Positions 1-64,000 of a stretch of 64,000 nt of DNA are shown piece after piece; position 1 is the stretch's first letter; every line of letters starts with the position of its first letter. Source of the stretch: Polyangiaceae bacterium (GTDB taxonomy: Bacteria > Myxococcota_A > Polyangia > Polyangiales > Polyangiaceae); NCBI GenBank assembly GCA_033763455.1, contig JANRKO010000011.1, positions 77,081 through 141,080 of the forward strand. The letters run 5' to 3'. A model generated the notes under the pieces. That model did not search any database, had not been told where the DNA came from, and saw only the letters and a program-made list of their open reading frames with translations. Both the position numbers and the translations under genes were made by a program.

Positions 1-482
1 CTAAAAAGACGCTCGCCCGGCAGGCCCATGAGCGTGGTGCTCTGCTGCGCGCCACTACCCTCGACCGAAGCCAGTTCACGGTCGTTGGAGAGGATAATCG
101 GAAGCCGAAATACGAGCGCGAGGTCTTTGTAGAGCCCAACGTTAGCGCGCGTGTTGAGTCGACTCGTCGACTCGGAATACTTGGCCACGTTGAGCGCCCG
201 CGACGTAAAGCCGCCCGAAGAGAGGCCATCTTGCGTGATGGAGGTTTCGCGGCGGATCTGCGCGGTTTTCCAAGTCTGAGCGAAGCCTGCGGTAAGCTCG
301 AGATCAAACGGATCATCACCGTCAACCGCGTCCGCCACTTGCGTAATCTCAGCGGGCTCCGAGAAGAGCGTGGGCTCAGCCACCCCATGCGGCTCATCGG
401 CTCGAGCATACCCCACCCACGCGAACACACCTAGAAGTGCCGCGAGTCCCCCGAGTGACGTTCCTCTACGCAGCGTTGCCAT
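1..482 (-). CDS. Secreted/outer-membrane hypothetical protein, N-terminal part (runs off left edge)
   Basis: Manual translation from ATG at 482: MATLRRGTSLGGLAALLGVFAWVGYARA-DEPHGVAEP...DAVDGDDPFDLELTAGF...; signal peptide ending ARA; frame open to window edge; not in ORF track. Confidence 0.75.
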   Translation of the reverse strand, partial: MATLRRGTSLGGLAALLGVFAWVGYARADEPHGVAEPTLFSEPAEITQVADAVDGDDPFDLELTAGFAQTWKTAQIRRETSITQDGLSSGGFTSRALNVAKYSESTSRLNTRANVGLYKDLALVFRLPIILSNDRELASVEGSGAQQSTTLMGLPGERLF

Positions 483-551
483 CTACGGTAGTGCAAGCTA
501 GCGGTGCTAGGCAGAAACTGTCAATCCCACGGCCGAACAGCGAGGCCAACG

Positions 552-1916
552 TCAGTTCTCGGGCGAAACGCCTGGGCCAGAAAGCAGTGGATTCACGAGG
601 GTGATACGCCCCGTTTCTTCGTCCTCGTCGTCGAAGATTTCCGCCGTGATGTCTTCGGCCGCGAGCTCTGCCTTGGCCTGCCCTAGCTCTCGACTGGTAT
701 CGGCAAGACGGTCCGCGAGCACTCCCAAGAACTGCCACAAGAGCTTTACCGCAAGCTGGTGCTCTTTGCGCAAGATCTCAAAGAAATCAGTGCGTCGAAT
801 CACCATCAGCTCGCTTGGCCCGTCGGAGAGGACCGTGGCCGACCGGGGCTGACTGCGAACAAGGGCCATCTCTCCAAAGTGGTCACCAGCGGTCAACACC
901 GCGATCTGAGCGTCCCCACGCACCACGCTAGCCTGCCCCGTAAGCACGATGAAGAGCTCCTCGCCCGAATCACCCTCGCGAATGATGTGCTGCCCGCTAT
1001 CGTAAGCCACAACATCGGTGACTTGCAGTACGCGCAAGAGCTCGCGATCGTTGAGCGGCCTAAAAAGAGGCATGCGCGCCAGGATATCGCGCTTCAACTG
1101 AAGCTGCTTGGCGCGCGTTTCATCCTTCGCCGCCGGATCCCCCACGGTGATAATACAAGCGGTGATGTTATCTTTGCCACCGCGCTCGTTAGCGGCGGCG
1201 ATCATCTGCTTAACGGCCTGCTCTTCACTCGGCTGCATCAGCAGCTGGCCGAGCCCTTCGACGTTTTCCTCGAAGTACCCGCTCAAGCCATCCGAACACA
1301 AAAGAAAGCGATCTCCCGGCAGAAGATCGACCACTATGGTTTCGGGCTCGACGTGTTCGTAGACACCGACGGCACGCGTAATGGCATTCTTCTGCGCAAG
1401 CTTTTCCACCTGCTCGCGTGGCATCTTCTTGCGTTTGATGAGCTCGTTGTAAACGTTGTGATCTTCGGTGAGCTGCTGCAACTGTCCTTCGCGCAGCTGA
1501 TACAACCGGCTGTCCCCGACATAGATGATGAAGGCTTGGCTGCCGACGATCAAAATGGCAACGAGCGTGGTGCCCATGCCGCGCTTCTTCGCGTCCCGCT
1601 GGGCCTCTGAATGCACCTTGCCTGAAGCTCGGTTAACCGCGAACTCCAGCATGTTCAAAAGGTCACGCTTGCTCACCCGCGCGCCACCTTTCTTCTCTGC
1701 TAGAAAATCTTCGATGAGCTCCACTTCGCGTTTCACTTCTTCGTGAAACGTACGAACCGCGATAGCACTCGCCACCTCACCCGCGGCATGCCCACCCATG
1801 CCATCGCACACGATGAAGAGCCCCAGCTTCTTGTCGACTAGGTAATTGTCCTCGTTGTGCTCGCGGACCTTGCCGACGTCGGTCAGGGCGGCGAACTTTA
1901 GTTCGAGTGCCTTCAT
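552..1916 (-). CDS. PP2C (Stp1/IreP-type) Ser/Thr phosphatase with C-terminal cyclic-nucleotide-binding domain
   Basis: TDVGKVREHNED, CDGMGGHAAGEVAS, VGDSRLY, LCSDGL, GGKDNIT; C-terminal GDHFGEMALV..PRSATV. Confidence 0.92.
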   Translation of the reverse strand: MKALELKFAALTDVGKVREHNEDNYLVDKKLGLFIVCDGMGGHAAGEVASAIAVRTFHEEVKREVELIEDFLAEKKGGARVSKRDLLNMLEFAVNRASGKVHSEAQRDAKKRGMGTTLVAILIVGSQAFIIYVGDSRLYQLREGQLQQLTEDHNVYNELIKRKKMPREQVEKLAQKNAITRAVGVYEHVEPETIVVDLLPGDRFLLCSDGLSGYFEENVEGLGQLLMQPSEEQAVKQMIAAANERGGKDNITACIITVGDPAAKDETRAKQLQLKRDILARMPLFRPLNDRELLRVLQVTDVVAYDSGQHIIREGDSGEELFIVLTGQASVVRGDAQIAVLTAGDHFGEMALVRSQPRSATVLSDGPSELMVIRRTDFFEILRKEHQLAVKLLWQFLGVLADRLADTSRELGQAKAELAAEDITAEIFDDEDEETGRITLVNPLLSGPGVSPEN

Positions 1917-1951
1917 GAAGTAGCAAGAATAACCAACCCAGCAAAAAGAAG

Positions 1952-2677
1952 CTACATACCGAAAGCCTCGTGGTCGAATAGCGAATATGCGCCGTTTTCA
2001 GCCACAATCACGTGATCGAGCAGAGGGACCCCGACCACCTCACACGCACGCCGAATGGCCAGGGTCATCACCACATCCTCCTGGCTCGGCTCGGGATCCC
2101 CGCTGGGATGGTTATGAACCAGCAGAATTGAGGTCCCCGCAGCTCTTAGCGCCGGCCTTAGCACGTCCTTCACCGTGAGGGCGCAGCCATGGACCCCACC
2201 GGATGCCACCCGCTGCAGAGCCTTCAGATGATTCTTGGCATCGAGCACCAACAACCACACTTCCTCATGCTCCAGGCCCGCGAGCCGCGGCCTGGCCCAT
2301 TTTACCACCTGCTCAAACTGCGTGAACCTGAAGAGCTCTGGCACTGGCTCGCGAAAGGTTGACCGTCTTCCGAGCTCTAGCGCGGCAGCGATGCAGGCGG
2401 CCCGCGTCTCACCAAGGCCGGACATGGCAAGCAACGAGTGAAGCCCTTGGGAGGCAATACCCTGCACGCCGCCGTAGGTTTCAAGAAGCGCCACCGAACG
2501 CGCTAGGAGCTTCGGCTCCCGCGACCTGCGACCAAGCAACAATGCGAGCAGCTCGTGATCCCCAAGGGACTCCACCCCGTAGAGGAGCGTCCGTTCATAG
2601 AGGGATGGATTTTCACGCGCGGGCGGAGATGACTTTGGAGCCGAAGGGGACTGCGAAGAAGCGAGAGAGAGCATCAT
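1952..2677 (-). CDS. radC: RadC/JAB-domain protein
   Basis: N-terminal G.ESL.D.ELLALLL and HhH region; JAB motif HNHPSGDPEPSQED...LLDHVIV. Confidence 0.92.
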   Translation of the reverse strand: MMLSLASSQSPSAPKSSPPARENPSLYERTLLYGVESLGDHELLALLLGRRSREPKLLARSVALLETYGGVQGIASQGLHSLLAMSGLGETRAACIAAALELGRRSTFREPVPELFRFTQFEQVVKWARPRLAGLEHEEVWLLVLDAKNHLKALQRVASGGVHGCALTVKDVLRPALRAAGTSILLVHNHPSGDPEPSQEDVVMTLAIRRACEVVGVPLLDHVIVAENGAYSLFDHEAFGM

Positions 2678-2685
2678 CGCGCTTC

Positions 2686-2701
2686 AGCACGAAGTGTGCC
2701 G
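2686..2701 (-). promoter_or_regulatory. sigma54 -24/-12 promoter for radC
   Basis: Minus strand CGGCACACTTCGTGCT with canonical GG-N10-GC spacing, just upstream of the radC start. Confidence 0.65.
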
Positions 2702-2726
2702 GCACTGAAGCGCCGGAACTTAGGGC

Positions 2727-2779
2727 GAAACCCAGAGCGGCTACGTTGGCGAAAACGGCCAGGTGTCGGTGATGGACGG
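2727..2779. repeat. 53-bp upstream element, copy 1 (41/53 identical to 3818-3870)
   Basis: Manual ungapped alignment of GAAACCCAGAGCGGCTACGTTGGCGAAAACGGCCAGGTGTCGGTGATGGACGG to copy 2. Confidence 0.8.
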
Positions 2780-2816
2780 ATGGCTCAGGTTGCGAGTGAA
2801 GGGAACTCTTCAAAGT

Positions 2817-3707
2817 TCAACTCAAAACCTGTTCCAAGGTGGCGGCCGTAAGCACTCGCTCAGCAAAGCGCTCCAGATCGTCTGGCGAAGCTGTTCTTAC
2901 GCGATCGGCCAGAGCCTGCTCAATGTGACCGAAACGCAACGTGAGCTGCTTCAAGACGACTTCAGCTTTGCCCTCGGCTTTGCCCCGAGCCTCGCCCTCG
3001 GCCTCGCCCTCGGCACGACCGATGGAGATGTAACGGCGAGCGAACTCACTCTGAAATTCGTATTTGGCTGGGTCCATGGCTTGGAGGGCCTTTCTGGCGG
3101 CGGTCCCTAGATTGGCTAGGATGAGATCAGTGTAAAGGACGGATAGTTCCTCGTCGAGGCCGATGCTGGCAGCCATAGCAGCGAGGGCGATGCGGACGGA
3201 TTTATCGGTGTTGGTGCTCTTGCCGTGAGCCATGGCGGACAGGACGGCCAGCTCGGGATCCGCCTTGGCAACGTTTTCGTCTTCGACTTCGGGGACGCCC
3301 GATGGGCCCAAGACAAGCGGCGTGAATGTGTTGCCGCCGCCAAGGTGAATGGGCTTTGCGGCCCACTTGGCTACCGACTCGGTGGACGTGACTACGAGGA
3401 GGACGACAGGGCACCGAATCCGCGTTCGGAGATGAACCGAATAGCCTGGCCAGACGAACAACTTATCGTCGTCTGGTTGAAGCTGTGCTTCTACTACTAT
3501 GCCAAGCACGGGCTTATTGTCGTAGAGGAGGACGACGAGATCGGCGTGATACTGAACGGGCTGAAGCTCCGTGAATTCGCCGGACTCAACTCGTATTTCT
3601 GTGTACTCGGGAAGCGTTACGTGAAGAGCGTCGCGAAGCAGCTCGGGGGCGAGCGCGGGCCGATTGCGGAATAACAGGAGCAGAGCTTCGTGAAGGACAG
3701 AGGGAAT
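2817..3707 (-). CDS. Rpn/YhgA-like PD-(D/E)XK nuclease with C-terminal DUF4351-like tail; start uncertain (ATT at 3707)
   Basis: ADLVVLL..IVVEAQL nuclease motif; GRAEGEAEGEARGKAEG repeats; LKQLTLRFG...LERFAERVLTAATLEQVL tail. Confidence 0.75.
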   Translation of the reverse strand: MPSVLHEALLLLFRNRPALAPELLRDALHVTLPEYTEIRVESGEFTELQPVQYHADLVVLLYDNKPVLGIVVEAQLQPDDDKLFVWPGYSVHLRTRIRCPVVLLVVTSTESVAKWAAKPIHLGGGNTFTPLVLGPSGVPEVEDENVAKADPELAVLSAMAHGKSTNTDKSVRIALAAMAASIGLDEELSVLYTDLILANLGTAARKALQAMDPAKYEFQSEFARRYISIGRAEGEAEGEARGKAEGKAEVVLKQLTLRFGHIEQALADRVRTASPDDLERFAERVLTAATLEQVLS

Positions 3708-3767
3708 TTGAGCGCATTGCCGCGCCTCACTGCGCCGAACGGCGAGTGCGGGAGCCTCCAGTGCTTC

Positions 3768-3783
3768 AGCAGGAAGCGTGCCC
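3768..3783 (-). promoter_or_regulatory. sigma54 -24/-12 promoter for the Rpn-like gene
   Basis: Minus strand GGGCACGCTTCCTGCT, GG-N10-GC spacing; flanked by GAAGC as in the radC copy. Confidence 0.65.
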
Positions 3784-3817
3784 GCTCCGAGGGGGCACAA
3801 ACTGAGCGCCCTTCTGG

Positions 3818-3870
3818 GAAACCGGGGACAGCCACGTTGGCGAAACTAGCCAAGTGTCGGCGCTGGACGG
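3818..3870. repeat. 53-bp upstream element, copy 2
   Basis: GAAACCGGGGACAGCCACGTTGGCGAAACTAGCCAAGTGTCGGCGCTGGACGG. Confidence 0.8.
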
Positions 3871-3924
3871 TCAGGCCAAAGCCAAGGTTGCGATCCCCCT
3901 TGCTTTCGTCGGGAGCTTGCGTCA

Positions 3925-3948
3925 ATGTACAACCAAATGGTTGTACAT
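3925..3948. promoter_or_regulatory. ArsR-family operator palindrome
   Basis: Perfect ATGTACAACCA-AA-TGGTTGTACAT overlapping the regulator's start. Confidence 0.8.
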
Positions 3949-4296
3949 GTAAGCGCTTCTTCGGCGAGCATTGACCGGATTTTCCGGGCAATGGCCGACC
4001 CCACTCGCCGGGACATTGTCGAGCGGGTGCTGAAGGGCGAGCAATCCGTGAGTGCCCTCGCGGATCGCTACCAGATGTCGTTCGCCGCCGTGCAGAAGCA
4101 TGTCGCCGTGCTCGAACGTGCGGGCCTTGCCAAAAAACATGCACGTGGCCGCGAGCGGCTCGTGAGCGCCAACATAGGCTCTATTCGCAAAGTTCGTAAT
4201 CTGCTCGACCGCTACGAGGCGCTTTGGAGGGACCGCATCGATCGCCTCGACGCCCTACTTGCTGAGCCAGAGCACCCCTCCACCACGAAGGAATAA
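3925..4296 (+). CDS. ArsR/SmtB-family transcriptional regulator (true start may be ATG 3937)
   Basis: IFRAMADPTRRDIV..SVSALA...SFAAVQKHVAVLERAGL...GRER. Confidence 0.9.
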   Translation: MYNQMVVHVSASSASIDRIFRAMADPTRRDIVERVLKGEQSVSALADRYQMSFAAVQKHVAVLERAGLAKKHARGRERLVSANIGSIRKVRNLLDRYEALWRDRIDRLDALLAEPEHPSTTKE

Positions 4297-4300
4297 CCCC

Positions 4301-5290
4301 ATGCCCATCACCAACGTAGTTAAAGATCCAAGTGCCCTCACCATGACCGTGACCGCTGAGTTTCCTGTGCCGGTGCGCCGCGTGTGGGATGCCTACGCTG
4401 ATCCGCGCAAGCTGGAGCGTTTTTGGGGTCCGCCAACCTGGCCAGCTACCTTCACCCGCCACGACATGGCCGTGGGAGGGCGCTCCGAATACACCATGCG
4501 GGGCCCCGACGGCACAGCCTCCTCAGGCTATTGGGAATTTATCGGAGTGAATGCACCGCACAGCTTCGAGGTCAAAGACGGTTTTCTCAGGGCCGATGGC
4601 ACACCGAATAACGAGCTCCCTAGCATGCGCATGGTCTTTCGCTTCGAAGAAACGGCAAAAGGCTCACGCGTTGTAACTACCACTTTCTTTCCGTCAGCCG
4701 AGGCGCTGCAACAGCTTCTTGACATGGGCATGGAGGAAGGCATGCGCCAGGCGATGGGTCAGATGGACTCCGTGCTCACCGATCTCGCATTGTTTGCGGC
4801 CGGAAGCGGAACCGAGGTGCAACAGCTCCCGGGCACTCAGGTACGCATCAGCCGCGTGATCCGCGGGAGCGTGGAGCAGGTGTGGCGTGCGCACCACGAT
4901 CCGGATTTGCTCAAACGCTGGATGCTTGGCCCGGAAGGTTGGTTAATGCCGGTGTGCCAACCAGCGGCAAAGGTGGGCGACAGTTATCGCTACGAATGGG
5001 CGCCCGTTGCGGGAGGCCCAGCTGAAGGCCAGCCGGGTTTTGCATTCGAGGGTCAGCTCCTCGCATCAGAGCCCCCCTATCGCGCCGTAACCACCGAACG
5101 CATGGTGGGCATGCCTGGCCCAGGTGCTACCAATGAGCTAACGCTCACCGCGCTGCAAGAAGGCACGCTCATGTCATTGCTCATCACCTACCCAAGCGCC
5201 GAGCTGCGCGACATGGTGCTGGGCACCGGCATGGCCTCTGGCATGGAAGCAAGCTACGCGCGGCTGGAATCGATCCTGGGAGTGGGGTGA
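4301..5290 (+). CDS. Tandem SRPBCC (Aha1/START-like) domain protein
   Basis: Two SRPBCC repeats (RVWDAYADPRKLERFWGP; QVWRAHHDPDLLKRWMLGP); RBS AAGGA; follows ArsR gene. Confidence 0.88.
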   Translation: MPITNVVKDPSALTMTVTAEFPVPVRRVWDAYADPRKLERFWGPPTWPATFTRHDMAVGGRSEYTMRGPDGTASSGYWEFIGVNAPHSFEVKDGFLRADGTPNNELPSMRMVFRFEETAKGSRVVTTTFFPSAEALQQLLDMGMEEGMRQAMGQMDSVLTDLALFAAGSGTEVQQLPGTQVRISRVIRGSVEQVWRAHHDPDLLKRWMLGPEGWLMPVCQPAAKVGDSYRYEWAPVAGGPAEGQPGFAFEGQLLASEPPYRAVTTERMVGMPGPGATNELTLTALQEGTLMSLLITYPSAELRDMVLGTGMASGMEASYARLESILGVG

Positions 5291-5330
5291 AGGGCAGCCA
5301 ACGCTAGCTCAAGTATGCTAGGCTGGGCGG

Positions 5331-5516
5331 ATGCATTCAGGCGATGTCCATGGGCGAAAGCGGAGCAAAGTGGCTGCCGAGGGGCGCCGCGTGGAGCTTG
5401 AAGCGGTGCTAAAGATGACTCCGCTGGAGCGCGCCCAGCTAGCTTTGCGTCTCGGGCGTCGTGATCGCGCGGTCAGGGAGCTTGCCCTCGCGCGCGATCT
5501 CGGCGCGAGAAAATAG
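5331..5516 (+). CDS. Small helical protein, putative antitoxin/partner of the downstream nucleotidyltransferase
   Basis: MTPLERAQLAL motif; stop 2 nt before next ATG. Confidence 0.55.
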   Translation: MHSGDVHGRKRSKVAAEGRRVELEAVLKMTPLERAQLALRLGRRDRAVRELALARDLGARK

Positions 5517-5518
5517 GT

Positions 5519-6082
5519 ATGGACCGTACATTCGAATTGGCTGAGCGCGTTCGCTCTATCTTGGAACAGAAGGGGCACAGCTGCGCCGTGATCGGTGCCG
5601 TGGCGCTCGCAGCCTGGGGTTACCCGCGCAGCACGTTGGACATCGACCTAGCGGTGAACTTGGATCCGCGTGAACTCAGCGAAATCGGTAGAGCCATTGA
5701 GTTAACAGGCGACGGACTTAGAACTCGGCTCTTGCTTCCCGATGCGGAGGATCCGCTGGGTGGGACGCTAACAATTACCGGAGATGAGAGCGACCCGGTG
5801 CAGCTCGTGAATTTCTACAATCCTCACCGCGGCCGAAATGTACTCGGGCGTTCGCTACTTCTTGCCGCCAAGCCCAAGATCATCGGGGAGCTCGCCGTCG
5901 TTGATCTGCCGCACCTAGTAGCCACCAAGCTCTACGCAGGTGACTTGGCCGACCGCGTGGATGTGCTTGAAGTGTTGCGGCGCAATCCAGAATGCAATCT
6001 TGAGGAAGTGGCCAACACCTGCACGCGCTTAGGGCTCGGTGAAGCTTGGAGCGCGATCGCCTCAGACCTGGGAGAACGCTGA
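5519..6082 (+). CDS. Nucleotidyltransferase family protein (AbiEii/DUF6036-like)
   Basis: AVIGAVALAAWGYPRSTLDIDL and LVATKLYAG..ADRVDV. Confidence 0.8.
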   Translation: MDRTFELAERVRSILEQKGHSCAVIGAVALAAWGYPRSTLDIDLAVNLDPRELSEIGRAIELTGDGLRTRLLLPDAEDPLGGTLTITGDESDPVQLVNFYNPHRGRNVLGRSLLLAAKPKIIGELAVVDLPHLVATKLYAGDLADRVDVLEVLRRNPECNLEEVANTCTRLGLGEAWSAIASDLGER

Positions 6083-6084
6083 TT

Positions 6085-6810
6085 CTATTCAGACGCGCCT
6101 GAGGCCGCTACGTCGAATTCGTGAAGCAGACCCACGAGGATGATGGCAGTTTGATTGCGCATGGAGATCGTGTCGGACATTACGCTGTCTCCGTTTGCAC
6201 GGGCGGAGCCTGCGCGCGGATAATGCAGCTCACCGCCTGTGAGATAGCGGAAGCCGAACGTCAGGAACGTGAGATGCTCTGGCCCATGTGAGCGGATCTG
6301 AATCTGCGCTCCGAGGCCGAACCCGTAGCTGCGCAAATAGGACAACGACGTCTCGTGTGGTGGGATCGTCAATCGCCGGGCAGTGTCGTCCAGCATTTCG
6401 CGTTCAACCCCGATGTTAACTCGGCTAACCCCCAGTAAGCCTTCTACGAACGGCCGAAGGCGAGAACTGAACGGCTGAAACCGAGCATGGAGATGGCTGT
6501 TGAGGGAGTAAGAATCCAGCGTGGTCCTGAGGGCGCCACTTGGAACATCTGCGATTCGCTCAATGAGAGTGCTTCCTTCGTAAAAATAGGACACAGACCC
6601 CAGAAAGGCGAGCGGCACGCCGGTAAACCGTGCTCCGAGGCCGACACCGAACCCAAGGCCAGGCCCCAACTGCAGCTGGGCTTGCTTGCCCGGGTGCCAC
6701 GCAGCAAGCACATCGGCCTGCACGTCCGTCTTAACGTCTGCCGAGCTAACGCCACACCACAAGAAGGAACCACTTGCAGCCGCCGCTGCGAACCATCGTG
6801 AGGACCTCAT
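6085..6810 (-). CDS. Putative outer-membrane beta-barrel protein, paralog A
   Basis: Signal peptide (MRSSRW...VSSA); amphipathic strands; shares NxHLHARFQPF and SYL.SYGFG with neighbour. Confidence 0.7.
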   Translation of the reverse strand: MRSSRWFAAAAASGSFLWCGVSSADVKTDVQADVLAAWHPGKQAQLQLGPGLGFGVGLGARFTGVPLAFLGSVSYFYEGSTLIERIADVPSGALRTTLDSYSLNSHLHARFQPFSSRLRPFVEGLLGVSRVNIGVEREMLDDTARRLTIPPHETSLSYLRSYGFGLGAQIQIRSHGPEHLTFLTFGFRYLTGGELHYPRAGSARANGDSVMSDTISMRNQTAIILVGLLHEFDVAASGASE

Positions 6811-6878
6811 GGACTTACGCACCTTGCGCAGCTCAAACAGCGGGCGACAGGCGCCTTCTCGGATTAACACCATGATCT

Positions 6879-7589
6879 CTACATTTCCCCAAGGAATCCA
6901 AAGAGAATCGTGAAGGACTCATAGCGGCTGGGCACAGTGTAGAACGTGAGAGCATTGCCGTTAACTCCGGCGGTGCCTTCCAGTGGGAAGCTCACCTCAC
7001 CTCCCGAAAGTGAACGAAACCCCAAGGTCAAGAAACTACGAGCGTAGACCTCATCTGGAGGCTGATTGAAGCCAATTTGGACCTGCACTCCCCCGCCAAA
7101 TCCGTAGCTACCCAAATACGATGCGTCGCTTTCATGGGTTGGGAGGATCAATTCCCCGCCGGAATTCTCTTCGATCTTCCGCTCGACTTCGATGCTAACC
7201 CGGCTTCCCCCCAGGGTGCCTTCGATGTACGGACGAATCCAAGAGTTGAACGGCTGAAAGCGGGCATGGAGATGAGCGTTGAAAAAGACCGTGCTGAAAG
7301 AAGTCGTGAGCCTCGCAGTTGGGATGTTGGCTATTCGCTCGCTAAACTCGCTGTCTTCGTAAACAATCGAGGACGCAGATAACCCCAAAACCAACGGAAC
7401 CCCAACCAGGCGCACTCCCCCGTAAAGACCGCCACCGAAGCCCGGCCACGATCTATGCTGCGCCAGCTCGCCGGCAGGAAACTCGGCCATGGCATCCAAT
7501 TGAACGTTCCCCCTAACCTCTGCCGAGCTAACCGCTGACCACGCGAAGACGATACATGCAACCGCCAATGCGAGTGTTGAGAACCTCAT
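6879..7589 (-). CDS. Putative outer-membrane beta-barrel protein, paralog B
   Basis: Signal peptide (MRFSTL...VSSA); clear paralog of 6085-6810. Confidence 0.7.
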   Translation of the reverse strand: MRFSTLALAVACIVFAWSAVSSAEVRGNVQLDAMAEFPAGELAQHRSWPGFGGGLYGGVRLVGVPLVLGLSASSIVYEDSEFSERIANIPTARLTTSFSTVFFNAHLHARFQPFNSWIRPYIEGTLGGSRVSIEVERKIEENSGGELILPTHESDASYLGSYGFGGGVQVQIGFNQPPDEVYARSFLTLGFRSLSGGEVSFPLEGTAGVNGNALTFYTVPSRYESFTILFGFLGEM

Positions 7590-7801
7590 GGGATGATGAT
7601 GCCAGGCGCCCGGTGCCGCCTCATGCTCAAGTCGAGCTCGTACCATAAACTGCAGGCATTCCAAACCCAACCACCGCCGCTCGTGACCAACCCGGACATT
7701 GTACTCTGTTGGTCGATAAGTGCCAACGAGCACCAGTTTTCGCAGGGTTCAGGACACCGATCTCCAGCGCTCACATCCGCTCGCCGAACGCAAATCGCCT
7801 C

Positions 7802-8315
7802 CTACCTCGCCGGCAGCGCCGCCTCGTAAATTGCATCAACATCCAGATTCGCACCCACCGTTCAGCGCCACTTCGTGCGACCAAGCGTCACCGGTTCTGC
7901 GATACAACTCCATTTTCCGTTCAGTCTGCGAAACCAACAGGTATTCGCGCAAGGAAGGGATCGTGAAGTAGTGCTCGCGCTTCTCACCGCGATCGTAATC
8001 CTCTGTGCCCGGGCTCAACACTTCGACAAGGAGAGTTGGATTGGTGGCGGTATTTCGACCGTCGGGATCAAACTCCATCGGCCCGCAAACGACTGAAACA
8101 TCCGGGTAGGTGGCCAGGCCCGTCTCTAGCACCCGAACCCGCAGATCCGGGCTGTAAGCGCGGCACGGTTTGCCTTTCAGCTGGGCGTGGAGCTCTGCAG
8201 CAATTGCCAATGTATTAGCGGCATGCTCAGGCGTACCCCCTGCCATTCCGAAAATCTCGCCATTGAGGTATTCGTTCAAGAGATAGTCTTCATAGCTAGA
8301 GCGATGCCGGCGCAT
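7802..8315 (-). pseudogene. Uma2-family endonuclease, degraded (apparent internal deletions, C-terminal frameshift)
   Basis: EYLNGEIFGMAGGTPEH, YPDVSVVC, LLVEVLSPGTEDYDRGEK; family-like C-terminus ANLDVDAIYEAALPAR* lies in another frame ending at 7802. Confidence 0.7.
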
Positions 8316-8488
8316 GGGAAGCGAGACCGTCAGTGTTCTTGTTTAGCGCATGTTGGCCCGTCTGGCCGTCCTCGACAGCCTTAGGCGAGGCAACCGCCTC
8401 AGACTTTCGAGGCTCGACGTCCTCATCGCATTGTTCTGCGAAGTCGAGGGGATGATTACCACGGGTTCCAGGGGGAAATTTGTCCTCG

Positions 8489-8504
8489 CGGCACGCCTCT
8501 TGCT
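8489..8504 (+). promoter_or_regulatory. sigma54 -24/-12 promoter
   Basis: CGGCACGCCTCTTGCT near-consensus, 14 nt upstream of ATG 8519. Confidence 0.65.
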
Positions 8505-8518
8505 CTACTTCTCAGGTG

Positions 8519-9232
8519 ATGCGTGGAGTGCTGCCGTGGATGTTGCTGGTAGCCGGTGTTATGCTGGTGAGCTCACGAGCCCATGCGCGCGGAGTAGACG
8601 CAAATGCTTATGGTTTTGCCGAGGTTCCTAAGGCCGCCACACCCGCGCCGCTCCGAAGCCTAATTCGAGTACGAAGTGGGATTGGGCTGCTCTACACGAA
8701 CGCGGACTATGACATTTCCTTCATGCATAGCCCCACGAGTTACACCGTTGCCAAGTACGCGCAGCCGCGCACTGGCCTGGCCTACACGCTAGATCTTACC
8801 CTTGGGTTGGGCCTAGATCGCAGAGGGTTGGCGTGGTTGGGCGCCAGCTACAGGGGGCATTGGCGCCCATCCGTTCCAGACGTTTCCGTGGAACGCGCGA
8901 TCGGACTGCACTCTAGGTTCACGCTTGTTCAAGAAGCTTTAGTGATATCAGAGCTCAATATTCCCAAAATACAGTGGACGGTCGGCCCAAAGCTTGGAGT
9001 GGGCTTGCTCCGAGAATACCTAGGCCCTTACCGCGTCACCGCTAGCAACACGGCCTATGTATTGGGTGCGTCGCTCGCGAAAAAATTCCCACTCCGAGGC
9101 CCCTGGCATGCGAGCATTGCGCTAGATGCCACGGTGCATAACCTGAACCCGTACGTACTACTTGGGAGCCGCCTTGTAGAAGCTGGGACCGTCAGGCTCC
9201 TGTTTGGCATCGAGCGTCGCTCGGCCCAATAG
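8519..9232 (+). CDS. Secreted hypothetical protein, possible beta-barrel
   Basis: Signal peptide ending AHA; alternating hydrophobic strands. Confidence 0.6.
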   Translation: MRGVLPWMLLVAGVMLVSSRAHARGVDANAYGFAEVPKAATPAPLRSLIRVRSGIGLLYTNADYDISFMHSPTSYTVAKYAQPRTGLAYTLDLTLGLGLDRRGLAWLGASYRGHWRPSVPDVSVERAIGLHSRFTLVQEALVISELNIPKIQWTVGPKLGVGLLREYLGPYRVTASNTAYVLGASLAKKFPLRGPWHASIALDATVHNLNPYVLLGSRLVEAGTVRLLFGIERRSAQ

Positions 9233-9658
9233 CATCAGGCGACGCCGCCCGAGCCGATACGATACAAACAACATCGGCAGCGCCAAAAGATCGGTAGGAT
9301 CGGCCCATGTCCTATGGGGCGTTCCCAAACCCCAATCAAGCGCACGCACGTATGCCTCCGCCCCCCAGGCAGAAAGCTCGGTAACGCTGAAGATCATTCC
9401 CGTCAGCCCAACGCAAACCAAAAGCACCTTTCGAGACGGAACGTGAACGCCGAAAAGTACTTTCTGAACAACTTCTGCGCAACCTTGGAGCAAAAGCGGA
9501 AAGAACACAAGCCCCGCAAAATCCGAAAGCTTTCCGGTAACCCAACTCGGTTGAATATGCTTGAAGATGTGATCGTTGATGAACAATATAGCCATCGAGG
9601 CGATCACCCACGGGTCCAGCAGCGCTCCGCCCGCAACGTTGGCGGCACGCCCGTTCAT
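9158..9658 (-). CDS. Conserved membrane protein
   Basis: NDH.FK...WVTGKLSDFAGL and DPTDLLAL motifs, several TM helices. Confidence 0.75.
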   Translation of the reverse strand: MNGRAANVAGGALLDPWVIASMAILFINDHIFKHIQPSWVTGKLSDFAGLVFFPLLLQGCAEVVQKVLFGVHVPSRKVLLVCVGLTGMIFSVTELSAWGAEAYVRALDWGLGTPHRTWADPTDLLALPMLFVSYRLGRRRLMLLGRATLDAKQEPDGPSFYKAAPK

Positions 9659-10119
9659 TCCTCGGCCTCGAACTTGAGATAAATGGGATCGCTGGGGTTG
9701 CAGCCAGCCTCCGCGGTTGCGAACGCTTTGAAGCTAACATCAGCCGTGGAGCTCAGCGTGCTCGCGACCACCGTAACCCGGGTACATCCCTGGCACAGCT
9801 CGCGGCGTGCGGGAAGCGAACTGCCTGCCGTAAGAAGCAGGGCTCCTGAGTTTGTAGAGGAGAAGTCTGCATCTGCGGTCCACTCGATGCGGACCTCCGT
9901 TCCTTTGGGGGCCGCAACGTCGAACTCAACGCTGATCGTAGCCAACCCGTTCGACGTAACTCGGAAGGTTCGGGAAACTGACGACTGCGACGTCAATGTC
10001 AGAGTTTGGGCCGGGAGCTCGGCTGCCGCCTCCGCACTGAGGCAACTGGTTCCAAGCGAGGAGTAAGCGCCAAATGCGATCACCAGGCAGGCTAGCGTCT
10101 GGTAGGTTGCAGGTTTCAC
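9655..10119 (-). CDS. Secreted/lipoprotein hypothetical
   Basis: N-terminal hydrophobic stretch plus GTSC; ATGA overlap with next gene. Confidence 0.65.
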   Translation of the reverse strand: MKPATYQTLACLVIAFGAYSSLGTSCLSAEAAAELPAQTLTLTSQSSVSRTFRVTSNGLATISVEFDVAAPKGTEVRIEWTADADFSSTNSGALLLTAGSSLPARRELCQGCTRVTVVASTLSSTADVSFKAFATAEAGCNPSDPIYLKFEAEE

Positions 10120-10174
10120 GCGCCGATGATGTGCAAGAGCTGTGCCCTATGGCAACAGTGGCTCCGCCCCACCC

Positions 10175-10915
10175 CTACTCCACCCTCTGCGGCTCCCCCT
10201 CCGGCAAAGCAGCTAAAAGCTCCGCAAGTGCCGCTTCCACGCCCTCGGCATCGTCTCCATCAAGCGTGACTTTCGTCTTGTACGTAGCATCGAACCATTT
10301 CGGGTAGGAGCCAATTTCGACGGTAGGGTGGGCCGCTACTACGCTATCGAGAAGCGGCTTCAGTTTTACTTCATCGATCAGCGTATAAATCTGCCGCGTG
10401 ATTATTGGCTTCGGGCCGCGCACGTGGCCGCGCACGACTGCGAGCTTCATGCGAAAAAGCTCTGGAACCCCTGGCAATATCCAAACGTTGCGCATCACGA
10501 CGGTGGGCCAACGCACGCCTTCGATGGTCTTTAGCTCGGCACCTTCCGGCACTAGAGCCATACGCCGCGCGGCTTCCAGATCATTCGGGTATACCTGGGC
10601 CAGCATAGCTTCGAGCTCCGGGTGCACCGGCACACTCACCCCAAAGGCCACGCCAACGGCATCCAGCGTGAGATCATCGTGAGTGGGCCCCACGCCGCCG
10701 CTCGTGAATACAACGTCGAACTGAGCGCTCTGGATCCGCACTTCTTCAGCTATCGTCTCAATGACATCGGGCACCACCACTACGCGTTCCAGGCGGATGC
10801 CGAGTGCGCGCAAAGTTCCGGCCAGAGCGAAGAGGTTGGCCTCACATACTTTTCCGTTCAGAAGTTCGTTGCCCACCAAGATCGCCGAAGCGCGCGTGGC
10901 AAGCTGGGCCTTCAT
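10175..10915 (-). CDS. CinA-like molybdopterin-binding domain protein
   Basis: VGNELLNGKV, TSGGVGPTHDDLT, ILPGVP, IGSYP. Confidence 0.88.
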   Translation of the reverse strand: MKAQLATRASAILVGNELLNGKVCEANLFALAGTLRALGIRLERVVVVPDVIETIAEEVRIQSAQFDVVFTSGGVGPTHDDLTLDAVGVAFGVSVPVHPELEAMLAQVYPNDLEAARRMALVPEGAELKTIEGVRWPTVVMRNVWILPGVPELFRMKLAVVRGHVRGPKPIITRQIYTLIDEVKLKPLLDSVVAAHPTVEIGSYPKWFDATYKTKVTLDGDDAEGVEAALAELLAALPEGEPQRVE

Positions 10916-11217
10916 TCGTGATCCAGCGTTTTTACGATGGGCTGACCTTGCTCATCGATAGACAGCAACTGTTCGACTCTCTTTTCTGCTAAATCGAGCC
11001 GAGCTTGCGAAGCGCGCGCCAAGCGTACGCCTTCTTCGAACAGCGCGAGCGATGCATCCAACGGCAACTCACCATCTTCGAGCTTATCGACAATCTCTGA
11101 AAGGCGCGCAATCGAGGCCTCAAAGGAACCCCCGGCTTCTGCTTGCTCCGCGTGGCCGCCTTCAGCGCTTGCTTTTGCGACAGCTTCTTCCTGCGACTGT
11201 TTAGTGCGTTTGCTCAT
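10912..11217 (-). CDS. xseB: Exodeoxyribonuclease VII small subunit
   Basis: SFEASIARLSEIVDKLEDGELPLDASLALFEEGVRL...L..AEKRVEQL. Confidence 0.93.
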   Translation of the reverse strand: MSKRTKQSQEEAVAKASAEGGHAEQAEAGGSFEASIARLSEIVDKLEDGELPLDASLALFEEGVRLARASQARLDLAEKRVEQLLSIDEQGQPIVKTLDHE

Positions 11218-13094
11218 GAGCCGTGGGTACCAAAAGACTTCGGGGGAAGGTGCTTGAATTTTGTTGGGGGCGCAAGGCGGAGCGAATAGGGCCCTGGAAC
11301 TGCGTTCGGAACCACCACAAAGCCGTCTGCGTCAGGTATTACGGGCAAGACCAATCCGGGGGCAATACGCACGCCGATAGCGTCACCGGGCTTCACCCCC
11401 TCCGTAAAGATCCACAAGGGAAAACTCCCTCCGGTGCATGGCCGGGGCAGCGGGCCTTTGAGCGCCTGCTCCGCGATAGCCCGAACGCGAGCATCGGCAT
11501 CGAGCGCGGCCACTTTTGAAAACCACGCAGGCGCCCACTCGGGGGAACCGAGGCCCATGCCGGTTACGATCGCCTGCCGGACGGTGGGGTCAACTTCGGA
11601 GGCGTAAGCCGCTGTGAGCCAAGCATAACGACTGGGCTCGTCGCTCTGAGCCAGGCCCAACAAAGCACTGGCGCGCACATCGGCATCGGCGCTGTGCAGT
11701 AGCTGCTCGAAGAGGGTTTGTTGGGGGTTGTAGCGGGCCCCCAACACGAGCGCTGCAAGTGGAGCACTACCGCTCGCTTCTAGGAGCTCTACAAGAGCAT
11801 CCGTTGGGACCTTCGACCAAACTTCGCGGTACTGCAAGCACGCTTGAAGGTGTGTGGGCAAGGACGCGGTGGCGGTAGCAAAGAACCCAGAAACCGCCTT
11901 CAAACAAGCGCTCCCCGTGGGAAATCCGTGCTTATCCTGCTCCGCAGGATCTGCCGACTGGATGAGGAGCGCTCTCTTCCACAAGCGTTGTTCCCAACCT
12001 TTCGTTGCAACTAAGCGAGCCTGCAGGGTGCGCTCGGCGGCAACATTGTGCGCCGTAGCTAGCGCGTAAGCCACAAGCGCGAGCTCTGTACGTCTCCGTG
12101 TTGACTTGAGGAGCCTATTATTGGCCTCTTCAGAATTGAGGGAAGCGATCAAGCGGCGCACTCGCAGCGCTTGCGAAGGTGGAGCTTTCAACAGCAACTG
12201 AATGAGCAACGTTGCTAGGCGCGGAGATCGCGTGCGCTCCGCTAGCTCCAAGCCGAGCTCGACATCTTCTTCACGCCCGAGAAGTTCCTGAACGAGTGGT
12301 TCGGATTCGGCGGGTGCCAAACGAGCAAGAATTTCGGCAGCCGCACTTCGCAACCTTGGGGCGGAGCTCCCTGCCCATTGTCGAGCCAAACCAAGCGGCT
12401 CCGCGCTACCGAGCTTAACCATTGCCACCGCAGCTTCCGTGCTCACTTCCATGCGCGCCGTTTGCACGAGCGCACGCAGGACCGCAAGATCTCTGGAACT
12501 TCCGAGCTCGCCCACTAAAGCCACCGCAGCCGCAGGGGAGGTCTTGGATGTTAACATGTTGAGCGTGCGCGGCGGATGCGCCAAAAGAGCCGTGCGAGCG
12601 ATGTCTGCTAGGGGGCCTTCATGGCCCAACGCCGAGAGCAATAACCCGATCGCGCGTGAACTTCCCGAGTGGCTGAGCGCGAGAGCTGCGGACATTTGAA
12701 CTTGGCGCAGTGAGGTGGACTCGCCACCGGAAGCGTCTGAAAGTATGCGATACAAGAAGGCCGCAACCCTCGGCTCCGCCGCAAACGGTGCGAGCGAAAA
12801 TACCAGAGCCCGCTTTTCTGGTGGCTCCAGTGATTCCACCTTATCCACCATTGTGAGCAGCCGTTCACGCACCTCGGGTAGTAGGGGTAGGCCCAAACGC
12901 TCAAAGCCGCGGCGCCGCTCTCCACTTTCCGATGAACGCAGAAGCTTGGCAATCGCAGCTTCGCCGAAACGCTCTTGTATCGGGAGCGATTCGGCCTCTG
13001 CAGGCATAGCAGCCGAAAGCACACAAACGCTCAAGCACCAGGCGCTCACGCGCAGAGTTAGCCAGCGCTGTCGAAGCCTTCGACGTTCACTCAT
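11214..13094 (-). CDS. HEAT-repeat secreted protein
   Basis: Ala/Leu helical repeats (DADVRASALLGL, DPTVRQAIV, DARVRAIA); start overlaps upstream stop. Confidence 0.7.
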   Translation of the reverse strand: MSERRRLRQRWLTLRVSAWCLSVCVLSAAMPAEAESLPIQERFGEAAIAKLLRSSESGERRRGFERLGLPLLPEVRERLLTMVDKVESLEPPEKRALVFSLAPFAAEPRVAAFLYRILSDASGGESTSLRQVQMSAALALSHSGSSRAIGLLLSALGHEGPLADIARTALLAHPPRTLNMLTSKTSPAAAVALVGELGSSRDLAVLRALVQTARMEVSTEAAVAMVKLGSAEPLGLARQWAGSSAPRLRSAAAEILARLAPAESEPLVQELLGREEDVELGLELAERTRSPRLATLLIQLLLKAPPSQALRVRRLIASLNSEEANNRLLKSTRRRTELALVAYALATAHNVAAERTLQARLVATKGWEQRLWKRALLIQSADPAEQDKHGFPTGSACLKAVSGFFATATASLPTHLQACLQYREVWSKVPTDALVELLEASGSAPLAALVLGARYNPQQTLFEQLLHSADADVRASALLGLAQSDEPSRYAWLTAAYASEVDPTVRQAIVTGMGLGSPEWAPAWFSKVAALDADARVRAIAEQALKGPLPRPCTGGSFPLWIFTEGVKPGDAIGVRIAPGLVLPVIPDADGFVVVPNAVPGPYSLRLAPPTKFKHLPPKSFGTHGS

Positions 13095-13998
13095 CGTTCG
13101 TCCAACCCAGGCCAAAAAACGCGCGCATTTGGGGATTTCCTGGGCGAGAACCAAGCGGCAATTGGCACCCGGCGTTGACGGAAAGCGAGCCCATGCGGCG
13201 GCTAACACCGAGCCCAATGAGCGCGCCGTTAGCTCCTGAAGAAGCGAGCCCCGAAAGGCCGGACGCGCCTGAGAATTCGAGCCCAATACGCGTCCCACCA
13301 GATTGATCCCAGCCAAGGAGAATGGGGCGAAATTGCAAACCCAGGTTCCAGCGCAGTTCGTTGCCATAGCGCACCTGGAGCAATGTGGGCTCTGTCCCAC
13401 GCAGGCGCACGCCCGCTCCGGCTCGCACTTCAAACACCATCAAATGGAGGGCGGACAGCAACCCCAGCTCCCCCTCGGGTGCTCCGCTCGATAAAAACGC
13501 TGCTTTAGAACCGGTGGGCAAGGCAACAATCCCACGCGACCCGAGCGTGAACCCCCCGACGTCACCAGGCTTGAGCCACGTTGTCTTGTAACCGAGTTCC
13601 AAGTTTCCGGTTGCGGTACTGGGTAGCTTCGGGCGATCGATGACCTCAGAAAGATCGTGTCCTGATTCGTTTAAAATGAAAGGCAGCGCCACCGAGAGCT
13701 CTAGGCGATTCAAGACGCCGAGCGCTAGCGCGTAATCCGTGAACACGCGGTCGGCGATGAGAGCAAACTCCTCGCCCCGAGCAACGTTATGAAGCACGAG
13801 AGGCTTTCTGGCATAACCCATCCAAACGTTGGCCCGCAGGGCGCCGGGGGCAAGCGCCTCGGGTGAAAGTGACTGCACAAGCCCATCGCTCGCCGGAGGC
13901 AATGGAGCCTGCCCCAGATTGATGGCATCGCGATCGGCGTGGGCACGCCCGGAACCGAGCAGAAGCCCGAGGCTCAGAAGGACAGCAATCCGGCGCAT
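13087..13998 (-). CDS. Outer-membrane beta-barrel (transporter/OmpA-barrel-like) protein
   Basis: Signal peptide AHA; YARKPLVL, RLELSVALP, LPTG; ends RAFFGLGW. Confidence 0.7.
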   Translation of the reverse strand: MRRIAVLLSLGLLLGSGRAHADRDAINLGQAPLPPASDGLVQSLSPEALAPGALRANVWMGYARKPLVLHNVARGEEFALIADRVFTDYALALGVLNRLELSVALPFILNESGHDLSEVIDRPKLPSTATGNLELGYKTTWLKPGDVGGFTLGSRGIVALPTGSKAAFLSSGAPEGELGLLSALHLMVFEVRAGAGVRLRGTEPTLLQVRYGNELRWNLGLQFRPILLGWDQSGGTRIGLEFSGASGLSGLASSGANGALIGLGVSRRMGSLSVNAGCQLPLGSRPGNPQMRAFFGLGWTNDE

Positions 13999-14087
13999 GG
14001 GGTCGGGGCCAGACTACCCGGGCTCGGCCCAAGCTTGCAAAACTTGCCCCGAGGCCCCGATCAGCGTAACCGCTTCAGCAAGAACCC

Positions 14088-15359
14088 ATGGATGCGATTC
14101 AGGTCCGCGGCACACGCCGACTCTCAGGCTCAATCCGAGTTGGGGGTGCAAAAAACGCCGCCCTTCCCATCTTGTGCGCCACGCTGCTTTCGGAGGGCGA
14201 AAGCCTCCTTCGAAATGTCCCCGCGCTGCGCGACATTCACACCACAGGCGCCCTGTTGCGGTTCCTCGGCAGAACGGTCGAGGTCACGCCACCGACCCTC
14301 ACCGTGCGAGCTGAAACGGGCAACATGCGCCCCGAAGCTCCGTACGAGCTGGTTCGCCAGATGCGAGCAAGCGTTCTGGTGTTGGGGCCGCTCGTGGCCC
14401 GTTACGGGCGCGCGCGAGTCTCCTTGCCCGGCGGTTGCGCGATTGGAGCACGCCCAGTCGACCAGCACCTCCGCGGGTTGGAAGCTTTGGGTGCGAAGAT
14501 CCGCGTAGACCACGGCTACATTGTTGCTGAAGCTGGCCGCTTGCGTGGCACCGAAATCGTCTTCGACATGCCCACGGTAACAGGCACCGAAAACATCATG
14601 ATGGCGGCAGCCCTCGCCAAAGGAAAATCTGTTCTGGTTAACTGCGCTCGCGAACCAGAAGTGGAAGAACTCGGCAGGGTGCTAAACAAGATGGGCGCCA
14701 AGGTGGAAGGCGCTGGCACCAGCGTAATCCATATCGAAGGCAGGGATGCACTCGATCCATTTGATCATGCGGTGATCGCCGATCGCATTGAGGCCGGAAC
14801 CTTCTTGGCGGCTGTCGGCGCGGCCGGCGGTGATGTGCTCCTGGAATATGCGCCCTTCGACGATCTCGAACCTGTAATCTACAAGCTGCGCCAAGCTGGG
14901 GTTGAAATCGAGCGCGAAGGCGAACACGTGCGTGTCCGACGTGAAGGCCCATTAAAGCCGCGGGATGTGACCACAGCGCCCCACCCCGGCTTCCCGACAG
15001 ACATGCAGGCACAGTTCATGGCGCTCATGTGTTCGGCTGAAGGTAAGAGCGTGCTCACCGAAACAATCTTCGAGAATCGCTTCATGCACGTTCCTGAGCT
15101 CAGCCGCATGGGTGCAGATATCGTGACCCACGGCAACACGGCCATTGTTCAAGGTGTAAAGAGCCTCTCGGGTGCGAGCGTGATGGCCACCGATCTCCGA
15201 GCCAGCGCGTCCCTCGTAATCGCGGGCCTGGTCGCCGATGGCGAGACCACCGTACGCCGCGTGTACCACCTCGATCGCGGTTACGAACGCATCGAAGAAA
15301 AGCTAAAAGGCGTGGGCGCCGACATCGAACGCATCAAGCTTGAGGACCACGACTCTTGA
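14088..15359 (+). CDS. murA: UDP-N-acetylglucosamine 1-carboxyvinyltransferase
   Basis: [55 protein letters not shown]. Confidence 0.98.
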
Positions 15360-15985
15360 AACCGATCACGATAGCGATTCCCAAAGGCCGCGTTACCCAA
15401 GCGCTCGCGCCGCTTTTTCGCCACGCCGGCCTGGATACCTCGCCGCTTGATTCGGACGATCGGCGCCTGATTCGCTCCACGGACGACGAGAGCCTGCGCT
15501 TCCTTTTGTTAAAGCCCGATGATGTGCCCACCTACGTGGAGTACGGTGCCGTGGATCTTGGCATCAGCGGTCGCGACGTACTTCTTGAACGCCGCTACGA
15601 CCTCTACCAGCCGCTCGATTTGGGCGTCGGCAAATGTCGCATGATCGTGGCAGGCCCCAAGGGCCAAAAAGCTCCGCCCCTGCCGCGCATCGCTACCAAG
15701 TTCCCCCGCATCGCCGCCGAACACTTCGCCAAGAAGGGCATCCAAGCCGAAATCATTTTCGTGCAAGGCTCAGTGGAGCTCGCCCCGCTTGTAGGCCTTT
15801 CTGATCTGATCGTGGATATCGCTGAATCCGGGAAAACCCTCGTGGAAAACGGACTTGAAGAGCAGGAGTTCATTTGCTCCATCTCCAGTGTCCTCGTGGC
15901 CAATCGGGCGCTTTATAAGCTCCGCCACGACACCATCGCCCCCGTTGTGGAGCGCCTGCGCAAGGCGGTTGAGTTGCTGGGGTAG
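15356..15985 (+). CDS. hisG: ATP phosphoribosyltransferase, short form
   Basis: [45 protein letters not shown]; 209 aa. Confidence 0.95.
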
Positions 15986-16040
15986 CGAAGGCCACCCCAA
16001 GCTTGCACATGGGGTACCCCCGAGCCCCCAGCGACTCGGC

Positions 16041-16724
16041 TCACGCCGCTGGCGGCGCATCCAGCACCACGAACGGCTCTATCTTCTTCAGCCCCTTCAC
16101 CCCGATACCCTTCACGCGCAGCAAATCCGTCACTTTGCGAAACCGACCCAGCCGGGCTCGCAAATCCAAAATCGATTGAGCGCGTTTAGGGCCCACTCCC
16201 GGCAGCTTGACGAGATCAGAAACCTCCGCCGCATTCAGCACCACTTTGCCGTCCGCGGTTTTCCCTGGCGTGGCACCTTCGCCCGTGCCAGCCGCACCAG
16301 CGGGTGCACTTGACGCAACTCCGGTTGAACCCGCTGCGCTTGACGCCCCCGAAGCCGCTGGACACGGCTGCACTTGGACGGGAACAGCCGAGGCCTGCCC
16401 GGCCTTTCCCTTCTCCGCCGACGAACCTGCCAGCCACTCATTGTTGCCGCGTGCGTGCGCCTTATCCTCCGCGGCGCGTGCTTCAGCGATGGATAACACG
16501 CTCCGCCCTTCGTGCTGAAGCGACCAATACCCAAGCCCTGCAAAGCCCAGAATGGCAACGCCACCCAGCACCACTTTGGCCACCACGGGCACCCACACAC
16601 TTTGAAAAAACGGGCGCTTTTTCGGCTCAAGCGGTGCTCCAAAAGTGCAGGGAGCCCCCCCGGGCTCCATGGCGCTCGTTCCACACTGTTCGGATTTCTC
16701 TTCAAATGTAAGTTCTTGCGACAT
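16041..16724 (-). CDS. comEA: ComEA-family DNA-binding/uptake protein
   Basis: TM anchor, Ala/Gly linker, VVLNAAEVSDLVKLPGVGPKRAQSI...LLRVKGIG HhH motifs. Confidence 0.88.
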   Translation of the reverse strand: MSQELTFEEKSEQCGTSAMEPGGAPCTFGAPLEPKKRPFFQSVWVPVVAKVVLGGVAILGFAGLGYWSLQHEGRSVLSIAEARAAEDKAHARGNNEWLAGSSAEKGKAGQASAVPVQVQPCPAASGASSAAGSTGVASSAPAGAAGTGEGATPGKTADGKVVLNAAEVSDLVKLPGVGPKRAQSILDLRARLGRFRKVTDLLRVKGIGVKGLKKIEPFVVLDAPPAA

Positions 16725-16754
16725 CTCCCTGCTCCTTTGGAAGAAGGTTAACGC

Positions 16755-16997
16755 TTACGCGCTCTTGGCGATGGGCAACGTTTCCGCGCCTCCGCCAAAT
16801 CCCCTTGCGGACGGCCCCGCAAATTCGTCCTTCGCTACGAAGTCCCGAATGTGGAGCTCACCGGTAATCGGCAGCGCCTCCAAGCGAACATTCAACGACC
16901 CATCGCGATTGACGAAAGCGACCCCGACGCGATTCCAATATTTATTTTCATTGCGCTCGGTGATCACGTAAACGGCCTTCATTCTGCTGTTTTCCAT
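16755..16997 (-). CDS. Small conserved beta-rich protein, possibly ssDNA-binding
   Basis: W.RVGVAFVNRDGSLNVRLEALP motif; A-rich leader; 30 nt upstream of comEA. Confidence 0.75.
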   Translation of the reverse strand: MENSRMKAVYVITERNENKYWNRVGVAFVNRDGSLNVRLEALPITGELHIRDFVAKDEFAGPSARGFGGGAETLPIAKSA

Positions 16998-17083
16998 CTC
17001 TACTATTTCCTAACTGTTTCTCTATTTGGTTGGTTGCTTCGAAGCGCATCCGGCGAACCTTCGTCGCTTCTGGGGAGCAACTT

Positions 17084-17099
17084 TGCGAAGCTCGTGCCA
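17084..17099 (-). promoter_or_regulatory. sigma54 -24/-12 promoter for the small-protein/comEA operon
   Basis: Minus strand TGGCACGAGCTTCGCA, canonical spacing. Confidence 0.7.
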
Positions 17100-17312
17100 A
17101 GGCAAAAATGGGCGAAATCCGAGAGCAAGCAGCAGCTGGCCTGAAGTGGCGGACTGTCCAAAGTGGCCAAATGGACGGACACCCCCTCAGGATTTGGGGG
17201 GTATCGGCGTTGTGCAAACACCCACTTTCATGCTCGACTCGCTGACCGCGACCCATGCTCGCGAATGCTTGGCGGCGGCGCCTCTTACGCTCACGAGCAG
17301 GTACTTAGCATG

Positions 17313-17510
17313 CTAACTTTCGGCACCGAAGCCGTGGAGGGCCCACTTCCACGCGGGTACCACTCGAATGTTGCCAGCCCGAGAGGCAATGGTCTCCTCA
17401 GAGTGAAGCGTTACGATTGTACCCTCTTTGAGAAACAGCTCCTCCATCGCTTCCTCTAGTGCCCGGACCTCTCGCTCACGGGTCTTCGCTTCCTCCAGCT
17501 CAACGCAAGT
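17313..17510 (-). pseudogene. C-terminal remnant of an AAA+ ATP-binding (DUF4143-type) protein
   Basis: TC..LEEAKTREREVRALEEAMEEL..KEGTIVTL..EETI...IRVVPAWKW resembles the family tail; no ATPase domain upstream. Confidence 0.6.
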
Positions 17511-17645
17511 CCTTGCACCAAGGACAGATAAACAAGTCAGGCTGATTTTCATCCCGCCCCCAGCTGTACGCCCCGGGCTGCGAGACCAAATGCGCCTTTT
17601 CCCCGCCAACCTGACACCTCCCCCAACCTGAGGCATATTTGCTGG

Positions 17646-18377
17646 GTGCCGCGCGTAAACTTCGAAGCCCCCATGCTCCAAGTTTGCGCCCCGCGTTCGC
17701 TCTTCGTCGCCGCGCTGCTGTTGGGGACGGCCGCTTGTTCCACCATTCCGCGTCAGCCCCCTGGAAAGCCACCGTCGCCGCAGTCTGTTACGGTGTCAGC
17801 GCCTGGCGGGGATGCCCATGATCCGCACGCAGCGGCTCTCGCGCGCCAGCTCGCTGAAGGTTGGGGCTCTGGGTACGACAAAGATCAGCAATTATTCGTG
17901 CCGCTTCCGGATGGTGCACACTGGCGAAGAGTTCGCTTTTTTGGGGTCGAGCATTTTTTGGGGTTTAGGTACGGAGATGATCATGACGTGGTCGCCGTGG
18001 TGTCTATTTTGGATGCGCCCGATGAGCCCACGCCCACCAGTGAAACGTGCATGAAGCGTTTTGAAGCGTGGGCCAGGCCACAAACGCGCGGCTACGATGT
18101 AGCGCTTGGCCCCATATCCGAAACACACGTAACTTGGCGCAATCAATCTATCGTTGTGCACCAGATGGATGGGCACATTGATATCGCGTTTTCCCGCCGA
18201 AAGTTCTCCGGCGCCTGGGCCAGCTACGCTCCGTACCCCCACGCTTGCCTCATCTACGCCATGGCAGCTCCTTGGGGAAAGAGTGAAGCATTGGCTCGGC
18301 AGGTGCGCGCACGCTGGGTCGCAGAAGCCTTTGCCCAGGTGAATCCTGTAACGGCAGAGCGGCCAGTGCGCAAGTAA
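17646..18377 (+). CDS. Lipoprotein, hypothetical
   Basis: Lipobox-like GTAAC. Confidence 0.7.
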   Translation: MPRVNFEAPMLQVCAPRSLFVAALLLGTAACSTIPRQPPGKPPSPQSVTVSAPGGDAHDPHAAALARQLAEGWGSGYDKDQQLFVPLPDGAHWRRVRFFGVEHFLGFRYGDDHDVVAVVSILDAPDEPTPTSETCMKRFEAWARPQTRGYDVALGPISETHVTWRNQSIVVHQMDGHIDIAFSRRKFSGAWASYAPYPHACLIYAMAAPWGKSEALARQVRARWVAEAFAQVNPVTAERPVRK

Positions 18378-18481
18378 ACGCCGGCGGCTACACCCCCTCA
18401 ATGTGCGCAGCGAGGGATAGCTTCGCCGGCACACCAACAGAAGTCCGCGATGTGAGGTGGCCATGAACCCCATAAGGCTAG

Positions 18482-18898
18482 CTATATCTTCAGCAGATTC
18501 TCAAACGGCTTTCTATTTTTCCAACGGTAGGCGCCAAAATCGCGTGTGTCGGTGGAGAATATGCGGCCAGAATTGAGCGATTCGGCGCAGATCACCAAAG
18601 ATGCATCCGCAAGATCCATGGGCAGGCTCCTGTACTTCTTCATGAGCTCAACGATGCGATCGAGGTGTACGGCGCCGAGCTCAAACACATTGAAGGCTCC
18701 GCGCGCGGCGTTCGACATGAAGAGCGAGGCTGCATCCACGCTCAACCGCGCCACAAGCAAATGGCACGTTTCCGTGAGCACGGGCCACGTTGTTATTAGC
18801 GGCTCCCTGGCGCTGGATAGCGCCGCTTTGGCAGCCTTGTGGTGCTGATCTTTTCGATTCGCGAGCGCTAGCCAAAAACCCGTGTCCGCCAAAATCAT
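18482..18898 (-). CDS. vapC: PIN-domain (VapC) toxin
   Basis: ILADTGFWLAL, TTWPVLTE, MDLADASLV, STD.RDF. Confidence 0.9.
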   Translation of the reverse strand: MILADTGFWLALANRKDQHHKAAKAALSSAREPLITTWPVLTETCHLLVARLSVDAASLFMSNAARGAFNVFELGAVHLDRIVELMKKYRSLPMDLADASLVICAESLNSGRIFSTDTRDFGAYRWKNRKPFENLLKI

Positions 18899-19203
18899 TT
18901 TGCACGCCTCTGGGCCCGCGCAGGACTCTTCCTTTTGGAGACTTTCTTAGACGAGGAATGTTTGTTTGCGAGGGAATCCAAGAGAGCTTCTTTGTAGTTG
19001 CTGGACAAATCAGACGGCCCATCCGCACAACCAACGAATTCGCGGAGCCCCACGCCGGGCTCTTCAGATTGGGTGAACCGCGTATAGAAGGCTTCGATGG
19101 ACGCGATGATTACCCCGGTGGTTGAGGAGCCTGTGCGTTCCCGCAAGTATTTTACTTTCCGCGCCAACTCCTGATCCATTCGCGCATTCAGGCGGCTTGT
19201 CAT
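18895..19203 (-). CDS. RHH-type antitoxin (VapB-like)
   Basis: MTSRLNARMDQEL...; GPSDLSSNYK; 4-nt overlap with PIN gene. Confidence 0.8.
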   Translation of the reverse strand: MTSRLNARMDQELARKVKYLRERTGSSTTGVIIASIEAFYTRFTQSEEPGVGLREFVGCADGPSDLSSNYKEALLDSLANKHSSSKKVSKRKSPARAQRRAK

Positions 19204-19218
19204 ACATTTTGTATGACA
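19198..19218. promoter_or_regulatory. TA autoregulatory operator
   Basis: Perfect TGTCATACA-TTT-TGTATGACA spanning the antitoxin start codon. Confidence 0.75.
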
Positions 19219-19580
19219 TACGGCAAATGAATCGTCAACGGACGCGCGCTTGTGCGAGCTGCCAGCGTGGCGCGCCTGCGGCACCGAAGTCGAGCCCCTC
19301 CCCCTCGACAAGGCCCAGCGCGATGCCTCCGGCGCAGCAGGTGATACTTGTCATGCGAAGCACCTCCGATTGGAAGTGAGGAGGCCCACGCCACAGTCCG
19401 GAGTGGGCCCAAGCTTCTCCCACCACTGCACTCGCACCCCATTGCAGCAGAAGGGCCGTGCCTCCGCCGCCGAGTCGCCGTGATATGCGGCAAAAAAACC
19501 TGATTCGAGTGCTGTGCTTGCTTGGTCCGCGCTCTACGAACTTCCCGCCTGCACCACTTTCGGCACCCGTCCGCCGGCAC

Positions 19581-19826
19581 TCAATGCACGTAGGCTCCCC
19601 GAACCACACCGAGAAGCAGATACACAAGCAGGCTGGCCATCCAGAGTACGCTGCGGATTCGAAGCCGAGCGCCCCAACCCCAATACGGAGCCAGTGGCAA
19701 AACCAAGAACGCCAAGAGGGCGTTCAGCCGCTGGCCCCTCGTGAATAGGCCCCACGCGAGAGTGACGTGCGCCGTCACCCAGGTGGCAAACGCGCCCGCA
19801 ACGACCCCGAGTTCCAGCCACTCCAC
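19581..19826 (-). CDS. Small membrane protein
   Basis: Three hydrophobic segments, PLAPYWGW. Confidence 0.65.
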   Translation of the reverse strand: MEWLELGVVAGAFATWVTAHVTLAWGLFTRGQRLNALLAFLVLPLAPYWGWGARLRIRSVLWMASLLVYLLLGVVRGAYVH

Positions 19827-19986
19827 GGTGGTCTCGAAGTACCCCCGTTCGACGCGGCTCGCAACTTCCCCGCGGCCGATCTCCCGCTACAGTAGGGGCC
19901 GGCCTCGGTGTTGCTCCAGGTTGCGCCCACGTTGGGCCCCCGCGGGTGGCGCTTCCCTCCAGATCGGGTGCTATGCTGGGCCGGCT

Positions 19987-21855
19987 GTGCGTTTTTCCAA
20001 CATCCTCGCTCTTGCCGCGCTCGCAGGCCTCACTATTCCGTTACCCCTCGGGCTAGGTGCCGCGCATGCCGATGGCGTCGCCGATCGCCGGGACGTGCTG
20101 AGCGTGAAAGATATTCGCCCTGGCATGAAGGGCTACGGCCTTACGGTGTTTTCGGGAATGAAGCCGGAGCGTTTCGATGTGGAGGTGATCGGCATTTTGG
20201 ACAACTTCCAGCCGCGCCAAGATCTGATCTTGATAAAGACGAAACACCCACGCCTAGAGGTAGCCAAAGTGGTGGCCGGAATGAGTGGGAGCCCTATCTT
20301 CATCAACGGCAAGATGATTGGCGCGTACGCCTACGGTTGGAGCTTTGGATCAGAACCTGTGGCTGGGGTTACCCCCATCCGCAACATGTTGGATGATTTG
20401 GCTATACCGCTCCCTAAATCTATCTTTGGGTGGCCGCTTAAGGCTTTGCCTGGTGCCCAGAAGGACCCAAAGCAAGCTCAGGTGGACCCGGGGCAACGCT
20501 TTTTGGGCGATCTGATGCGTTATAGCGTGCAAGAACACTCCGACCAGATCCGCAGAGATTTACCAGGAAATGGAGCACACGCCGCCCTCACGCCGGTGGC
20601 TACGCCGCTCTTGTTGGGGGGGATGTCACCGGCGGGTGTGAGCCTGATGTCGAAGCTTTTTGCACCCATCGGGTTGGAGCCACTGCAAGCAGGGGGCGGT
20701 GGCGCACCTGATCCACAAGCTCCCACGCGTTTTGAGGATGGCGGGGCGATTGGCGTTAATTTGATCAGCGGGGATATGAGCGCCATGGGCCTCGGCACCG
20801 TAACGCGTGTAGAGGGGGATAAGCTGGTGGCCTTTGGTCACCCGATGATGCAAAGCGGGGTCACCTCCATTCCCACCTCTTTGGCCAAGGTGTTGTGGTT
20901 CCTTGCGAGTGATCAACGCTCGTTCAAGCTGGGTGCCGCGGTTCGCCCCCTCGGCGCTTTGGTGAATGATCGCTTAGCATCCATTGTTGTGGATCAGTCC
21001 GCCAGAGCACCCACAATTGCGGTGGATCTTCAGATACAAGGCGTAGCGGGCCCGAGCTACACTAATTGGAAATTTCAGGTTGCTCATGAGAAATTCATGG
21101 CACCTTCGCTCATTGCAACGGCGCTCGGAAGCGCGTTTCAGGCAACCGCAGCTGAACGGCGAGACGTGAGTTGGTCTGCCAAGGGCCGCGTGCGTGTGAA
21201 GGGGTACGGGAATATCGAGCTAGAGGATTTTGGGGTGGCTATGGGCGGCACACCTGACGCCATGGAGCTCATGGGCTCCAACGCAGTGCGCACGGTGGGG
21301 GCGCTCTTGAACAATCCGTGGGAGCCGGCTCTTGTAGAAGCTATCAGCATGCAAATGGAGATCCGCTATGCGCGCGAAGTGCTCCGCTTACGAGGTGTCG
21401 AGAATCTCACGCCGGAGGTGCCCGCTGGCGGCACCGCTCGGCTTCGCCTTACCCTACTGCCGTACGCGGGGCCCGAAGTGGTGCGCACCATTTCGGTGCC
21501 TATCCCAGCCTATTTTGCGGGCCAAGCGGTCACTCTAACCGTTGCGCCGGGGCACCAGGTAGAGCGGGATTTGGCGGCGCCAGAAAACGTTCGCGAGTTA
21601 GTCGCTAATCTACGAGTGCCTATCTACCCGCCCAAGTCCGTTATCGTATCTTACGAGAACCAAGGGTCGGGCGTGAGCTACCGCAGCCACGTTGCGGACA
21701 ATTTACCGCCCGGCGCCGTGGATCGCCTCCAGCCCACCTCCACCTCGCTCGGGCCCGCTCGGCATCAGCCCTACGTCCGTCAGGTTGTCCCCATGCAGGA
21801 TTACATGATCGGCCAAGACAGCGTCAGCGTCGACGTCAAACCCGTGCTCAAGTAA
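19987..21855 (+). CDS. SpoIVB peptidase S55 domain protein
   Basis: GMKGYGLTVFSG, VAGMSGSPIFINGKMIGA, GTVT..EGDKLVAFGHP; GTG start plus signal peptide. Confidence 0.88.
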   Translation: MRFSNILALAALAGLTIPLPLGLGAAHADGVADRRDVLSVKDIRPGMKGYGLTVFSGMKPERFDVEVIGILDNFQPRQDLILIKTKHPRLEVAKVVAGMSGSPIFINGKMIGAYAYGWSFGSEPVAGVTPIRNMLDDLAIPLPKSIFGWPLKALPGAQKDPKQAQVDPGQRFLGDLMRYSVQEHSDQIRRDLPGNGAHAALTPVATPLLLGGMSPAGVSLMSKLFAPIGLEPLQAGGGGAPDPQAPTRFEDGGAIGVNLISGDMSAMGLGTVTRVEGDKLVAFGHPMMQSGVTSIPTSLAKVLWFLASDQRSFKLGAAVRPLGALVNDRLASIVVDQSARAPTIAVDLQIQGVAGPSYTNWKFQVAHEKFMAPSLIATALGSAFQATAAERRDVSWSAKGRVRVKGYGNIELEDFGVAMGGTPDAMELMGSNAVRTVGALLNNPWEPALVEAISMQMEIRYAREVLRLRGVENLTPEVPAGGTARLRLTLLPYAGPEVVRTISVPIPAYFAGQAVTLTVAPGHQVERDLAAPENVRELVANLRVPIYPPKSVIVSYENQGSGVSYRSHVADNLPPGAVDRLQPTSTSLGPARHQPYVRQVVPMQDYMIGQDSVSVDVKPVLK

Positions 21856-21894
21856 CCCCGTCGGCCCGAATTCTCAGCGTTCCCGTTTCTTGAA

Positions 21895-23943
21895 GTGAAC
21901 CCCATGAACATCCCCCGCACATCCGTTCTAGCCCTTGGTGCTTCCCTCTTTGTTGGCCTGGCCGCCCCATCCGCCTTAGCGGTGGGCACTCGCCACTTCA
22001 CGCTTCAAACCGGAGAAGATTTTGAGGGTGGAGATTTGAAAGGCGTGGCGGTTGATTCCGGCGGGTCCGTGCGGGCTGGGTTTAACCTGGGCTCCATACC
22101 GCTCAGCAAAGCCACAAACGTGTGGGAAGCGCTCCGGCTGACAGATGGCTCATTGCTGCTGGCAACGGGTAACGAGGGCAGCTTGCTTCAGGTGCGCGGC
22201 CAGGTAGCGAGCGTCGCCGGGGAAACAAAGGCACTCGCGGCGACTTCCCTGGCGCTCCTAAAATCGGGTGCTGTTGCCGTAGGAACGCTCCCAGACGGCA
22301 AAATCCTCAAATTTGAAAACGGTAAAGTCAGCGATTGGGTGACTTTGAAAGACACCGCCAACGTGTGGGATCTCGCGGTGGATCCGAAAACCAACTCCCT
22401 TTTTGCGGCCACCGGCCCCGAAGGTAAGCTCTACCGCATTGATACGGCTGGCAAAGCGAGCGTCTATTTTGACGCCGAAGAACAGAACCTCGTGAGCGTC
22501 GCCGTGGGTCGTGATGGCACTGTTTACACGGGGGCAGGCGAAAAGGGAAAGCTGTACGCGGTGAATGGTCCAGGTCGTGCGCGTGTCCTTCAAGACTTCG
22601 GGAACACCGAGGTGCGTGCAATCGTTACCAGCGCGAGCGGGGATGTTTTCGCCATTGCCAATGACCTAAAAGTGCCGCGAGCGATGCCTCGCCGGCCCGG
22701 TGCGGGGGAAGAGAGTGCTGCCCCAGCCCCGACCGCTCCATCACCCTCGGGCAAAGGTGTGCTCTACCGCTTCGACAGCAACGGCTCGCCGGAGCAACTG
22801 CTATCTAACGACAAGGACTACTTCTCAAGCTTAGCCCTCGACGCAAAAGGGGTCCCTTACGTGGGCACGGGCACCGAAGGCCGGATCTACACAGTAGACG
22901 CGGAGCACAATTCGGTGCTTGTGGCCGACGCCGATCAGCGCCAAATTGGGGCCTTGGTGTTAGACGGAACAGAACGCTGGGCCATAGCCTCCGATCCGGC
23001 GGTGCTATTGCCTATCCGCGGAGTCGGTGGTGCCGACGCAATCTGGACGAGCAAAGTGCTAGACGCAGGCCTTAGAGCGAGCTTTGGGCGGCTATACTGG
23101 GAGTCGAGCGGTGCGCTCGAATTTTCGACGCGTACGGGTGGCACCGAAAAGCCAGACAGCACCTGGAGTGATTGGAGTGCCCCCCTCGCCCAGCCTGCCA
23201 ACGTGAAAAGCCCAGAAGCCCGCTTCCTTCAGGTGCGCGCACGGTTCGCGAAAGATCCCGCCGCGGTTCTAAAATCCGTAGATGTAGCGTTCGTCACCGA
23301 GAACCTGCGCGCGTACGTGACGCAAATCAACATCAAGAATCGCAACCTTGGCAGCAGCAAGCCTCTGGAGGCCTCGGGCGGCCCCGTCTCCGGGAATCCT
23401 AGCTCGAATATTGAGCTTAGCTGGAAGATGGCCAACCCCGACGAGGACACGCTGCGCTATCGGCTGCTGTATCAGCTCATCGGAACGCCGAATTGGTTTG
23501 ATGTATTGGCGCCGCAAGAAACGCTGACAAAAGATAGTTACACGTGGAACACGCAGGATCTGCCCGAGGGCCGCTACCGCATACGGGTGATCGCCACCGA
23601 TGAGCTCTCCAACCCCCCAAGCAGGGTGAAGCAGCACTCACTCGACAGCAACATCGTGCTCGTGGATAACACTCCGCCGGTGGTCGAACAGTTGACGGTA
23701 GCTGGGCGACACATCAAGGGCACGGCGACCGATGGCGTCGGGCCCATCGCTCGCATCGAAGTAGCCGTGAGTGGCAGCAATCGCTGGTTACCGTTTTTCC
23801 CCACCGACGGGGTTTTTGATCAAAACCGGGAAGCGTTCGATCTCGACGTCTCCGGCCTTTTCTCTAATGTCCCGGTGATGCTCACCCTGCGTGTGTACGA
23901 CGCCGCCAACAACGCCGCCCTGCGCTATATCACGCTGAAGTAG
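21895..23943 (+). CDS. Secreted beta-propeller/Fn3-like protein, partner of S55 peptidase
   Basis: Repeated ATG.EGKLY blades; C-terminal beta-sandwich (LPEGRYRIRV, VDNTPP). Confidence 0.8.
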   Translation: MNPMNIPRTSVLALGASLFVGLAAPSALAVGTRHFTLQTGEDFEGGDLKGVAVDSGGSVRAGFNLGSIPLSKATNVWEALRLTDGSLLLATGNEGSLLQVRGQVASVAGETKALAATSLALLKSGAVAVGTLPDGKILKFENGKVSDWVTLKDTANVWDLAVDPKTNSLFAATGPEGKLYRIDTAGKASVYFDAEEQNLVSVAVGRDGTVYTGAGEKGKLYAVNGPGRARVLQDFGNTEVRAIVTSASGDVFAIANDLKVPRAMPRRPGAGEESAAPAPTAPSPSGKGVLYRFDSNGSPEQLLSNDKDYFSSLALDAKGVPYVGTGTEGRIYTVDAEHNSVLVADADQRQIGALVLDGTERWAIASDPAVLLPIRGVGGADAIWTSKVLDAGLRASFGRLYWESSGALEFSTRTGGTEKPDSTWSDWSAPLAQPANVKSPEARFLQVRARFAKDPAAVLKSVDVAFVTENLRAYVTQINIKNRNLGSSKPLEASGGPVSGNPSSNIELSWKMANPDEDTLRYRLLYQLIGTPNWFDVLAPQETLTKDSYTWNTQDLPEGRYRIRVIATDELSNPPSRVKQHSLDSNIVLVDNTPPVVEQLTVAGRHIKGTATDGVGPIARIEVAVSGSNRWLPFFPTDGVFDQNREAFDLDVSGLFSNVPVMLTLRVYDAANNAALRYITLK

Positions 23944-24101
23944 GCGGCTTGGGGCTCTCCGGAGCCTCTGGTGGCCGTAGGGCGTGCTTCGGGTGAGCTG
24001 GTCTCCCTTGGTGCCCGCGGCCGTCCGGTGCTAGCTTTGCCGAGCTTCCTTTGAACCGGGTAGCCGGCCCCTAATCGAGGCTGTGCGACCCGACTCTGAC
24101 C

Positions 24102-25289
24102 ATGCAGCCCACGCGAATTCTAACCATCTCCTTCTTGCTGGTAGCCGCCTGGGCATCCAGTTGCGCCTCAGAAACCGGCTCGAACCTCCGCGGCGCAGGC
24201 ACCGCGAGCCCCATGGGAACCACCACGCGCGACCCAAACATGGACACGCTTTCGCTAGGTGGCAATGCCGGCGGCGCACCACAAAAGTTGAGTGCTCTGT
24301 GCGGCAACCCGCATGAGTGCAATCCGGACTCCATTACCGATTGCCGCGATTTTGTGCCTCCCAACCCCAATGGGGGTGCACTCGGCGCTGGTGGCGGCAT
24401 AGCCACTGCGGGTGGCGCTGGTGGCACTCATGCCACTACAGGTTTCGGCGGCATGAGTGGTGGTCGCGCGGGAAGCGGCAGTTCCTCGGGCAGTGCTGGC
24501 GTACTTTCCAATGCGGGCGCTGCGGGCGCTTCAGGAGCCGCGGGTGCTTCAGGGGGCGAACCTTCCATGTCTGGCGGTGCTAGTGCGGGTGGCTCGGCCA
24601 ATTCCAGCAGCGGCCTGGGTGGCTCAGCTTCGCTCCCGCCACCGACTTTCGAGGGAACGCCTAGCGCAGCCACCTACGCCTGCCGCGTACAACGAGGAAA
24701 AGAGAGTACGGCCGTGGCCGAATGTGCGCTCGCAGGAGCAGGCAAGCTCGACGACCCCTGCAACAGTTCGACCGATTGCAGCCCAGGGCTCGGGTGCGTT
24801 GGGGACTCAGCGTTAGCTAAATGCCGTCCATTTTGCTGTGAAAACGGCGATAATTGCGCCGCCGGCAGCTACTGCGCAAATGAACCGCTTCGCGAAGCAG
24901 GAGTGGATCCGAGCGCTCCCCTATTGGTGCCGGTATGCGTGGCAGCGGACAACTGCGACCTCGGCGAGCCCTTCCCCTGCCCGCCCGGGCGAACTTGCAC
25001 GTGTTCTTCGACGACAGCGTGCAGCGTGGTGCGTTCCGACGGAACCACTTCTTGCGTAACGCCCGGTCCCGGCATGGCGGGGCAAACATGCCCGTGCAGC
25101 GCGGGTCACATCTGTTCACAAGGAAGCGGCCTTTGCCTCAAGCTCTGCCGCACCATCGACGCCAACGCTACCTGCAGCGGCGGTCGCTGCCAGATCGCAG
25201 CCGGGCTCCCAGTGGGCTACGGCGTCTGCGTTGGCGTACCCACAACCAACGGAGGCGCTGGAGGCGAGCCGGGAGCCGCGAACCGATGA
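24102..25289 (+). CDS. Cys-rich lipoprotein with Gly/Ser linker
   Basis: Lipobox-like ASSC; Gly-rich linker; many Cys. Confidence 0.75.
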   Translation: MQPTRILTISFLLVAAWASSCASETGSNLRGAGTASPMGTTTRDPNMDTLSLGGNAGGAPQKLSALCGNPHECNPDSITDCRDFVPPNPNGGALGAGGGIATAGGAGGTHATTGFGGMSGGRAGSGSSSGSAGVLSNAGAAGASGAAGASGGEPSMSGGASAGGSANSSSGLGGSASLPPPTFEGTPSAATYACRVQRGKESTAVAECALAGAGKLDDPCNSSTDCSPGLGCVGDSALAKCRPFCCENGDNCAAGSYCANEPLREAGVDPSAPLLVPVCVAADNCDLGEPFPCPPGRTCTCSSTTACSVVRSDGTTSCVTPGPGMAGQTCPCSAGHICSQGSGLCLKLCRTIDANATCSGGRCQIAAGLPVGYGVCVGVPTTNGGAGGEPGAANR

Positions 25290-25705
25290 TGGTGTTTCAA
25301 AGCACGCTCGAAATACGCACACCTGGGCAAGGCTTCACTGACGTTACCCAAGCAGTAAAAGACTGCGTAATGAAGAGTGGCACTCGCTCCGGCTTGTGCT
25401 CAATCTTCGTGCAGCACACCTCTGCGAGCTTGGTGATCCAGGAAAACGCAGATCCGGCCGTGCTACGTGATCTCGCTCGCTTCATGAGCGATTTGGTCGA
25501 CGAGGCCCGCCGCTTCGAGCACGACGATGAGGGGCCGGACGATATGCCGGCGCACGTGCGTTCTGCACTCACCAAGACTTCCGAAAATATCCCGATCTCC
25601 TCGGGGCAACTTTGCCTTGGAACGTGGCAGGCGCTCTACCTCTGGGAACATCGCCGTCGGCCGCACACGCGCCGGCTCATTGTGCACATTAGCGGAGTAG
25701 CTTGA
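25286..25705 (+). CDS. yjbQ: YjbQ/UPF0047 family protein
   Basis: HTSASLVIQENADP, EGPDDMPAH, LGTWQALYLWEHR. Confidence 0.92.
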   Translation: MMVFQSTLEIRTPGQGFTDVTQAVKDCVMKSGTRSGLCSIFVQHTSASLVIQENADPAVLRDLARFMSDLVDEARRFEHDDEGPDDMPAHVRSALTKTSENIPISSGQLCLGTWQALYLWEHRRRPHTRRLIVHISGVA

Positions 25706-26284
25706 ATGTTCAATTTGCGTAGTGCGACGCCCGAGGCCTGGCTCAAGGTTGTGTTCGGGGACTTTAACAGCTTCCTTCTGGACCACGCTGCCTGCGAGCG
25801 CAAAGCCTCGGCAACCGGTATGTCGTTTGTGGTGAAGTACCCAGATCGCACCGAACTCCTTGAGCCGATGATCGAATTTGCAAAGGAGGAGCTTGAGCAC
25901 TTTCATATCGTCTTCAAGCTGCTTACCCAGCGAGGCTTGCGCCTTTTACCCGATTACAAAGATGCCTATGTAAATGGCCTCCTGAGCCAGCTGCGCCCAG
26001 GTACCGAAGCGCTCTTCCTAGATCGCTTGCTTGTGGCTGGCGTCGTGGAAGCCCGAGGTTGCGAGAGGCTGAAGCTCATTGCAGATAACCTGGAGGGAGA
26101 GCTCGCTCCGCTCCGGCCCATTTATGAAGATCTCGCACGCGCAGAATCTCGTCATCACGCGCTTTTCTTCAGGCTGGCCCGCCGCTTCTTTGACCCCAAA
26201 GTGGTGCAAGAACGAGCCGATTTCTTACTCGATTTTGAGGCAGACTGGATCGGCCGCTTGCCGCACACGCCGCATGTGCATTGA
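25706..26284 (+). CDS. miaE: tRNA-(ms2io6A) hydroxylase
   Basis: LDHAACERKAS, EELEHF, DRLLVAGVVEARGCER, ESRH. Confidence 0.92.
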   Translation: MFNLRSATPEAWLKVVFGDFNSFLLDHAACERKASATGMSFVVKYPDRTELLEPMIEFAKEELEHFHIVFKLLTQRGLRLLPDYKDAYVNGLLSQLRPGTEALFLDRLLVAGVVEARGCERLKLIADNLEGELAPLRPIYEDLARAESRHHALFFRLARRFFDPKVVQERADFLLDFEADWIGRLPHTPHVH

Positions 26285-26302
26285 GAGTGATGTTTCGAAT
26301 GG

Positions 26303-27709
26303 GTGAAGGGATCCATGAGCGAAACCACCTCACGCACTTACCTCGAACGCTACGCTGAAAGAGAGGCTCGTCTCTCCTTTAGGCTGGACACGTGCTTCGA
26401 CCACGTAGTGGTCGTCCCTGCCTACGACGAAGACAGTTCACTCTTGGACGGCTTGGAGACTGCTTGTGGCGAGCACGCGGGAAAGGCGTTGATTGTCTTA
26501 GTTGTGAATTGCGCGGAGGATGCGGAAGGTGACGCCGCCCTTCGAACGGCTGAGCTCGTCGCCAACCTTCGTGCTCAGGCCTCGAGCGAGGAGCAAAAAA
26601 GCAAAGTCCCTCCGATCTACCTGCTACGGATTCGCTCGCTTTGGGTCCTCCTCGTGGATCGCGCTAGCCCCGCTTTTCAGTTACCCCCGAAAGAAGGGGT
26701 TGGTTTGGCCAGGCGTATTGGGTGTGATATTGCGCTTCGCCTAGGCGCGGAAGGCTTCATTCGTTCACCGTGGATAGCCTCAACAGACGCGGATGCTCTG
26801 CTGCCCACCGACTACTTTGACACCCTCACAGCTCAACTTCCCACAGCCTCAGCTATCTTATTCCCTTTTGCTCATACGCCACCCGCGACGGACGCGACGG
26901 AGTCTTCGGGCAAAAGCCCCGAGGCCATTTTCCAGGCCACCCTCTTGCTTGAATGCTCACTCCGCTATTTAGTGCTCGGCCTGCACTCAGCGGGCTCGCC
27001 TTACGCGTTCCACACGATCGGCAGCACACTTTCCATTTCGCGTCGAACATACGCTGAAGTCCGTGGGTTTCCGCGACTTCTGGCTGGAGAGGACTTCCAC
27101 ATTCTGAACAAGCTCGCCAAGGTGGGCCCCATCCGGCGCGTGGCTAGCACTCCTATCCGTATTCGCAGCCGCATCTCCGAACGCACACCGTTTGGCACGG
27201 GAAAAAGCGTCTTCTCACTTCTCAATTCGGACGCTGAGGTACCGGCAGCCTCGCGACAACCCAGGGCTTTCTACCATCCCACCGTGTTTGCCGCTCTTCG
27301 CCTTTGGCACGGCTTGCTTGCCGATCTGGCGCTGCGCCCAGAAGCCAACGCGTGGGAGCAGGCAGAGCCGCATGGAGTGCCTGCACATCTCGTGGGCGCT
27401 TTATCCGCACTCTGGAACGACAAGTCACTCCGCTCGCAGCTAGAAAACGCACTCCGACAGCGCAAGACACCGGAGCAGCGTCTCAGCCACGTATTTACTC
27501 AGTTCGACGCACTCTCGGGCGTACAACTAATTCGTCGCTTGAACGAGGCATGCCCGCCTTTGGAGTGGCAGGAGGCACTCCGCCTTGCACCTTTTATCGA
27601 ACCAGGTTTGGGCTCACGCTCCCTGGCCGACTGGGCCGAACAGCTCAGATCGCAGGAAGCCCAACTCCCGAGAGAGATCGGGCCTACGTGCTTCCGCCAG
27701 ATGAGTTAA
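26303..27709 (+). CDS. GT-A fold glycosyltransferase-like protein
   Basis: VVVPAYDE, GVGLARRIGCD, STDADA, AGEDFH, RTPFGTG. Confidence 0.78.
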   Translation: MKGSMSETTSRTYLERYAEREARLSFRLDTCFDHVVVVPAYDEDSSLLDGLETACGEHAGKALIVLVVNCAEDAEGDAALRTAELVANLRAQASSEEQKSKVPPIYLLRIRSLWVLLVDRASPAFQLPPKEGVGLARRIGCDIALRLGAEGFIRSPWIASTDADALLPTDYFDTLTAQLPTASAILFPFAHTPPATDATESSGKSPEAIFQATLLLECSLRYLVLGLHSAGSPYAFHTIGSTLSISRRTYAEVRGFPRLLAGEDFHILNKLAKVGPIRRVASTPIRIRSRISERTPFGTGKSVFSLLNSDAEVPAASRQPRAFYHPTVFAALRLWHGLLADLALRPEANAWEQAEPHGVPAHLVGALSALWNDKSLRSQLENALRQRKTPEQRLSHVFTQFDALSGVQLIRRLNEACPPLEWQEALRLAPFIEPGLGSRSLADWAEQLRSQEAQLPREIGPTCFRQMS

Positions 27710-27721
27710 GCTGCCACGCGC

Positions 27722-29293
27722 ATGAGTGCCCTTAGGCCCAACTTCCGACGCCAATGGCTCATACCAGTGGTGGCCCTCATATCCACCGCCTTGGTGCTTT
27801 TCTCAGCCTTCTACTCCCTGGATGATTACCTAGTGCCGGCACCTAATTCGCTTGGTGCTTGGGAGCGTTACACAAGCTTCGACCCCACGGCCCTCACTGA
27901 TGCGGTAAGTTCGCTCGCGGGGATGATAGCTGCGGTGCTCGGCATCGTGATCACCGTCGTTAGCATTATTGTTCAACTTTCGGCCGACCGCTATCAAGGC
28001 GTGACGCGAATGTTTTTACGTGATCGCGTGAACGTCTCAACGATGGCGTTCTACGTCGTGGCTTGTGTGTGCGGGGTATGGCTCAGCGTATCCTTGAAGC
28101 ATGATTACGTGCCGAGGAGTGCGCTCCTATTCATGCTGGCCGCAACTACGCTCGGCCTAGTTATCATGGCGCCGTATTTTGCGTACGTGTTTTGGTTTTT
28201 GGATCCGATGAACATCATCTATCGGATCCGGCACGATGCCTTGCAGGCGGCCATCGCCGGCACGCAAGCCGAAAAGCTTGGCCGCCTAGCGAGGGCTCAA
28301 GCCTCGGTGCTATCGGGCATGGAAGAGCTCACGGACATCACCAGCAGCTCCGTATCGAATAAGGATAAGATCATCGCGAGCGGTGCGGTTGATGCCCTCA
28401 AAGATCTGGCACTCGCCTATCTGGAGCACAAGCCCAAGGCGTCGAGCGATTGGTTCCGAATCGGACCTGAGATCCGCAGCAATCCGGATTTCGTCGCTAT
28501 GGATCCAGAGTCCCTCACGGATCTTGAGAATCGCCGCACGTGGGTCGAGTGGAAAGTGATGCGGCAGTACCTCGGCATCTACAATGAAGCCCTCGGGAGC
28601 ATGCGCGACATCAACTACCTGGTGGCCATCGACACCCGGTACCTCGGCGAAGCCGCGGCTCGCAATGACGATCGCGAGCTCGTAGCTCTGGTATTTCGCT
28701 TCCTCAACTCATATTTGCGCGCCACCCTGAATGCTCGCGACGTTCGCACCGCGTACAACGTGCTCAATCAGTATCGCTTGCTCGTAGAATCGATGATCCG
28801 CTTGGGCCGAGTGGCAAGCGCCGTCGAAGGCGTGCGGCACATGATCTACTATGGCCACGTGAGCTTCGACATGAAGCTCACGTTCGTCACCGAAACAGTG
28901 GCCTACGATATTTCCACACTGTGCCAGCTAGCGCACGATCTCGGATCCGATACGGAAGCCGAGACCCTGCGGCTCTTCTTGGAGCTGGATAGACCCCTCC
29001 GAAATCGCAGCCAGGAAGCGGCACTGCTAGGCGTACGCAAGGCCCAAGTAAAGCTTGCCGCCTACTACCTTTTGCGGGGCCACGAAGAGAACGCTCGCAC
29101 CATCTTCGAGGATATGCGGGAGGAGCCCGCAGATCGGCTACACACCATCCGAGCAACACTCAGCGCCGTGGAGAGCAAAGATTTCTGGGAGATTATCGAC
29201 CGCGGCAGGAACTTCGAATACATGCCCGTCGAACAACGCGACAAGTTGGGAGTATTCTTCGCGTGGTTTAACGACGAACCCACCAGCGCTTAA
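27722..29293 (+). CDS. DUF2254-like membrane protein
   Basis: N-terminal TMs with SIIVQLSADRY; large soluble C-terminus. Confidence 0.7.
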   Translation: MSALRPNFRRQWLIPVVALISTALVLFSAFYSLDDYLVPAPNSLGAWERYTSFDPTALTDAVSSLAGMIAAVLGIVITVVSIIVQLSADRYQGVTRMFLRDRVNVSTMAFYVVACVCGVWLSVSLKHDYVPRSALLFMLAATTLGLVIMAPYFAYVFWFLDPMNIIYRIRHDALQAAIAGTQAEKLGRLARAQASVLSGMEELTDITSSSVSNKDKIIASGAVDALKDLALAYLEHKPKASSDWFRIGPEIRSNPDFVAMDPESLTDLENRRTWVEWKVMRQYLGIYNEALGSMRDINYLVAIDTRYLGEAAARNDDRELVALVFRFLNSYLRATLNARDVRTAYNVLNQYRLLVESMIRLGRVASAVEGVRHMIYYGHVSFDMKLTFVTETVAYDISTLCQLAHDLGSDTEAETLRLFLELDRPLRNRSQEAALLGVRKAQVKLAAYYLLRGHEENARTIFEDMREEPADRLHTIRATLSAVESKDFWEIIDRGRNFEYMPVEQRDKLGVFFAWFNDEPTSA

Positions 29294-29315
29294 CGCGGGG
29301 GCGCAACAAGAACTT

Positions 29316-29657
29316 CTATTTATCGTCGCGAAAACCCGGCGGCACTGTGGTGCGCTGCATCGGGAATTGAGACTGACGCCGCTCAAAGCCAGCCAAGAGG
29401 CCATCCAGCAGTGTCTCGTCGCGACGCAAGATCGCCACGCGCAAAAGGCCCGATTGGGGGTGCGAAACGGGCAGGGATGCCAAAAGGATGCGGGCAGTGG
29501 CCAACTTGCGTGTTACGCGGTCTGCGTGTTCTCCGACCTCCTCTACGTCCTGCCGGGTTGCGGGCGGCAACGAGCCATCCGGGCGACGCACGCGCACCCG
29601 AGTGGCATCTGTCTCTTCGGAGGGAGGAGGAGGAGCGGAAGGGCGAGGATTAGTCAT
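29316..29657 (-). CDS. Hypothetical protein
   Basis: Fills gap between genes; myxobacterial-type Pro-rich ends. Confidence 0.55.
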   Translation of the reverse strand: MTNPRPSAPPPPSEETDATRVRVRRPDGSLPPATRQDVEEVGEHADRVTRKLATARILLASLPVSHPQSGLLRVAILRRDETLLDGLLAGFERRQSQFPMQRTTVPPGFRDDK

Positions 29658-29872
29658 GTTGGGCTACCCAGCTTTGAACGCGGGCGTACTTCCCACGATA
29701 ACACTTCTCCGAGAAAGTTCATTCCAGCTCAAACTTTTTCTCACCAAATTGAGATTTGTTCGGCCAAATTTACACTCAGTCGGTCGTTAGCAGCGAAAGC
29801 TTTCAACGACAATGTGGGACAAGCTCGCCTAACAGCACGCATTCCCCGACAACCACAAGTACCGACCCAACT

Positions 29873-31243
29873 ATGGCTACGAGCTCAGATTTAGAGAACA
29901 TTTGGACCATAGAGCGCCTGGTTCCTGGCGGTCGAGGCTTGGCACGTTTGCCCGACGGGCGCATCGGCTTTGCTACTCAAGTGGCCCCGGGAGATAAGAT
30001 CCGCGTCCTTGCCGCCAAAACGCACCGGCAATTCGTAGAAGCCAGTGAATGGACCTTGGTAGAACCGGCAAACGACCGAGTGCACCCAGAGTGCCCTCAC
30101 TTCAATCACTGCGGAGGATGTGATTGGATGCACCTAAGCCGCCAAGCAGAGTTAGCCAGCAAACGAGCGCTCCTGTCCGATGCCTTGAAACGCGTCGGCA
30201 AACTGGGAGAGGTTCCGCCAATAGGTCTTGTAGCTGACCAATTCCCGTCCACCGACCCAGGATATTCAGAAGTCGGGGTAGCCAAAGGTTACCGCAATCG
30301 ACAGCGCTTCCACGTCAGCCCCTCAGGAAAGATCGGGCTGTTTGCTGAGAAATCCCACCAGCTCGTCGAAATAGAGACGTGTTTGATTTCTCACCCCGAA
30401 GTAGTGAGGGGGCTCGTTGTATTGCGGGAGGCGCTCGCTCGCAGGCCGGAGGTTGGGGTGTGGCTGTCGGAAGCTGAAGTGCGGATCTCAGAGCTAGCTC
30501 CCAAGCTCGCTGTCCGGCTCGTGCAAAGAAGCGCAGGTTTCAAACCGGAGCTCACACGAAAGTTTGTGCAAGAGTTGGAACAAAGCTTCGATCTGGTCAC
30601 AATCGGGAGACATCGCGCGCTTGAAACTCAGCGCTTTGCCGTTTTCGAAGATGTCGTGGTGGAGATCCCGCCCGCCGCGTTTGTTCAGGTGAACCCAAGC
30701 ATCAACGCAAAACTCGTGGCGCACGTGGTGGGTCGCTCAAAAGAGCTCGGTATCGAGTATTTCGCCGATCTATATGCGGGAGCGGGCAATTTCGCGCTCC
30801 CCCTCACGGCCGCCGGAATGCGAGGCGTCGCTCTCGAACAATCACGCCCCGCAGTAACAGCCGCCACCCGGCAGGTTCAGGCACTCAAGCTGGACTCGCG
30901 GCTCCAATACATACTCGGGGACGTCGCGACGGGTGTGGGAGCACTGGACAAAGCAACCGGTTCACGGCACCGAGCGAGCGAGACACGCCCTTTTGACCTA
31001 GTGATACTCGACCCGCCACGCGAGGGCGCCAAAGACGTACTCACGGGCGTATTGAGGTTGACCCCTCAGCACATAGCCTATTGCGCGTGCGACCCGGTAT
31101 CGCTAGCGCGGGACCTAAAGACGCTGACCGCTTCTGGGTATCAGCTCACCGATGTGACCATTTTCGACATGTTCCCCCGCACCCATCACTTCGAATCAGT
31201 AGCTTGGTTGTCACGCGGGCCTTTGCCTAAAGAGCGCTCCTGA
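29873..31243 (+). CDS. RlmD/TrmA-family RNA (uracil-5)-methyltransferase with TRAM domain
   Basis: CPHFNHCGGC, AFVQVN, DLYAGAGNF, LDPPREG, DMFPRTHHFE. Confidence 0.9.
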   Translation: MATSSDLENIWTIERLVPGGRGLARLPDGRIGFATQVAPGDKIRVLAAKTHRQFVEASEWTLVEPANDRVHPECPHFNHCGGCDWMHLSRQAELASKRALLSDALKRVGKLGEVPPIGLVADQFPSTDPGYSEVGVAKGYRNRQRFHVSPSGKIGLFAEKSHQLVEIETCLISHPEVVRGLVVLREALARRPEVGVWLSEAEVRISELAPKLAVRLVQRSAGFKPELTRKFVQELEQSFDLVTIGRHRALETQRFAVFEDVVVEIPPAAFVQVNPSINAKLVAHVVGRSKELGIEYFADLYAGAGNFALPLTAAGMRGVALEQSRPAVTAATRQVQALKLDSRLQYILGDVATGVGALDKATGSRHRASETRPFDLVILDPPREGAKDVLTGVLRLTPQHIAYCACDPVSLARDLKTLTASGYQLTDVTIFDMFPRTHHFESVAWLSRGPLPKERS

Positions 31244-31788
31244 TAGCGGCGGAACGCGCCGCGCATTTGGTGCTGCACTCGCTGCATAGCTAGGCCTAAT
31301 TTGGCGCGTTCCTTAGGCGTCATCACCTGGGCAAGCTCAGTGCCTTCCTCGCGGCGAAGGCGATGGATAGCTTCGGTGGTCGTATCCATCGCGGCCAGCA
31401 AGCGGGTAAACGCTCCTTGATCCTGGCTATCGGCTGCAACCAGACGCCGCACCTCTTGTTGCTGCTCTCGCAGCTGCTTACCTAGCTCTCGCTTCTTTGC
31501 ATGGAATTTCAGCAGTGTTTTCTCCACTTGAGCCTTGCGCGTGGCATCCAAGCCTACTTGTTCGGTCAAAACGCGCTCACGCACTTTGGCCAAACGCCCT
31601 TCAAGCTCGCGCCACCGTTCGCCGTGTTTGCCGTTTCTCGGTCGCTCGTGGGAGCCGCCCTTTGCCGCTCGAACGGGAACGTTATCGGCGTTTTGCCCAT
31701 GGGCAAGGGAGGTGAGGCTCCCAAGTAGCAAACAGCCTGCGCCAAGCACCCATACAGCCGCAGTTTTCGTAAACTTCTGAAACATCAT
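31186..31788 (-). CDS. Spy/CpxP-like periplasmic helical protein
   Basis: Signal peptide, coiled helices, MTPKERAK (LTxxQ-like). Confidence 0.7.
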   Translation of the reverse strand: MMFQKFTKTAAVWVLGAGCLLLGSLTSLAHGQNADNVPVRAAKGGSHERPRNGKHGERWRELEGRLAKVRERVLTEQVGLDATRKAQVEKTLLKFHAKKRELGKQLREQQQEVRRLVAADSQDQGAFTRLLAAMDTTTEAIHRLRREEGTELAQVMTPKERAKLGLAMQRVQHQMRGAFRRYQERSLGKGPRDNQATDSK

Positions 31789-32393
31789 CCACCTCCAAGC
31801 AACTCGTTCGTGGCTAGCATCCACCAGTCCACATCCTCTTCGGACAAGGGGCCATACAGATCTTCCGCACCCATGCCGCTCCCGAGCTCGGCATCATCGG
31901 CGTTGTCCCCAACCAACAGCAGACTTGCCTCCGCATCAGTGGTAGCCCAATTATGCTCGGCCCCGAGTGCGACTTCATCAGCCTCGGCGAACCCCGGCCC
32001 ATTCAGAACCTGAGCAGCCTCTCCGAGAGCCTCCGCCTCCTCGGATGTTGCGGGCCCAGCACCAACCACTCGCAATGCGTTCGGCGTGGCACGCTCTCCT
32101 ACGTCGTGCTCCGTGCCCTCCGGCAGAACGCCGGCAGCTTGGGCTCCAACCTCAGCTCCAGCTTGAACTCCGCGCATATCTAGAACCCAAAATCCTGCAG
32201 CGGCCGCCGCTAGCACCGCCGACGCCCCTACGGGTAACCACACCCAACGAGGCCTTCGCTCAAGCGCAGCCGTGGGAATTGCACGCGCCTTGCCCAACAT
32301 GCGAGCGACTTGCAAATCACTCGGCTCCTCGCCAGCCTTTTCAAACAGCTGCCTCAGTTCTACGTGCGCGTTCTGTTCATCCTCGTTGTTCAT
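31785..32393 (-). CDS. Putative anti-sigma factor (single TM)
   Basis: Directly downstream of ECF sigma; one TM; acidic C-terminus. Confidence 0.6.
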   Translation of the reverse strand: MNNEDEQNAHVELRQLFEKAGEEPSDLQVARMLGKARAIPTAALERRPRWVWLPVGASAVLAAAAAGFWVLDMRGVQAGAEVGAQAAGVLPEGTEHDVGERATPNALRVVGAGPATSEEAEALGEAAQVLNGPGFAEADEVALGAEHNWATTDAEASLLLVGDNADDAELGSGMGAEDLYGPLSEEDVDWWMLATNELLGGG

Positions 32394-32403
32394 ACAATCC
32401 TCG

Positions 32404-33012
32404 CTATTCGGAGATCACATCCGAGAGCTTCTCCTTCAATTCCTTCAACACCAGGTGCACAAGTACTCGAGCCGAGCCCTCGGTGGTGCCGGTTGCCTGA
32501 GCAATCTCAAGATAACTTAGGTTGGCGTCGAGCCGGAGTAGCGCCACCTGTTGCCGCTTTTTGGGCATTTGTGCCAAAGCTTCGCGAACTCTTTCCGCCA
32601 GTCGCTGCGCGGTTAACTGCTCAGCAGGATTCGCCGTGGGCTCGGGACCCACCGTGGCTTCTTCTCGACGCCGACGCCGACGCTCGGAGCGCAACAGTGT
32701 GAGTGCTTGCCTCGCTGCGATGGCTCCTAAGAACGCCTTGAGCGAAGTACCAGCCTCGTAGCTACCGAGCTTTTTGAATGCCAACGCGAGCGTCTCCTGC
32801 ACCGCATCTTCGGCGAGCGCAGAACTCCCACACGCGCGCTGAGCAATGCGATAAAGGAGCGGCAGGTGCGGCCCCACCAACGAAGCAAACGCGTGTCCGT
32901 CCCCTTGGAGAGCACGAAGAATGAGTTCCTGCTCGAGCGGCACCGAGCCTTCAGAATTGCCCCGGTACTCTGAAAAAGCTAGGGACCGGTTAGGCAACGT
33001 CATGACGTGCAT
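32404..33012 (-). CDS. ECF RNA polymerase sigma factor
   Basis: GD..AF..LV, AEDAVQET, region 4 LSYLEIA..TGTTEGSAR. Confidence 0.9.
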   Translation of the reverse strand: MHVMTLPNRSLAFSEYRGNSEGSVPLEQELILRALQGDGHAFASLVGPHLPLLYRIAQRACGSSALAEDAVQETLALAFKKLGSYEAGTSLKAFLGAIAARQALTLLRSERRRRRREEATVGPEPTANPAEQLTAQRLAERVREALAQMPKKRQQVALLRLDANLSYLEIAQATGTTEGSARVLVHLVLKELKEKLSDVISE

Positions 33013-33103
33013 CGAGACACCTCACTGATGCCTGGGGAGGCCAATCCGTTAAAGCCCCGCTCAGCCGCACGTGAAATGCCGGGCAATCGTGAGACCTTAT
33101 GTA

Positions 33104-33712
33104 TCAGCGCTTTGGTGGCGACGCGTGGCGCGATACAAAATCCTGTATCGCATTGAGAATGCCGGCGTTCACTTGCTCGCTGCCTGTGGCATTTTCGCGG
33201 AGCCAGGTCTTGGTAACCTGAAGTGAGTGATCCCCGGAGGGGACCACGTACAGCTCGTTGGGGGCCCGCATTTTCCGCCGCACCGACTCTAAGAGCTCTA
33301 TGGGACACAACGGATCGCGGGTGCCCTGCAGAAAAAGCACTGGGGTTCGGAGCTCCTTCAACACTTCGTCGCGAACCTTCTGAAGGTTTCCGGCGCTGAG
33401 CAACGGATACCCAAAACACACAAGCGCGTTTGGCGGAGACTCCAGCGACACGTGGCAGCCCACTCGGCCCCCCATGCTCTTGCCGGCAAGGATCACCGGC
33501 CCCCTGTGGTGGGCTGCAGCCGCAACCAGGGCTTCCTGGTGCGCCTTAATCAACGTGGGAAGGGGATCGGGCCGGTGTCGCCCCTGAAGCATGTAAGGAT
33601 AGTCAAACGACTGAACTTTGCCGACCCGCGCGAGCCGTGTGGCCCAGACGCGCATCCAAGGCGAGCTGGAATCGGCACCGGCTCCGGGAGCAAAAAGCAG
33701 TAGTGGCTTCAT
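33104..33712 (-). CDS. Alpha/beta hydrolase (KANL3/Tex30-like)
   Basis: GAGA, GKSMGGR, FGYPL, QGTRD, GDH. Confidence 0.88.
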   Translation of the reverse strand: MKPLLLFAPGAGADSSSPWMRVWATRLARVGKVQSFDYPYMLQGRHRPDPLPTLIKAHQEALVAAAAHHRGPVILAGKSMGGRVGCHVSLESPPNALVCFGYPLLSAGNLQKVRDEVLKELRTPVLFLQGTRDPLCPIELLESVRRKMRAPNELYVVPSGDHSLQVTKTWLRENATGSEQVNAGILNAIQDFVSRHASPPKR

Positions 33713-33870
33713 CCCGGCAGCATGGAGCGTGTGGCACGCGAAAAAAAGTCGGCCGGGTCAGAGCTACAGTGCCCCAACCCGGCCAGAGGAGCGTTGCGAC
33801 ACGCACCCTACAAAACGACTCCCCGACCGAAGACTTAACGGGGCCTGTCTTCGTTTTGGCTGCATGCAAC

Positions 33871-33915
33871 AAAAAAAAACAACGGCCCAGAGTGAGGGGG
33901 TACTCTGGACCGTTG
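33871..33915 (-). terminator. Intrinsic terminator (sRNA hairpin 2)
   Basis: CAACGGTCCAGAGT-loop-ACTCTGGGCCGTTG followed by T9. Confidence 0.8.
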
Positions 33916-33970
33916 AGAGGAAGCGACGGCTGCCCGGGCGGAGGGGGGGATCGCCAAGGCGGCCGTCCAA
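33871..33970 (-). ncRNA. Putative sigma54-dependent small RNA with two C-rich-loop hairpins (Pxr-like architecture)
   Basis: sigma54 box directly upstream; hairpin 1 GACGGC..GCCGUC with loop AUCCCCCCCUC; hairpin 2 14-bp stem with loop ACCCCCUC followed by U9. Confidence 0.7.
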
Positions 33971-33980
33971 GCTCTTACTA

Positions 33981-33996
33981 AGCAGTATCCGTGCCA
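33981..33996 (-). promoter_or_regulatory. sigma54 -24/-12 promoter of the sRNA
   Basis: TGGCACGGATACTGCT, canonical spacing. Confidence 0.78.
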
Positions 33997-34068
33997 TACT
34001 CGGATCTACGGTTATTGCGGTGTTTCCTTCGGGGCGAGGCGAGCGGGACCTTCCAACTTAGCAAATGA

Positions 34069-34086
34069 CGTTTCGTAAACGAAACG
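34069..34086. promoter_or_regulatory. Palindrome, candidate enhancer (bEBP) site
   Basis: Perfect CGTTTCGT-AA-ACGAAACG about 107 bp upstream of the predicted sRNA start. Confidence 0.45.
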
Positions 34087-34249
34087 ATGACGGCACCGAG
34101 GAGCCAAACGTCTTCAGACTTCATGTGCGCGGTGAGCAGGTCCGAGCTCGGTCGGATTTGCATCAAGTGACCCGCCCGCCCACGAGCAAGCCAGGCGGCT
34201 TTCCTCCGTTAGAATAATCGAGCAAGATGGCCGGCAGCCGAGAATCGTT

Positions 34250-34780
34250 ATGGCAAGCGACAGACCAGACTACCCGAGCCCACAGCCGGGTGATCCGGAA
34301 GACGTAAGAGTTGCGCTGCAAGCGGGCGAGCATGCCTGGAAGAGTGGGAACGAACGGGAGGCATTGCGCTCGCTCCAGCGTGCCACATTGGCTGCCACTA
34401 AGACCAACCCAGGGCAACGCGCGGGCCAGTTGGCGCAAGCAGTAGCAGCCCTGTCCCAGCGGGTGGGAGGCCAGGTGCTGACGGTTCCGACTCTCTCGAA
34501 ACCCGTCCCAACCGGAGCCACCCCGGAAAACGACTACTCAGATACAACCGTGGTAGACGGCCCCGCCGAAACGGTCTCCGCGCCCAAGCTCCAGGCGAAA
34601 ATCACACCACCCAAAGCACGCATGGCACTGCGCGTGGCAGTGGAACCGACGCCGGGGGAGCCCAACGTACTGAGAGTGCACTTGCTCGAGGATGGTCGCG
34701 CGCCTGCTCAGGGCTTGCACGAGGCTTTCCTCGTTGCAGTGGAACCCTTGGCGGATCTGCTGCGCCGCAAAGATGCCTAG
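34250..34780 (+). CDS. Hypothetical protein
   Basis: 176-aa ORF filling the gap; helical N-terminus. Confidence 0.65.
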   Translation: MASDRPDYPSPQPGDPEDVRVALQAGEHAWKSGNEREALRSLQRATLAATKTNPGQRAGQLAQAVAALSQRVGGQVLTVPTLSKPVPTGATPENDYSDTTVVDGPAETVSAPKLQAKITPPKARMALRVAVEPTPGEPNVLRVHLLEDGRAPAQGLHEAFLVAVEPLADLLRRKDA

Positions 34781-34842
34781 CAGAAGCTCGCTGGGACCAC
34801 CGTTTTGCGACGCAGCCAGCTCAAGAGCGATAGCGCCCGAGC

Positions 34843-36162
34843 TCAAAGAAAATCTTTAAGCATCCGGCAACGCTTGGGATTTTTGAGCTTTCGAAGGGCT
34901 TTGGCTTCGATCTGACGAATACGCTCGCGCGTAACCTCGAAATCTTGGCCAACCTCTTCGAGCGTGTGCTCGCTCTTTTCCTCAATCCCAAAGCGCATGC
35001 GCAGCACCTTCTCTTCGCGTGGCGTAAGCGTCTTTAACGCACGCCCAGTTTGCTCGCTCAAGCTGCTTTCGATGGCCGCCTCTACAGGGCTGACAGCGCC
35101 GGCATCTTCAATGAAATCGCCCAGGCAGCTGTCCCCTTCCTCGCCAAACGGTGTCTCCAGGCTCAGCGGCTCCTTCACCAGCTTGAGCACCTTGTTGAGC
35201 TCAGTGGGAGATATCTCCAGCTCCTTGGCGATCTCTTCCGGCGTCGGCTCGCGCCCGAGCTCATGCATCAAAAAGCGGGCAGTGCGAAACACCTTGTTGG
35301 TGGTTTCCAGCATGTGCACCGGGATGCGAATGGTCCGTGATTGATCCGCGATCGCTCGGGTGATGGCCTGGCGGATCCACCACGTGCCGTAAGTGGAGAA
35401 TTTATACCCGCGTCGGTAGTCAAACTTTTCTACCGCGCGCATCAAGCCAATGTTGCCCTCTTGCACGAGGTCCAGGAACTGAAGGCCGTGGTTGGTGTAC
35501 TTTTTGGCAATCGACACGACCAAGCGCAAATTGGCCTCGACGAGCTCTGCCTTGGCACGCTCCGTGAGGCGCTCACTCCGGCAAATCTGCTCGTAGGTGG
35601 CTTGTGCCTGCTGCGATGCGCTCGCTGAAAGCTGACGCTCCTGCATCTGCTGCTGATGCGACGCCTTCTGGTGCTTGATGAGCCGCTGAATGAGCTTACC
35701 GCTCAGCTGCATCTGCTTCAAAATCTCAATGCACTTGCCACGGTGTTCACGGATGCTGGCCGTGACTTCCTTCTTCTTCTCGGCAGTGCTGCCCTTACTC
35801 TCTTCAACGAGCTGAGCAATCTGCTTCTCTAGCTTTTTGATCTTCTCGATCAGGCCCAGGAAGCGCTGAACGGATTCCTCTTCGGAACGGTTTTCAATGT
35901 CTTCCAGGTCGCCCAAGAGCGTGTTCGCTCGGATCTTCCCGAGCCGAAGTTGCTCAGCAAGACGCATGAGCTCCTCCATTGCCCAAGGGCTGCTAAAGAG
36001 CGCTTCGAGGATCTGGACTTGGCCTTCCTCAATGCGTTTCGCAATCTCAATTTCGCGCTCACGGGTTAACAGCGCAGTCCGCGCCATCTTTGTGAGGTAG
36101 GCGCGGACGCCATCACTCTCTAGACCCGAAGCATCACCCGATCTCTGAGTTGTCTTTTTCAA
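34843..36162 (-). CDS. RpoD-like sigma-70 factor lacking region 1.1
   Basis: [86 protein letters not shown]. Confidence 0.92.
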
Positions 36163-36359
36163 GCGCCCTGTCCTAGCACCTTTCCAGAAAAAGGGGGCTA
36201 CTTCGCGCTTTTTACCGAAGTGGTCCCATCCCGGCGATTTCTGGGGGTCCTGCCGGGGTCCCCACCGCCCCGGGACCCGTGCGCGACTTGGCTGGCGGCC
36301 AATTCCAGGGGTCCGACGGAAAACCTTGGCAGGCCGTGGGCGACCTGATAGTCGGCCGC

Positions 36360-36887
36360 ATGGCTAACCCGGCACTTACCGCCCAGACCGACCGCGTCGT
36401 CTCTATCCTCTATGTACTGACCCTCAGCGACGGCAGGCAAGTCGACTCGTCCGGCGTTGACGATCCCCTCGAATACCTGCACGGACACGACAACATTGTT
36501 CCAGGACTCGAACGCAAGCTTGAGGGTCGAGCGGTGGGCGATAAGTTGAAGGTCACCGTGGCGCCAGTCGACGGGTACGGGGACGTTGAGCCCGACGGGG
36601 TGCAGACCATGCCAAAGGATGCTTTTCCGCCCGGAGTAGAGGTCGGAATGCAGCTTGCGATGGAAGATGACGAGGGCGACACCGTGTCACTTTGGGTCAA
36701 AGAAGTTACTAAGGACAACGTCGTTATCGACTTCAATCACCCGCTCGCCGGGCAGACGCTTCATTTTGATGTCGAAGTTGTCGGGGTTCGAGAAGCGAGC
36801 CCTGAAGAGCTCGAACACGGTCACGTGCATGGCGCCCACGATCATCACCACGATGACTCCGAGGACGACCACCACCACCATCACTGA
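36360..36887 (+). CDS. slyD: FKBP-type PPIase SlyD with His-rich tail
   Basis: [33 protein letters not shown], His-rich C-terminus. Confidence 0.92.
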
Positions 36888-37999
36888 TCCGGATCGGGCG
36901 GTGGCACCACGAATTCGTATTCGGTAGCCCAAGATTTCTCCGCACCGGAGTCGAGGTGCAGAGCAATGAACACCTCAGGCGCCACCACTTCGCGTACCGA
37001 CCAAACGGTGAATTTCTCCGGCGCAAAGTCCCCAGAAACGCGCACCTTGGAACCAACCTGCGTGTTTTCTAGCTCGAAGCTAAAGGTGGGCCTCGCGTCA
37101 GTGGGCTTCAGGTTTCCGAAGATCGAAGACTTCGCTGGAATGGGGCCAAGCACCTCCAGCGCAGAGCCAACCAAGCGCCCTAAGCTAGGCGGCTGAAGGC
37201 CCTCTATAACGACAACGGGTGCACCGAAGGCAACGCGATAGGCTGGGCCAATGAACTGACCGTCCAAGCGGAAGAAATTGTGCGCGTAGTGATTGGTGTG
37301 GATGGGTTCTGAACCCGTGTTCTTGAGCGTGTGCTCGATCACCAGCAGCGTGCGGGTCGGATCGAGCCGCACCACTTTTCGATATTGATAACCAAACCCG
37401 CGGCTTATGGGCAGCTCCTGCGAAAAAGTGGCGCTCAGCGCGTCGTGCTCCACGCGCCACGGCAGGGCTCGCACGAGGGGATACTCACCGTTGAAACTGT
37501 AGGGCTCGGCTGAGGTGCGACGGAGCTCACCCACTCCGATCTTGAAGAATGATTCACCTGGCTTGGCCGCGGCGTAGCCGAGTGGCGTCTCGATGCCGAA
37601 TTCCTCAGCCGGCCCCGTCGCGGCGTCATGAGCCAACGGGTCGTGAGTTGCTTGCCACGGCTCCACAAACCGATGTGCGCCGACCTTTACCGAGCCAATA
37701 ATGCCCGAGCGGTCGAAGCGAATTCCCCGATAATAACCGGTGACCGCATCGGGCGGAAAAACCTGTACTTGCATATTGGGGTTACCGAGGAAAAACACTG
37801 GGAAAGTGTCGCTCGGCTGTGAGTTGGCGTCGCTTGAGCGTTCCACATTTCCCGGCGCGACTAAGGTCGAGCTCGGCTCTCTGGAGCGGGGACATGGGCC
37901 GCTTCCGGCACAGCTCAGTAGGCTCGTGGCCACCAGCACCAAGCGGAACCTTCGGACAAACGCTAGGGAACCGAACGGAATGAGGTGGGGACTGCTCAT
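36881..37999 (-). CDS. Lipoprotein, galactose-mutarotase-like hypothetical
   Basis: Lipobox LLSC; YYRGIRFD, GPAEEF, HYAHNFF. Confidence 0.65.
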   Translation of the reverse strand: MSSPHLIPFGSLAFVRRFRLVLVATSLLSCAGSGPCPRSREPSSTLVAPGNVERSSDANSQPSDTFPVFFLGNPNMQVQVFPPDAVTGYYRGIRFDRSGIIGSVKVGAHRFVEPWQATHDPLAHDAATGPAEEFGIETPLGYAAAKPGESFFKIGVGELRRTSAEPYSFNGEYPLVRALPWRVEHDALSATFSQELPISRGFGYQYRKVVRLDPTRTLLVIEHTLKNTGSEPIHTNHYAHNFFRLDGQFIGPAYRVAFGAPVVVIEGLQPPSLGRLVGSALEVLGPIPAKSSIFGNLKPTDARPTFSFELENTQVGSKVRVSGDFAPEKFTVWSVREVVAPEVFIALHLDSGAEKSWATEYEFVVPPPDPDQ

Positions 38000-38008
38000 C
38001 GGCGCTGA

Positions 38009-38428
38009 CTATACGCGAAAGCCACTCGCTGCGAGCCACCCGGCCACACACCCCACAGCCACGCCTAGAATTGCGCACGCAACGAGCACGCCCAGAGTAC
38101 GTATGCTCGCTGGAGGCGGGACAGTCTTGGTTCGGTTATCCCGTACTCTGCAGCGCGCCCCTCGTTCGTGGCGCGGGCTTTGGCCAGGCAGTGCATCGGG
38201 CCAAGACGGGAGGCACACAGCTTGGAATTTTTGGGTCTCTATGGACAGCTCCGGGTCCACGGTCGCAGCGGGAAGCTGCACTGTTGGGAGATCTTCGGCA
38301 GCAAGCGCGGGGTGAAGTTGACAGGGAGCAGCAATGCCGAGCGGCAAGGTGGGCATTTCAAATTGCGGGCGTCGCGAGGTTTGCATGTTCTGGGCGCCCT
38401 TCGACCGAGTGCCATGCGAGTTGCGCAA
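38009..38428 (-). CDS. Hypothetical protein with C-terminal TM
   Basis: Hydrophobic C-terminus; co-oriented 9 nt upstream of next gene. Confidence 0.45.
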   Translation of the reverse strand: MRNSHGTRSKGAQNMQTSRRPQFEMPTLPLGIAAPCQLHPALAAEDLPTVQLPAATVDPELSIETQKFQAVCLPSWPDALPGQSPRHERGARCRVRDNRTKTVPPPASIRTLGVLVACAILGVAVGCVAGWLAASGFRV

Positions 38429-38665
38429 CTAGCGAAGGAGCGGAGAGCATCCCCGAACAAAGGCAAAAACCCGAAAGCTAAGTACTGTTTGGGCGAACGG
38501 GTGGCCGGGCCTGAGCCGCAAGGGGCGCCTGCCGACACCCTGTGAGCCTGGAGTTGCCCCTGGAAACAAGGCCTGGAAAAGCCCAGCTCATGCTAAAGCG
38601 GGGGCGGCCCAAGCTAACGCAGGAGCTTCCGCCCTAAGCTCCGGACCTCCTCAGTACCCCATCCA

Positions 38666-41173
38666 ATGGCAAGGCACCCCTTCATGCTTCCTTCGACCAC
38701 GCCAGAGCGCCCACCTCGTCGAACGTTCCGCCCCACCACCATGATGAGGTGGATTACTGCGTGGTTAAGCTGCAGCTTGCTTTTCCTGGCGGCCATTTCG
38801 GCTCCGAGCTGCGCGCGAACCCAGCTTTGCGATGCGCTCACGGGCGAGTGCCCGGTCATTAAAGGTGCGGTCGGAACCGGTGGTACTGGGAACGGCGGCA
38901 CTGGCGGGAACGGCAATATGGGGTGCACAACCGGCACCGCTTGCAATGGCCTGTGCGTGAACACGGCGACTGACCCCAAGAACTGCGGAGCCTGCGGCAA
39001 CGTGTGTGGCGATGGCCTTGTCTGCCAGGGCGGTACCTGCACAGGGACGTGCAACCCAGGCCTTTTGCAGTGCGGCAGTGAATGTGTGAAGGCGGATAGC
39101 GATCCCGCAAACTGCGGAGCCTGCGGCAACGTGTGCGCCACGGGTCAAAGCTGTTCGAATGGCGCGTGCAGTTGTGCCGTTGATAGTGCGTTGTGCAACG
39201 GCACGTGTCGCTCTCTCGCGAGTGATCCGAATAACTGCGGAACCTGCGGCAACGTGTGCGGGCGTGGCGCCCCATTTTGCCAACAAAATGGCTGTGTTTC
39301 TCAGTGTCAGGCGCCTTTTTCAGCCTGCGGCCTGAGCTGCGTAGATAGGCTGAGCGACCCTCTGAACTGCGGGGCTTGCGGCAACGTGTGCGGAGGGGGG
39401 CGCAGCTGCTCAGCAGGCGCTTGCGTGTGCCCTGCCGGTTTTCAAGACTGCAATGGGCAGTGTGTTGACCTCAAAGCTGATGGCGCCAACTGTGGAGTTT
39501 GCGGAAACAAGTGTGACGCCACCTCTCAGTGCCTAAACGCCAAGTGCGAATGCCAAAATGGCGGCGTTCGCTGCAACAACCTCTGCACCACCACAGCCAG
39601 CGACCCCAATAATTGCGGCGCTTGCGGCAACGTCTGCGGCAACGGCAAGGTCTGCGCGAACGGAGCGTGCCAAGATCTGTGCCCTGTGCCACTCAGCTCC
39701 TGCAACGGCAGCTGCCTCGATCTCACCTCCGATCCCGCCAACTGCGGCACCTGCGGAAACAAGTGCGCGACGGGCCAAAGCTGTGAAGGTGGGTCCTGCC
39801 GCTGCCAAGGTGGTGGCCTAGCTTGCGGCGGCGTGTGCAAAGATGGGCTGAGCGATCCTAATAACTGCGGCGCCTGTGGCAACGTCTGCGGGGCACGGCA
39901 AACGTGTTCGGGAGCGAAGTGCCAATGCGACGCAACCAGCACCGATTGCAACGGCACCTGCACCAACACGGCCGCAGATCCCAATAACTGCGGTGCTTGC
40001 GGCAAGGCTTGTGCGAATGGCCAGGTCTGCCAATTCGGACAGTGCACCACGAGCTGCACCGCGCCCCTTCAGAACTGCAGCGGCGGGTGCGTTGATCTCA
40101 CTACCGATAGTCAGAACTGCAGTGCCTGCGGCATCGCGTGTGGTGCCGGGCAAGTGTGCTCGGGCGGGAAATGCGCTTGCCCCAATGGGACCACTTCCTG
40201 CAGCGGGCAGTGCGTGAGCACCCTCACCGACCCCAATAACTGCGGAGGGTGCGGCCTTGTGTGTTCGGGGGGCAAGAGCTGCAGTGGAGGCCTCTGTGTA
40301 TGCCCAGCTGGCGCCAGCAACTGTGGCGGTGTCTGTGCTTTTACCTCAACGGATAAGGCCAATTGCGGAAGCTGCGGTGTTTCGTGCGGTGCCGCACAAT
40401 CCTGCAACGCGGGCATGTGTTCTTGCCCAGGAAGCCAGACCGCGTGCAACGGAGCCTGCGTGGACGCGCTCACGGACGCTGCCAACTGTGGCGGTTGCGG
40501 TCGCGCCTGCGGGGCTTCGCAGGAGTGCATCTCGGGGGCTTGTCGGTGCGACGCCCGCACCACATTCTGCAATGGGCAATGCTCGAATACGCGCAGCGAT
40601 CACGAAAATTGTGGAGCCTGCGGCAACGCCTGTGCTGCCAACCAAGTGTGCAGCAACGGTAATTGCCAGACGATGTGTTCTGGCAACAATGTGCAATGCA
40701 TGGCCAATTCCTGCGTGAGCTTGCGGGACGACGTGAACAACTGTGGAGCGTGCGGTGTTGCCTGCGCAAGTGGGGAGGCTTGCTTCCGCGGAACCTGCGC
40801 CTGCAGGCGAGGCCTGCAAGCTTGCAACGGTACCTGCACCGATCCCCTCAACGATCCGAATAACTGCGGAGCGTGTGGCAAGGCGTGCGGCATAGGCGCC
40901 GTGTGCAATGGCGGGACGTGCGGTTGCCCGGGCGGCTCGGTAGCGTGCGGTAACGTTTGCGCCAATCCGCTTACGGATCCATCGAACTGCGGGAGGTGTG
41001 GCAACGCGTGCCCGGCTGGGGCCTCCTGCTTGAATGGCGCGTGCGGCTGTGCAGGGGAAACGAACCTGTGCAAAGGCGCGTGCGTGAACGTGCTGCTCGA
41101 TCCACAGAACTGTGGCGGCTGCGGCAAGCCCTGCGCACCTGGACAAAGCTGCAACAACGGCTCTTGCCAGTAG
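38666..41173 (+). CDS. MXAN_6577-like (Stig1-like) Cys-rich repeat lipoprotein
   Basis: About 17 repeats of D..NCG.CG..C; signal/lipobox APSC; start may be 38741. Confidence 0.88.
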   Translation: MARHPFMLPSTTPERPPRRTFRPTTMMRWITAWLSCSLLFLAAISAPSCARTQLCDALTGECPVIKGAVGTGGTGNGGTGGNGNMGCTTGTACNGLCVNTATDPKNCGACGNVCGDGLVCQGGTCTGTCNPGLLQCGSECVKADSDPANCGACGNVCATGQSCSNGACSCAVDSALCNGTCRSLASDPNNCGTCGNVCGRGAPFCQQNGCVSQCQAPFSACGLSCVDRLSDPLNCGACGNVCGGGRSCSAGACVCPAGFQDCNGQCVDLKADGANCGVCGNKCDATSQCLNAKCECQNGGVRCNNLCTTTASDPNNCGACGNVCGNGKVCANGACQDLCPVPLSSCNGSCLDLTSDPANCGTCGNKCATGQSCEGGSCRCQGGGLACGGVCKDGLSDPNNCGACGNVCGARQTCSGAKCQCDATSTDCNGTCTNTAADPNNCGACGKACANGQVCQFGQCTTSCTAPLQNCSGGCVDLTTDSQNCSACGIACGAGQVCSGGKCACPNGTTSCSGQCVSTLTDPNNCGGCGLVCSGGKSCSGGLCVCPAGASNCGGVCAFTSTDKANCGSCGVSCGAAQSCNAGMCSCPGSQTACNGACVDALTDAANCGGCGRACGASQECISGACRCDARTTFCNGQCSNTRSDHENCGACGNACAANQVCSNGNCQTMCSGNNVQCMANSCVSLRDDVNNCGACGVACASGEACFRGTCACRRGLQACNGTCTDPLNDPNNCGACGKACGIGAVCNGGTCGCPGGSVACGNVCANPLTDPSNCGRCGNACPAGASCLNGACGCAGETNLCKGACVNVLLDPQNCGGCGKPCAPGQSCNNGSCQ

Positions 41174-41177
41174 CCGC

Positions 41178-42035
41178 TCAGTGAGCCGGCCAAGTCTTCC
41201 GCAATAGCTGCCGCAGCTTGACCCAGGATTTTTCGTCTGCAGTTTTGTCGTAAGCTATCGGCAGCTGGAACTTTTTGCCGAGCAGGGTGGCCTTTGGGTT
41301 AGTAAATGCGTGCAGCGCACCTGGGTAAACATTGACCTCTACGTCAGCGCCAGCAGCCAACATTTCTGCTTTGGCGGCGTCTACATCGGCCTGGGGTACC
41401 ATGGGATCAGCGCCGCCGGTTTCGATCAGCACCTTGCCGTGATAGCTGCCGGGGCGAGCGGGGTTTTGGGTCTTTAGCGCTCCATGAAAACTAGCAATGG
41501 CGTCCAGGGGGACCCCCATGCGCACCATGTTGAGGACTACGCCGCCACCAAAACAGTAGCCAATGGCTGCAATTTTCCCCGCGTCCAGACGCGGGTTCGA
41601 AGCCAAAACTGCGCGCCCGGCCTCGAAGCGTTGTTTGGTGATTTCAAGATCGGCAGTAGCCGCCCCTGCCAATTTTCCGGCTTCTTCGGGATTTTCGGTC
41701 GTTTTCCCGTCGCCATACATGTCGACCGCTAACGCCACATATCCGAGCTCTGCTAGCTGACGAGCACGGCTCCGCGCGTACTCATTCTGGCCCCACCATT
41801 CGTGAACGACAAGAATTCCAGGGTGTTTTCCCGCGCCCTTCGGTTCAGCAAGGAAACCCGTGAGCGCCGTGGCCCCAGCCTGGTAGCTCACCTCTTTGGT
41901 CGCGATCGCCTCGGTTGCTTTTTGAACCGGAACGTTTGCGGGCGACACGTCTTGCGCCTTGCAGGCGCCGAGCGTGAGGACACAAACAGCGAGTAGGGCA
42001 TGGGCGCGAGTGGCTTTAGATTCGAGAGTCGGCAT
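41178..42035 (-). CDS. Dienelactone hydrolase family lipoprotein
   Basis: VHEWWG, GYCFGG, SFHG, YPGALHAF. Confidence 0.92.
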   Translation of the reverse strand: MPTLESKATRAHALLAVCVLTLGACKAQDVSPANVPVQKATEAIATKEVSYQAGATALTGFLAEPKGAGKHPGILVVHEWWGQNEYARSRARQLAELGYVALAVDMYGDGKTTENPEEAGKLAGAATADLEITKQRFEAGRAVLASNPRLDAGKIAAIGYCFGGGVVLNMVRMGVPLDAIASFHGALKTQNPARPGSYHGKVLIETGGADPMVPQADVDAAKAEMLAAGADVEVNVYPGALHAFTNPKATLLGKKFQLPIAYDKTADEKSWVKLRQLLRKTWPAH

Positions 42036-42225
42036 GGGCCCGATGGTGCCATGCACTTCACCGCATGCGTTAGTCGAATGTTCCAAGCATGGCCGGCCCT
42101 CCCGGGCGAACGAACCACGCCGACCATCGCTTTGAGTGCGGCAGGGCCCCGTGCAATCGCGCTGATCTGCTCTTCGGGCGCCGGTAGACCCAACAATCAA
42201 GTTCTTCACTTTGGGTACGTACACC

Positions 42226-42417
42226 CTACTTCAGCCTGAATCGATCAAGCCAGGATCTCGAAGCGCTTACCTCCTGCTCCTTCTCGCCCACCACCGCCTC
42301 ATCGCGGCAGTGACAGCGTTCGGCTACCGGCACATCGGCAAGCACCTGTTCCACATGCGCGCCACAGCCCGCAAACGTCGGCTTTCCACATTTCTGACAG
42401 ACAACTCGGCGACACAT
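42226..42417 (-). CDS. Small Cys/His-rich protein, putative zinc-binding
   Basis: MCRRVVCQKCGKPTFAGCGAHVEQVL..VP..ERCHC; RBS GGAG upstream. Confidence 0.75.
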   Translation of the reverse strand: MCRRVVCQKCGKPTFAGCGAHVEQVLADVPVAERCHCRDEAVVGEKEQEVSASRSWLDRFRLK

Positions 42418-42433
42418 ACCATTCCGCTCCGAT

Positions 42434-42952
42434 CTACTCCGATTCGTTGTGCACTCGTGAAGAGCCCCCGCGAGCGAGCTCCAGGGCTTCCAAGTAGCTA
42501 GCACCGCGCCGTTCCGCGACAAGATCGAACGCGAGGAAAAATGCCGCATGAATTAGCAGTGCCAAAGCAATTCCCCAGAGCGTGGGCCGTGACTTTTGCG
42601 TGAGCCCAACAAACGCAGAAGCGCACAAAACGCCCACCCAAAGCAGCTCTAAGCGCGCGAAGTTTTTCTGCACTTTCGCCATACGAACGGCTTCTTGAGT
42701 CAGCGTGTTCGCCTGCTCTGAATCCAACTGTGAGAGCAGCGCTTGCACCTGTGGCCCCGTTCGCAACCACAGACCACCTCCAATCGCCACCTCCACCAAC
42801 CCCAACACGCCAAGCGCGATCGCGAAAGAGCGCAACTCGTACCGAGACTGCACGAGCACGGTTGCCGCACAGAGGCTCGCCGCTCCAACCAGGAAGGCCA
42901 AAAGAGCTCCTCCCTTTTCCCCAGCGAAATAGAGCTCTATGGCCTCGCGCAT
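42434..42952 (-). CDS. Membrane protein
   Basis: YFAGEK N-terminus, 4 TMs, D.VAERRG..Y. Confidence 0.7.
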   Translation of the reverse strand: MREAIELYFAGEKGGALLAFLVGAASLCAATVLVQSRYELRSFAIALGVLGLVEVAIGGGLWLRTGPQVQALLSQLDSEQANTLTQEAVRMAKVQKNFARLELLWVGVLCASAFVGLTQKSRPTLWGIALALLIHAAFFLAFDLVAERRGASYLEALELARGGSSRVHNESE

Positions 42953-43168
42953 CAGCACCCCTCACCCAACTGTGCCGAGCGTTCGCCGATCGCCCCCGAC
43001 TGAAGACGCATGCGACTGGGCTGAAGAAAAGCGCCGAAGACCGTTGCGGGCCCTACTCCTGAAGAACAAGGGTTGAGCCGCGGGCCGAGAGCGCCGACAC
43101 TCTGGAACTTCGGCAGTCTGGAGCGCTCAGCCAACCTTCCGACGCCGCCTACGCGCACAGAGAAAGAG

Positions 43169-43960
43169 ATGTCAAAACGATCGGCCAACAAGCGCCCCCG
43201 GAAAGGCTCATCGAACCGCCCAGCGGCGTCGACACCCAGCTCCCAACCGCAAAATCCTGGCGCGTGGAGCCTGCCAACTAACCCACCGAGCGCCATACCA
43301 AGCGCCGAAGGCAGCGCTGGCGAAGCGGATGAGCACCACGACTTTTTCCTCACAGGCGACGCTGGAAGTTATCCCGAAGGGCCCGCGAACGCCAGCTCCA
43401 AGGGTGATGACTGGCCCGAGCCGGAATCCCCTGCGGTGAGGCGCACACCGGCGATGGACGCTCGGCGTGCTCGAAACAAGAAGATCGTGTTGCGGTTGGT
43501 AGCAGGGCTTGCTGCGCTCAATTCAGTCGCGCTTCTCATCTGGTTTTCGCGCCGAACCGATGGCACCAACGGAGAAGTGGCACGCAATGTTCGAATGGAC
43601 ACACATTCGGCTGCAGCAGAAAATCGTTCCGCGCACGTGCCGATCGAGGAACGCTTGATTGCCGCCGCCGCACCCCAACTAGCTCCCGCCCCCGTTGCCA
43701 CCAAGCCTGAGGACGCAGCGCCAAAAGCAGCCTTGCCCTCGATGCAGCCGCAGGCAACGCCCCCTCCCAAGAACGTATCAAATTCCGACGCTGCGCCTAA
43801 GACATCCATGACGGCAGCCTCAGAGAAACCTGCAACTGTCACGAAGAAACCATCCGTGCAGCGCCCCCATGTCGCCGCCCCCGCAAGCGCACCCCGCCCG
43901 AGCGCCGCACCGGTTACGCCAAGCGGGCCTCGGCCGACCGCTGCCTTTCCTCTACTCTGA
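43169..43960 (+). CDS. Single-TM Pro/Ala-rich hypothetical protein
   Basis: Central TM; low-complexity flanks; ends PTAAFP. Confidence 0.6.
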   Translation: MSKRSANKRPRKGSSNRPAASTPSSQPQNPGAWSLPTNPPSAIPSAEGSAGEADEHHDFFLTGDAGSYPEGPANASSKGDDWPEPESPAVRRTPAMDARRARNKKIVLRLVAGLAALNSVALLIWFSRRTDGTNGEVARNVRMDTHSAAAENRSAHVPIEERLIAAAAPQLAPAPVATKPEDAAPKAALPSMQPQATPPPKNVSNSDAAPKTSMTAASEKPATVTKKPSVQRPHVAAPASAPRPSAAPVTPSGPRPTAAFPLL

Positions 43961-43982
43961 CCGCACGCCCGCGCGCCGTCAC

Positions 43983-45389
43983 TCAAACGTACAGCGAAGT
44001 GAGCGGTCCGTTGACGTTCACCGAACCAACGGTGTTGATGTCTGTTAAGCCCATGTATTGAATCATAGACACAAGCAAACGGGCGTTATCGCGACCAGCC
44101 TCAACTTCGTCGCCATCAGACTTCCCCTTTAAGTAGCAACCGGTCTTGAACGTCCCTTGTCCGTTGCCGAATAACACAGCGGGCACGGATTTGGTGATGT
44201 GGGGGTCCCCATTGCCCTCGGCGCCACCGAGCTCAGACAACCAAAGCACCATCGTAGAATCCATGAGCGGAAGGCCCATCGCATCCTTGGTGGACTTCAA
44301 CTTGTCGATCAGCAACGCAATCTGCTCAGCGTAAGTGTTAGTGAAAATGCGCAAAGCAGTGGTCTTCTCGTTGGAGGGGTCCTGATGGCTCCAAGGGTGG
44401 TGTGCTGGGCCTGAATCTCCGGAATCCACCACCGAGGAGCTGGGCACCCCGTACTTTTTGGGCAACTGGTTGCGCGCAGCTTGGCAACCGATTTGAAATG
44501 CAATGAGGTGTGAAAATTCACACGCCAGCGTGAGTGCCATGAGCTCGTTGAAAGATGAAGTCTGCAGGTCCCGCTGTTCCGGATCTTGCCAATCGATATC
44601 CGCTGGCATTGCGGGGCGAGCACAGGTTCCCGGCGTCGGTGCGGAACCATTCAGATTCCCTTCCATACTTCGCAAGGTGGTGCAGTGTTCGTCCAAGAGC
44701 TGGGTGCCCTCGGCACCAAGTGCACCTTGTAAAGCCGTACAATCGGACACGACAAAATCGAGCACGCTCTTTTCGCGCGAGGATGCAGCCATTGCCGCAG
44801 GGCTTACGTCAGGGCCTGCAAAATTGGCAAAAACCTGTTGCCACGCCTTCTGCGGGCTAAGCTCTGGCTCGATGTTGCGGCCCGGGCCCGTAGCAAAAGC
44901 ATCACCCGTACCACCTGTCTGGAAGTTCACCGTGTTGCCCCAGACGAGGGATCGGATCATTCCCGCGCGGCCTTCGGCCTCAAGTCGCTTGGCGATGACT
45001 TGGTCGATTGTTTCTCCGTTTTGGGCGTATTGATCCCCGTTGGCGCCAGCGCCAAACCCACTGTATGTCTGTCCACCAAGGGCGTGGCCTGTTCCCTCCA
45101 CCGTACCGTGACCCGTAACGGCCATGTGAGACATAAAGGTGCCCACATCTTTGTGCCGCTCGAGCGGCTTCCACCAATCATGGAAGGTGAAGGCCGTTTC
45201 CGTGCCCGAAGCTGGGCCCGTTGCCGTGATTGGACCATTGGGTGAAAATACCAAAATCAACCGCCGGGGCGAGGCTGCCGTTTGCGCCTGGGCTTCAAGC
45301 CTTCGCATCAAGGGAGCCAAGAGGGTAACGAGAGCCGTGTTGCGCAGAAGATTTCGACGCGAAAGGAGACGATTCAAAGGGGACTTCAT
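43983..45389 (-). CDS. DUF1552 domain protein (Tat signal)
   Basis: SRRNLL Tat motif, RLILVFSPNG, SVLDFV, HHPWSH, LMDSTMVLWLSE. Confidence 0.82.
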   Translation of the reverse strand: MKSPLNRLLSRRNLLRNTALVTLLAPLMRRLEAQAQTAASPRRLILVFSPNGPITATGPASGTETAFTFHDWWKPLERHKDVGTFMSHMAVTGHGTVEGTGHALGGQTYSGFGAGANGDQYAQNGETIDQVIAKRLEAEGRAGMIRSLVWGNTVNFQTGGTGDAFATGPGRNIEPELSPQKAWQQVFANFAGPDVSPAAMAASSREKSVLDFVVSDCTALQGALGAEGTQLLDEHCTTLRSMEGNLNGSAPTPGTCARPAMPADIDWQDPEQRDLQTSSFNELMALTLACEFSHLIAFQIGCQAARNQLPKKYGVPSSSVVDSGDSGPAHHPWSHQDPSNEKTTALRIFTNTYAEQIALLIDKLKSTKDAMGLPLMDSTMVLWLSELGGAEGNGDPHITKSVPAVLFGNGQGTFKTGCYLKGKSDGDEVEAGRDNARLLVSMIQYMGLTDINTVGSVNVNGPLTSLYV

Positions 45390-47140
45390 GGTGACACCGT
45401 GCCCACGTTGATAAACTCGGGAGCCGAGACAATAGCTTTCAAAATGGCTGGCACATTGCCTCCATTCTTTCTGACCTGTGCGTCGAGAGCGGTCACAAGC
45501 GGCACATCCGACGCCGTGAGCCCGCGCCCGAGCGACCACTCAAGCGCCGCCTGAGCGAAGCAGCCTTGCACCTGCGGGCTGGTGGCCAAAGCTCGAACCA
45601 ACTCAGCTGGGGACTGAAAGGAGATCATGGTGCCGTTACTCGTGCTCGTGGTGCCCGAGAGATCCCAAGGCTTACCCGTAGGATCTTTGGACACCCAGCG
45701 CCCAACCGGATCGAACGCCATGAACGAGAAACCAAGGGGCGCGAACTGCGCGTGGCAGGAGCTGCAAACCGGCGCAGAGGTTTTGAACTCCAAGCTCTGC
45801 CGCATGCTGAGCCCGGCAGGCTCGCCCTGCTTGGTCATGTTCGTAGCGCCAGCGGGCGGAGGCGCAACTTTCTCGCACAAAAGAGCCTCCCTCAAGAATG
45901 CCCCTAGCTGAAACGGCGAGGACCCATTCTCCTTCGTGTGCGAAGAGATAACCTGGGGATGCATCAGAAGCCCAATGCGCTCGTAGGCACTCACGTCGCC
46001 GGTGGCGACCCCCGTACTCTGGGACTGATCGGTTACTTGCTTCAAGACCGGATCTGTTACGTACCCTTTGCCAGTAAGAAGATTGCCCACGGTGGGGTCC
46101 GCACTGGCCAGTACGACGTCGATGAAGCCATCCGCATCGGCACGCATATCAGCTGGGAAGGTGGCACTCACACCCGTCAAATAAGCCGTCGATTTTTGCG
46201 ACAACTTAGATTCATTAGCACCCAACCACTCATGAATGAACACGCTGAGAGCGCGCTTGCCGTCCACCGTTTGGGAAAGGCGTTCAAATTGCCTCACGCG
46301 CTCGGCACCATCGTTTAGGCTGCCGTTGTTCGCAGCCGTGAGAAGCGGCGCATCGGGCGGCCCAAGGCTCGCAAAGAAGCTGAGCTTGGCCGCAAGCTCG
46401 TTCGGCAGAAGTACGCGCCTGGTGGGTGTGCCCGCCAAAGGTGCACCAACTTCGGTACGGTAGAGGAACGACGGCGCGAAGAACAGCGCCGTAAGCACGC
46501 CTTCGACGGCTCCGGTATCCATCCCGGCGGTTCCGTCCGCGTCGGCAACGATCGCCTTATACTTGGCCGCTTCATCCGCACGGGGCGCGCGCCGGAGCAC
46601 GCGCGTTGCAAACGACTGAGCCCAGCTCGCCAGACAATCGCGCTGAGCTTGCCCCGATTGTTTGCAACCACTCTGCGTGAGCAATGCGGGCGCTGTTTTG
46701 CCAGCGAAAGCCTTCACAACTGGATAGAGCTTCCCAACCTCGGTGGCGATGAAGCTGAGCCCTGTGGTCCGCAAGAGGTGGTGCCCCGAGCGCATCTCGG
46801 CGGGGAGATCCGCACGGGCTGGAGCCTGCCCCGTGAGACCCTTCATGGTGGTGAGCAGTTCATCACGGCTTAGCCTTCGCAATGACGACGCCTGACCGTT
46901 GAAATCGACAGGCCAGGCCGCATTAACCATTGGCTGGGCGGTAGGGCCAGCGGGTCCCGTGGGTCCACCAGGGCCAGGCGAACCACCTTTGGCAGCAGTG
47001 CCCCGTGGCACTTCAGCGCCGCAGGCACCGCTCAGCGCAGCGGCAAGCACCAGTACGAACTTCGGTGAGTGCCAACGCCGGACGCCGGGTCGCCGCAGCC
47101 AAGCCTCCTCCTGCGACGAGAGAACTTTGCGAACTGTCAT
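45386..47140 (-). CDS. DUF1592/DUF1588 (PSD/PSCyt) lipoprotein with CxxCH
   Basis: LRRLS.DE, PSFLYRTE, ELAAKLSF, CSSCH..F.PLGF. Confidence 0.82.
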   Translation of the reverse strand: MTVRKVLSSQEEAWLRRPGVRRWHSPKFVLVLAAALSGACGAEVPRGTAAKGGSPGPGGPTGPAGPTAQPMVNAAWPVDFNGQASSLRRLSRDELLTTMKGLTGQAPARADLPAEMRSGHHLLRTTGLSFIATEVGKLYPVVKAFAGKTAPALLTQSGCKQSGQAQRDCLASWAQSFATRVLRRAPRADEAAKYKAIVADADGTAGMDTGAVEGVLTALFFAPSFLYRTEVGAPLAGTPTRRVLLPNELAAKLSFFASLGPPDAPLLTAANNGSLNDGAERVRQFERLSQTVDGKRALSVFIHEWLGANESKLSQKSTAYLTGVSATFPADMRADADGFIDVVLASADPTVGNLLTGKGYVTDPVLKQVTDQSQSTGVATGDVSAYERIGLLMHPQVISSHTKENGSSPFQLGAFLREALLCEKVAPPPAGATNMTKQGEPAGLSMRQSLEFKTSAPVCSSCHAQFAPLGFSFMAFDPVGRWVSKDPTGKPWDLSGTTSTSNGTMISFQSPAELVRALATSPQVQGCFAQAALEWSLGRGLTASDVPLVTALDAQVRKNGGNVPAILKAIVSAPEFINVGTVSP

Positions 47141-47396
47141 ATCGACTTCAAGTATACACTCGAGAGTGTGCGCAGCGAGCGCCACAAGTAGCAAAAACCG
47201 CAGTGGGTGCTGGTCGCTCCCGAAATTCAGCGCTCAGGGTGAAGTATTCCAGCAATTGTGCCCGATCCTCAGCAATTTTCCCACAAACAATGAGAAGGGA
47301 ATTTTCTATTGTTTGCTTTCTTATCAGATGTTAATCTGTGATTTATACTGGTATTGCCGAGTTACTGGGGGCGAGAAGTGGCCAATTTGGCGAGAA

Positions 47397-48002
47397 TTAG
47401 CAGCGAATGCCCGAAATTGGCTTCGGGCAGATCTTCTTCATCCCGCAGCCCGCACACGGCTTGCCCGACCAAATCGAATCAAACAGCGCCTGCACCGAAT
47501 CCAGCAGATAGGAGTCTTCCGTCAGGATCCCTAGCTCAAAATTCCGACGGTCGGGCGCACGCGCTCCCATGCCGGCACCCGTTAAGTTCGCGCTCCCAAG
47601 ATAAAGCGCCGCACCATCGATAATGACGGCCTTCAAATGCACCCGCGGACAACAGCGGAGCCACTGATTGCGATCACCCAAGCTCTTGTGGCGCCGAAGC
47701 TCCGCAAGGAAGGGGCGCGACGGAACGGCTGCGTGCAATATGCGGACATCAACCCCCTTCACTCTGAGATCGTCCAGGGTTTCAAGTATGGAAAGGAAGC
47801 GACCACTGGCACGAGCGCGAGTTCCTACGGGCGCCTCCACTCGCAAATCCTTGAGGTTCGCCGTCGCGATCCAGACAGCCACCTCCGCCTTAGCCAACCT
47901 CAGAATAACATCGGTATAATGCTGCTCACCGCTCACCAGGCTGAGCTCCGCACGCCGACGGCGTGGAACCTCGGGCTGGGGCAAGTGGATCTTGCGAGCC
48001 AT
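47397..48002 (-). CDS. Phospholipase D (single HKD) family protein
   Basis: HLKAVIID...GSANLT; C-terminal CxxC...C. Confidence 0.85.
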   Translation of the reverse strand: MARKIHLPQPEVPRRRRAELSLVSGEQHYTDVILRLAKAEVAVWIATANLKDLRVEAPVGTRARASGRFLSILETLDDLRVKGVDVRILHAAVPSRPFLAELRRHKSLGDRNQWLRCCPRVHLKAVIIDGAALYLGSANLTGAGMGARAPDRRNFELGILTEDSYLLDSVQALFDSIWSGKPCAGCGMKKICPKPISGIRC

Positions 48003-48127
48003 GTGTTAGACGCTACGCGCCTTCGCTGTAAGCCGCAACGCGCAAACGCAGACTTGTAAGGACGACTAGCGTGGCGTACTCACCATGAGAGGCGCCCGTA
48101 GGCTCCACACTGAACACACCCTAGCTC

Positions 48128-48868
48128 ATGAACTTGCTGCTCCTACAGCCGGCGGATCTCGACGGCAAGCATGCCCGCGTAGAGGGTCGACGAGCTGCCC
48201 ATATCTCACGCGTGCTGAAGAAAAAACCAGGTGACAAGGTTCGGGCAGGTGTCGTCAATAGCGGTACTTGTATCGCGACCATTATTGAGATGGACGAGAC
48301 CCGGATCGAGCTTGAGCTGTCCCCCATAAACTTGGTGGCCGCACCCACAACTCACATCGTACTTGCCCTGCCACGGCCGAAGGTGATTTCGCGCGTGGTG
48401 GCAGCCGTCTCCAGCTTCGGGGTCAAGAGCCTTACTCTGATCAACGCCTGGCGAGTGGAGAAAGCTTACTTCGAATCTCCCCGAATCACCCAGGAGCGCC
48501 TCTTGGAAGATGCGATTCTGGGCTGCGAACAGGGCGCGCAAGTGTGGTTGCCTGAAATCTCAGTCGAGCGCTCATTTCGCCGTTACGTGGAAGATCTGGA
48601 CCAAGCTCAGCTTGGGCTCAATGCTGCGGCGCGCGTTGTGCTCCACCCAGGTTCGGAGGCGTCCCTCGCTAGCGCCCTCTGCTCCTCATACGAGCCGACG
48701 ATGCCCGTATTGCTTGCGTTAGGTCCGGAGGGTGGCTTCATCGATGCCGAGGTGGCCAGTTTCGAACGCGCCGGGTACAAGCCGGCGGAGCTCCGAACCG
48801 GACCACTACGAACCGAAGTCGCTCTCTCAGCTGCTCTTGGTCAACTCGCCTTGTTACGCGAGCACTGA
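48128..48868 (+). CDS. rsmE: 16S rRNA m3U1498 methyltransferase
   Basis: HISRVL, LALPRPK, EQG, LGPEGGF, LRTEVA. Confidence 0.88.
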   Translation: MNLLLLQPADLDGKHARVEGRRAAHISRVLKKKPGDKVRAGVVNSGTCIATIIEMDETRIELELSPINLVAAPTTHIVLALPRPKVISRVVAAVSSFGVKSLTLINAWRVEKAYFESPRITQERLLEDAILGCEQGAQVWLPEISVERSFRRYVEDLDQAQLGLNAAARVVLHPGSEASLASALCSSYEPTMPVLLALGPEGGFIDAEVASFERAGYKPAELRTGPLRTEVALSAALGQLALLREH

Positions 48869-48971
48869 CTCAGCGCTAACCTTCGGCTGGGAGGGAGCTG
48901 TTCCGAGCCAATCTGCCAGTGGGGCCAGCTGCGCTAGCCCCGGAAGCAAGAGACGCCAACGTTCGCTAGCC

Positions 48972-49550
48972 TCACTTGTTCAGCTCTAACTTGACATCAA
49001 TAGTCACCATGTCCCCAACTAACACGCCACCCTTATCCAGCGTTTTGTTCCACGTTAGCCCGAAATCCTGACGTTTGATTTTTCCCGAAACCTTCACGGA
49101 CCGAACGGACTTGCCCCAGGGGTTTTGAAGGCTGTTCGAAAGCGAGGCAGCAAGAGTAACGGGCTTGGTGATCCCCCGAATTGTTAGGTTTCCAGCAATC
49201 TTGTATCCCGAGCCAGCTTTGGAAATCTTGGACGACTTGAAGTCGATGTTTGGGAACTTCTCGGCATCAAAAAAATCCGCGCTCTTCAGGTGCTTATCTC
49301 GGTCGGCATTGTCGGTGTTGATGGAGCTCACCGGAATACTGAAATCGACACTACTCTTGGTGGGGTCAGCCTCATCGAGCTCCACCTTTCCTTTGAATTC
49401 CCTGAAGTTCCCCTCCACCTCCGACACGACCATGTGGGGGACGCTAAAGCTGACCCGTGAATGGCTCGCATCAATGGCCCAACTTGAGGGAGCCGCGATG
49501 GCAAGAGAGGAAACAAGGGTGAGAGCGGTGGAAAGCATCAGATTTCGCAT
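48972..49550 (-). CDS. YceI family protein
   Basis: WAIDASHS, INTDNADRDKHLKSADFFD, GNLTIRGITK. Confidence 0.93.
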   Translation of the reverse strand: MRNLMLSTALTLVSSLAIAAPSSWAIDASHSRVSFSVPHMVVSEVEGNFREFKGKVELDEADPTKSSVDFSIPVSSINTDNADRDKHLKSADFFDAEKFPNIDFKSSKISKAGSGYKIAGNLTIRGITKPVTLAASLSNSLQNPWGKSVRSVKVSGKIKRQDFGLTWNKTLDKGGVLVGDMVTIDVKLELNK

Positions 49551-49671
49551 GATTTTTGTCCTTAGGGTGAGGGAGAAGGGCAATCAGTCGCCCAGGCCCG
49601 TCCAACTTAGTACCGGCGAGATCGTTCGCTAGATTGCAACTAGGAAACTTACTGTGTAGCTATTAGAAACT

Positions 49672-50586
49672 ATGTACCCTGCGGACTTACGAGGCCTCTT
49701 CGCGTTTGTTCAGGTGGTGCAGGCTGAGAGCTTCTCAGGGGCCGCGCGGCGCTTGGGGATTACTAAGTCGGCTGTTTCAAAGCTCGTGGCCGGCGCAGAA
49801 GCCTCACTGGGCGTTCAGCTGTTGGTGCGCACCACGCGCAAGGTTTCGCTCACCGAGGTCGGGGAAACGGTCTATCAAGCATGTGCTCGGCTCGGTGAGG
49901 ACTTGGAGGCTGCGCGTGCGGCAGCGTCATCCCAAAGCCTACTTGTGGTTGGGCGATTGAGGGTCGCTGCACCGGCGGTTTTGGGGCGCAACGAGGTGGT
50001 GCCCTTGGTGGCTGATTTCATGGCACAGAACCCGCGAGTTTCGGTGGATCTTATTTTAGGAGACCGTGCAGTAGATCTGGTCGCAGATAGAATCGATGTG
50101 GCGTTGCGAGTGCGCCACACGTTCCCGGATTCCACGCTGATAGTGCGGCGCTTGGCCGCGGTACGGCTTTACTTGTGCGCTTCACCCGCATATCTGAAAC
50201 AGCACGGAACGCCTGCACACCCACGCGACCTCTCGCACCACCAATTCGTGGGGCATATTCCGAGCTCTGACGAACAGCAGCTCACTCTTCAGCGCAAGGG
50301 AACCAAAGTTTCCCTCACTCCGCGAGGGCACTTTTCAAGCGACGATGGCGCCGCGAGCGTTGCCGCTGCACAGGCTGGGCTCGGCCTTGTGGTGGCGCCA
50401 GACTTCGAGGTCAACGAGGGTTTGTCGCATAACACGCTGTCACTCGTTCTACCCGAGTGGAAGCTGGAACCGCTCACGCTCGCAGCGCTCTACCCACAGC
50501 AGCGCCAAGTACCGGCCAAAATCCGAGCCTTTGTTGGCTTTGTCGCCGAGAGATGGGAAACACCACCTTGGCACCAGCGAGGATAG
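49672..50586 (+). CDS. LysR-family regulator
   Basis: SFSGAARRLG..KSAVSK, LGVQLLVRTTR; divergent from YceI gene. Confidence 0.93.
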   Translation: MYPADLRGLFAFVQVVQAESFSGAARRLGITKSAVSKLVAGAEASLGVQLLVRTTRKVSLTEVGETVYQACARLGEDLEAARAAASSQSLLVVGRLRVAAPAVLGRNEVVPLVADFMAQNPRVSVDLILGDRAVDLVADRIDVALRVRHTFPDSTLIVRRLAAVRLYLCASPAYLKQHGTPAHPRDLSHHQFVGHIPSSDEQQLTLQRKGTKVSLTPRGHFSSDDGAASVAAAQAGLGLVVAPDFEVNEGLSHNTLSLVLPEWKLEPLTLAALYPQQRQVPAKIRAFVGFVAERWETPPWHQRG

Positions 50587-50855
50587 GGTGTTAGCGGCTC
50601 GGTGGTGTGCGAAAATCTCCGCATTTACTCCCCTCTTTACTCGTTGTTCGAGAACCGACGCGACACCGCCGAACCGATGCTCCAAGCTGGCGGGTGATTC
50701 GCCCAGCTGCCCGCACAGTTTCGCCGCGTGGAGTTAGAAACCATCGCTGAATTGCGCGCACAGACTTTGTGGGAGCCGACTCTGGTGCTCTTTCAGAGTT
50801 ACCTCAGCATACTCGATGCCCTTGACAACCCCGTGGCCCGAACGCCACCAAAGCG

Positions 50856-51983
50856 TTAGTTGCTAAGTTGGCTTGTAGCAGCGTCCCTAGCCCGTCGCAC
50901 TCGCCTCAGAAGCAAGGTGCCTATCAGCAGAGCCGCGGATGGCACTAAAGCCCCATCCGCTCGTGTTCTGGCCATCGCAACGCCGCACGTGGCTCCTTCG
51001 GCTGAGCGCCCGGCTGAGGGGGATGCAGGTGACATCCCAGAAGCGACGGGTGCAGGCGCAGGTTCATTACCGGGCGCAACGACGTCATCCACCAGTCGAT
51101 TGCAGTTGTCGTCCACCCCATTTTGGACCTCTGGCGCACCCGGGTAGACGGCGGCGTTGCGATCATTGCAGTCATCTCTCGTGATGGAAAAGCCTCCCGT
51201 CGGGGCCCCGAAGATGGGTGCCGCCATCGGGTCGCCGAAGCCATCCCCGTCGCCATCAGTGTACACGAGGCCACAACCTAGACCTTCATCGGGAGTGCCG
51301 TCGCAATTGTCATCCACGACGTTACAGGTTTCCACGCCCACTGGCGAGATCTTCGGGTCTTTGTCATCGCAATCGCCACCTTCCGCCAGAAGATTTTGCG
51401 GCGGCGTGCAGGCCAGAGTGGGCTTTTTCATATCACCGAAGCCGTCCGCGTCGGTGTCCGGATAGTAGGACTTCGCGTCGCAACCGAATGCCATCTGAAA
51501 ATCGGTCATCGTGTGATGATCGTCCATTTCGGTGCCATTAGTGTTGCCCGTTACAGACCACACCGTGAATTTCGCGACCCCAGGCGTAAGCGGTGCTTTC
51601 CACGCCACGCGGAACTGAGCTTTCCCGCCCTCGAGGTTTTTGGGTTGAGCATGAACTATCTCCGTGGGCATCACCAAACGCGTGAAGTCCGGATCGACGA
51701 CGGAGAACTCACCAACCTTGTTGCTAGATACGTAGAACCCAGTTCTCAGTGCGCCGGGAGATCTGGCGGTCAAGCTCAATGTAAACTCCACCGTCTCCCC
51801 AGGAGTGGGCTGGGGGCTGCTCATCCCGATGTCGATCATTGGCCCAGATTTTTCGTAGTGGCAGTTAGCACACGCTTGCGTTTCACCGGTGGGCCTCGCG
51901 AAGGCCTCACCGAACTCGACAAACGTCGCAAACAAGAGAGTACTTCCAGCCGGACCCAGCTTCTTCCAGAGTTGCGCGTTCAT
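50856..51983 (-). CDS. Reeler-like domain plus MopE-related metal-binding repeats, MYXO-CTERM-like tail
   Basis: CANCH; DCDD.DP..P..E.CN..DDNCDG repeats; TCGVA...LLLRRVRR tail. Confidence 0.8.
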   Translation of the reverse strand: MNAQLWKKLGPAGSTLLFATFVEFGEAFARPTGETQACANCHYEKSGPMIDIGMSSPQPTPGETVEFTLSLTARSPGALRTGFYVSSNKVGEFSVVDPDFTRLVMPTEIVHAQPKNLEGGKAQFRVAWKAPLTPGVAKFTVWSVTGNTNGTEMDDHHTMTDFQMAFGCDAKSYYPDTDADGFGDMKKPTLACTPPQNLLAEGGDCDDKDPKISPVGVETCNVVDDNCDGTPDEGLGCGLVYTDGDGDGFGDPMAAPIFGAPTGGFSITRDDCNDRNAAVYPGAPEVQNGVDDNCNRLVDDVVAPGNEPAPAPVASGMSPASPSAGRSAEGATCGVAMARTRADGALVPSAALLIGTLLLRRVRRARDAATSQLSN

Positions 51984-52161
51984 GCGTTGAGTGGAGCACC
52001 GGGCCCAGGCAAATGCACGCGGGTTTTAGCGATCTTCCGACAAATTGTCCCCACCCACTGGTACATCAAAGTGCCGACACCTAGGTCCTAAAAGTCGTGA
52101 GGGCTGCCTCGGGCAACCCGAGTAAGGAACACCGAGATTCATCCTGGCGCTAAATTTCCAC

Positions 52162-53127
52162 TCACTCGCGCGCGGAGCGTCTTCGATAGTGAGCGGGTGA
52201 AACTCCAACGTCTCGTTTGAATGCGTGGCTAAGAGCTGTCTCCGAACCGTAGCCGACTTCGGCTGCAACCTCAGCCAAGCTCTGCTGAGTTGTGCGAAGC
52301 AGCGATGCTGCGAGTTGTAGGCGCCATTTGGCAAGGTATTGGATCGGAGGAATGCCCACGAAGTGCGCGAACCGTTCAGCCAGAACCGAACGAGATACGC
52401 CCACCTCCTTCGCCAGCTCATCTAACGTCCACGCGTGTGCCGGGCGCGCATGTAAGCACTGTAGGGCCTTACCAATTCGGTTATCCCTAAGCCCAGCCAA
52501 CCAGCCCGTGGTTTCGATTGGCAACGCCCCAACGTGGCTTCGGACAACCTCGACGAACAAAAGCTCGCTTACCCTAGCGAGCACACAATCAGTACCGGCT
52601 TCGGGCAAAGACGACTCTCGCATCGCCAAGTGAACCAATTGATGCAGCACCGGATTTCGGACTTTTTCCGCTGGAAGATGCAAAACGCGAGGGAGGGCAG
52701 CCAAGAGCGGATTGAACGGCCGCGCGTCACAACCAAAAAAGCCACAAATAATCTGCGTGCGCTCTTCACTTCCCCCACCTAGCGACACTTCCACGGGCAA
52801 ACGACTCGTGCGCAAGTTGCGGAATAGATCGAAGTCGGGAGCTTCACGCATGCCAGGCTCGCTTGAAAGCACGTGTGCGTCGCCCTGGGGAAAAACAATG
52901 ACATCTCCCGCTTCGAGCAGCACGGGTGGTTGATCCAGAAGGCCTCCCCAACAGCTGCCCCGAGTGACCACGTGGTACTCAATCACATGTTCAGCTCCGG
53001 GCATGATGTGCGGAACCACGGCCTGGCCTTCGGGAGCGTCTGCGGCCCATGGAGCCGAGGCGTCAATCGAAAAGAACACGGCGCCGGTGAGCCGCACCGC
53101 CCGGAGCACTTCGGAGAGGGTGTCCAT
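52162..53127 (-). CDS. AraC-family regulator (cupin_6)
   Basis: MDTLSEVL..VRL, WTLDELA..VGVSRS, VGYGSE.A.S.AFKR. Confidence 0.93.
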   Translation of the reverse strand: MDTLSEVLRAVRLTGAVFFSIDASAPWAADAPEGQAVVPHIMPGAEHVIEYHVVTRGSCWGGLLDQPPVLLEAGDVIVFPQGDAHVLSSEPGMREAPDFDLFRNLRTSRLPVEVSLGGGSEERTQIICGFFGCDARPFNPLLAALPRVLHLPAEKVRNPVLHQLVHLAMRESSLPEAGTDCVLARVSELLFVEVVRSHVGALPIETTGWLAGLRDNRIGKALQCLHARPAHAWTLDELAKEVGVSRSVLAERFAHFVGIPPIQYLAKWRLQLAASLLRTTQQSLAEVAAEVGYGSETALSHAFKRDVGVSPAHYRRRSARE

Positions 53128-53300
53128 CAGCGCGCCCGCCCATTCGCTTCTCGGATCACCGAGGCTCTCTGAGCGCGGGCCTCCGCAGGCCGACGCTCAA
53201 TCATGTCATTGCGATACCCAATCATTCCACTCAACCCACTGGTTCCCTACAACGAATTGCACAGCGCAGCACCCCGCTGCGTTCACGAAAGGACCCTTCC

Positions 53301-54146
53301 ATGACTCTCAGTGTCGATATTTCAGCCAGTTCGAGCACCCAAGCCCCCGTCGACTTGGTGGCCCTCAAAGCTCGCCAACAGCAGGTATGGGCTTCGGGGG
53401 ATTTCGCGGTAGTCGGCACCACCCTGCAAATCGTGGGAGAATCTCTCTGCGAAGCTGCGGACCTCCAAGCCGGCAGCCGGGTGCTTGACGTTGCGTGTGG
53501 CAACGGGAACGCAACACTCGCCGCAGCTCGGCGTTTCTGCAGCGTGGTAGGCCTGGATTACGTGCCGGCGCTCCTAGCGAACGGACGTGAACGCGCTCGG
53601 GCGGAGCGACTCCCTATTGAATTTATCGAAGGTGATGCCGAGGAGTTGCCCTTTGCTGATGGCTCTTTCGACGTCGCACTGTCTACCTTTGGCGTTATGT
53701 TTGCTCCAAACCAAGAACGCACTGCCGCCGAGCTCAGGCGTGTGGTCAAAAAGGGAGGAACGATTGCGTTCGCCAATTGGACCCCCGAAGGTTTCATCGG
53801 AGGTTTGCTGAGGACAGTCGGAAAATACACTCCTCCGCCAGCTGGTGTGCAATCCCCGCTAGGCTGGGGCACCGAGGCCCGACTTGCGCAGCTCTTTCCT
53901 AACGTTTCGGCTGTGCGGAGCGGGCGGAAGAATTTCGTCTTCCGCTACCTTTCCGCTGACCACTTCATCGACATCTTTCGAACGTATTACGGCCCCACTC
54001 ACAAGGCATTTGCGTCGCTCAGTGCTGAACAGCAAGGGTATCTGGCGCTCGAACTTCGAGAACTTGTTGAGAAATTCGCTGCAAAATCTACCTCTGAAAG
54101 TGTTGCCATCCCCGCTGAGTACTTGGAGACAGTGATTACCTGCTGA
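53301..54146 (+). CDS. Class I SAM-dependent methyltransferase
   Basis: VLDVACGNG, GDAEELPF, STFGVMF. Confidence 0.9.
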   Translation: MTLSVDISASSSTQAPVDLVALKARQQQVWASGDFAVVGTTLQIVGESLCEAADLQAGSRVLDVACGNGNATLAAARRFCSVVGLDYVPALLANGRERARAERLPIEFIEGDAEELPFADGSFDVALSTFGVMFAPNQERTAAELRRVVKKGGTIAFANWTPEGFIGGLLRTVGKYTPPPAGVQSPLGWGTEARLAQLFPNVSAVRSGRKNFVFRYLSADHFIDIFRTYYGPTHKAFASLSAEQQGYLALELRELVEKFAAKSTSESVAIPAEYLETVITC

Positions 54147-54163
54147 CCCCCCGCCCACCAGAT

Positions 54164-55015
54164 TCAGCTTTTGCTGAGGCCTTTCGCCCACTCTTCGAGC
54201 CTCTGCAAACGCCCGAACTTCTTCTCAAGGGCCGCCATATCTGCGCTGTAGCCGACGCTTTCGAACCACTCCAGCATCAGAGCGAAATCTTCACTGTTCT
54301 TGCGCACTTCGGCGATCGGAATTTCCACGAATTCTATTTTCCGACCGAGAGCTCGGCTCAGCACGGCTGCAGCTTCCGGCATTGTCACCGAATCGCCCGC
54401 TAGATCGAGCTCTTGGCCGTTGAGCTCAGCAGATTGGATGAAGGCCTGCGCCCCGATTCTGCCGATATCGTCACTGGCAATCATCTGAAGCTTCGTGTTC
54501 GGCTTGAGGGCCGTGAAGATCTTATCGCCATTGAGGAACCAGGGCGAAACTAGATTCTCCATGAAGAACACTGGACGGATGATGACGTAGGATGGAAAGT
54601 TGAGAGCGCGCACGGTTTCTTCCACTCGAGATTTGTTGTCGAAATGGGGGATCCCCGTCTTCCGGTGAGCTGAGCCAACCGACGTGTACACGAAGTGTTG
54701 CACGCCACTCTCGCGCGCTAGGGTGGCCAAGCGCTTACCTTGCTCCTCTTCGTTTGCCACGCCCGCTTCCCAAGTGTTCTGGACCGAAAAGACACCCCAT
54801 ACGCCCGCAAGCGCGTTTTTGAGCGAATCCGCATCATCTAGGTCCCCTACGGTCACTTCCACCCCACTTGCAGCCAATGCCTTGGCCGCGTCTGAATCGG
54901 CCTTACGTGTCAAAGCCTTGAGCCGAAAGCCTTTGCCGGCAAGGTGCCGCGCCACGGCTCCGCCCTGCTTGCCCGTGGCCCCGGTAATGAGAATTGTGCG
55001 CTGATCATTTGCCAT
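54164..55015 (-). CDS. NmrA/HSCARG family protein
   Basis: ITGATGKQGG, PHFDNK, RPVFFMEN. Confidence 0.92.
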   Translation of the reverse strand: MANDQRTILITGATGKQGGAVARHLAGKGFRLKALTRKADSDAAKALAASGVEVTVGDLDDADSLKNALAGVWGVFSVQNTWEAGVANEEEQGKRLATLARESGVQHFVYTSVGSAHRKTGIPHFDNKSRVEETVRALNFPSYVIIRPVFFMENLVSPWFLNGDKIFTALKPNTKLQMIASDDIGRIGAQAFIQSAELNGQELDLAGDSVTMPEAAAVLSRALGRKIEFVEIPIAEVRKNSEDFALMLEWFESVGYSADMAALEKKFGRLQRLEEWAKGLSKS

Positions 55016-55161
55016 AAAGTCTCCTTGAAATGGTGGCCCCTTAGGTAGGAACGCCGAGGCTCAACCGCAAGCCCCCCGGCCCGACCCAGCAACGCATTCT
55101 CTCGCGAGCCTATTCCCACGCTTCCCAAACTCCATTCGGAGCCTTATGGCCTCTTCGCGCA

Positions 55162-56187
55162 ATGCCTGCCTTTCCGCAACACAAGCTATTATTCCAAGCG
55201 AAGCAGCGGGCGGCACTGGTGGGCTATGTGGCGCTGCACGAACTTTTGCGCCTGGTTGCTGGATGGAAAGACAAACCCGACAAAGCAGCCTTCCTTGCGC
55301 TTGAATCGCGCTACCGCAGGCTGCTGCAAGAGGACTGGGAAAACGCGGAAGCTGGGCACTATGCCAAGCGCTTGCTGTTTGAAAACGAGGGATTGGGGCG
55401 TACGCGCAGGCTTTCTTCATTGGCAGTCGAAATCGGAGCTGGGCTCCTTCGTTCGAGGCGAAATGGCTTTCGGGAGTTACCTCGGGGCATCGAGCTTGAG
55501 AATTATCCCGCCTATTTTCGCCGCAATTTTCACTGGCAGAGCGGGGGCTACCTGAGCGCCAACTCCGCGGAACTCTACGACTCACTCGTCGAATTTCTTT
55601 TCTTAGGCACCGCATCCTCGATGCGGCGCCAGGCTATCGTCCCGTTTTCGGAATTTTCCAAGGGGGATCCCCAAAAGAGGCTACAGGTGCTGGACGTTGC
55701 CTGCGGAACCGGTGGCTTTCTTCGGCAGCTTGCCCTCTCGCACCCCCGCCATGTTTATTACGGGCTCGACTTGAGTGAGTTCTACGCCGAACATGCCCGG
55801 ACAAGGCTTTTGCCATTGAACAACGTTGCCGTTCAGTGCGCAAACGCCGAACGCTTGCCTTTCGCTGACAGCTCGCTCGACGCGGTGACCTCCATCTATC
55901 TTTTTCATGAGCTTCCACCGAGCATCCGACGCAGTGTGCTCTTAGAAATGAAACGCGTCTTAAAACCCGGGGGGTTGCTCGTCGTGCAAGATTCCGCACA
56001 GCTATCGGAAAGCCCGGAGCTTTGCTTCTTCTTGGAACGGTTCCACCAGAGGTTCCACGAGCCCTTTTTCAAGCACTACCTGCAAGACCCGCTCGAAGCG
56101 GTGCTCCAAGAGGTTGGCTTTACTTCGCCCAAGGTTGAGCAGGCCTTCGTGGCCAAAACGGTCTGGGCGGAGAAGCCTTGCTCGTGA
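55162..56187 (+). CDS. Class I SAM-dependent methyltransferase
   Basis: YP.Y.RRNFHWQSGGYLS, VLDVACGTG, LFHELP, FHEPF. Confidence 0.88.
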   Translation: MPAFPQHKLLFQAKQRAALVGYVALHELLRLVAGWKDKPDKAAFLALESRYRRLLQEDWENAEAGHYAKRLLFENEGLGRTRRLSSLAVEIGAGLLRSRRNGFRELPRGIELENYPAYFRRNFHWQSGGYLSANSAELYDSLVEFLFLGTASSMRRQAIVPFSEFSKGDPQKRLQVLDVACGTGGFLRQLALSHPRHVYYGLDLSEFYAEHARTRLLPLNNVAVQCANAERLPFADSSLDAVTSIYLFHELPPSIRRSVLLEMKRVLKPGGLLVVQDSAQLSESPELCFFLERFHQRFHEPFFKHYLQDPLEAVLQEVGFTSPKVEQAFVAKTVWAEKPCS

Positions 56188-56209
56188 GCAACTCGTAGGC
56201 AGTTCAGTC

Positions 56210-57169
56210 TCAGCGACCGCAGCAGCCCCACTTAGCCATCAAGTACTTCTCCGTTCCAAAACGCGCGGCTCCGTCCAAAGGTTCGTTGTAGATCAACACT
56301 TCTGCAATGGAGCCCGTGAAATGGGGTGAATCAGCGTCATGCCCACCCAGAGTAAGGGCGACTTCGGTTTCATAGTCCCAGGTTGGCGCCGCACCGCCTG
56401 CGATGGGCACCCCGTTGATGAAGGTAGACACAATCGCTTCGCCACCGGATGGGCGAGTCCCGATGACTTCAATCATCACGGGGTCTTCCGTCAAAAATGC
56501 GTTCTGCGTGAGAAGGTTGGGGCTAGCGGGGTTAGTGGAGCCAAATTCAAGGGCTGTATCGCGCTGCCACAACCCAAGCCTATAGCCGTTGGCGCCGTCG
56601 ATCGACAATATCTCTCCCGAACCATCCGAGGCTCCAGGCACCAGCACTATAAAAAACGCGAAGCCGCTTTGGCTGGTAAAATCGTGATCTTCTGAGTTTG
56701 AAAGGAAGTCGTCCGCGCCGTCAAAAACCGGAATTGAACGGCCCCCGAGGAGCGCTGAGCCAAGAACCGGCTGCTGTGCGTCGACGCTTTGACCCACCGC
56801 ATATGCGGGAAACTGTTCGATTGCAGGCGAGGCCCAAGCCGTAACCTGGTTATCAGTGGTGCTCAGCCCTGAATCGGCCTTCAGCCATACCGAAAGTGCT
56901 GTTTGTGCGGGTTGCATTGGAGCGGGGACGATGTTGCCACCTATGCCGCCAGCGCCAAGTATACCCCCGGTCCCTGAGCCACTCGCTCCACCTGCAAACC
57001 CTCCTGAACCACCAGAAGGGTTCGCCCCACCCAGCCCCGTCGTTCCACCGCTCTGTGGCGGGAACCCGCCGAGCAGCTCAGCGTCGGTGGGAGCCAAAAG
57101 CGAGCAGCCGACCGCCAACAGTGCCAACAGGGGAACTGACGTCCGCATGTACGAACTGAACAAGGTCAC
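56210..57169 (-). CDS. LamG-like jellyroll lipoprotein
   Basis: LAVGC lipobox, WLKAD, FDGADD, G.IAEVLIY, EKYLMAKW. Confidence 0.75.
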   Translation of the reverse strand: MTLFSSYMRTSVPLLALLAVGCSLLAPTDAELLGGFPPQSGGTTGLGGANPSGGSGGFAGGASGSGTGGILGAGGIGGNIVPAPMQPAQTALSVWLKADSGLSTTDNQVTAWASPAIEQFPAYAVGQSVDAQQPVLGSALLGGRSIPVFDGADDFLSNSEDHDFTSQSGFAFFIVLVPGASDGSGEILSIDGANGYRLGLWQRDTALEFGSTNPASPNLLTQNAFLTEDPVMIEVIGTRPSGGEAIVSTFINGVPIAGGAAPTWDYETEVALTLGGHDADSPHFTGSIAEVLIYNEPLDGAARFGTEKYLMAKWGCCGR

Positions 57170-57642
57170 CGGTGTATCCTAGCTAGGCTCGCCCCGGTTG
57201 TCCGCTCCCCCCTAGAATCGAGGAGTTTCAGCGGGAAACTCTGGGTGGGCGGGGTAGGCTCGCCGCCCGGCGTCCGGCCAAGAAATACGTTTCTCGTGGC
57301 CGCCTGATGGATGGTTTCGCGACGCACTCAAGCAAACCGAAGTAACCGTAGCAGCCGCTCGACGCAGCAGTCGCAATCGAGGCCGCGCGTCTCATGCCTC
57401 TCCTGCGCGACCCTGCCGATTTGTCAGATCGCCGGCACGGCGCTTCGCAGAGGTGTTCCGTTTGCGACCTCGAGCCCAAAACATACCGGGCCGGTGCGCG
57501 CACCTTGTTCAATTTTGCGCCGCCCGCCACCGATTCCCTCGAAACGACCTCCGCTCCCAAGATCCGTGAAGTAGAAGCCACGAAAGCGAAGCTGCGATCA
57601 CTCAAGCGTTTCTCAACGTAAGCTGTGATGGTCGCGAACGCT

Positions 57643-57675
57643 GACTTGACCACCAACGGGACTTGACCACCAACG
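57643..57675. repeat. 16-bp direct repeat x2
   Basis: GACTTGACCACCAACG-G-GACTTGACCACCAACG. Confidence 0.85.
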
Positions 57676-57733
57676 CGAGCGCCAAGGCGCGAGCAGGTGA
57701 CCAAGTCCTGGATCGCTGCGCGAGCGAAGCGAG

Positions 57734-57788
57734 TGCACGAGACAGGACTTGAACCTGTACACCTCACGGTACCGGAACCTAAATCCGG
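57734..57788 (-). tRNA. 3' half of tRNA-Leu(TAG), truncated; att site
   Basis: Minus strand: anticodon arm CCGGA-TTTAGGT-TCCGG, long variable arm, T-arm ACAGG-TTCAAGT-CCTGT, 3' acceptor CTCGTGC-A; D-arm and 5' acceptor absent. Confidence 0.85.
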
Positions 57789-57875
57789 AAAGTGTGTATC
57801 GAGGCGTAGCGAATCGACTCGAACGCGATGTTTTCGGTATGCGCCGTTACCGTTGGCGTCGTTTCGGTGATGTCG

Positions 57876-57897
57876 GGGACGATTGAGGGACGATTGA
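57876..57897. repeat. 11-bp tandem repeat, candidate integrase arm-type sites
   Basis: GGGACGATTGA x2, about 90 bp inside the att core. Confidence 0.6.
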
Positions 57898-57984
57898 ATT
57901 CGCCGTGCTCCGACAGGAAAACACAGCACCGCGCTCACAGCTAACGTCTACGTTCAGTGCTAGGATGTCTGGCACCTAGCTGCC

Positions 57985-58599
57985 ATGACGACACTCGCCG
58001 ACAATCCCAACGCCGACGCTCAAAACCACCTCCCGACCGAAGGTGACACCGCCTTGCCATCGGAGACCGAGCCTGTCGAGTTGACAGCCATGCCCATTCC
58101 GGCGCGCGGCTCGGGCCTAGTGACGCGAAGACAGGCTGCCGAGATGCTCGGCGTCAGTGTGAGCACGCTGCGGAGAAGGGAAAACGAATTCAAGCCCGTG
58201 ATTGTCGGCGGCGTTCACATGTTTGAGGAGAGCATCGTACGCAGAGAAACCACGACAATCCGGCGGCGCGCGGCGTTAGACTCCCTCGGGCCAAGCGCCG
58301 GGGAGACCGCGGCGGCCGTTTTTAGGCTTCTGGAGGAGCACGTGTCACTTCAGCAGATCGTGATCCAGCTGCGGATCCTACCGTCGGTGGTTAGGGCTCT
58401 TGAGGCCGAGTGGCGCGAGATGGCAGCTTGTGGTTGCGAAAAGTGCGGGACAGCCAAACGATTCGTGTGTTTGATGTGCCTAAAGGCAGAGATGGACGAA
58501 CCGTGCCACCATTGCCCGCCCAGGAAATGCGAAAAGTGCGAGACTGTTCTGGGGAAGAACAGGTATCTGTGTCCAAGCTGCGGAACTTGGTCGCGATGA
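57985..58599 (+). CDS. Xis/MerR-like HTH protein with C-terminal Cys-rich zinc ribbons
   Basis: LVTRRQAAEMLGVSVSTLRR; five CxxC pairs. Confidence 0.72.
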   Translation: MTTLADNPNADAQNHLPTEGDTALPSETEPVELTAMPIPARGSGLVTRRQAAEMLGVSVSTLRRRENEFKPVIVGGVHMFEESIVRRETTTIRRRAALDSLGPSAGETAAAVFRLLEEHVSLQQIVIQLRILPSVVRALEAEWREMAACGCEKCGTAKRFVCLMCLKAEMDEPCHHCPPRKCEKCETVLGKNRYLCPSCGTWSR

Positions 58600-58832
58600 G
58601 GACGCCGAACTACTCCGACAGGGCAGGCTCGCGGAGCTGATGCTATAGCATCCTGTACCCGACGCCGTTGTGTGGCTGAGCGAACAAGGGCGTCCAACGG
58701 CATCACAAAACGGGGGAAGCTGGACGCCACCACCGCCGTAGGCATTTCGATGAGGGTTGCCCCTCGGCATTTCCGAACCTCGGCACGCCGGGGGCTAAGG
58801 CAACCAATGGCCAACAAACAAAGGAGCTATAT

Positions 58833-59012
58833 ATGAGCAAAGGCAGCGGTGGTGGTAGGGGGGGCAGTGGTGGCGGCAAAGGCGGCGGGTCTACGGGGAG
58901 CAAGGGCGGAGGCGGAGCCGCTAGCGGTGGAGGGCGCGGCGCGCCGCCGAATGCCCCAAGCACAACCGGGAAAGAGTCTGGCGGCGGCAGAGGGAACAAT
59001 CCTCCGAAGTAG
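58833..59012 (+). CDS. 59-aa Gly-rich small protein
   Basis: AAGGAG RBS; MSKGSGGG...PPNAPSTTGKESGGGRGNNPPK*; below the ORF-track length cutoff. Confidence 0.75.
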   Translation: MSKGSGGGRGGSGGGKGGGSTGSKGGGGAASGGGRGAPPNAPSTTGKESGGGRGNNPPK

Positions 59013-59513
59013 TCCAGCAGCTGCGGAAATTGGTCGCGCTGGGCATGCCAGCGTGCGGTGATAGATCCCAGGGGTTCCAACGGCCGACCTCGTTGGAACC
59101 CTTGGAACGGCAAAGCGCATTGATGTCACAGGGTTTCCTTGTACGCACTGGGCAAACGCAGAGAAGGGCGAAGTGCATCGGGGGCAAGACAAACCGGCGC
59201 CTGCACGGCCGCTCCAGACGGAGCTCGCGGCCCGCTACTACCTGCTAACGAACAACGAAGACTGAACTCCATTTGCCCAAGCGCTGGAGCTGGAGGTCCT
59301 CGCGGCAGGGGCCGTGGTATGAGGCCATGGTCAGCCATCAGGCGCTGTTAGCGTGGCCCGAGCCCCATGCGTTCGCGCTGGTGCTCAGCGAGCCTCTGGC
59401 CACCGTGCCAAGCTCGCAAAGCGTCCATCCCGCGAGCCCATGGAATGCGGGGAATTAGGATGCGCTCGCCGAGGTACAGAGCCCCGCCGGAGCGGGGCCC
59501 ATGCACAACGCCC

Positions 59514-59708
59514 TTACTTGCCGTTTGCCTTCATCGTTCGCAGGTAGCGTTCAACGTTTGTGCGTTGTGGTCCTTCTTGCTGAATGATCTTCTTCACCAG
59601 TGGCGCAGGGAGCCCAACCTTCTTGGCAAGGTAGTTGACCTCGTACGCCTCGTTTGCAGAGATGCGACTGCGATCAGGTTTGCCCACTAGCTTCTTGTTG
59701 TCTGACAT
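59514..59708 (-). CDS. DUF3606 domain small protein
   Basis: MSDNKKLVGKPDRSRISANEAYEVNYLAKK; AAGGA RBS. Confidence 0.8.
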   Translation of the reverse strand: MSDNKKLVGKPDRSRISANEAYEVNYLAKKVGLPAPLVKKIIQQEGPQRTNVERYLRTMKANGK

Positions 59709-60187
59709 GAATTTCCTTGTCGAAGACTGGTTCCCGGGCTCGAGATTGAGCGTTGGTAATGTGCGTCCGACGATCATCTATGTAACTCCATGGCGAGCAG
59801 GGTCAAGTAAAGGCCCAGCGACGGGAGCACTTTCCTCGTGTGCGTAAATCTGAAAATGAGATGGAAGACCAGGCAAGGGTTCGTTGGTGGCCCTTTGGCG
59901 CGGGTCGTCAGCTCTACCCTGATTTGCTGTTAAGACGCCGTTGTTCTACAAAACTCAGAACCCGAGAGTCCGACTGCGAATGGTGGTGCGTGCTGAAACC
60001 CGGAAGATCTGGGTTCATCGAGTCGGGATCTTCGGCGATTTGAGCAGGAGGTTCAGAACGAGAGAAAACGGGATCCGATCGGTAAATCGGGCATCCCAAG
60101 GCGATAACCGCGCGGTTGAGGGCTCGCAAGGGCCCCGTGCCTCCCCACGCAGTAACTGAATGCGCGAGCTCGGATCACCGCCACCGG

Positions 60188-61264
60188 TCACACTCCAGGA
60201 AAGGTTGTCGGCGGACAGCGTCGCTTGATCCACCTTTGCTTTGCCTCATCCCATTCTCGTTGTCGCCGAAACCCTCGAATGGGCGTCGACGTCCATGGGG
60301 TCCGAAACTCGACACGAGCGCCAAGCGTTTCGCTACGCTGCCGGAGGTGATTTCTCAGACTGCGCTCGAGCCTGCGCTCGGTTTCGCTTGATCTGGGTCC
60401 GCTGATTCGCTGCGACTCCCAATCGGAGCCCTTGAGCCACGACTGTACTGAAGCGCCGTGCCGGATGCGTTCCCACATGAGGAACTCATCTCGCCGATGG
60501 TTCCCGTCGAGTTTGTAGAAGTCGACGACGCGCCGTTTCGCGATTCTTTCGTAGGAGTCCCTTTCGTCTTCCTCGTCGTCGGCCTGCTGCTTGCAGGGCC
60601 CGCAGAGGCCGCTTGTTCCACATCCCATGCGTCGCGCATGGAGCGCGGCAGGCGCCCGCCATATCGTCGGCTCATTGACGAGAGCCACGCGCGCCTGCAC
60701 CTCGAGCCATGGGACGTTCAGGCGATCAAGTTCTCTAGCCTTCTCTTCGTCAACGGCATGGGTCACGAAAATCTCAATCGCGCCGACAGTTTTCTCGCCT
60801 GACAAGACACTGATGTCGGGGCGCATCGACCCGAGTCCACGCTCGACCGCTATCTCGGTCCAACCGTCGATCCAAACGTGGGTCTCGACACGGTCGCACC
60901 ATTCGCATTCTGTCGCGACGCGCAATTGCGTCGCGCACGACAACTCGCGTGCGATATGAAACTTGGTATTCAGGTGCAAGATCGACTCACCCCCTGACGC
61001 GACGCACTCTGCCCCGGGGTCGTGCGCCAGGTGGTGAACGAGCTCATCCCCGAGCTTGAATGTGACCGCATTGCCACAAACAGGACACGATGCATTCGGC
61101 CGTCGGTTTGGCGGCAGGTGAGCAAAATCCCCGACGCTACAAATGGTTCCGTCGACCAACGCCCAGGCGAGCTGCGGCCCGCCGTCGCTGCGGCGCTTTC
61201 GGGAGCAGCGTGGGGGCGCCGGAGTCATGGAACAAGCCTCAGACGTCATAGCGCGGTCCGCCAT
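60188..61264 (-). CDS. CoiA-like zinc-finger/PD-(D/E)XK nuclease
   Basis: CPVC...HHLAH..C..GES.LH; RPDI...AIEIFVTH. Confidence 0.72.
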   Translation of the reverse strand: MADRAMTSEACSMTPAPPRCSRKRRSDGGPQLAWALVDGTICSVGDFAHLPPNRRPNASCPVCGNAVTFKLGDELVHHLAHDPGAECVASGGESILHLNTKFHIARELSCATQLRVATECEWCDRVETHVWIDGWTEIAVERGLGSMRPDISVLSGEKTVGAIEIFVTHAVDEEKARELDRLNVPWLEVQARVALVNEPTIWRAPAALHARRMGCGTSGLCGPCKQQADDEEDERDSYERIAKRRVVDFYKLDGNHRRDEFLMWERIRHGASVQSWLKGSDWESQRISGPRSSETERRLERSLRNHLRQRSETLGARVEFRTPWTSTPIRGFRRQREWDEAKQRWIKRRCPPTTFPGV

Positions 61265-61534
61265 TCAAGAATGCGCAGGCAGGCGACAAAGCGGCACCCC
61301 GCGACCGGGTACCGTGCGACCGCGGGGAGTTGAACTCGGGTTTTGCTGGTGCACGCCCACCGCGTTAGATTCCATTGTGGTTTCAAGGCGTTGCGTCGTG
61401 GTGCCACAGCGACCCACGCTCCAAGAGCCACCGCGTGCGAACCAGAACCGGTACCTTCCTGCGGCGGTGTGCCTTCGGCAAGCGTGCGTGCAACAGCCGT
61501 GGAAACGTGCAGGGGGCCTAGAGCTTCAGTTTGG

Positions 61535-63154
61535 CTATCGAGCTGAAGCGGCCGTTTGCTTGTAGTTCCAGGGCAGCCATTGGGATGGGTTGAGGCGGAC
61601 GGCGGCTGCGTTGCGCTGGATGACGGTTAGGTATTCCCACGGATTTTCGCCGTTAAGCTCTGCAGTGTGAATGATCGACGTGTAGAGGTCGCCCACGTCT
61701 GCGCCGTGTTGAGTGCGAAAGAAGAGGGAACCACGCCGATGCAAGATCGAGCGTTTCAAGGCGCGTTCGGCGAGGTTGTTGTGGATGGGCACGCCTGGTT
61801 TTCGAGTGAAGAGGGTGAACTTCTTCCAGCGTTTGAGCATGTAGTTGAAGGCCTTGCCTAATCCTGAATTTGGCTCAACGCTTTTGGAACTCAATCGTGC
61901 CTTCATCCACTTGCACAAGGCTTGCATCACAGGCGCACTCTCGGCTTTGTGGCGTCTGAGTCGCTCGGCTTTCGTCAGCCCTTCGCACTCCTTGTCGATC
62001 ACAAAAACTTTGCGCAGCTCGGTCAGGACGTGGGTGCAATCTTCTGGGTGGTTGTCAAACTCATCGACAAAGTTACGGCGCCCGTGAGACAGGCAATTGG
62101 CCTCGTAAACCTGATGGGTCTTGGGCAGGTTTCGTGACAGCGCATCGCTCATCAACACGGGTGCTTGTAGGTCAGAAGCTCTTTGCACCAACAGGTTGGC
62201 CAGATTCTCGCCAGCGTGCTTGCGACCTGTGTAGAAGAGGCAAATGTGGCCCTCCGATACCTTGGTTAACACCGCCGTAGTGAAGAGGCCTGTGCGTTCC
62301 GGATCTTCAAGTTCCCCGCGCTTGAGGAGGTTGGCCCTCGTTTTTCCCATGTATTGGAGGATGCGGGCGTAGGTGTCATCGTTGTGAATGACCGTGCCCT
62401 GCGCGGCTTTTGCCTTAAGCGTTTGCAGGATGGGCCAGAACGCTTGGGCTGCGTCGTCGATGAGCTCCCACTGGGTTGAGGCAGGAACAGGCGTCTGTTG
62501 GTCCTGCTGCATGCGTGCGAGCCGATGGTGTGGCATGCCGGCACCAAAACGCAGATAAGCGATCGTACTCTTCGCGCTCTCATCGAATTTGGGGCCCTGT
62601 GCTTCGGCGGGCGCTGGTGCCGTGTACACGTGGCCGCAGCTTGCGCAGCGCAGCTTCTCCAGTTCCCAGCACTTCGCGATCAGGTTGGGCTGACCAAAGA
62701 CACGCAGGACAGAGGAGGAATCGAGCCCGTAAAGCTTACCCGGACAGCAGGGGCACCGCACACCCACGGCGAGCGAGGGATGCGGCGTCGGCATGCGCAC
62801 GGCGTTTTCGTACTGCTCCGCCGCGATACGACCATGACCTTTCTGCTTCTTCTTGGATGGCTCCGCCGCGGAGGCTTCTTGCGTGGGCGAGGCTTCTGCA
62901 AACGCTGGCTCGGTTGCGCTAGAAGCCGCTTCCTCATCCCGGCGGCCCTCTAGCAAGCCCTGTGTTTTCTCGCTCGATTGGATGCCGAGGAATCGACGCA
63001 GCCGAGCCACGCTCGCCTGTTTCGCACGCAGTAGCTTCGTCACAAGCAACAAGGTGACAAGCACCTTATTGAGAAGGTCAAAGTCTTCCTTGTCGATCTT
63101 CGACGAGATGCGATCCAACGCCTCCTGCACCTGCTTGGCGTCGATGTCGACCAC
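61535..63154 (-). CDS. tnpC: IS66 transposase
   Basis: SSEK, zinc finger, HNDDT, MSDA, CLSHGRRNF, NNLAERALK, WLPWN. Confidence 0.93.
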   Translation of the reverse strand: MVDIDAKQVQEALDRISSKIDKEDFDLLNKVLVTLLLVTKLLRAKQASVARLRRFLGIQSSEKTQGLLEGRRDEEAASSATEPAFAEASPTQEASAAEPSKKKQKGHGRIAAEQYENAVRMPTPHPSLAVGVRCPCCPGKLYGLDSSSVLRVFGQPNLIAKCWELEKLRCASCGHVYTAPAPAEAQGPKFDESAKSTIAYLRFGAGMPHHRLARMQQDQQTPVPASTQWELIDDAAQAFWPILQTLKAKAAQGTVIHNDDTYARILQYMGKTRANLLKRGELEDPERTGLFTTAVLTKVSEGHICLFYTGRKHAGENLANLLVQRASDLQAPVLMSDALSRNLPKTHQVYEANCLSHGRRNFVDEFDNHPEDCTHVLTELRKVFVIDKECEGLTKAERLRRHKAESAPVMQALCKWMKARLSSKSVEPNSGLGKAFNYMLKRWKKFTLFTRKPGVPIHNNLAERALKRSILHRRGSLFFRTQHGADVGDLYTSIIHTAELNGENPWEYLTVIQRNAAAVRLNPSQWLPWNYKQTAASAR

Positions 63155-63250
63155 CTCAGGTGTGGGTGATTTTACACGATTTGTCGGCTTGTGTGAGATC
63201 TCGCCATTTCGATCTCTTCGCTAAATTTGTCAATAAAAAAGTGACCACCT

Positions 63251-63613
63251 CTAACCCGCATTTTGCAGCGGTCTCCAGTTACTGGCTGCACGCGTCGAGT
63301 CCGGATCACCGGCCATCAGCAGCACTGACAGTTGGTGCGCCAACAGCTGACGCTTGCAAGCACCAGTGCCTTTAGGCCAATACATGAAACGCCCTTCCGA
63401 AAGGCGCTTCTGGCAGAGCCAAAATCCTTGGCCGTCGTACACGAGCAGCTTCACCGATGTTCCACGCCGGCCACGGAATACGAACACCGTTCCGTCAAAA
63501 GGATCCTCGCGCAGACTTTCACGACAAATGCGACACAAGCCATCAATGCCAGCCCGAAAGTCAACGGGCTCCAGGTGCACCAGCACCTTCATTTGCGGTG
63601 TTATCTGGAGCAT
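63251..63613 (-). CDS. tnpB: IS66 accessory protein
   Basis: PVDFRAGIDGL, VFVFRGR, KLLVYDGQGFWLCQKRLSEGRF. Confidence 0.93.
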   Translation of the reverse strand: MLQITPQMKVLVHLEPVDFRAGIDGLCRICRESLREDPFDGTVFVFRGRRGTSVKLLVYDGQGFWLCQKRLSEGRFMYWPKGTGACKRQLLAHQLSVLLMAGDPDSTRAASNWRPLQNAG

Positions 63614-64000
63614 TCGCGCCTTTCTAGAAAAGCGCAAACAAGTGCGGCCATGTCCACCGTGTTGCCGTTTTCGATCCGGATCGAGTCACCGCGGCCACTA
63701 CGAACCTCCACCACCATGCTGCTCTCCGTGCGCGCGAAACTTAGCGGTACCTCGACAAACGGAGACTTCGCCAACCCACTACTCCGAGTGGAGGCAATCC
63801 TCTTCTCAGGCGTTGCTCGCCGATCTCGGGACGTCGACTTGCTCCGCATCCGAGCTCTTATTCGCCCGTGATTCAAGCCCGCAGCGCGAGCCACCGTGCC
63901 AATTCCGTGCGCCATCGCAAGTCGGCTCGCCTCCCGCCACAAGAAGTCGGGCACCTTTCGATCTCCGCCTCTGCGTTCCTGCCGCCACCTATCAACCTGC
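63601..64000 (-). CDS. tnpA: IS66 accessory protein (5'-partial)
   Basis: Frame open to the window edge: QVDRWRQER..KVPDFLWREA...SPFVEV. Confidence 0.75.
   Translation of the reverse strand, partial: QVDRWRQERRGGDRKVPDFLWREASRLAMAHGIGTVARAAGLNHGRIRARMRSKSTSRDRRATPEKRIASTRSSGLAKSPFVEVPLSFARTESSMVVEVRSGRGDSIRIENGNTVDMAALVCAFLERRECSR

What the first reader, a model, noticed from the sequence alone, without database searches (positions are those of the whole stretch)
33871..34086. Unannotated sigma54-driven sRNA with twin C-rich loops (Pxr-like)
Seen: a complete ~100-nt minus-strand unit with no convincing ORF. It has a sigma54 box TGGCACGGATACTGCT (33981-33996), hairpin 1 with loop AUCCCCCCCUC, hairpin 2 (14-bp stem) with loop ACCCCCUC, then U9. 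A perfect 8-2-8 palindrome lies about 107 bp upstream, where enhancer-binding proteins act. Both loops share CCCCCUC, complementary to G-rich Shine-Dalgarno-like sequences. Known: the Myxococcus developmental repressor Pxr is a sigma54 sRNA with C-rich stem-loops, described from Cystobacterineae. Inference: this is a distant homolog or convergent analog in a Sorangiineae-like genome that may block translation at RBSs. One weak local target is GUGAGGGG at the 5' end of the 42434-42952 gene.
Basis: partly seen in the sequence, partly recalled or inferred. Interest (0 to 1): 0.82.

Follow-up and report, generated by a model that had tools for sequence, protein, structure and literature searches.

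The report
Distant relative of Pxr small RNA
This is a real gene for a roughly 100-base regulatory RNA from a widespread, undescribed family in Polyangiales myxobacteria that shares its promoter design and activator protein with Pxr, the RNA that gates fruiting-body development in Myxococcus, so that switch is probably much older than published.

Summary
Confirmed: sigma54 box, two C-loop hairpins, U9 (fold z -6.7), a second copy in the same genome and covarying homologs. Nine true Pxr loci carry the same tandem enhancer. The genome encodes an activator that groups with PxrR and shares its recognition helix. In 7 of 52 Polyangiales loci that activator is followed directly by enhancer, sigma54 box and a C7-loop hairpin, the pxrR-pxr layout. 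Enhancer + box + C6 occurs in 94 of 251 order genomes, control 1, with 1-6 hairpins per RNA. Against: RNA-level likeness to Pxr is barely above decoys, the Rfam Pxr cut-off is missed, no pxrK neighbour, no expression data, no supported target. Verdict: not an RF01812 member, but probably a deep homolog under a PxrR ortholog, most likely masking G-rich ribosome-binding sites. The scan noted this family before on three other genomes.

The parts
33871..33970 (-). Predicted sRNA, about 100 nt (start inferred 12 nt after the -12 GC; end at the U run)
   Evidence: Fold z -6.74; 69.1 bits against family model R2, which was built without this copy; start position inferred from recalled sigma54 spacing, not measured
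33925..33967 (-). Hairpin 1, loop AUCCCCCCCUC (33941-33951); the module shared by all family members
   Evidence: the C7-U-CC run is invariant in alignment A1, partly by construction of the search pattern
33880..33915 (-). Hairpin 2, 14-bp stem, loop ACCCCCUC (33894-33901); doubles as terminator stem
   Evidence: 8 of 14 pairs with changes on both sides, 98.3% of cells paired in 25 distinct sequences, 0 of 500 shuffles as high
33871..33879 (-). U9 tract of the intrinsic terminator
   Evidence: Sequence; U-rich tail kept in alignment A2
33981..33996 (-). Sigma54 -24/-12 promoter
   Evidence: Present at the same spacing in 27 of 29 loci found with a promoter-free RNA pattern
34051..34064 (-).
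   Evidence: Family peak at -67
34069..34086 (-). Distal enhancer site (TTTC-N6-GAAA, 34071-34084) inside the 8-2-8 palindrome, 20 bp from the proximal site
   Evidence: Family peak at -87; same tandem motif upstream of 9 of 9 Pxr loci

Best explanation
A stand-alone small-RNA gene. An NtrC-type activator orthologous to Myxococcus PxrR (encoded elsewhere, G000:C52:39636-41102) binds two TTKCR-N4-YGMAA sites 20 bp apart and activates sigma54 polymerase, giving a ~100-nt RNA of two hairpins that ends at an intrinsic terminator. The working unit is a stable stem that displays an unpaired run of 5-10 C. The unit (enhancer + sigma54 box + C-loop hairpin) most likely descends from the same locus as pxr, directly behind pxrR, and in Polyangiales was copied and moved; this genome has two such copies. 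The RNA most likely acts in trans, without Hfq, by pairing its C-loops with G-rich ribosome-binding regions of many mRNAs and lowering their translation. Shown by sequence comparison: conservation, structure, promoter, enhancer, activator orthology as far as testable, synteny in relatives. Inferred: transcription, activator binding, common descent, the pairing mechanism. Unknown: targets, signal, kinase. Step estimates: real sigma54 sRNA 0.95; driven by the PxrR ortholog 0.9; common descent with Pxr 0.85; acts by mRNA pairing 0.7.
For: Second copy in the genome, 82% over 90 nt. 40 members among 66 hits of an all-GTDB pattern scan. Promoter-free RNA pattern in 44 of 301 family genomes, reversed control 1; 27 of 29 such loci have the sigma54 box and an enhancer site. 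Enhancer in 40 of 45 members, shuffle mean 0.4. A matrix trained on the family alone scores tandem sites upstream of 9 of 9 Pxr loci at 22.8-34.7 (family median 29.5); of 219 sigma54-like boxes in G000 only the two sRNA copies score so (34.1, 26.6; next 11.7). PxrR's best match in G000 is 50.7% identical, 470 bits against 361 for the next, and the only hit for the helix-turn-helix; 13 Polyangiales proteins and 4 PxrR form one clade, SH-aLRT 100 (99). 15 of 52 activator loci are followed by enhancer + sigma54 box, 7 of them by a C7-loop hairpin (an eighth, L437, by eye). A one-base change in the Pxr SL1 loop abolishes function without loss of the RNA (PMC5684412, passages), and proximity ligation places Pxr near the SD sequence of several mRNAs (10.1101/2025.09.11.675593, figure legend and passage). 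No Hfq found in G000.
Against: The RNA alone barely resembles Pxr: 18 bits against a gathering score of 80 for a relative's copy, and the family model gives nine Pxr genes 10.6-20.5 bits while the best of 80 C-rich decoys gets 16.0 and an unrelated site in a Pxr locus 16.3. This copy has two hairpins, Pxr three. The window copy is not next to pxrR, and none of the 54 Polyangiales activator loci examined showed a PxrK-like kinase within the DNA fetched; PxrK has only kinase-domain matches of 27-40% in G000. Orthology was tested in one direction only (no whole Myxococcaceae genome was in hand). The target scan was uninformative and G6 runs are not enriched before first ATGs. Loop C-run length varies freely within arrays, which fits protein binding as well as pairing. 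The high scores of the two G000 copies are partly circular, since they helped train the matrix.
Confidence: 0.58

Rival explanations
1. Same gene, same activator, but the RNA is a protein decoy: each hairpin presents an oligo-C loop to an RNA-binding protein, and more hairpins or more gene copies soak up more of it (as CsrB/RsmZ do for CsrA with GGA loops; recalled).
For: One to six C-loop hairpins per RNA, with C-runs of 5-12 nt varying within one array (L311); 2-4 copies per genome in several large genomes; the only constant is the C-run, not a fixed seed. G000 encodes CsrA and two KhpA/B-type KH proteins. PMC5684412 (passage) leaves chaperone binding by SL1 open.
Against: CsrA binds GGA, not C-runs (recalled). 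Pxr chimeras map near SD sequences of mRNAs (10.1101/2025.09.11.675593, passage). Cuckoo RNAs have the same modular build and an anti-SD-like loop (PMC4615179, passages).
Confidence: 0.2
2. Convergence: the activator and its enhancer are old, but the C-loop RNAs of Polyangiales arose separately from Pxr, C-loop hairpins being an easy way to hit G-rich ribosome-binding sites.
For: RNA-level similarity is near decoy level; unrelated alphaproteobacterial families score higher than Pxr (ar7 29.7, ar14 23.6 bits); enhancer-to-promoter and promoter-to-loop distances differ (93/112 and 51 nt in most Pxr loci against 67/87 and about 40-43); 8 of the 15 activator-adjacent promoters have no C-loop hairpin.
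Against: A C7-loop hairpin sits at the same place behind the orthologous activator in four Polyangiales families and in the Pxr clade; outside the order, 0 of 12 promoter hits with a tandem site had a C6 run, against 15 of 27 inside, so the pairing of enhancer and C-loop is not automatic.
Confidence: 0.13
3. A cis-acting leader or attenuator for the alpha/beta hydrolase gene at 33104-33712.
For: The hydrolase follows on the same strand 159 nt after the U run. Single-hairpin members often lie before a co-oriented YkuD gene (cluster c2, 14 loci) or a receiver gene, so read-through may matter for those.
Against: The next gene is convergent in 19 of 25 two-hairpin loci that show one; the second copy in G000 faces a convergent gene; neighbours differ between lineages while the RNA is kept.
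Confidence: 0.04

Closest known systems
Pxr sRNA of Myxococcus xanthus and other Cystobacterineae (Rfam RF01812) with its activator PxrR (Nla19/SpdR, MXAN_1078)
   Same: Sigma54 promoter; tandem TTKCR-N4-YGMAA enhancer with 19-20 bp spacing; orthologous activator with the TTLWRKM helix; 5' hairpin with a C7 loop; terminator hairpin; in some relatives the same position directly behind the activator gene; tandem paralogs, as reported for Cystobacter (PMC5568312).
   Different: Two hairpins, both with C loops, instead of three with one; stems unrelated beyond weak similarity; shorter promoter spacing; this copy is away from the activator; no pxrK or pxrA neighbour found; family has 1-6 hairpins and several copies per genome.
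Cuckoo RNAs of Alphaproteobacteria (ar14 RF02344, CcsR RF02791) and ar7 (RF02342)
   Same: Modular RNAs of repeated hairpins with pyrimidine-rich, anti-SD-like loops (PMC4615179, passages); best Rfam scores for this locus.
   Different: Loop motif is a plain C-run, not CCUCCUCCC; scores far below gathering (23.6 of 58.8; 29.7 of 60); other phylum; sigma54/PxrR control. Analog, not relative.
Qrr sRNAs of Vibrio (LuxO, sigma54); recalled, not tested
   Same: Several redundant sRNA genes, each with its own sigma54 promoter and sites for one NtrC-type activator.
   Different: Qrr RNAs need Hfq and use a fixed seed; no sequence relation; no Hfq found here.

Membership tests
Pxr (RF01812) | Covariance-model score at or above the gathering threshold (80 bits) | tested here: not met
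   Not listed at E<=10 for window 31000-37000; none in G000, 150 of 1042 candidates scored; 18.0 bits for a relative's paralog; positive control L119 113.8 bits
Pxr (RF01812) | Three stem-loops with conserved SL2 | tested here: not met
   Two hairpins; Pxr loci fold into three
Pxr (RF01812) | First hairpin exposes a C7 loop | tested here: met
   Loop AUCCCCCCCUC here; UCCCCCCC in the Pxr loci
Pxr (RF01812) | Conserved 8-bp segment of the last stem | tested here: inconclusive
   Window copy differs at 3 and 2 of 8 positions on the two arms; across 27 two-hairpin members 1-3 and 0-2; the 8-mer was read from the Rfam consensus, the paper's figure was not seen
Pxr (RF01812) | Sigma54 promoter with upstream enhancer region | tested here: met
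   Same tandem motif upstream of this locus and of 9 of 9 Pxr loci; sequence evidence only
Pxr (RF01812) | Lies directly downstream of pxrR | tested here: not met
   Not for this copy; met by family members in 7 of 52 activator loci
Pxr (RF01812) | pxrK kinase gene upstream of pxrR | tested here: not met
   No PxrK-like match in the 54 Polyangiales activator loci, most with about 2 kb upstream, the 12 tool-returned ones with little or none; G000 activator lies behind queA/tgt-like genes (names from my reading of the translations)
Pxr (RF01812) | PxrR-dependent transcription, processing to L and S forms, block of development | not testable with these tools
   No RNA holder listed; needs bench work
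Cuckoo RNAs (ar14/CcsR) | CCUCCUCCC in every loop | tested here: not met
   Loops are C-runs
Cuckoo RNAs (ar14/CcsR) | Two to four adjacent motif-bearing hairpins | tested here: met
   Two here; 1-6 in the family
Cuckoo RNAs (ar14/CcsR) | Rfam gathering score | tested here: not met
   ar14 23.6 of 58.8; CcsR1 16.0 of 65.3 on a relative's paralog

The most novel reading that the evidence does not exclude
The PxrR + C-loop-hairpin module is an ancient myxobacterial checkpoint older than the split of Myxococcia and Polyangia; its active unit is one hairpin showing C7, so Polyangiales RNAs (including the ~55-nt single hairpins and six-hairpin arrays) are functionally interchangeable with Pxr, tune strength by hairpin and gene number, and serve a growth-state role broader than fruiting, since a copy and its activator survive in a 1.8-Mb reduced genome (G028).
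Probability: 0.3. Interest if true: 0.86.

Novelty: new variant of a known kind. Interest (0 to 1): 0.73.

Why it matters
Pxr is the textbook case of a recently born bacterial sRNA, said to have arisen at the base of the Cystobacterineae (PMC5568312, PMC5684412, PMC8538405). If these RNAs are homologs, that origin moves back to the common ancestor with Polyangiales and the apparent novelty was a limit of sequence search. The comparison also yields a concrete predicted PxrR binding site (tandem TTKCR-N4-YGMAA), which the passages I read do not give, and reduces the conserved core of Pxr to a C7 loop; both can be tested at once in M. xanthus with published strains. It shows that a fast-evolving sRNA can be traced by its promoter and activator when covariance models fail.

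Tried and rejected
Rfam: nothing at gathering level for the window region or for 9 family loci. RF01812 across 151 phylum genomes rang nowhere and the phylum pattern scan gave no Pxr-type hit: these samples seem to hold no Pxr-bearing genome, so they say nothing about Myxococcia. Expression: no RNA holder listed; no reads were laid. Model R1 was built with a mis-registered structure and never used. RNAalifold on plain alignments missed hairpin 1 because MAFFT shifted its bulges; the 27 of 29 covarying pairs come from a model-fitted alignment that leans to the structure and includes diverged hits; the inner four pairs of hairpin 1 vary little. In one search two queries (g0R, queA) were translated from the wrong strand; g0R was redone. 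Target search: start codons were chosen by SD pairing, so the ranking is partly circular; no target is claimed. A GNAT gene follows the RNA in L077/L087 but shows no match to PxrA. A peptide reading was rejected: overlapping ORFs have no Pfam match and C-run lengths change by single bases among homologs. Pattern one search matched nothing (wrong spacing). Scripts 78 and 80 ended in errors; the neighbourhood of the G636 copy was therefore not resolved. Papers not held: Chen 2014, Yu 2016, Chen 2019.

Full report
Observation. The stretch folds at -53.7 kcal/mol, z -6.74, 0 of 200 shuffles as stable. Rfam has no family at gathering level; the best scores are ar7 29.7 and ar14 23.6 bits.

A conserved family. 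The genome holds a second copy (C19:230718-230807, 82% identical), and two of three same-genus genomes also show two. A scan of all GTDB species for sigma54 box plus hairpin-1 loop gave 66 hits; 43 passed a folding filter and I dropped 3 more by eye as chance, leaving 40, titled Polyangiaceae (29), Polyangiales (4), Myxococcales or Myxococcota (3), delta proteobacterium (2) and Pseudomonadota (2). With 5 loci this made 45 members, 27 of them with two hairpins. Hairpin 2 covaries on a plain alignment: 8 of 14 pairs change on both sides, 98.3% of cells pair, 0 of 500 shuffles reach that. Because that scan required the promoter, I repeated it without: a promoter-free RNA pattern hit 44 of 301 family genomes, reversed control 1 (one counted genome, G431, is unpublished), and 27 of the 29 loci inspected had a sigma54 box 25-29 nt before the inner stem and an enhancer site; one more has a variant box by eye, the last lacks the stem. 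The next gene is convergent in 19 of the 25 two-hairpin loci that show one, so the RNA is not a leader of a fixed gene.

The enhancer. TTTC-N6-GAAA with at most one mismatch lies 63-92 bp upstream of the -24 GG in 40 of 45 members, peaking at -67 and -87; shuffles give 0.4 on average, and spacers of 3-5 give none. The fuller consensus is TTKCR-N4-YGMAA. A further element near -30 resembles an IHF site (consensus recalled) in about 28 of 45 members but is not clear in the window copy.

Link to Pxr. Nine Pxr loci were fetched from metagenomes; L119 scores 113.8 bits on RF01812, and L116 and L119 show the kinase-regulator-RNA-acetyltransferase order described in PMC5684412. All nine carry the same tandem motif, scoring 22.8-34.7 on a matrix trained only on the Polyangiales family (median 29.5). 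Among 219 sigma54-like boxes in G000 only the two sRNA copies have it (34.1 and 26.6; next 11.7; partly circular for these two). PxrR's best match in G000 (C52:39636-41102) is 50.7% identical, 470 bits against 361, and the only match to its helix-turn-helix. Quick trees join this protein and its Polyangiales relatives with PxrR to the exclusion of the other G000 activators: SH-aLRT 99 among 48 rows (the careful search did not finish) and 100 among 29 rows. The reverse test against all Myxococcaceae paralogs could not be run. I then read the DNA behind this activator in 52 loci (12 returned, 40 chosen by me across families from its 118 matching genomes; L428 was chosen because a coordinate coincidence already suggested synteny). 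All 52 have the TTLWRKM helix; 15 are followed by enhancer and sigma54 box, and 7 of these by a hairpin with a C7 loop, in four families; L437 is an eighth by eye, with a more distant enhancer. The gene after it is usually a conserved single-domain receiver. This is the pxrR-enhancer-promoter-pxr layout. In G000 the activator has no such neighbour; the two RNA units have moved away.

Range. Enhancer + sigma54 box + C6 occurs in 94 of 251 genomes of the order, 12 of 19 families, control 1 (G740 unpublished, counted). With a promoter-only pattern (85 matches not listed, 40 regions picked by me), 15 of 27 order loci with a tandem site had a C6 run downstream, against 0 of 12 outside the order. 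Eight of ten large family genomes probed by handle carry one to four units, mostly single hairpins with C6-11 loops and a U tail. Others have three to six C-loop hairpins in a row. Outside the order 2 of 251 phylum genomes matched; one looks like chance, one (G636) is a true two-hairpin copy but isolated in its class, 2 of 121, so transfer or mis-binning is possible. The phylum samples appear to lack Pxr-bearing genomes.

Against. The RNA itself hardly resembles Pxr: 18 bits against a cut-off of 80; in reverse 10.6-20.5 bits for nine Pxr genes against 16.0 for the best of 80 C-rich decoys. Pxr has three hairpins. No PxrK-like kinase was seen beside the activator. No RNA holder was listed.

Mechanism. 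The constant feature across the family and Pxr is an exposed C-run, which can pair only with G-rich RNA. In M. xanthus a single change in that loop abolishes function but not accumulation (PMC5684412), and proximity ligation places Pxr near the SD sequence of several mRNAs (10.1101/2025.09.11.675593). I therefore favour Hfq-independent masking of G-rich ribosome-binding regions (no Hfq found in a 93.7% complete genome), switched by the PxrR ortholog. The decoy rival stays open because arrays with free loop length and several gene copies are what sponges look like; G000 has CsrA and KhpA/B.

Known and novel. It works like Pxr and probably shares its ancestry, but fails the membership tests for RF01812 and for the cuckoo RNAs, whose modular build it parallels (PMC4615179). 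Published work places the origin of pxr at the base of the Cystobacterineae (PMC5568312, PMC5684412, PMC8538405). Seven searches listed no paper on such RNAs in Polyangiales or on a PxrR site. Three papers that could bear on this were not held (Chen 2014, Yu 2016, Chen 2019), a 2020 survey of M. xanthus non-coding RNAs was seen only as a citation, and the preprint's supplement with the Pxr partners was not seen. What I saw: PMC5568312 parts 1-2 of 6, passages and its primer supplement; PMC5684412 part 1 of 4 and passages; PMC11928866 passages and one section; PMC10217877, PMC8538405, PMC4615179, 10.1101/2025.09.11.675593 and 10.64898/2026.08.28.747804 passages only. Qrr, CsrB/RsmZ, IHF and sigma54 spacing are recalled. 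Three earlier notes of this scan describe the same family on other genomes; I read them after the enhancer, activator and range results were in, and the synteny test came afterwards and is my own.

Verdict. Real feature; new variant of a known kind; interest 0.73, because it challenges a published origin story and gives M. xanthus workers a predicted activator site and a minimal RNA unit to test.

Noticed in passing
L311:3100-3510 (G153:C4): One sigma54 unit with six tandem C-loop hairpins (C-runs of 5-12) after two unrelated hairpins, ending in U7; L309, L053 and L105 have three hairpins, L144 a tandem duplication of hairpin 1.
   Followed up: partly
L423, L427, L428, L438, L439, L442, L453, L461, L462, L320, L332: A conserved single-domain receiver gene follows the PxrR ortholog under the same enhancer and sigma54 promoter, with or without the C-loop hairpin between; no clear ortholog in G000. 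It may be a feedback element of the pathway.
   Followed up: partly
L398 and L465 (G028): A 1.8-Mb single-contig genome of the family keeps one single-hairpin copy with full enhancer and the activator gene, suggesting a role beyond fruiting.
   Followed up: partly
G208:C6, G715:C81, G737:C84, G745:C138: Complete units, each with its own enhancer and promoter, lie in tandem about 300-400 bp apart, recalling the tandem pxr paralogs of Cystobacter.
   Followed up: no
L304, L305, L310: The first hairpin has lost its C loop while the terminator hairpin carries the hairpin-1-type loop: the loop can move between modules.
   Followed up: no
cluster c2, 14 loci such as L046, L048, L054, L095: The single-hairpin type closest to this copy lies just before a co-oriented YkuD L,D-transpeptidase gene, often near a type II/IV secretion ATPase gene; read-through control of a cell-wall enzyme is possible.
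   Followed up: partly
L400 (G636:C1:199557-199800): A two-hairpin member in a genome of another class, with no like hit in its family or nearly all of its class: transfer or mis-binned contig.
   Followed up: partly
window 31186-33012 and 34843-36162: The RNA is flanked by an ECF sigma factor with a likely anti-sigma and a Spy/CpxP-like gene on one side and an RpoD-like sigma70 (Pfam regions 1.2-4) on the other; this arrangement is shared with two same-genus loci.
   Followed up: no
window 34250-34780: Divergent 176-aa ORF without Pfam match; homologs lie near the RNA in 13 loci (cluster c3).
   Followed up: no
L329, L330 (G575, G519): In another order of the class, a similar tandem site and sigma54 box drive a protein-coding gene beside a different activator, so the motif may not be unique to PxrR.
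   Followed up: partly
window 38666-41173: 835-aa cysteine-rich protein with at least ten STIG1-like repeats.
   Followed up: no
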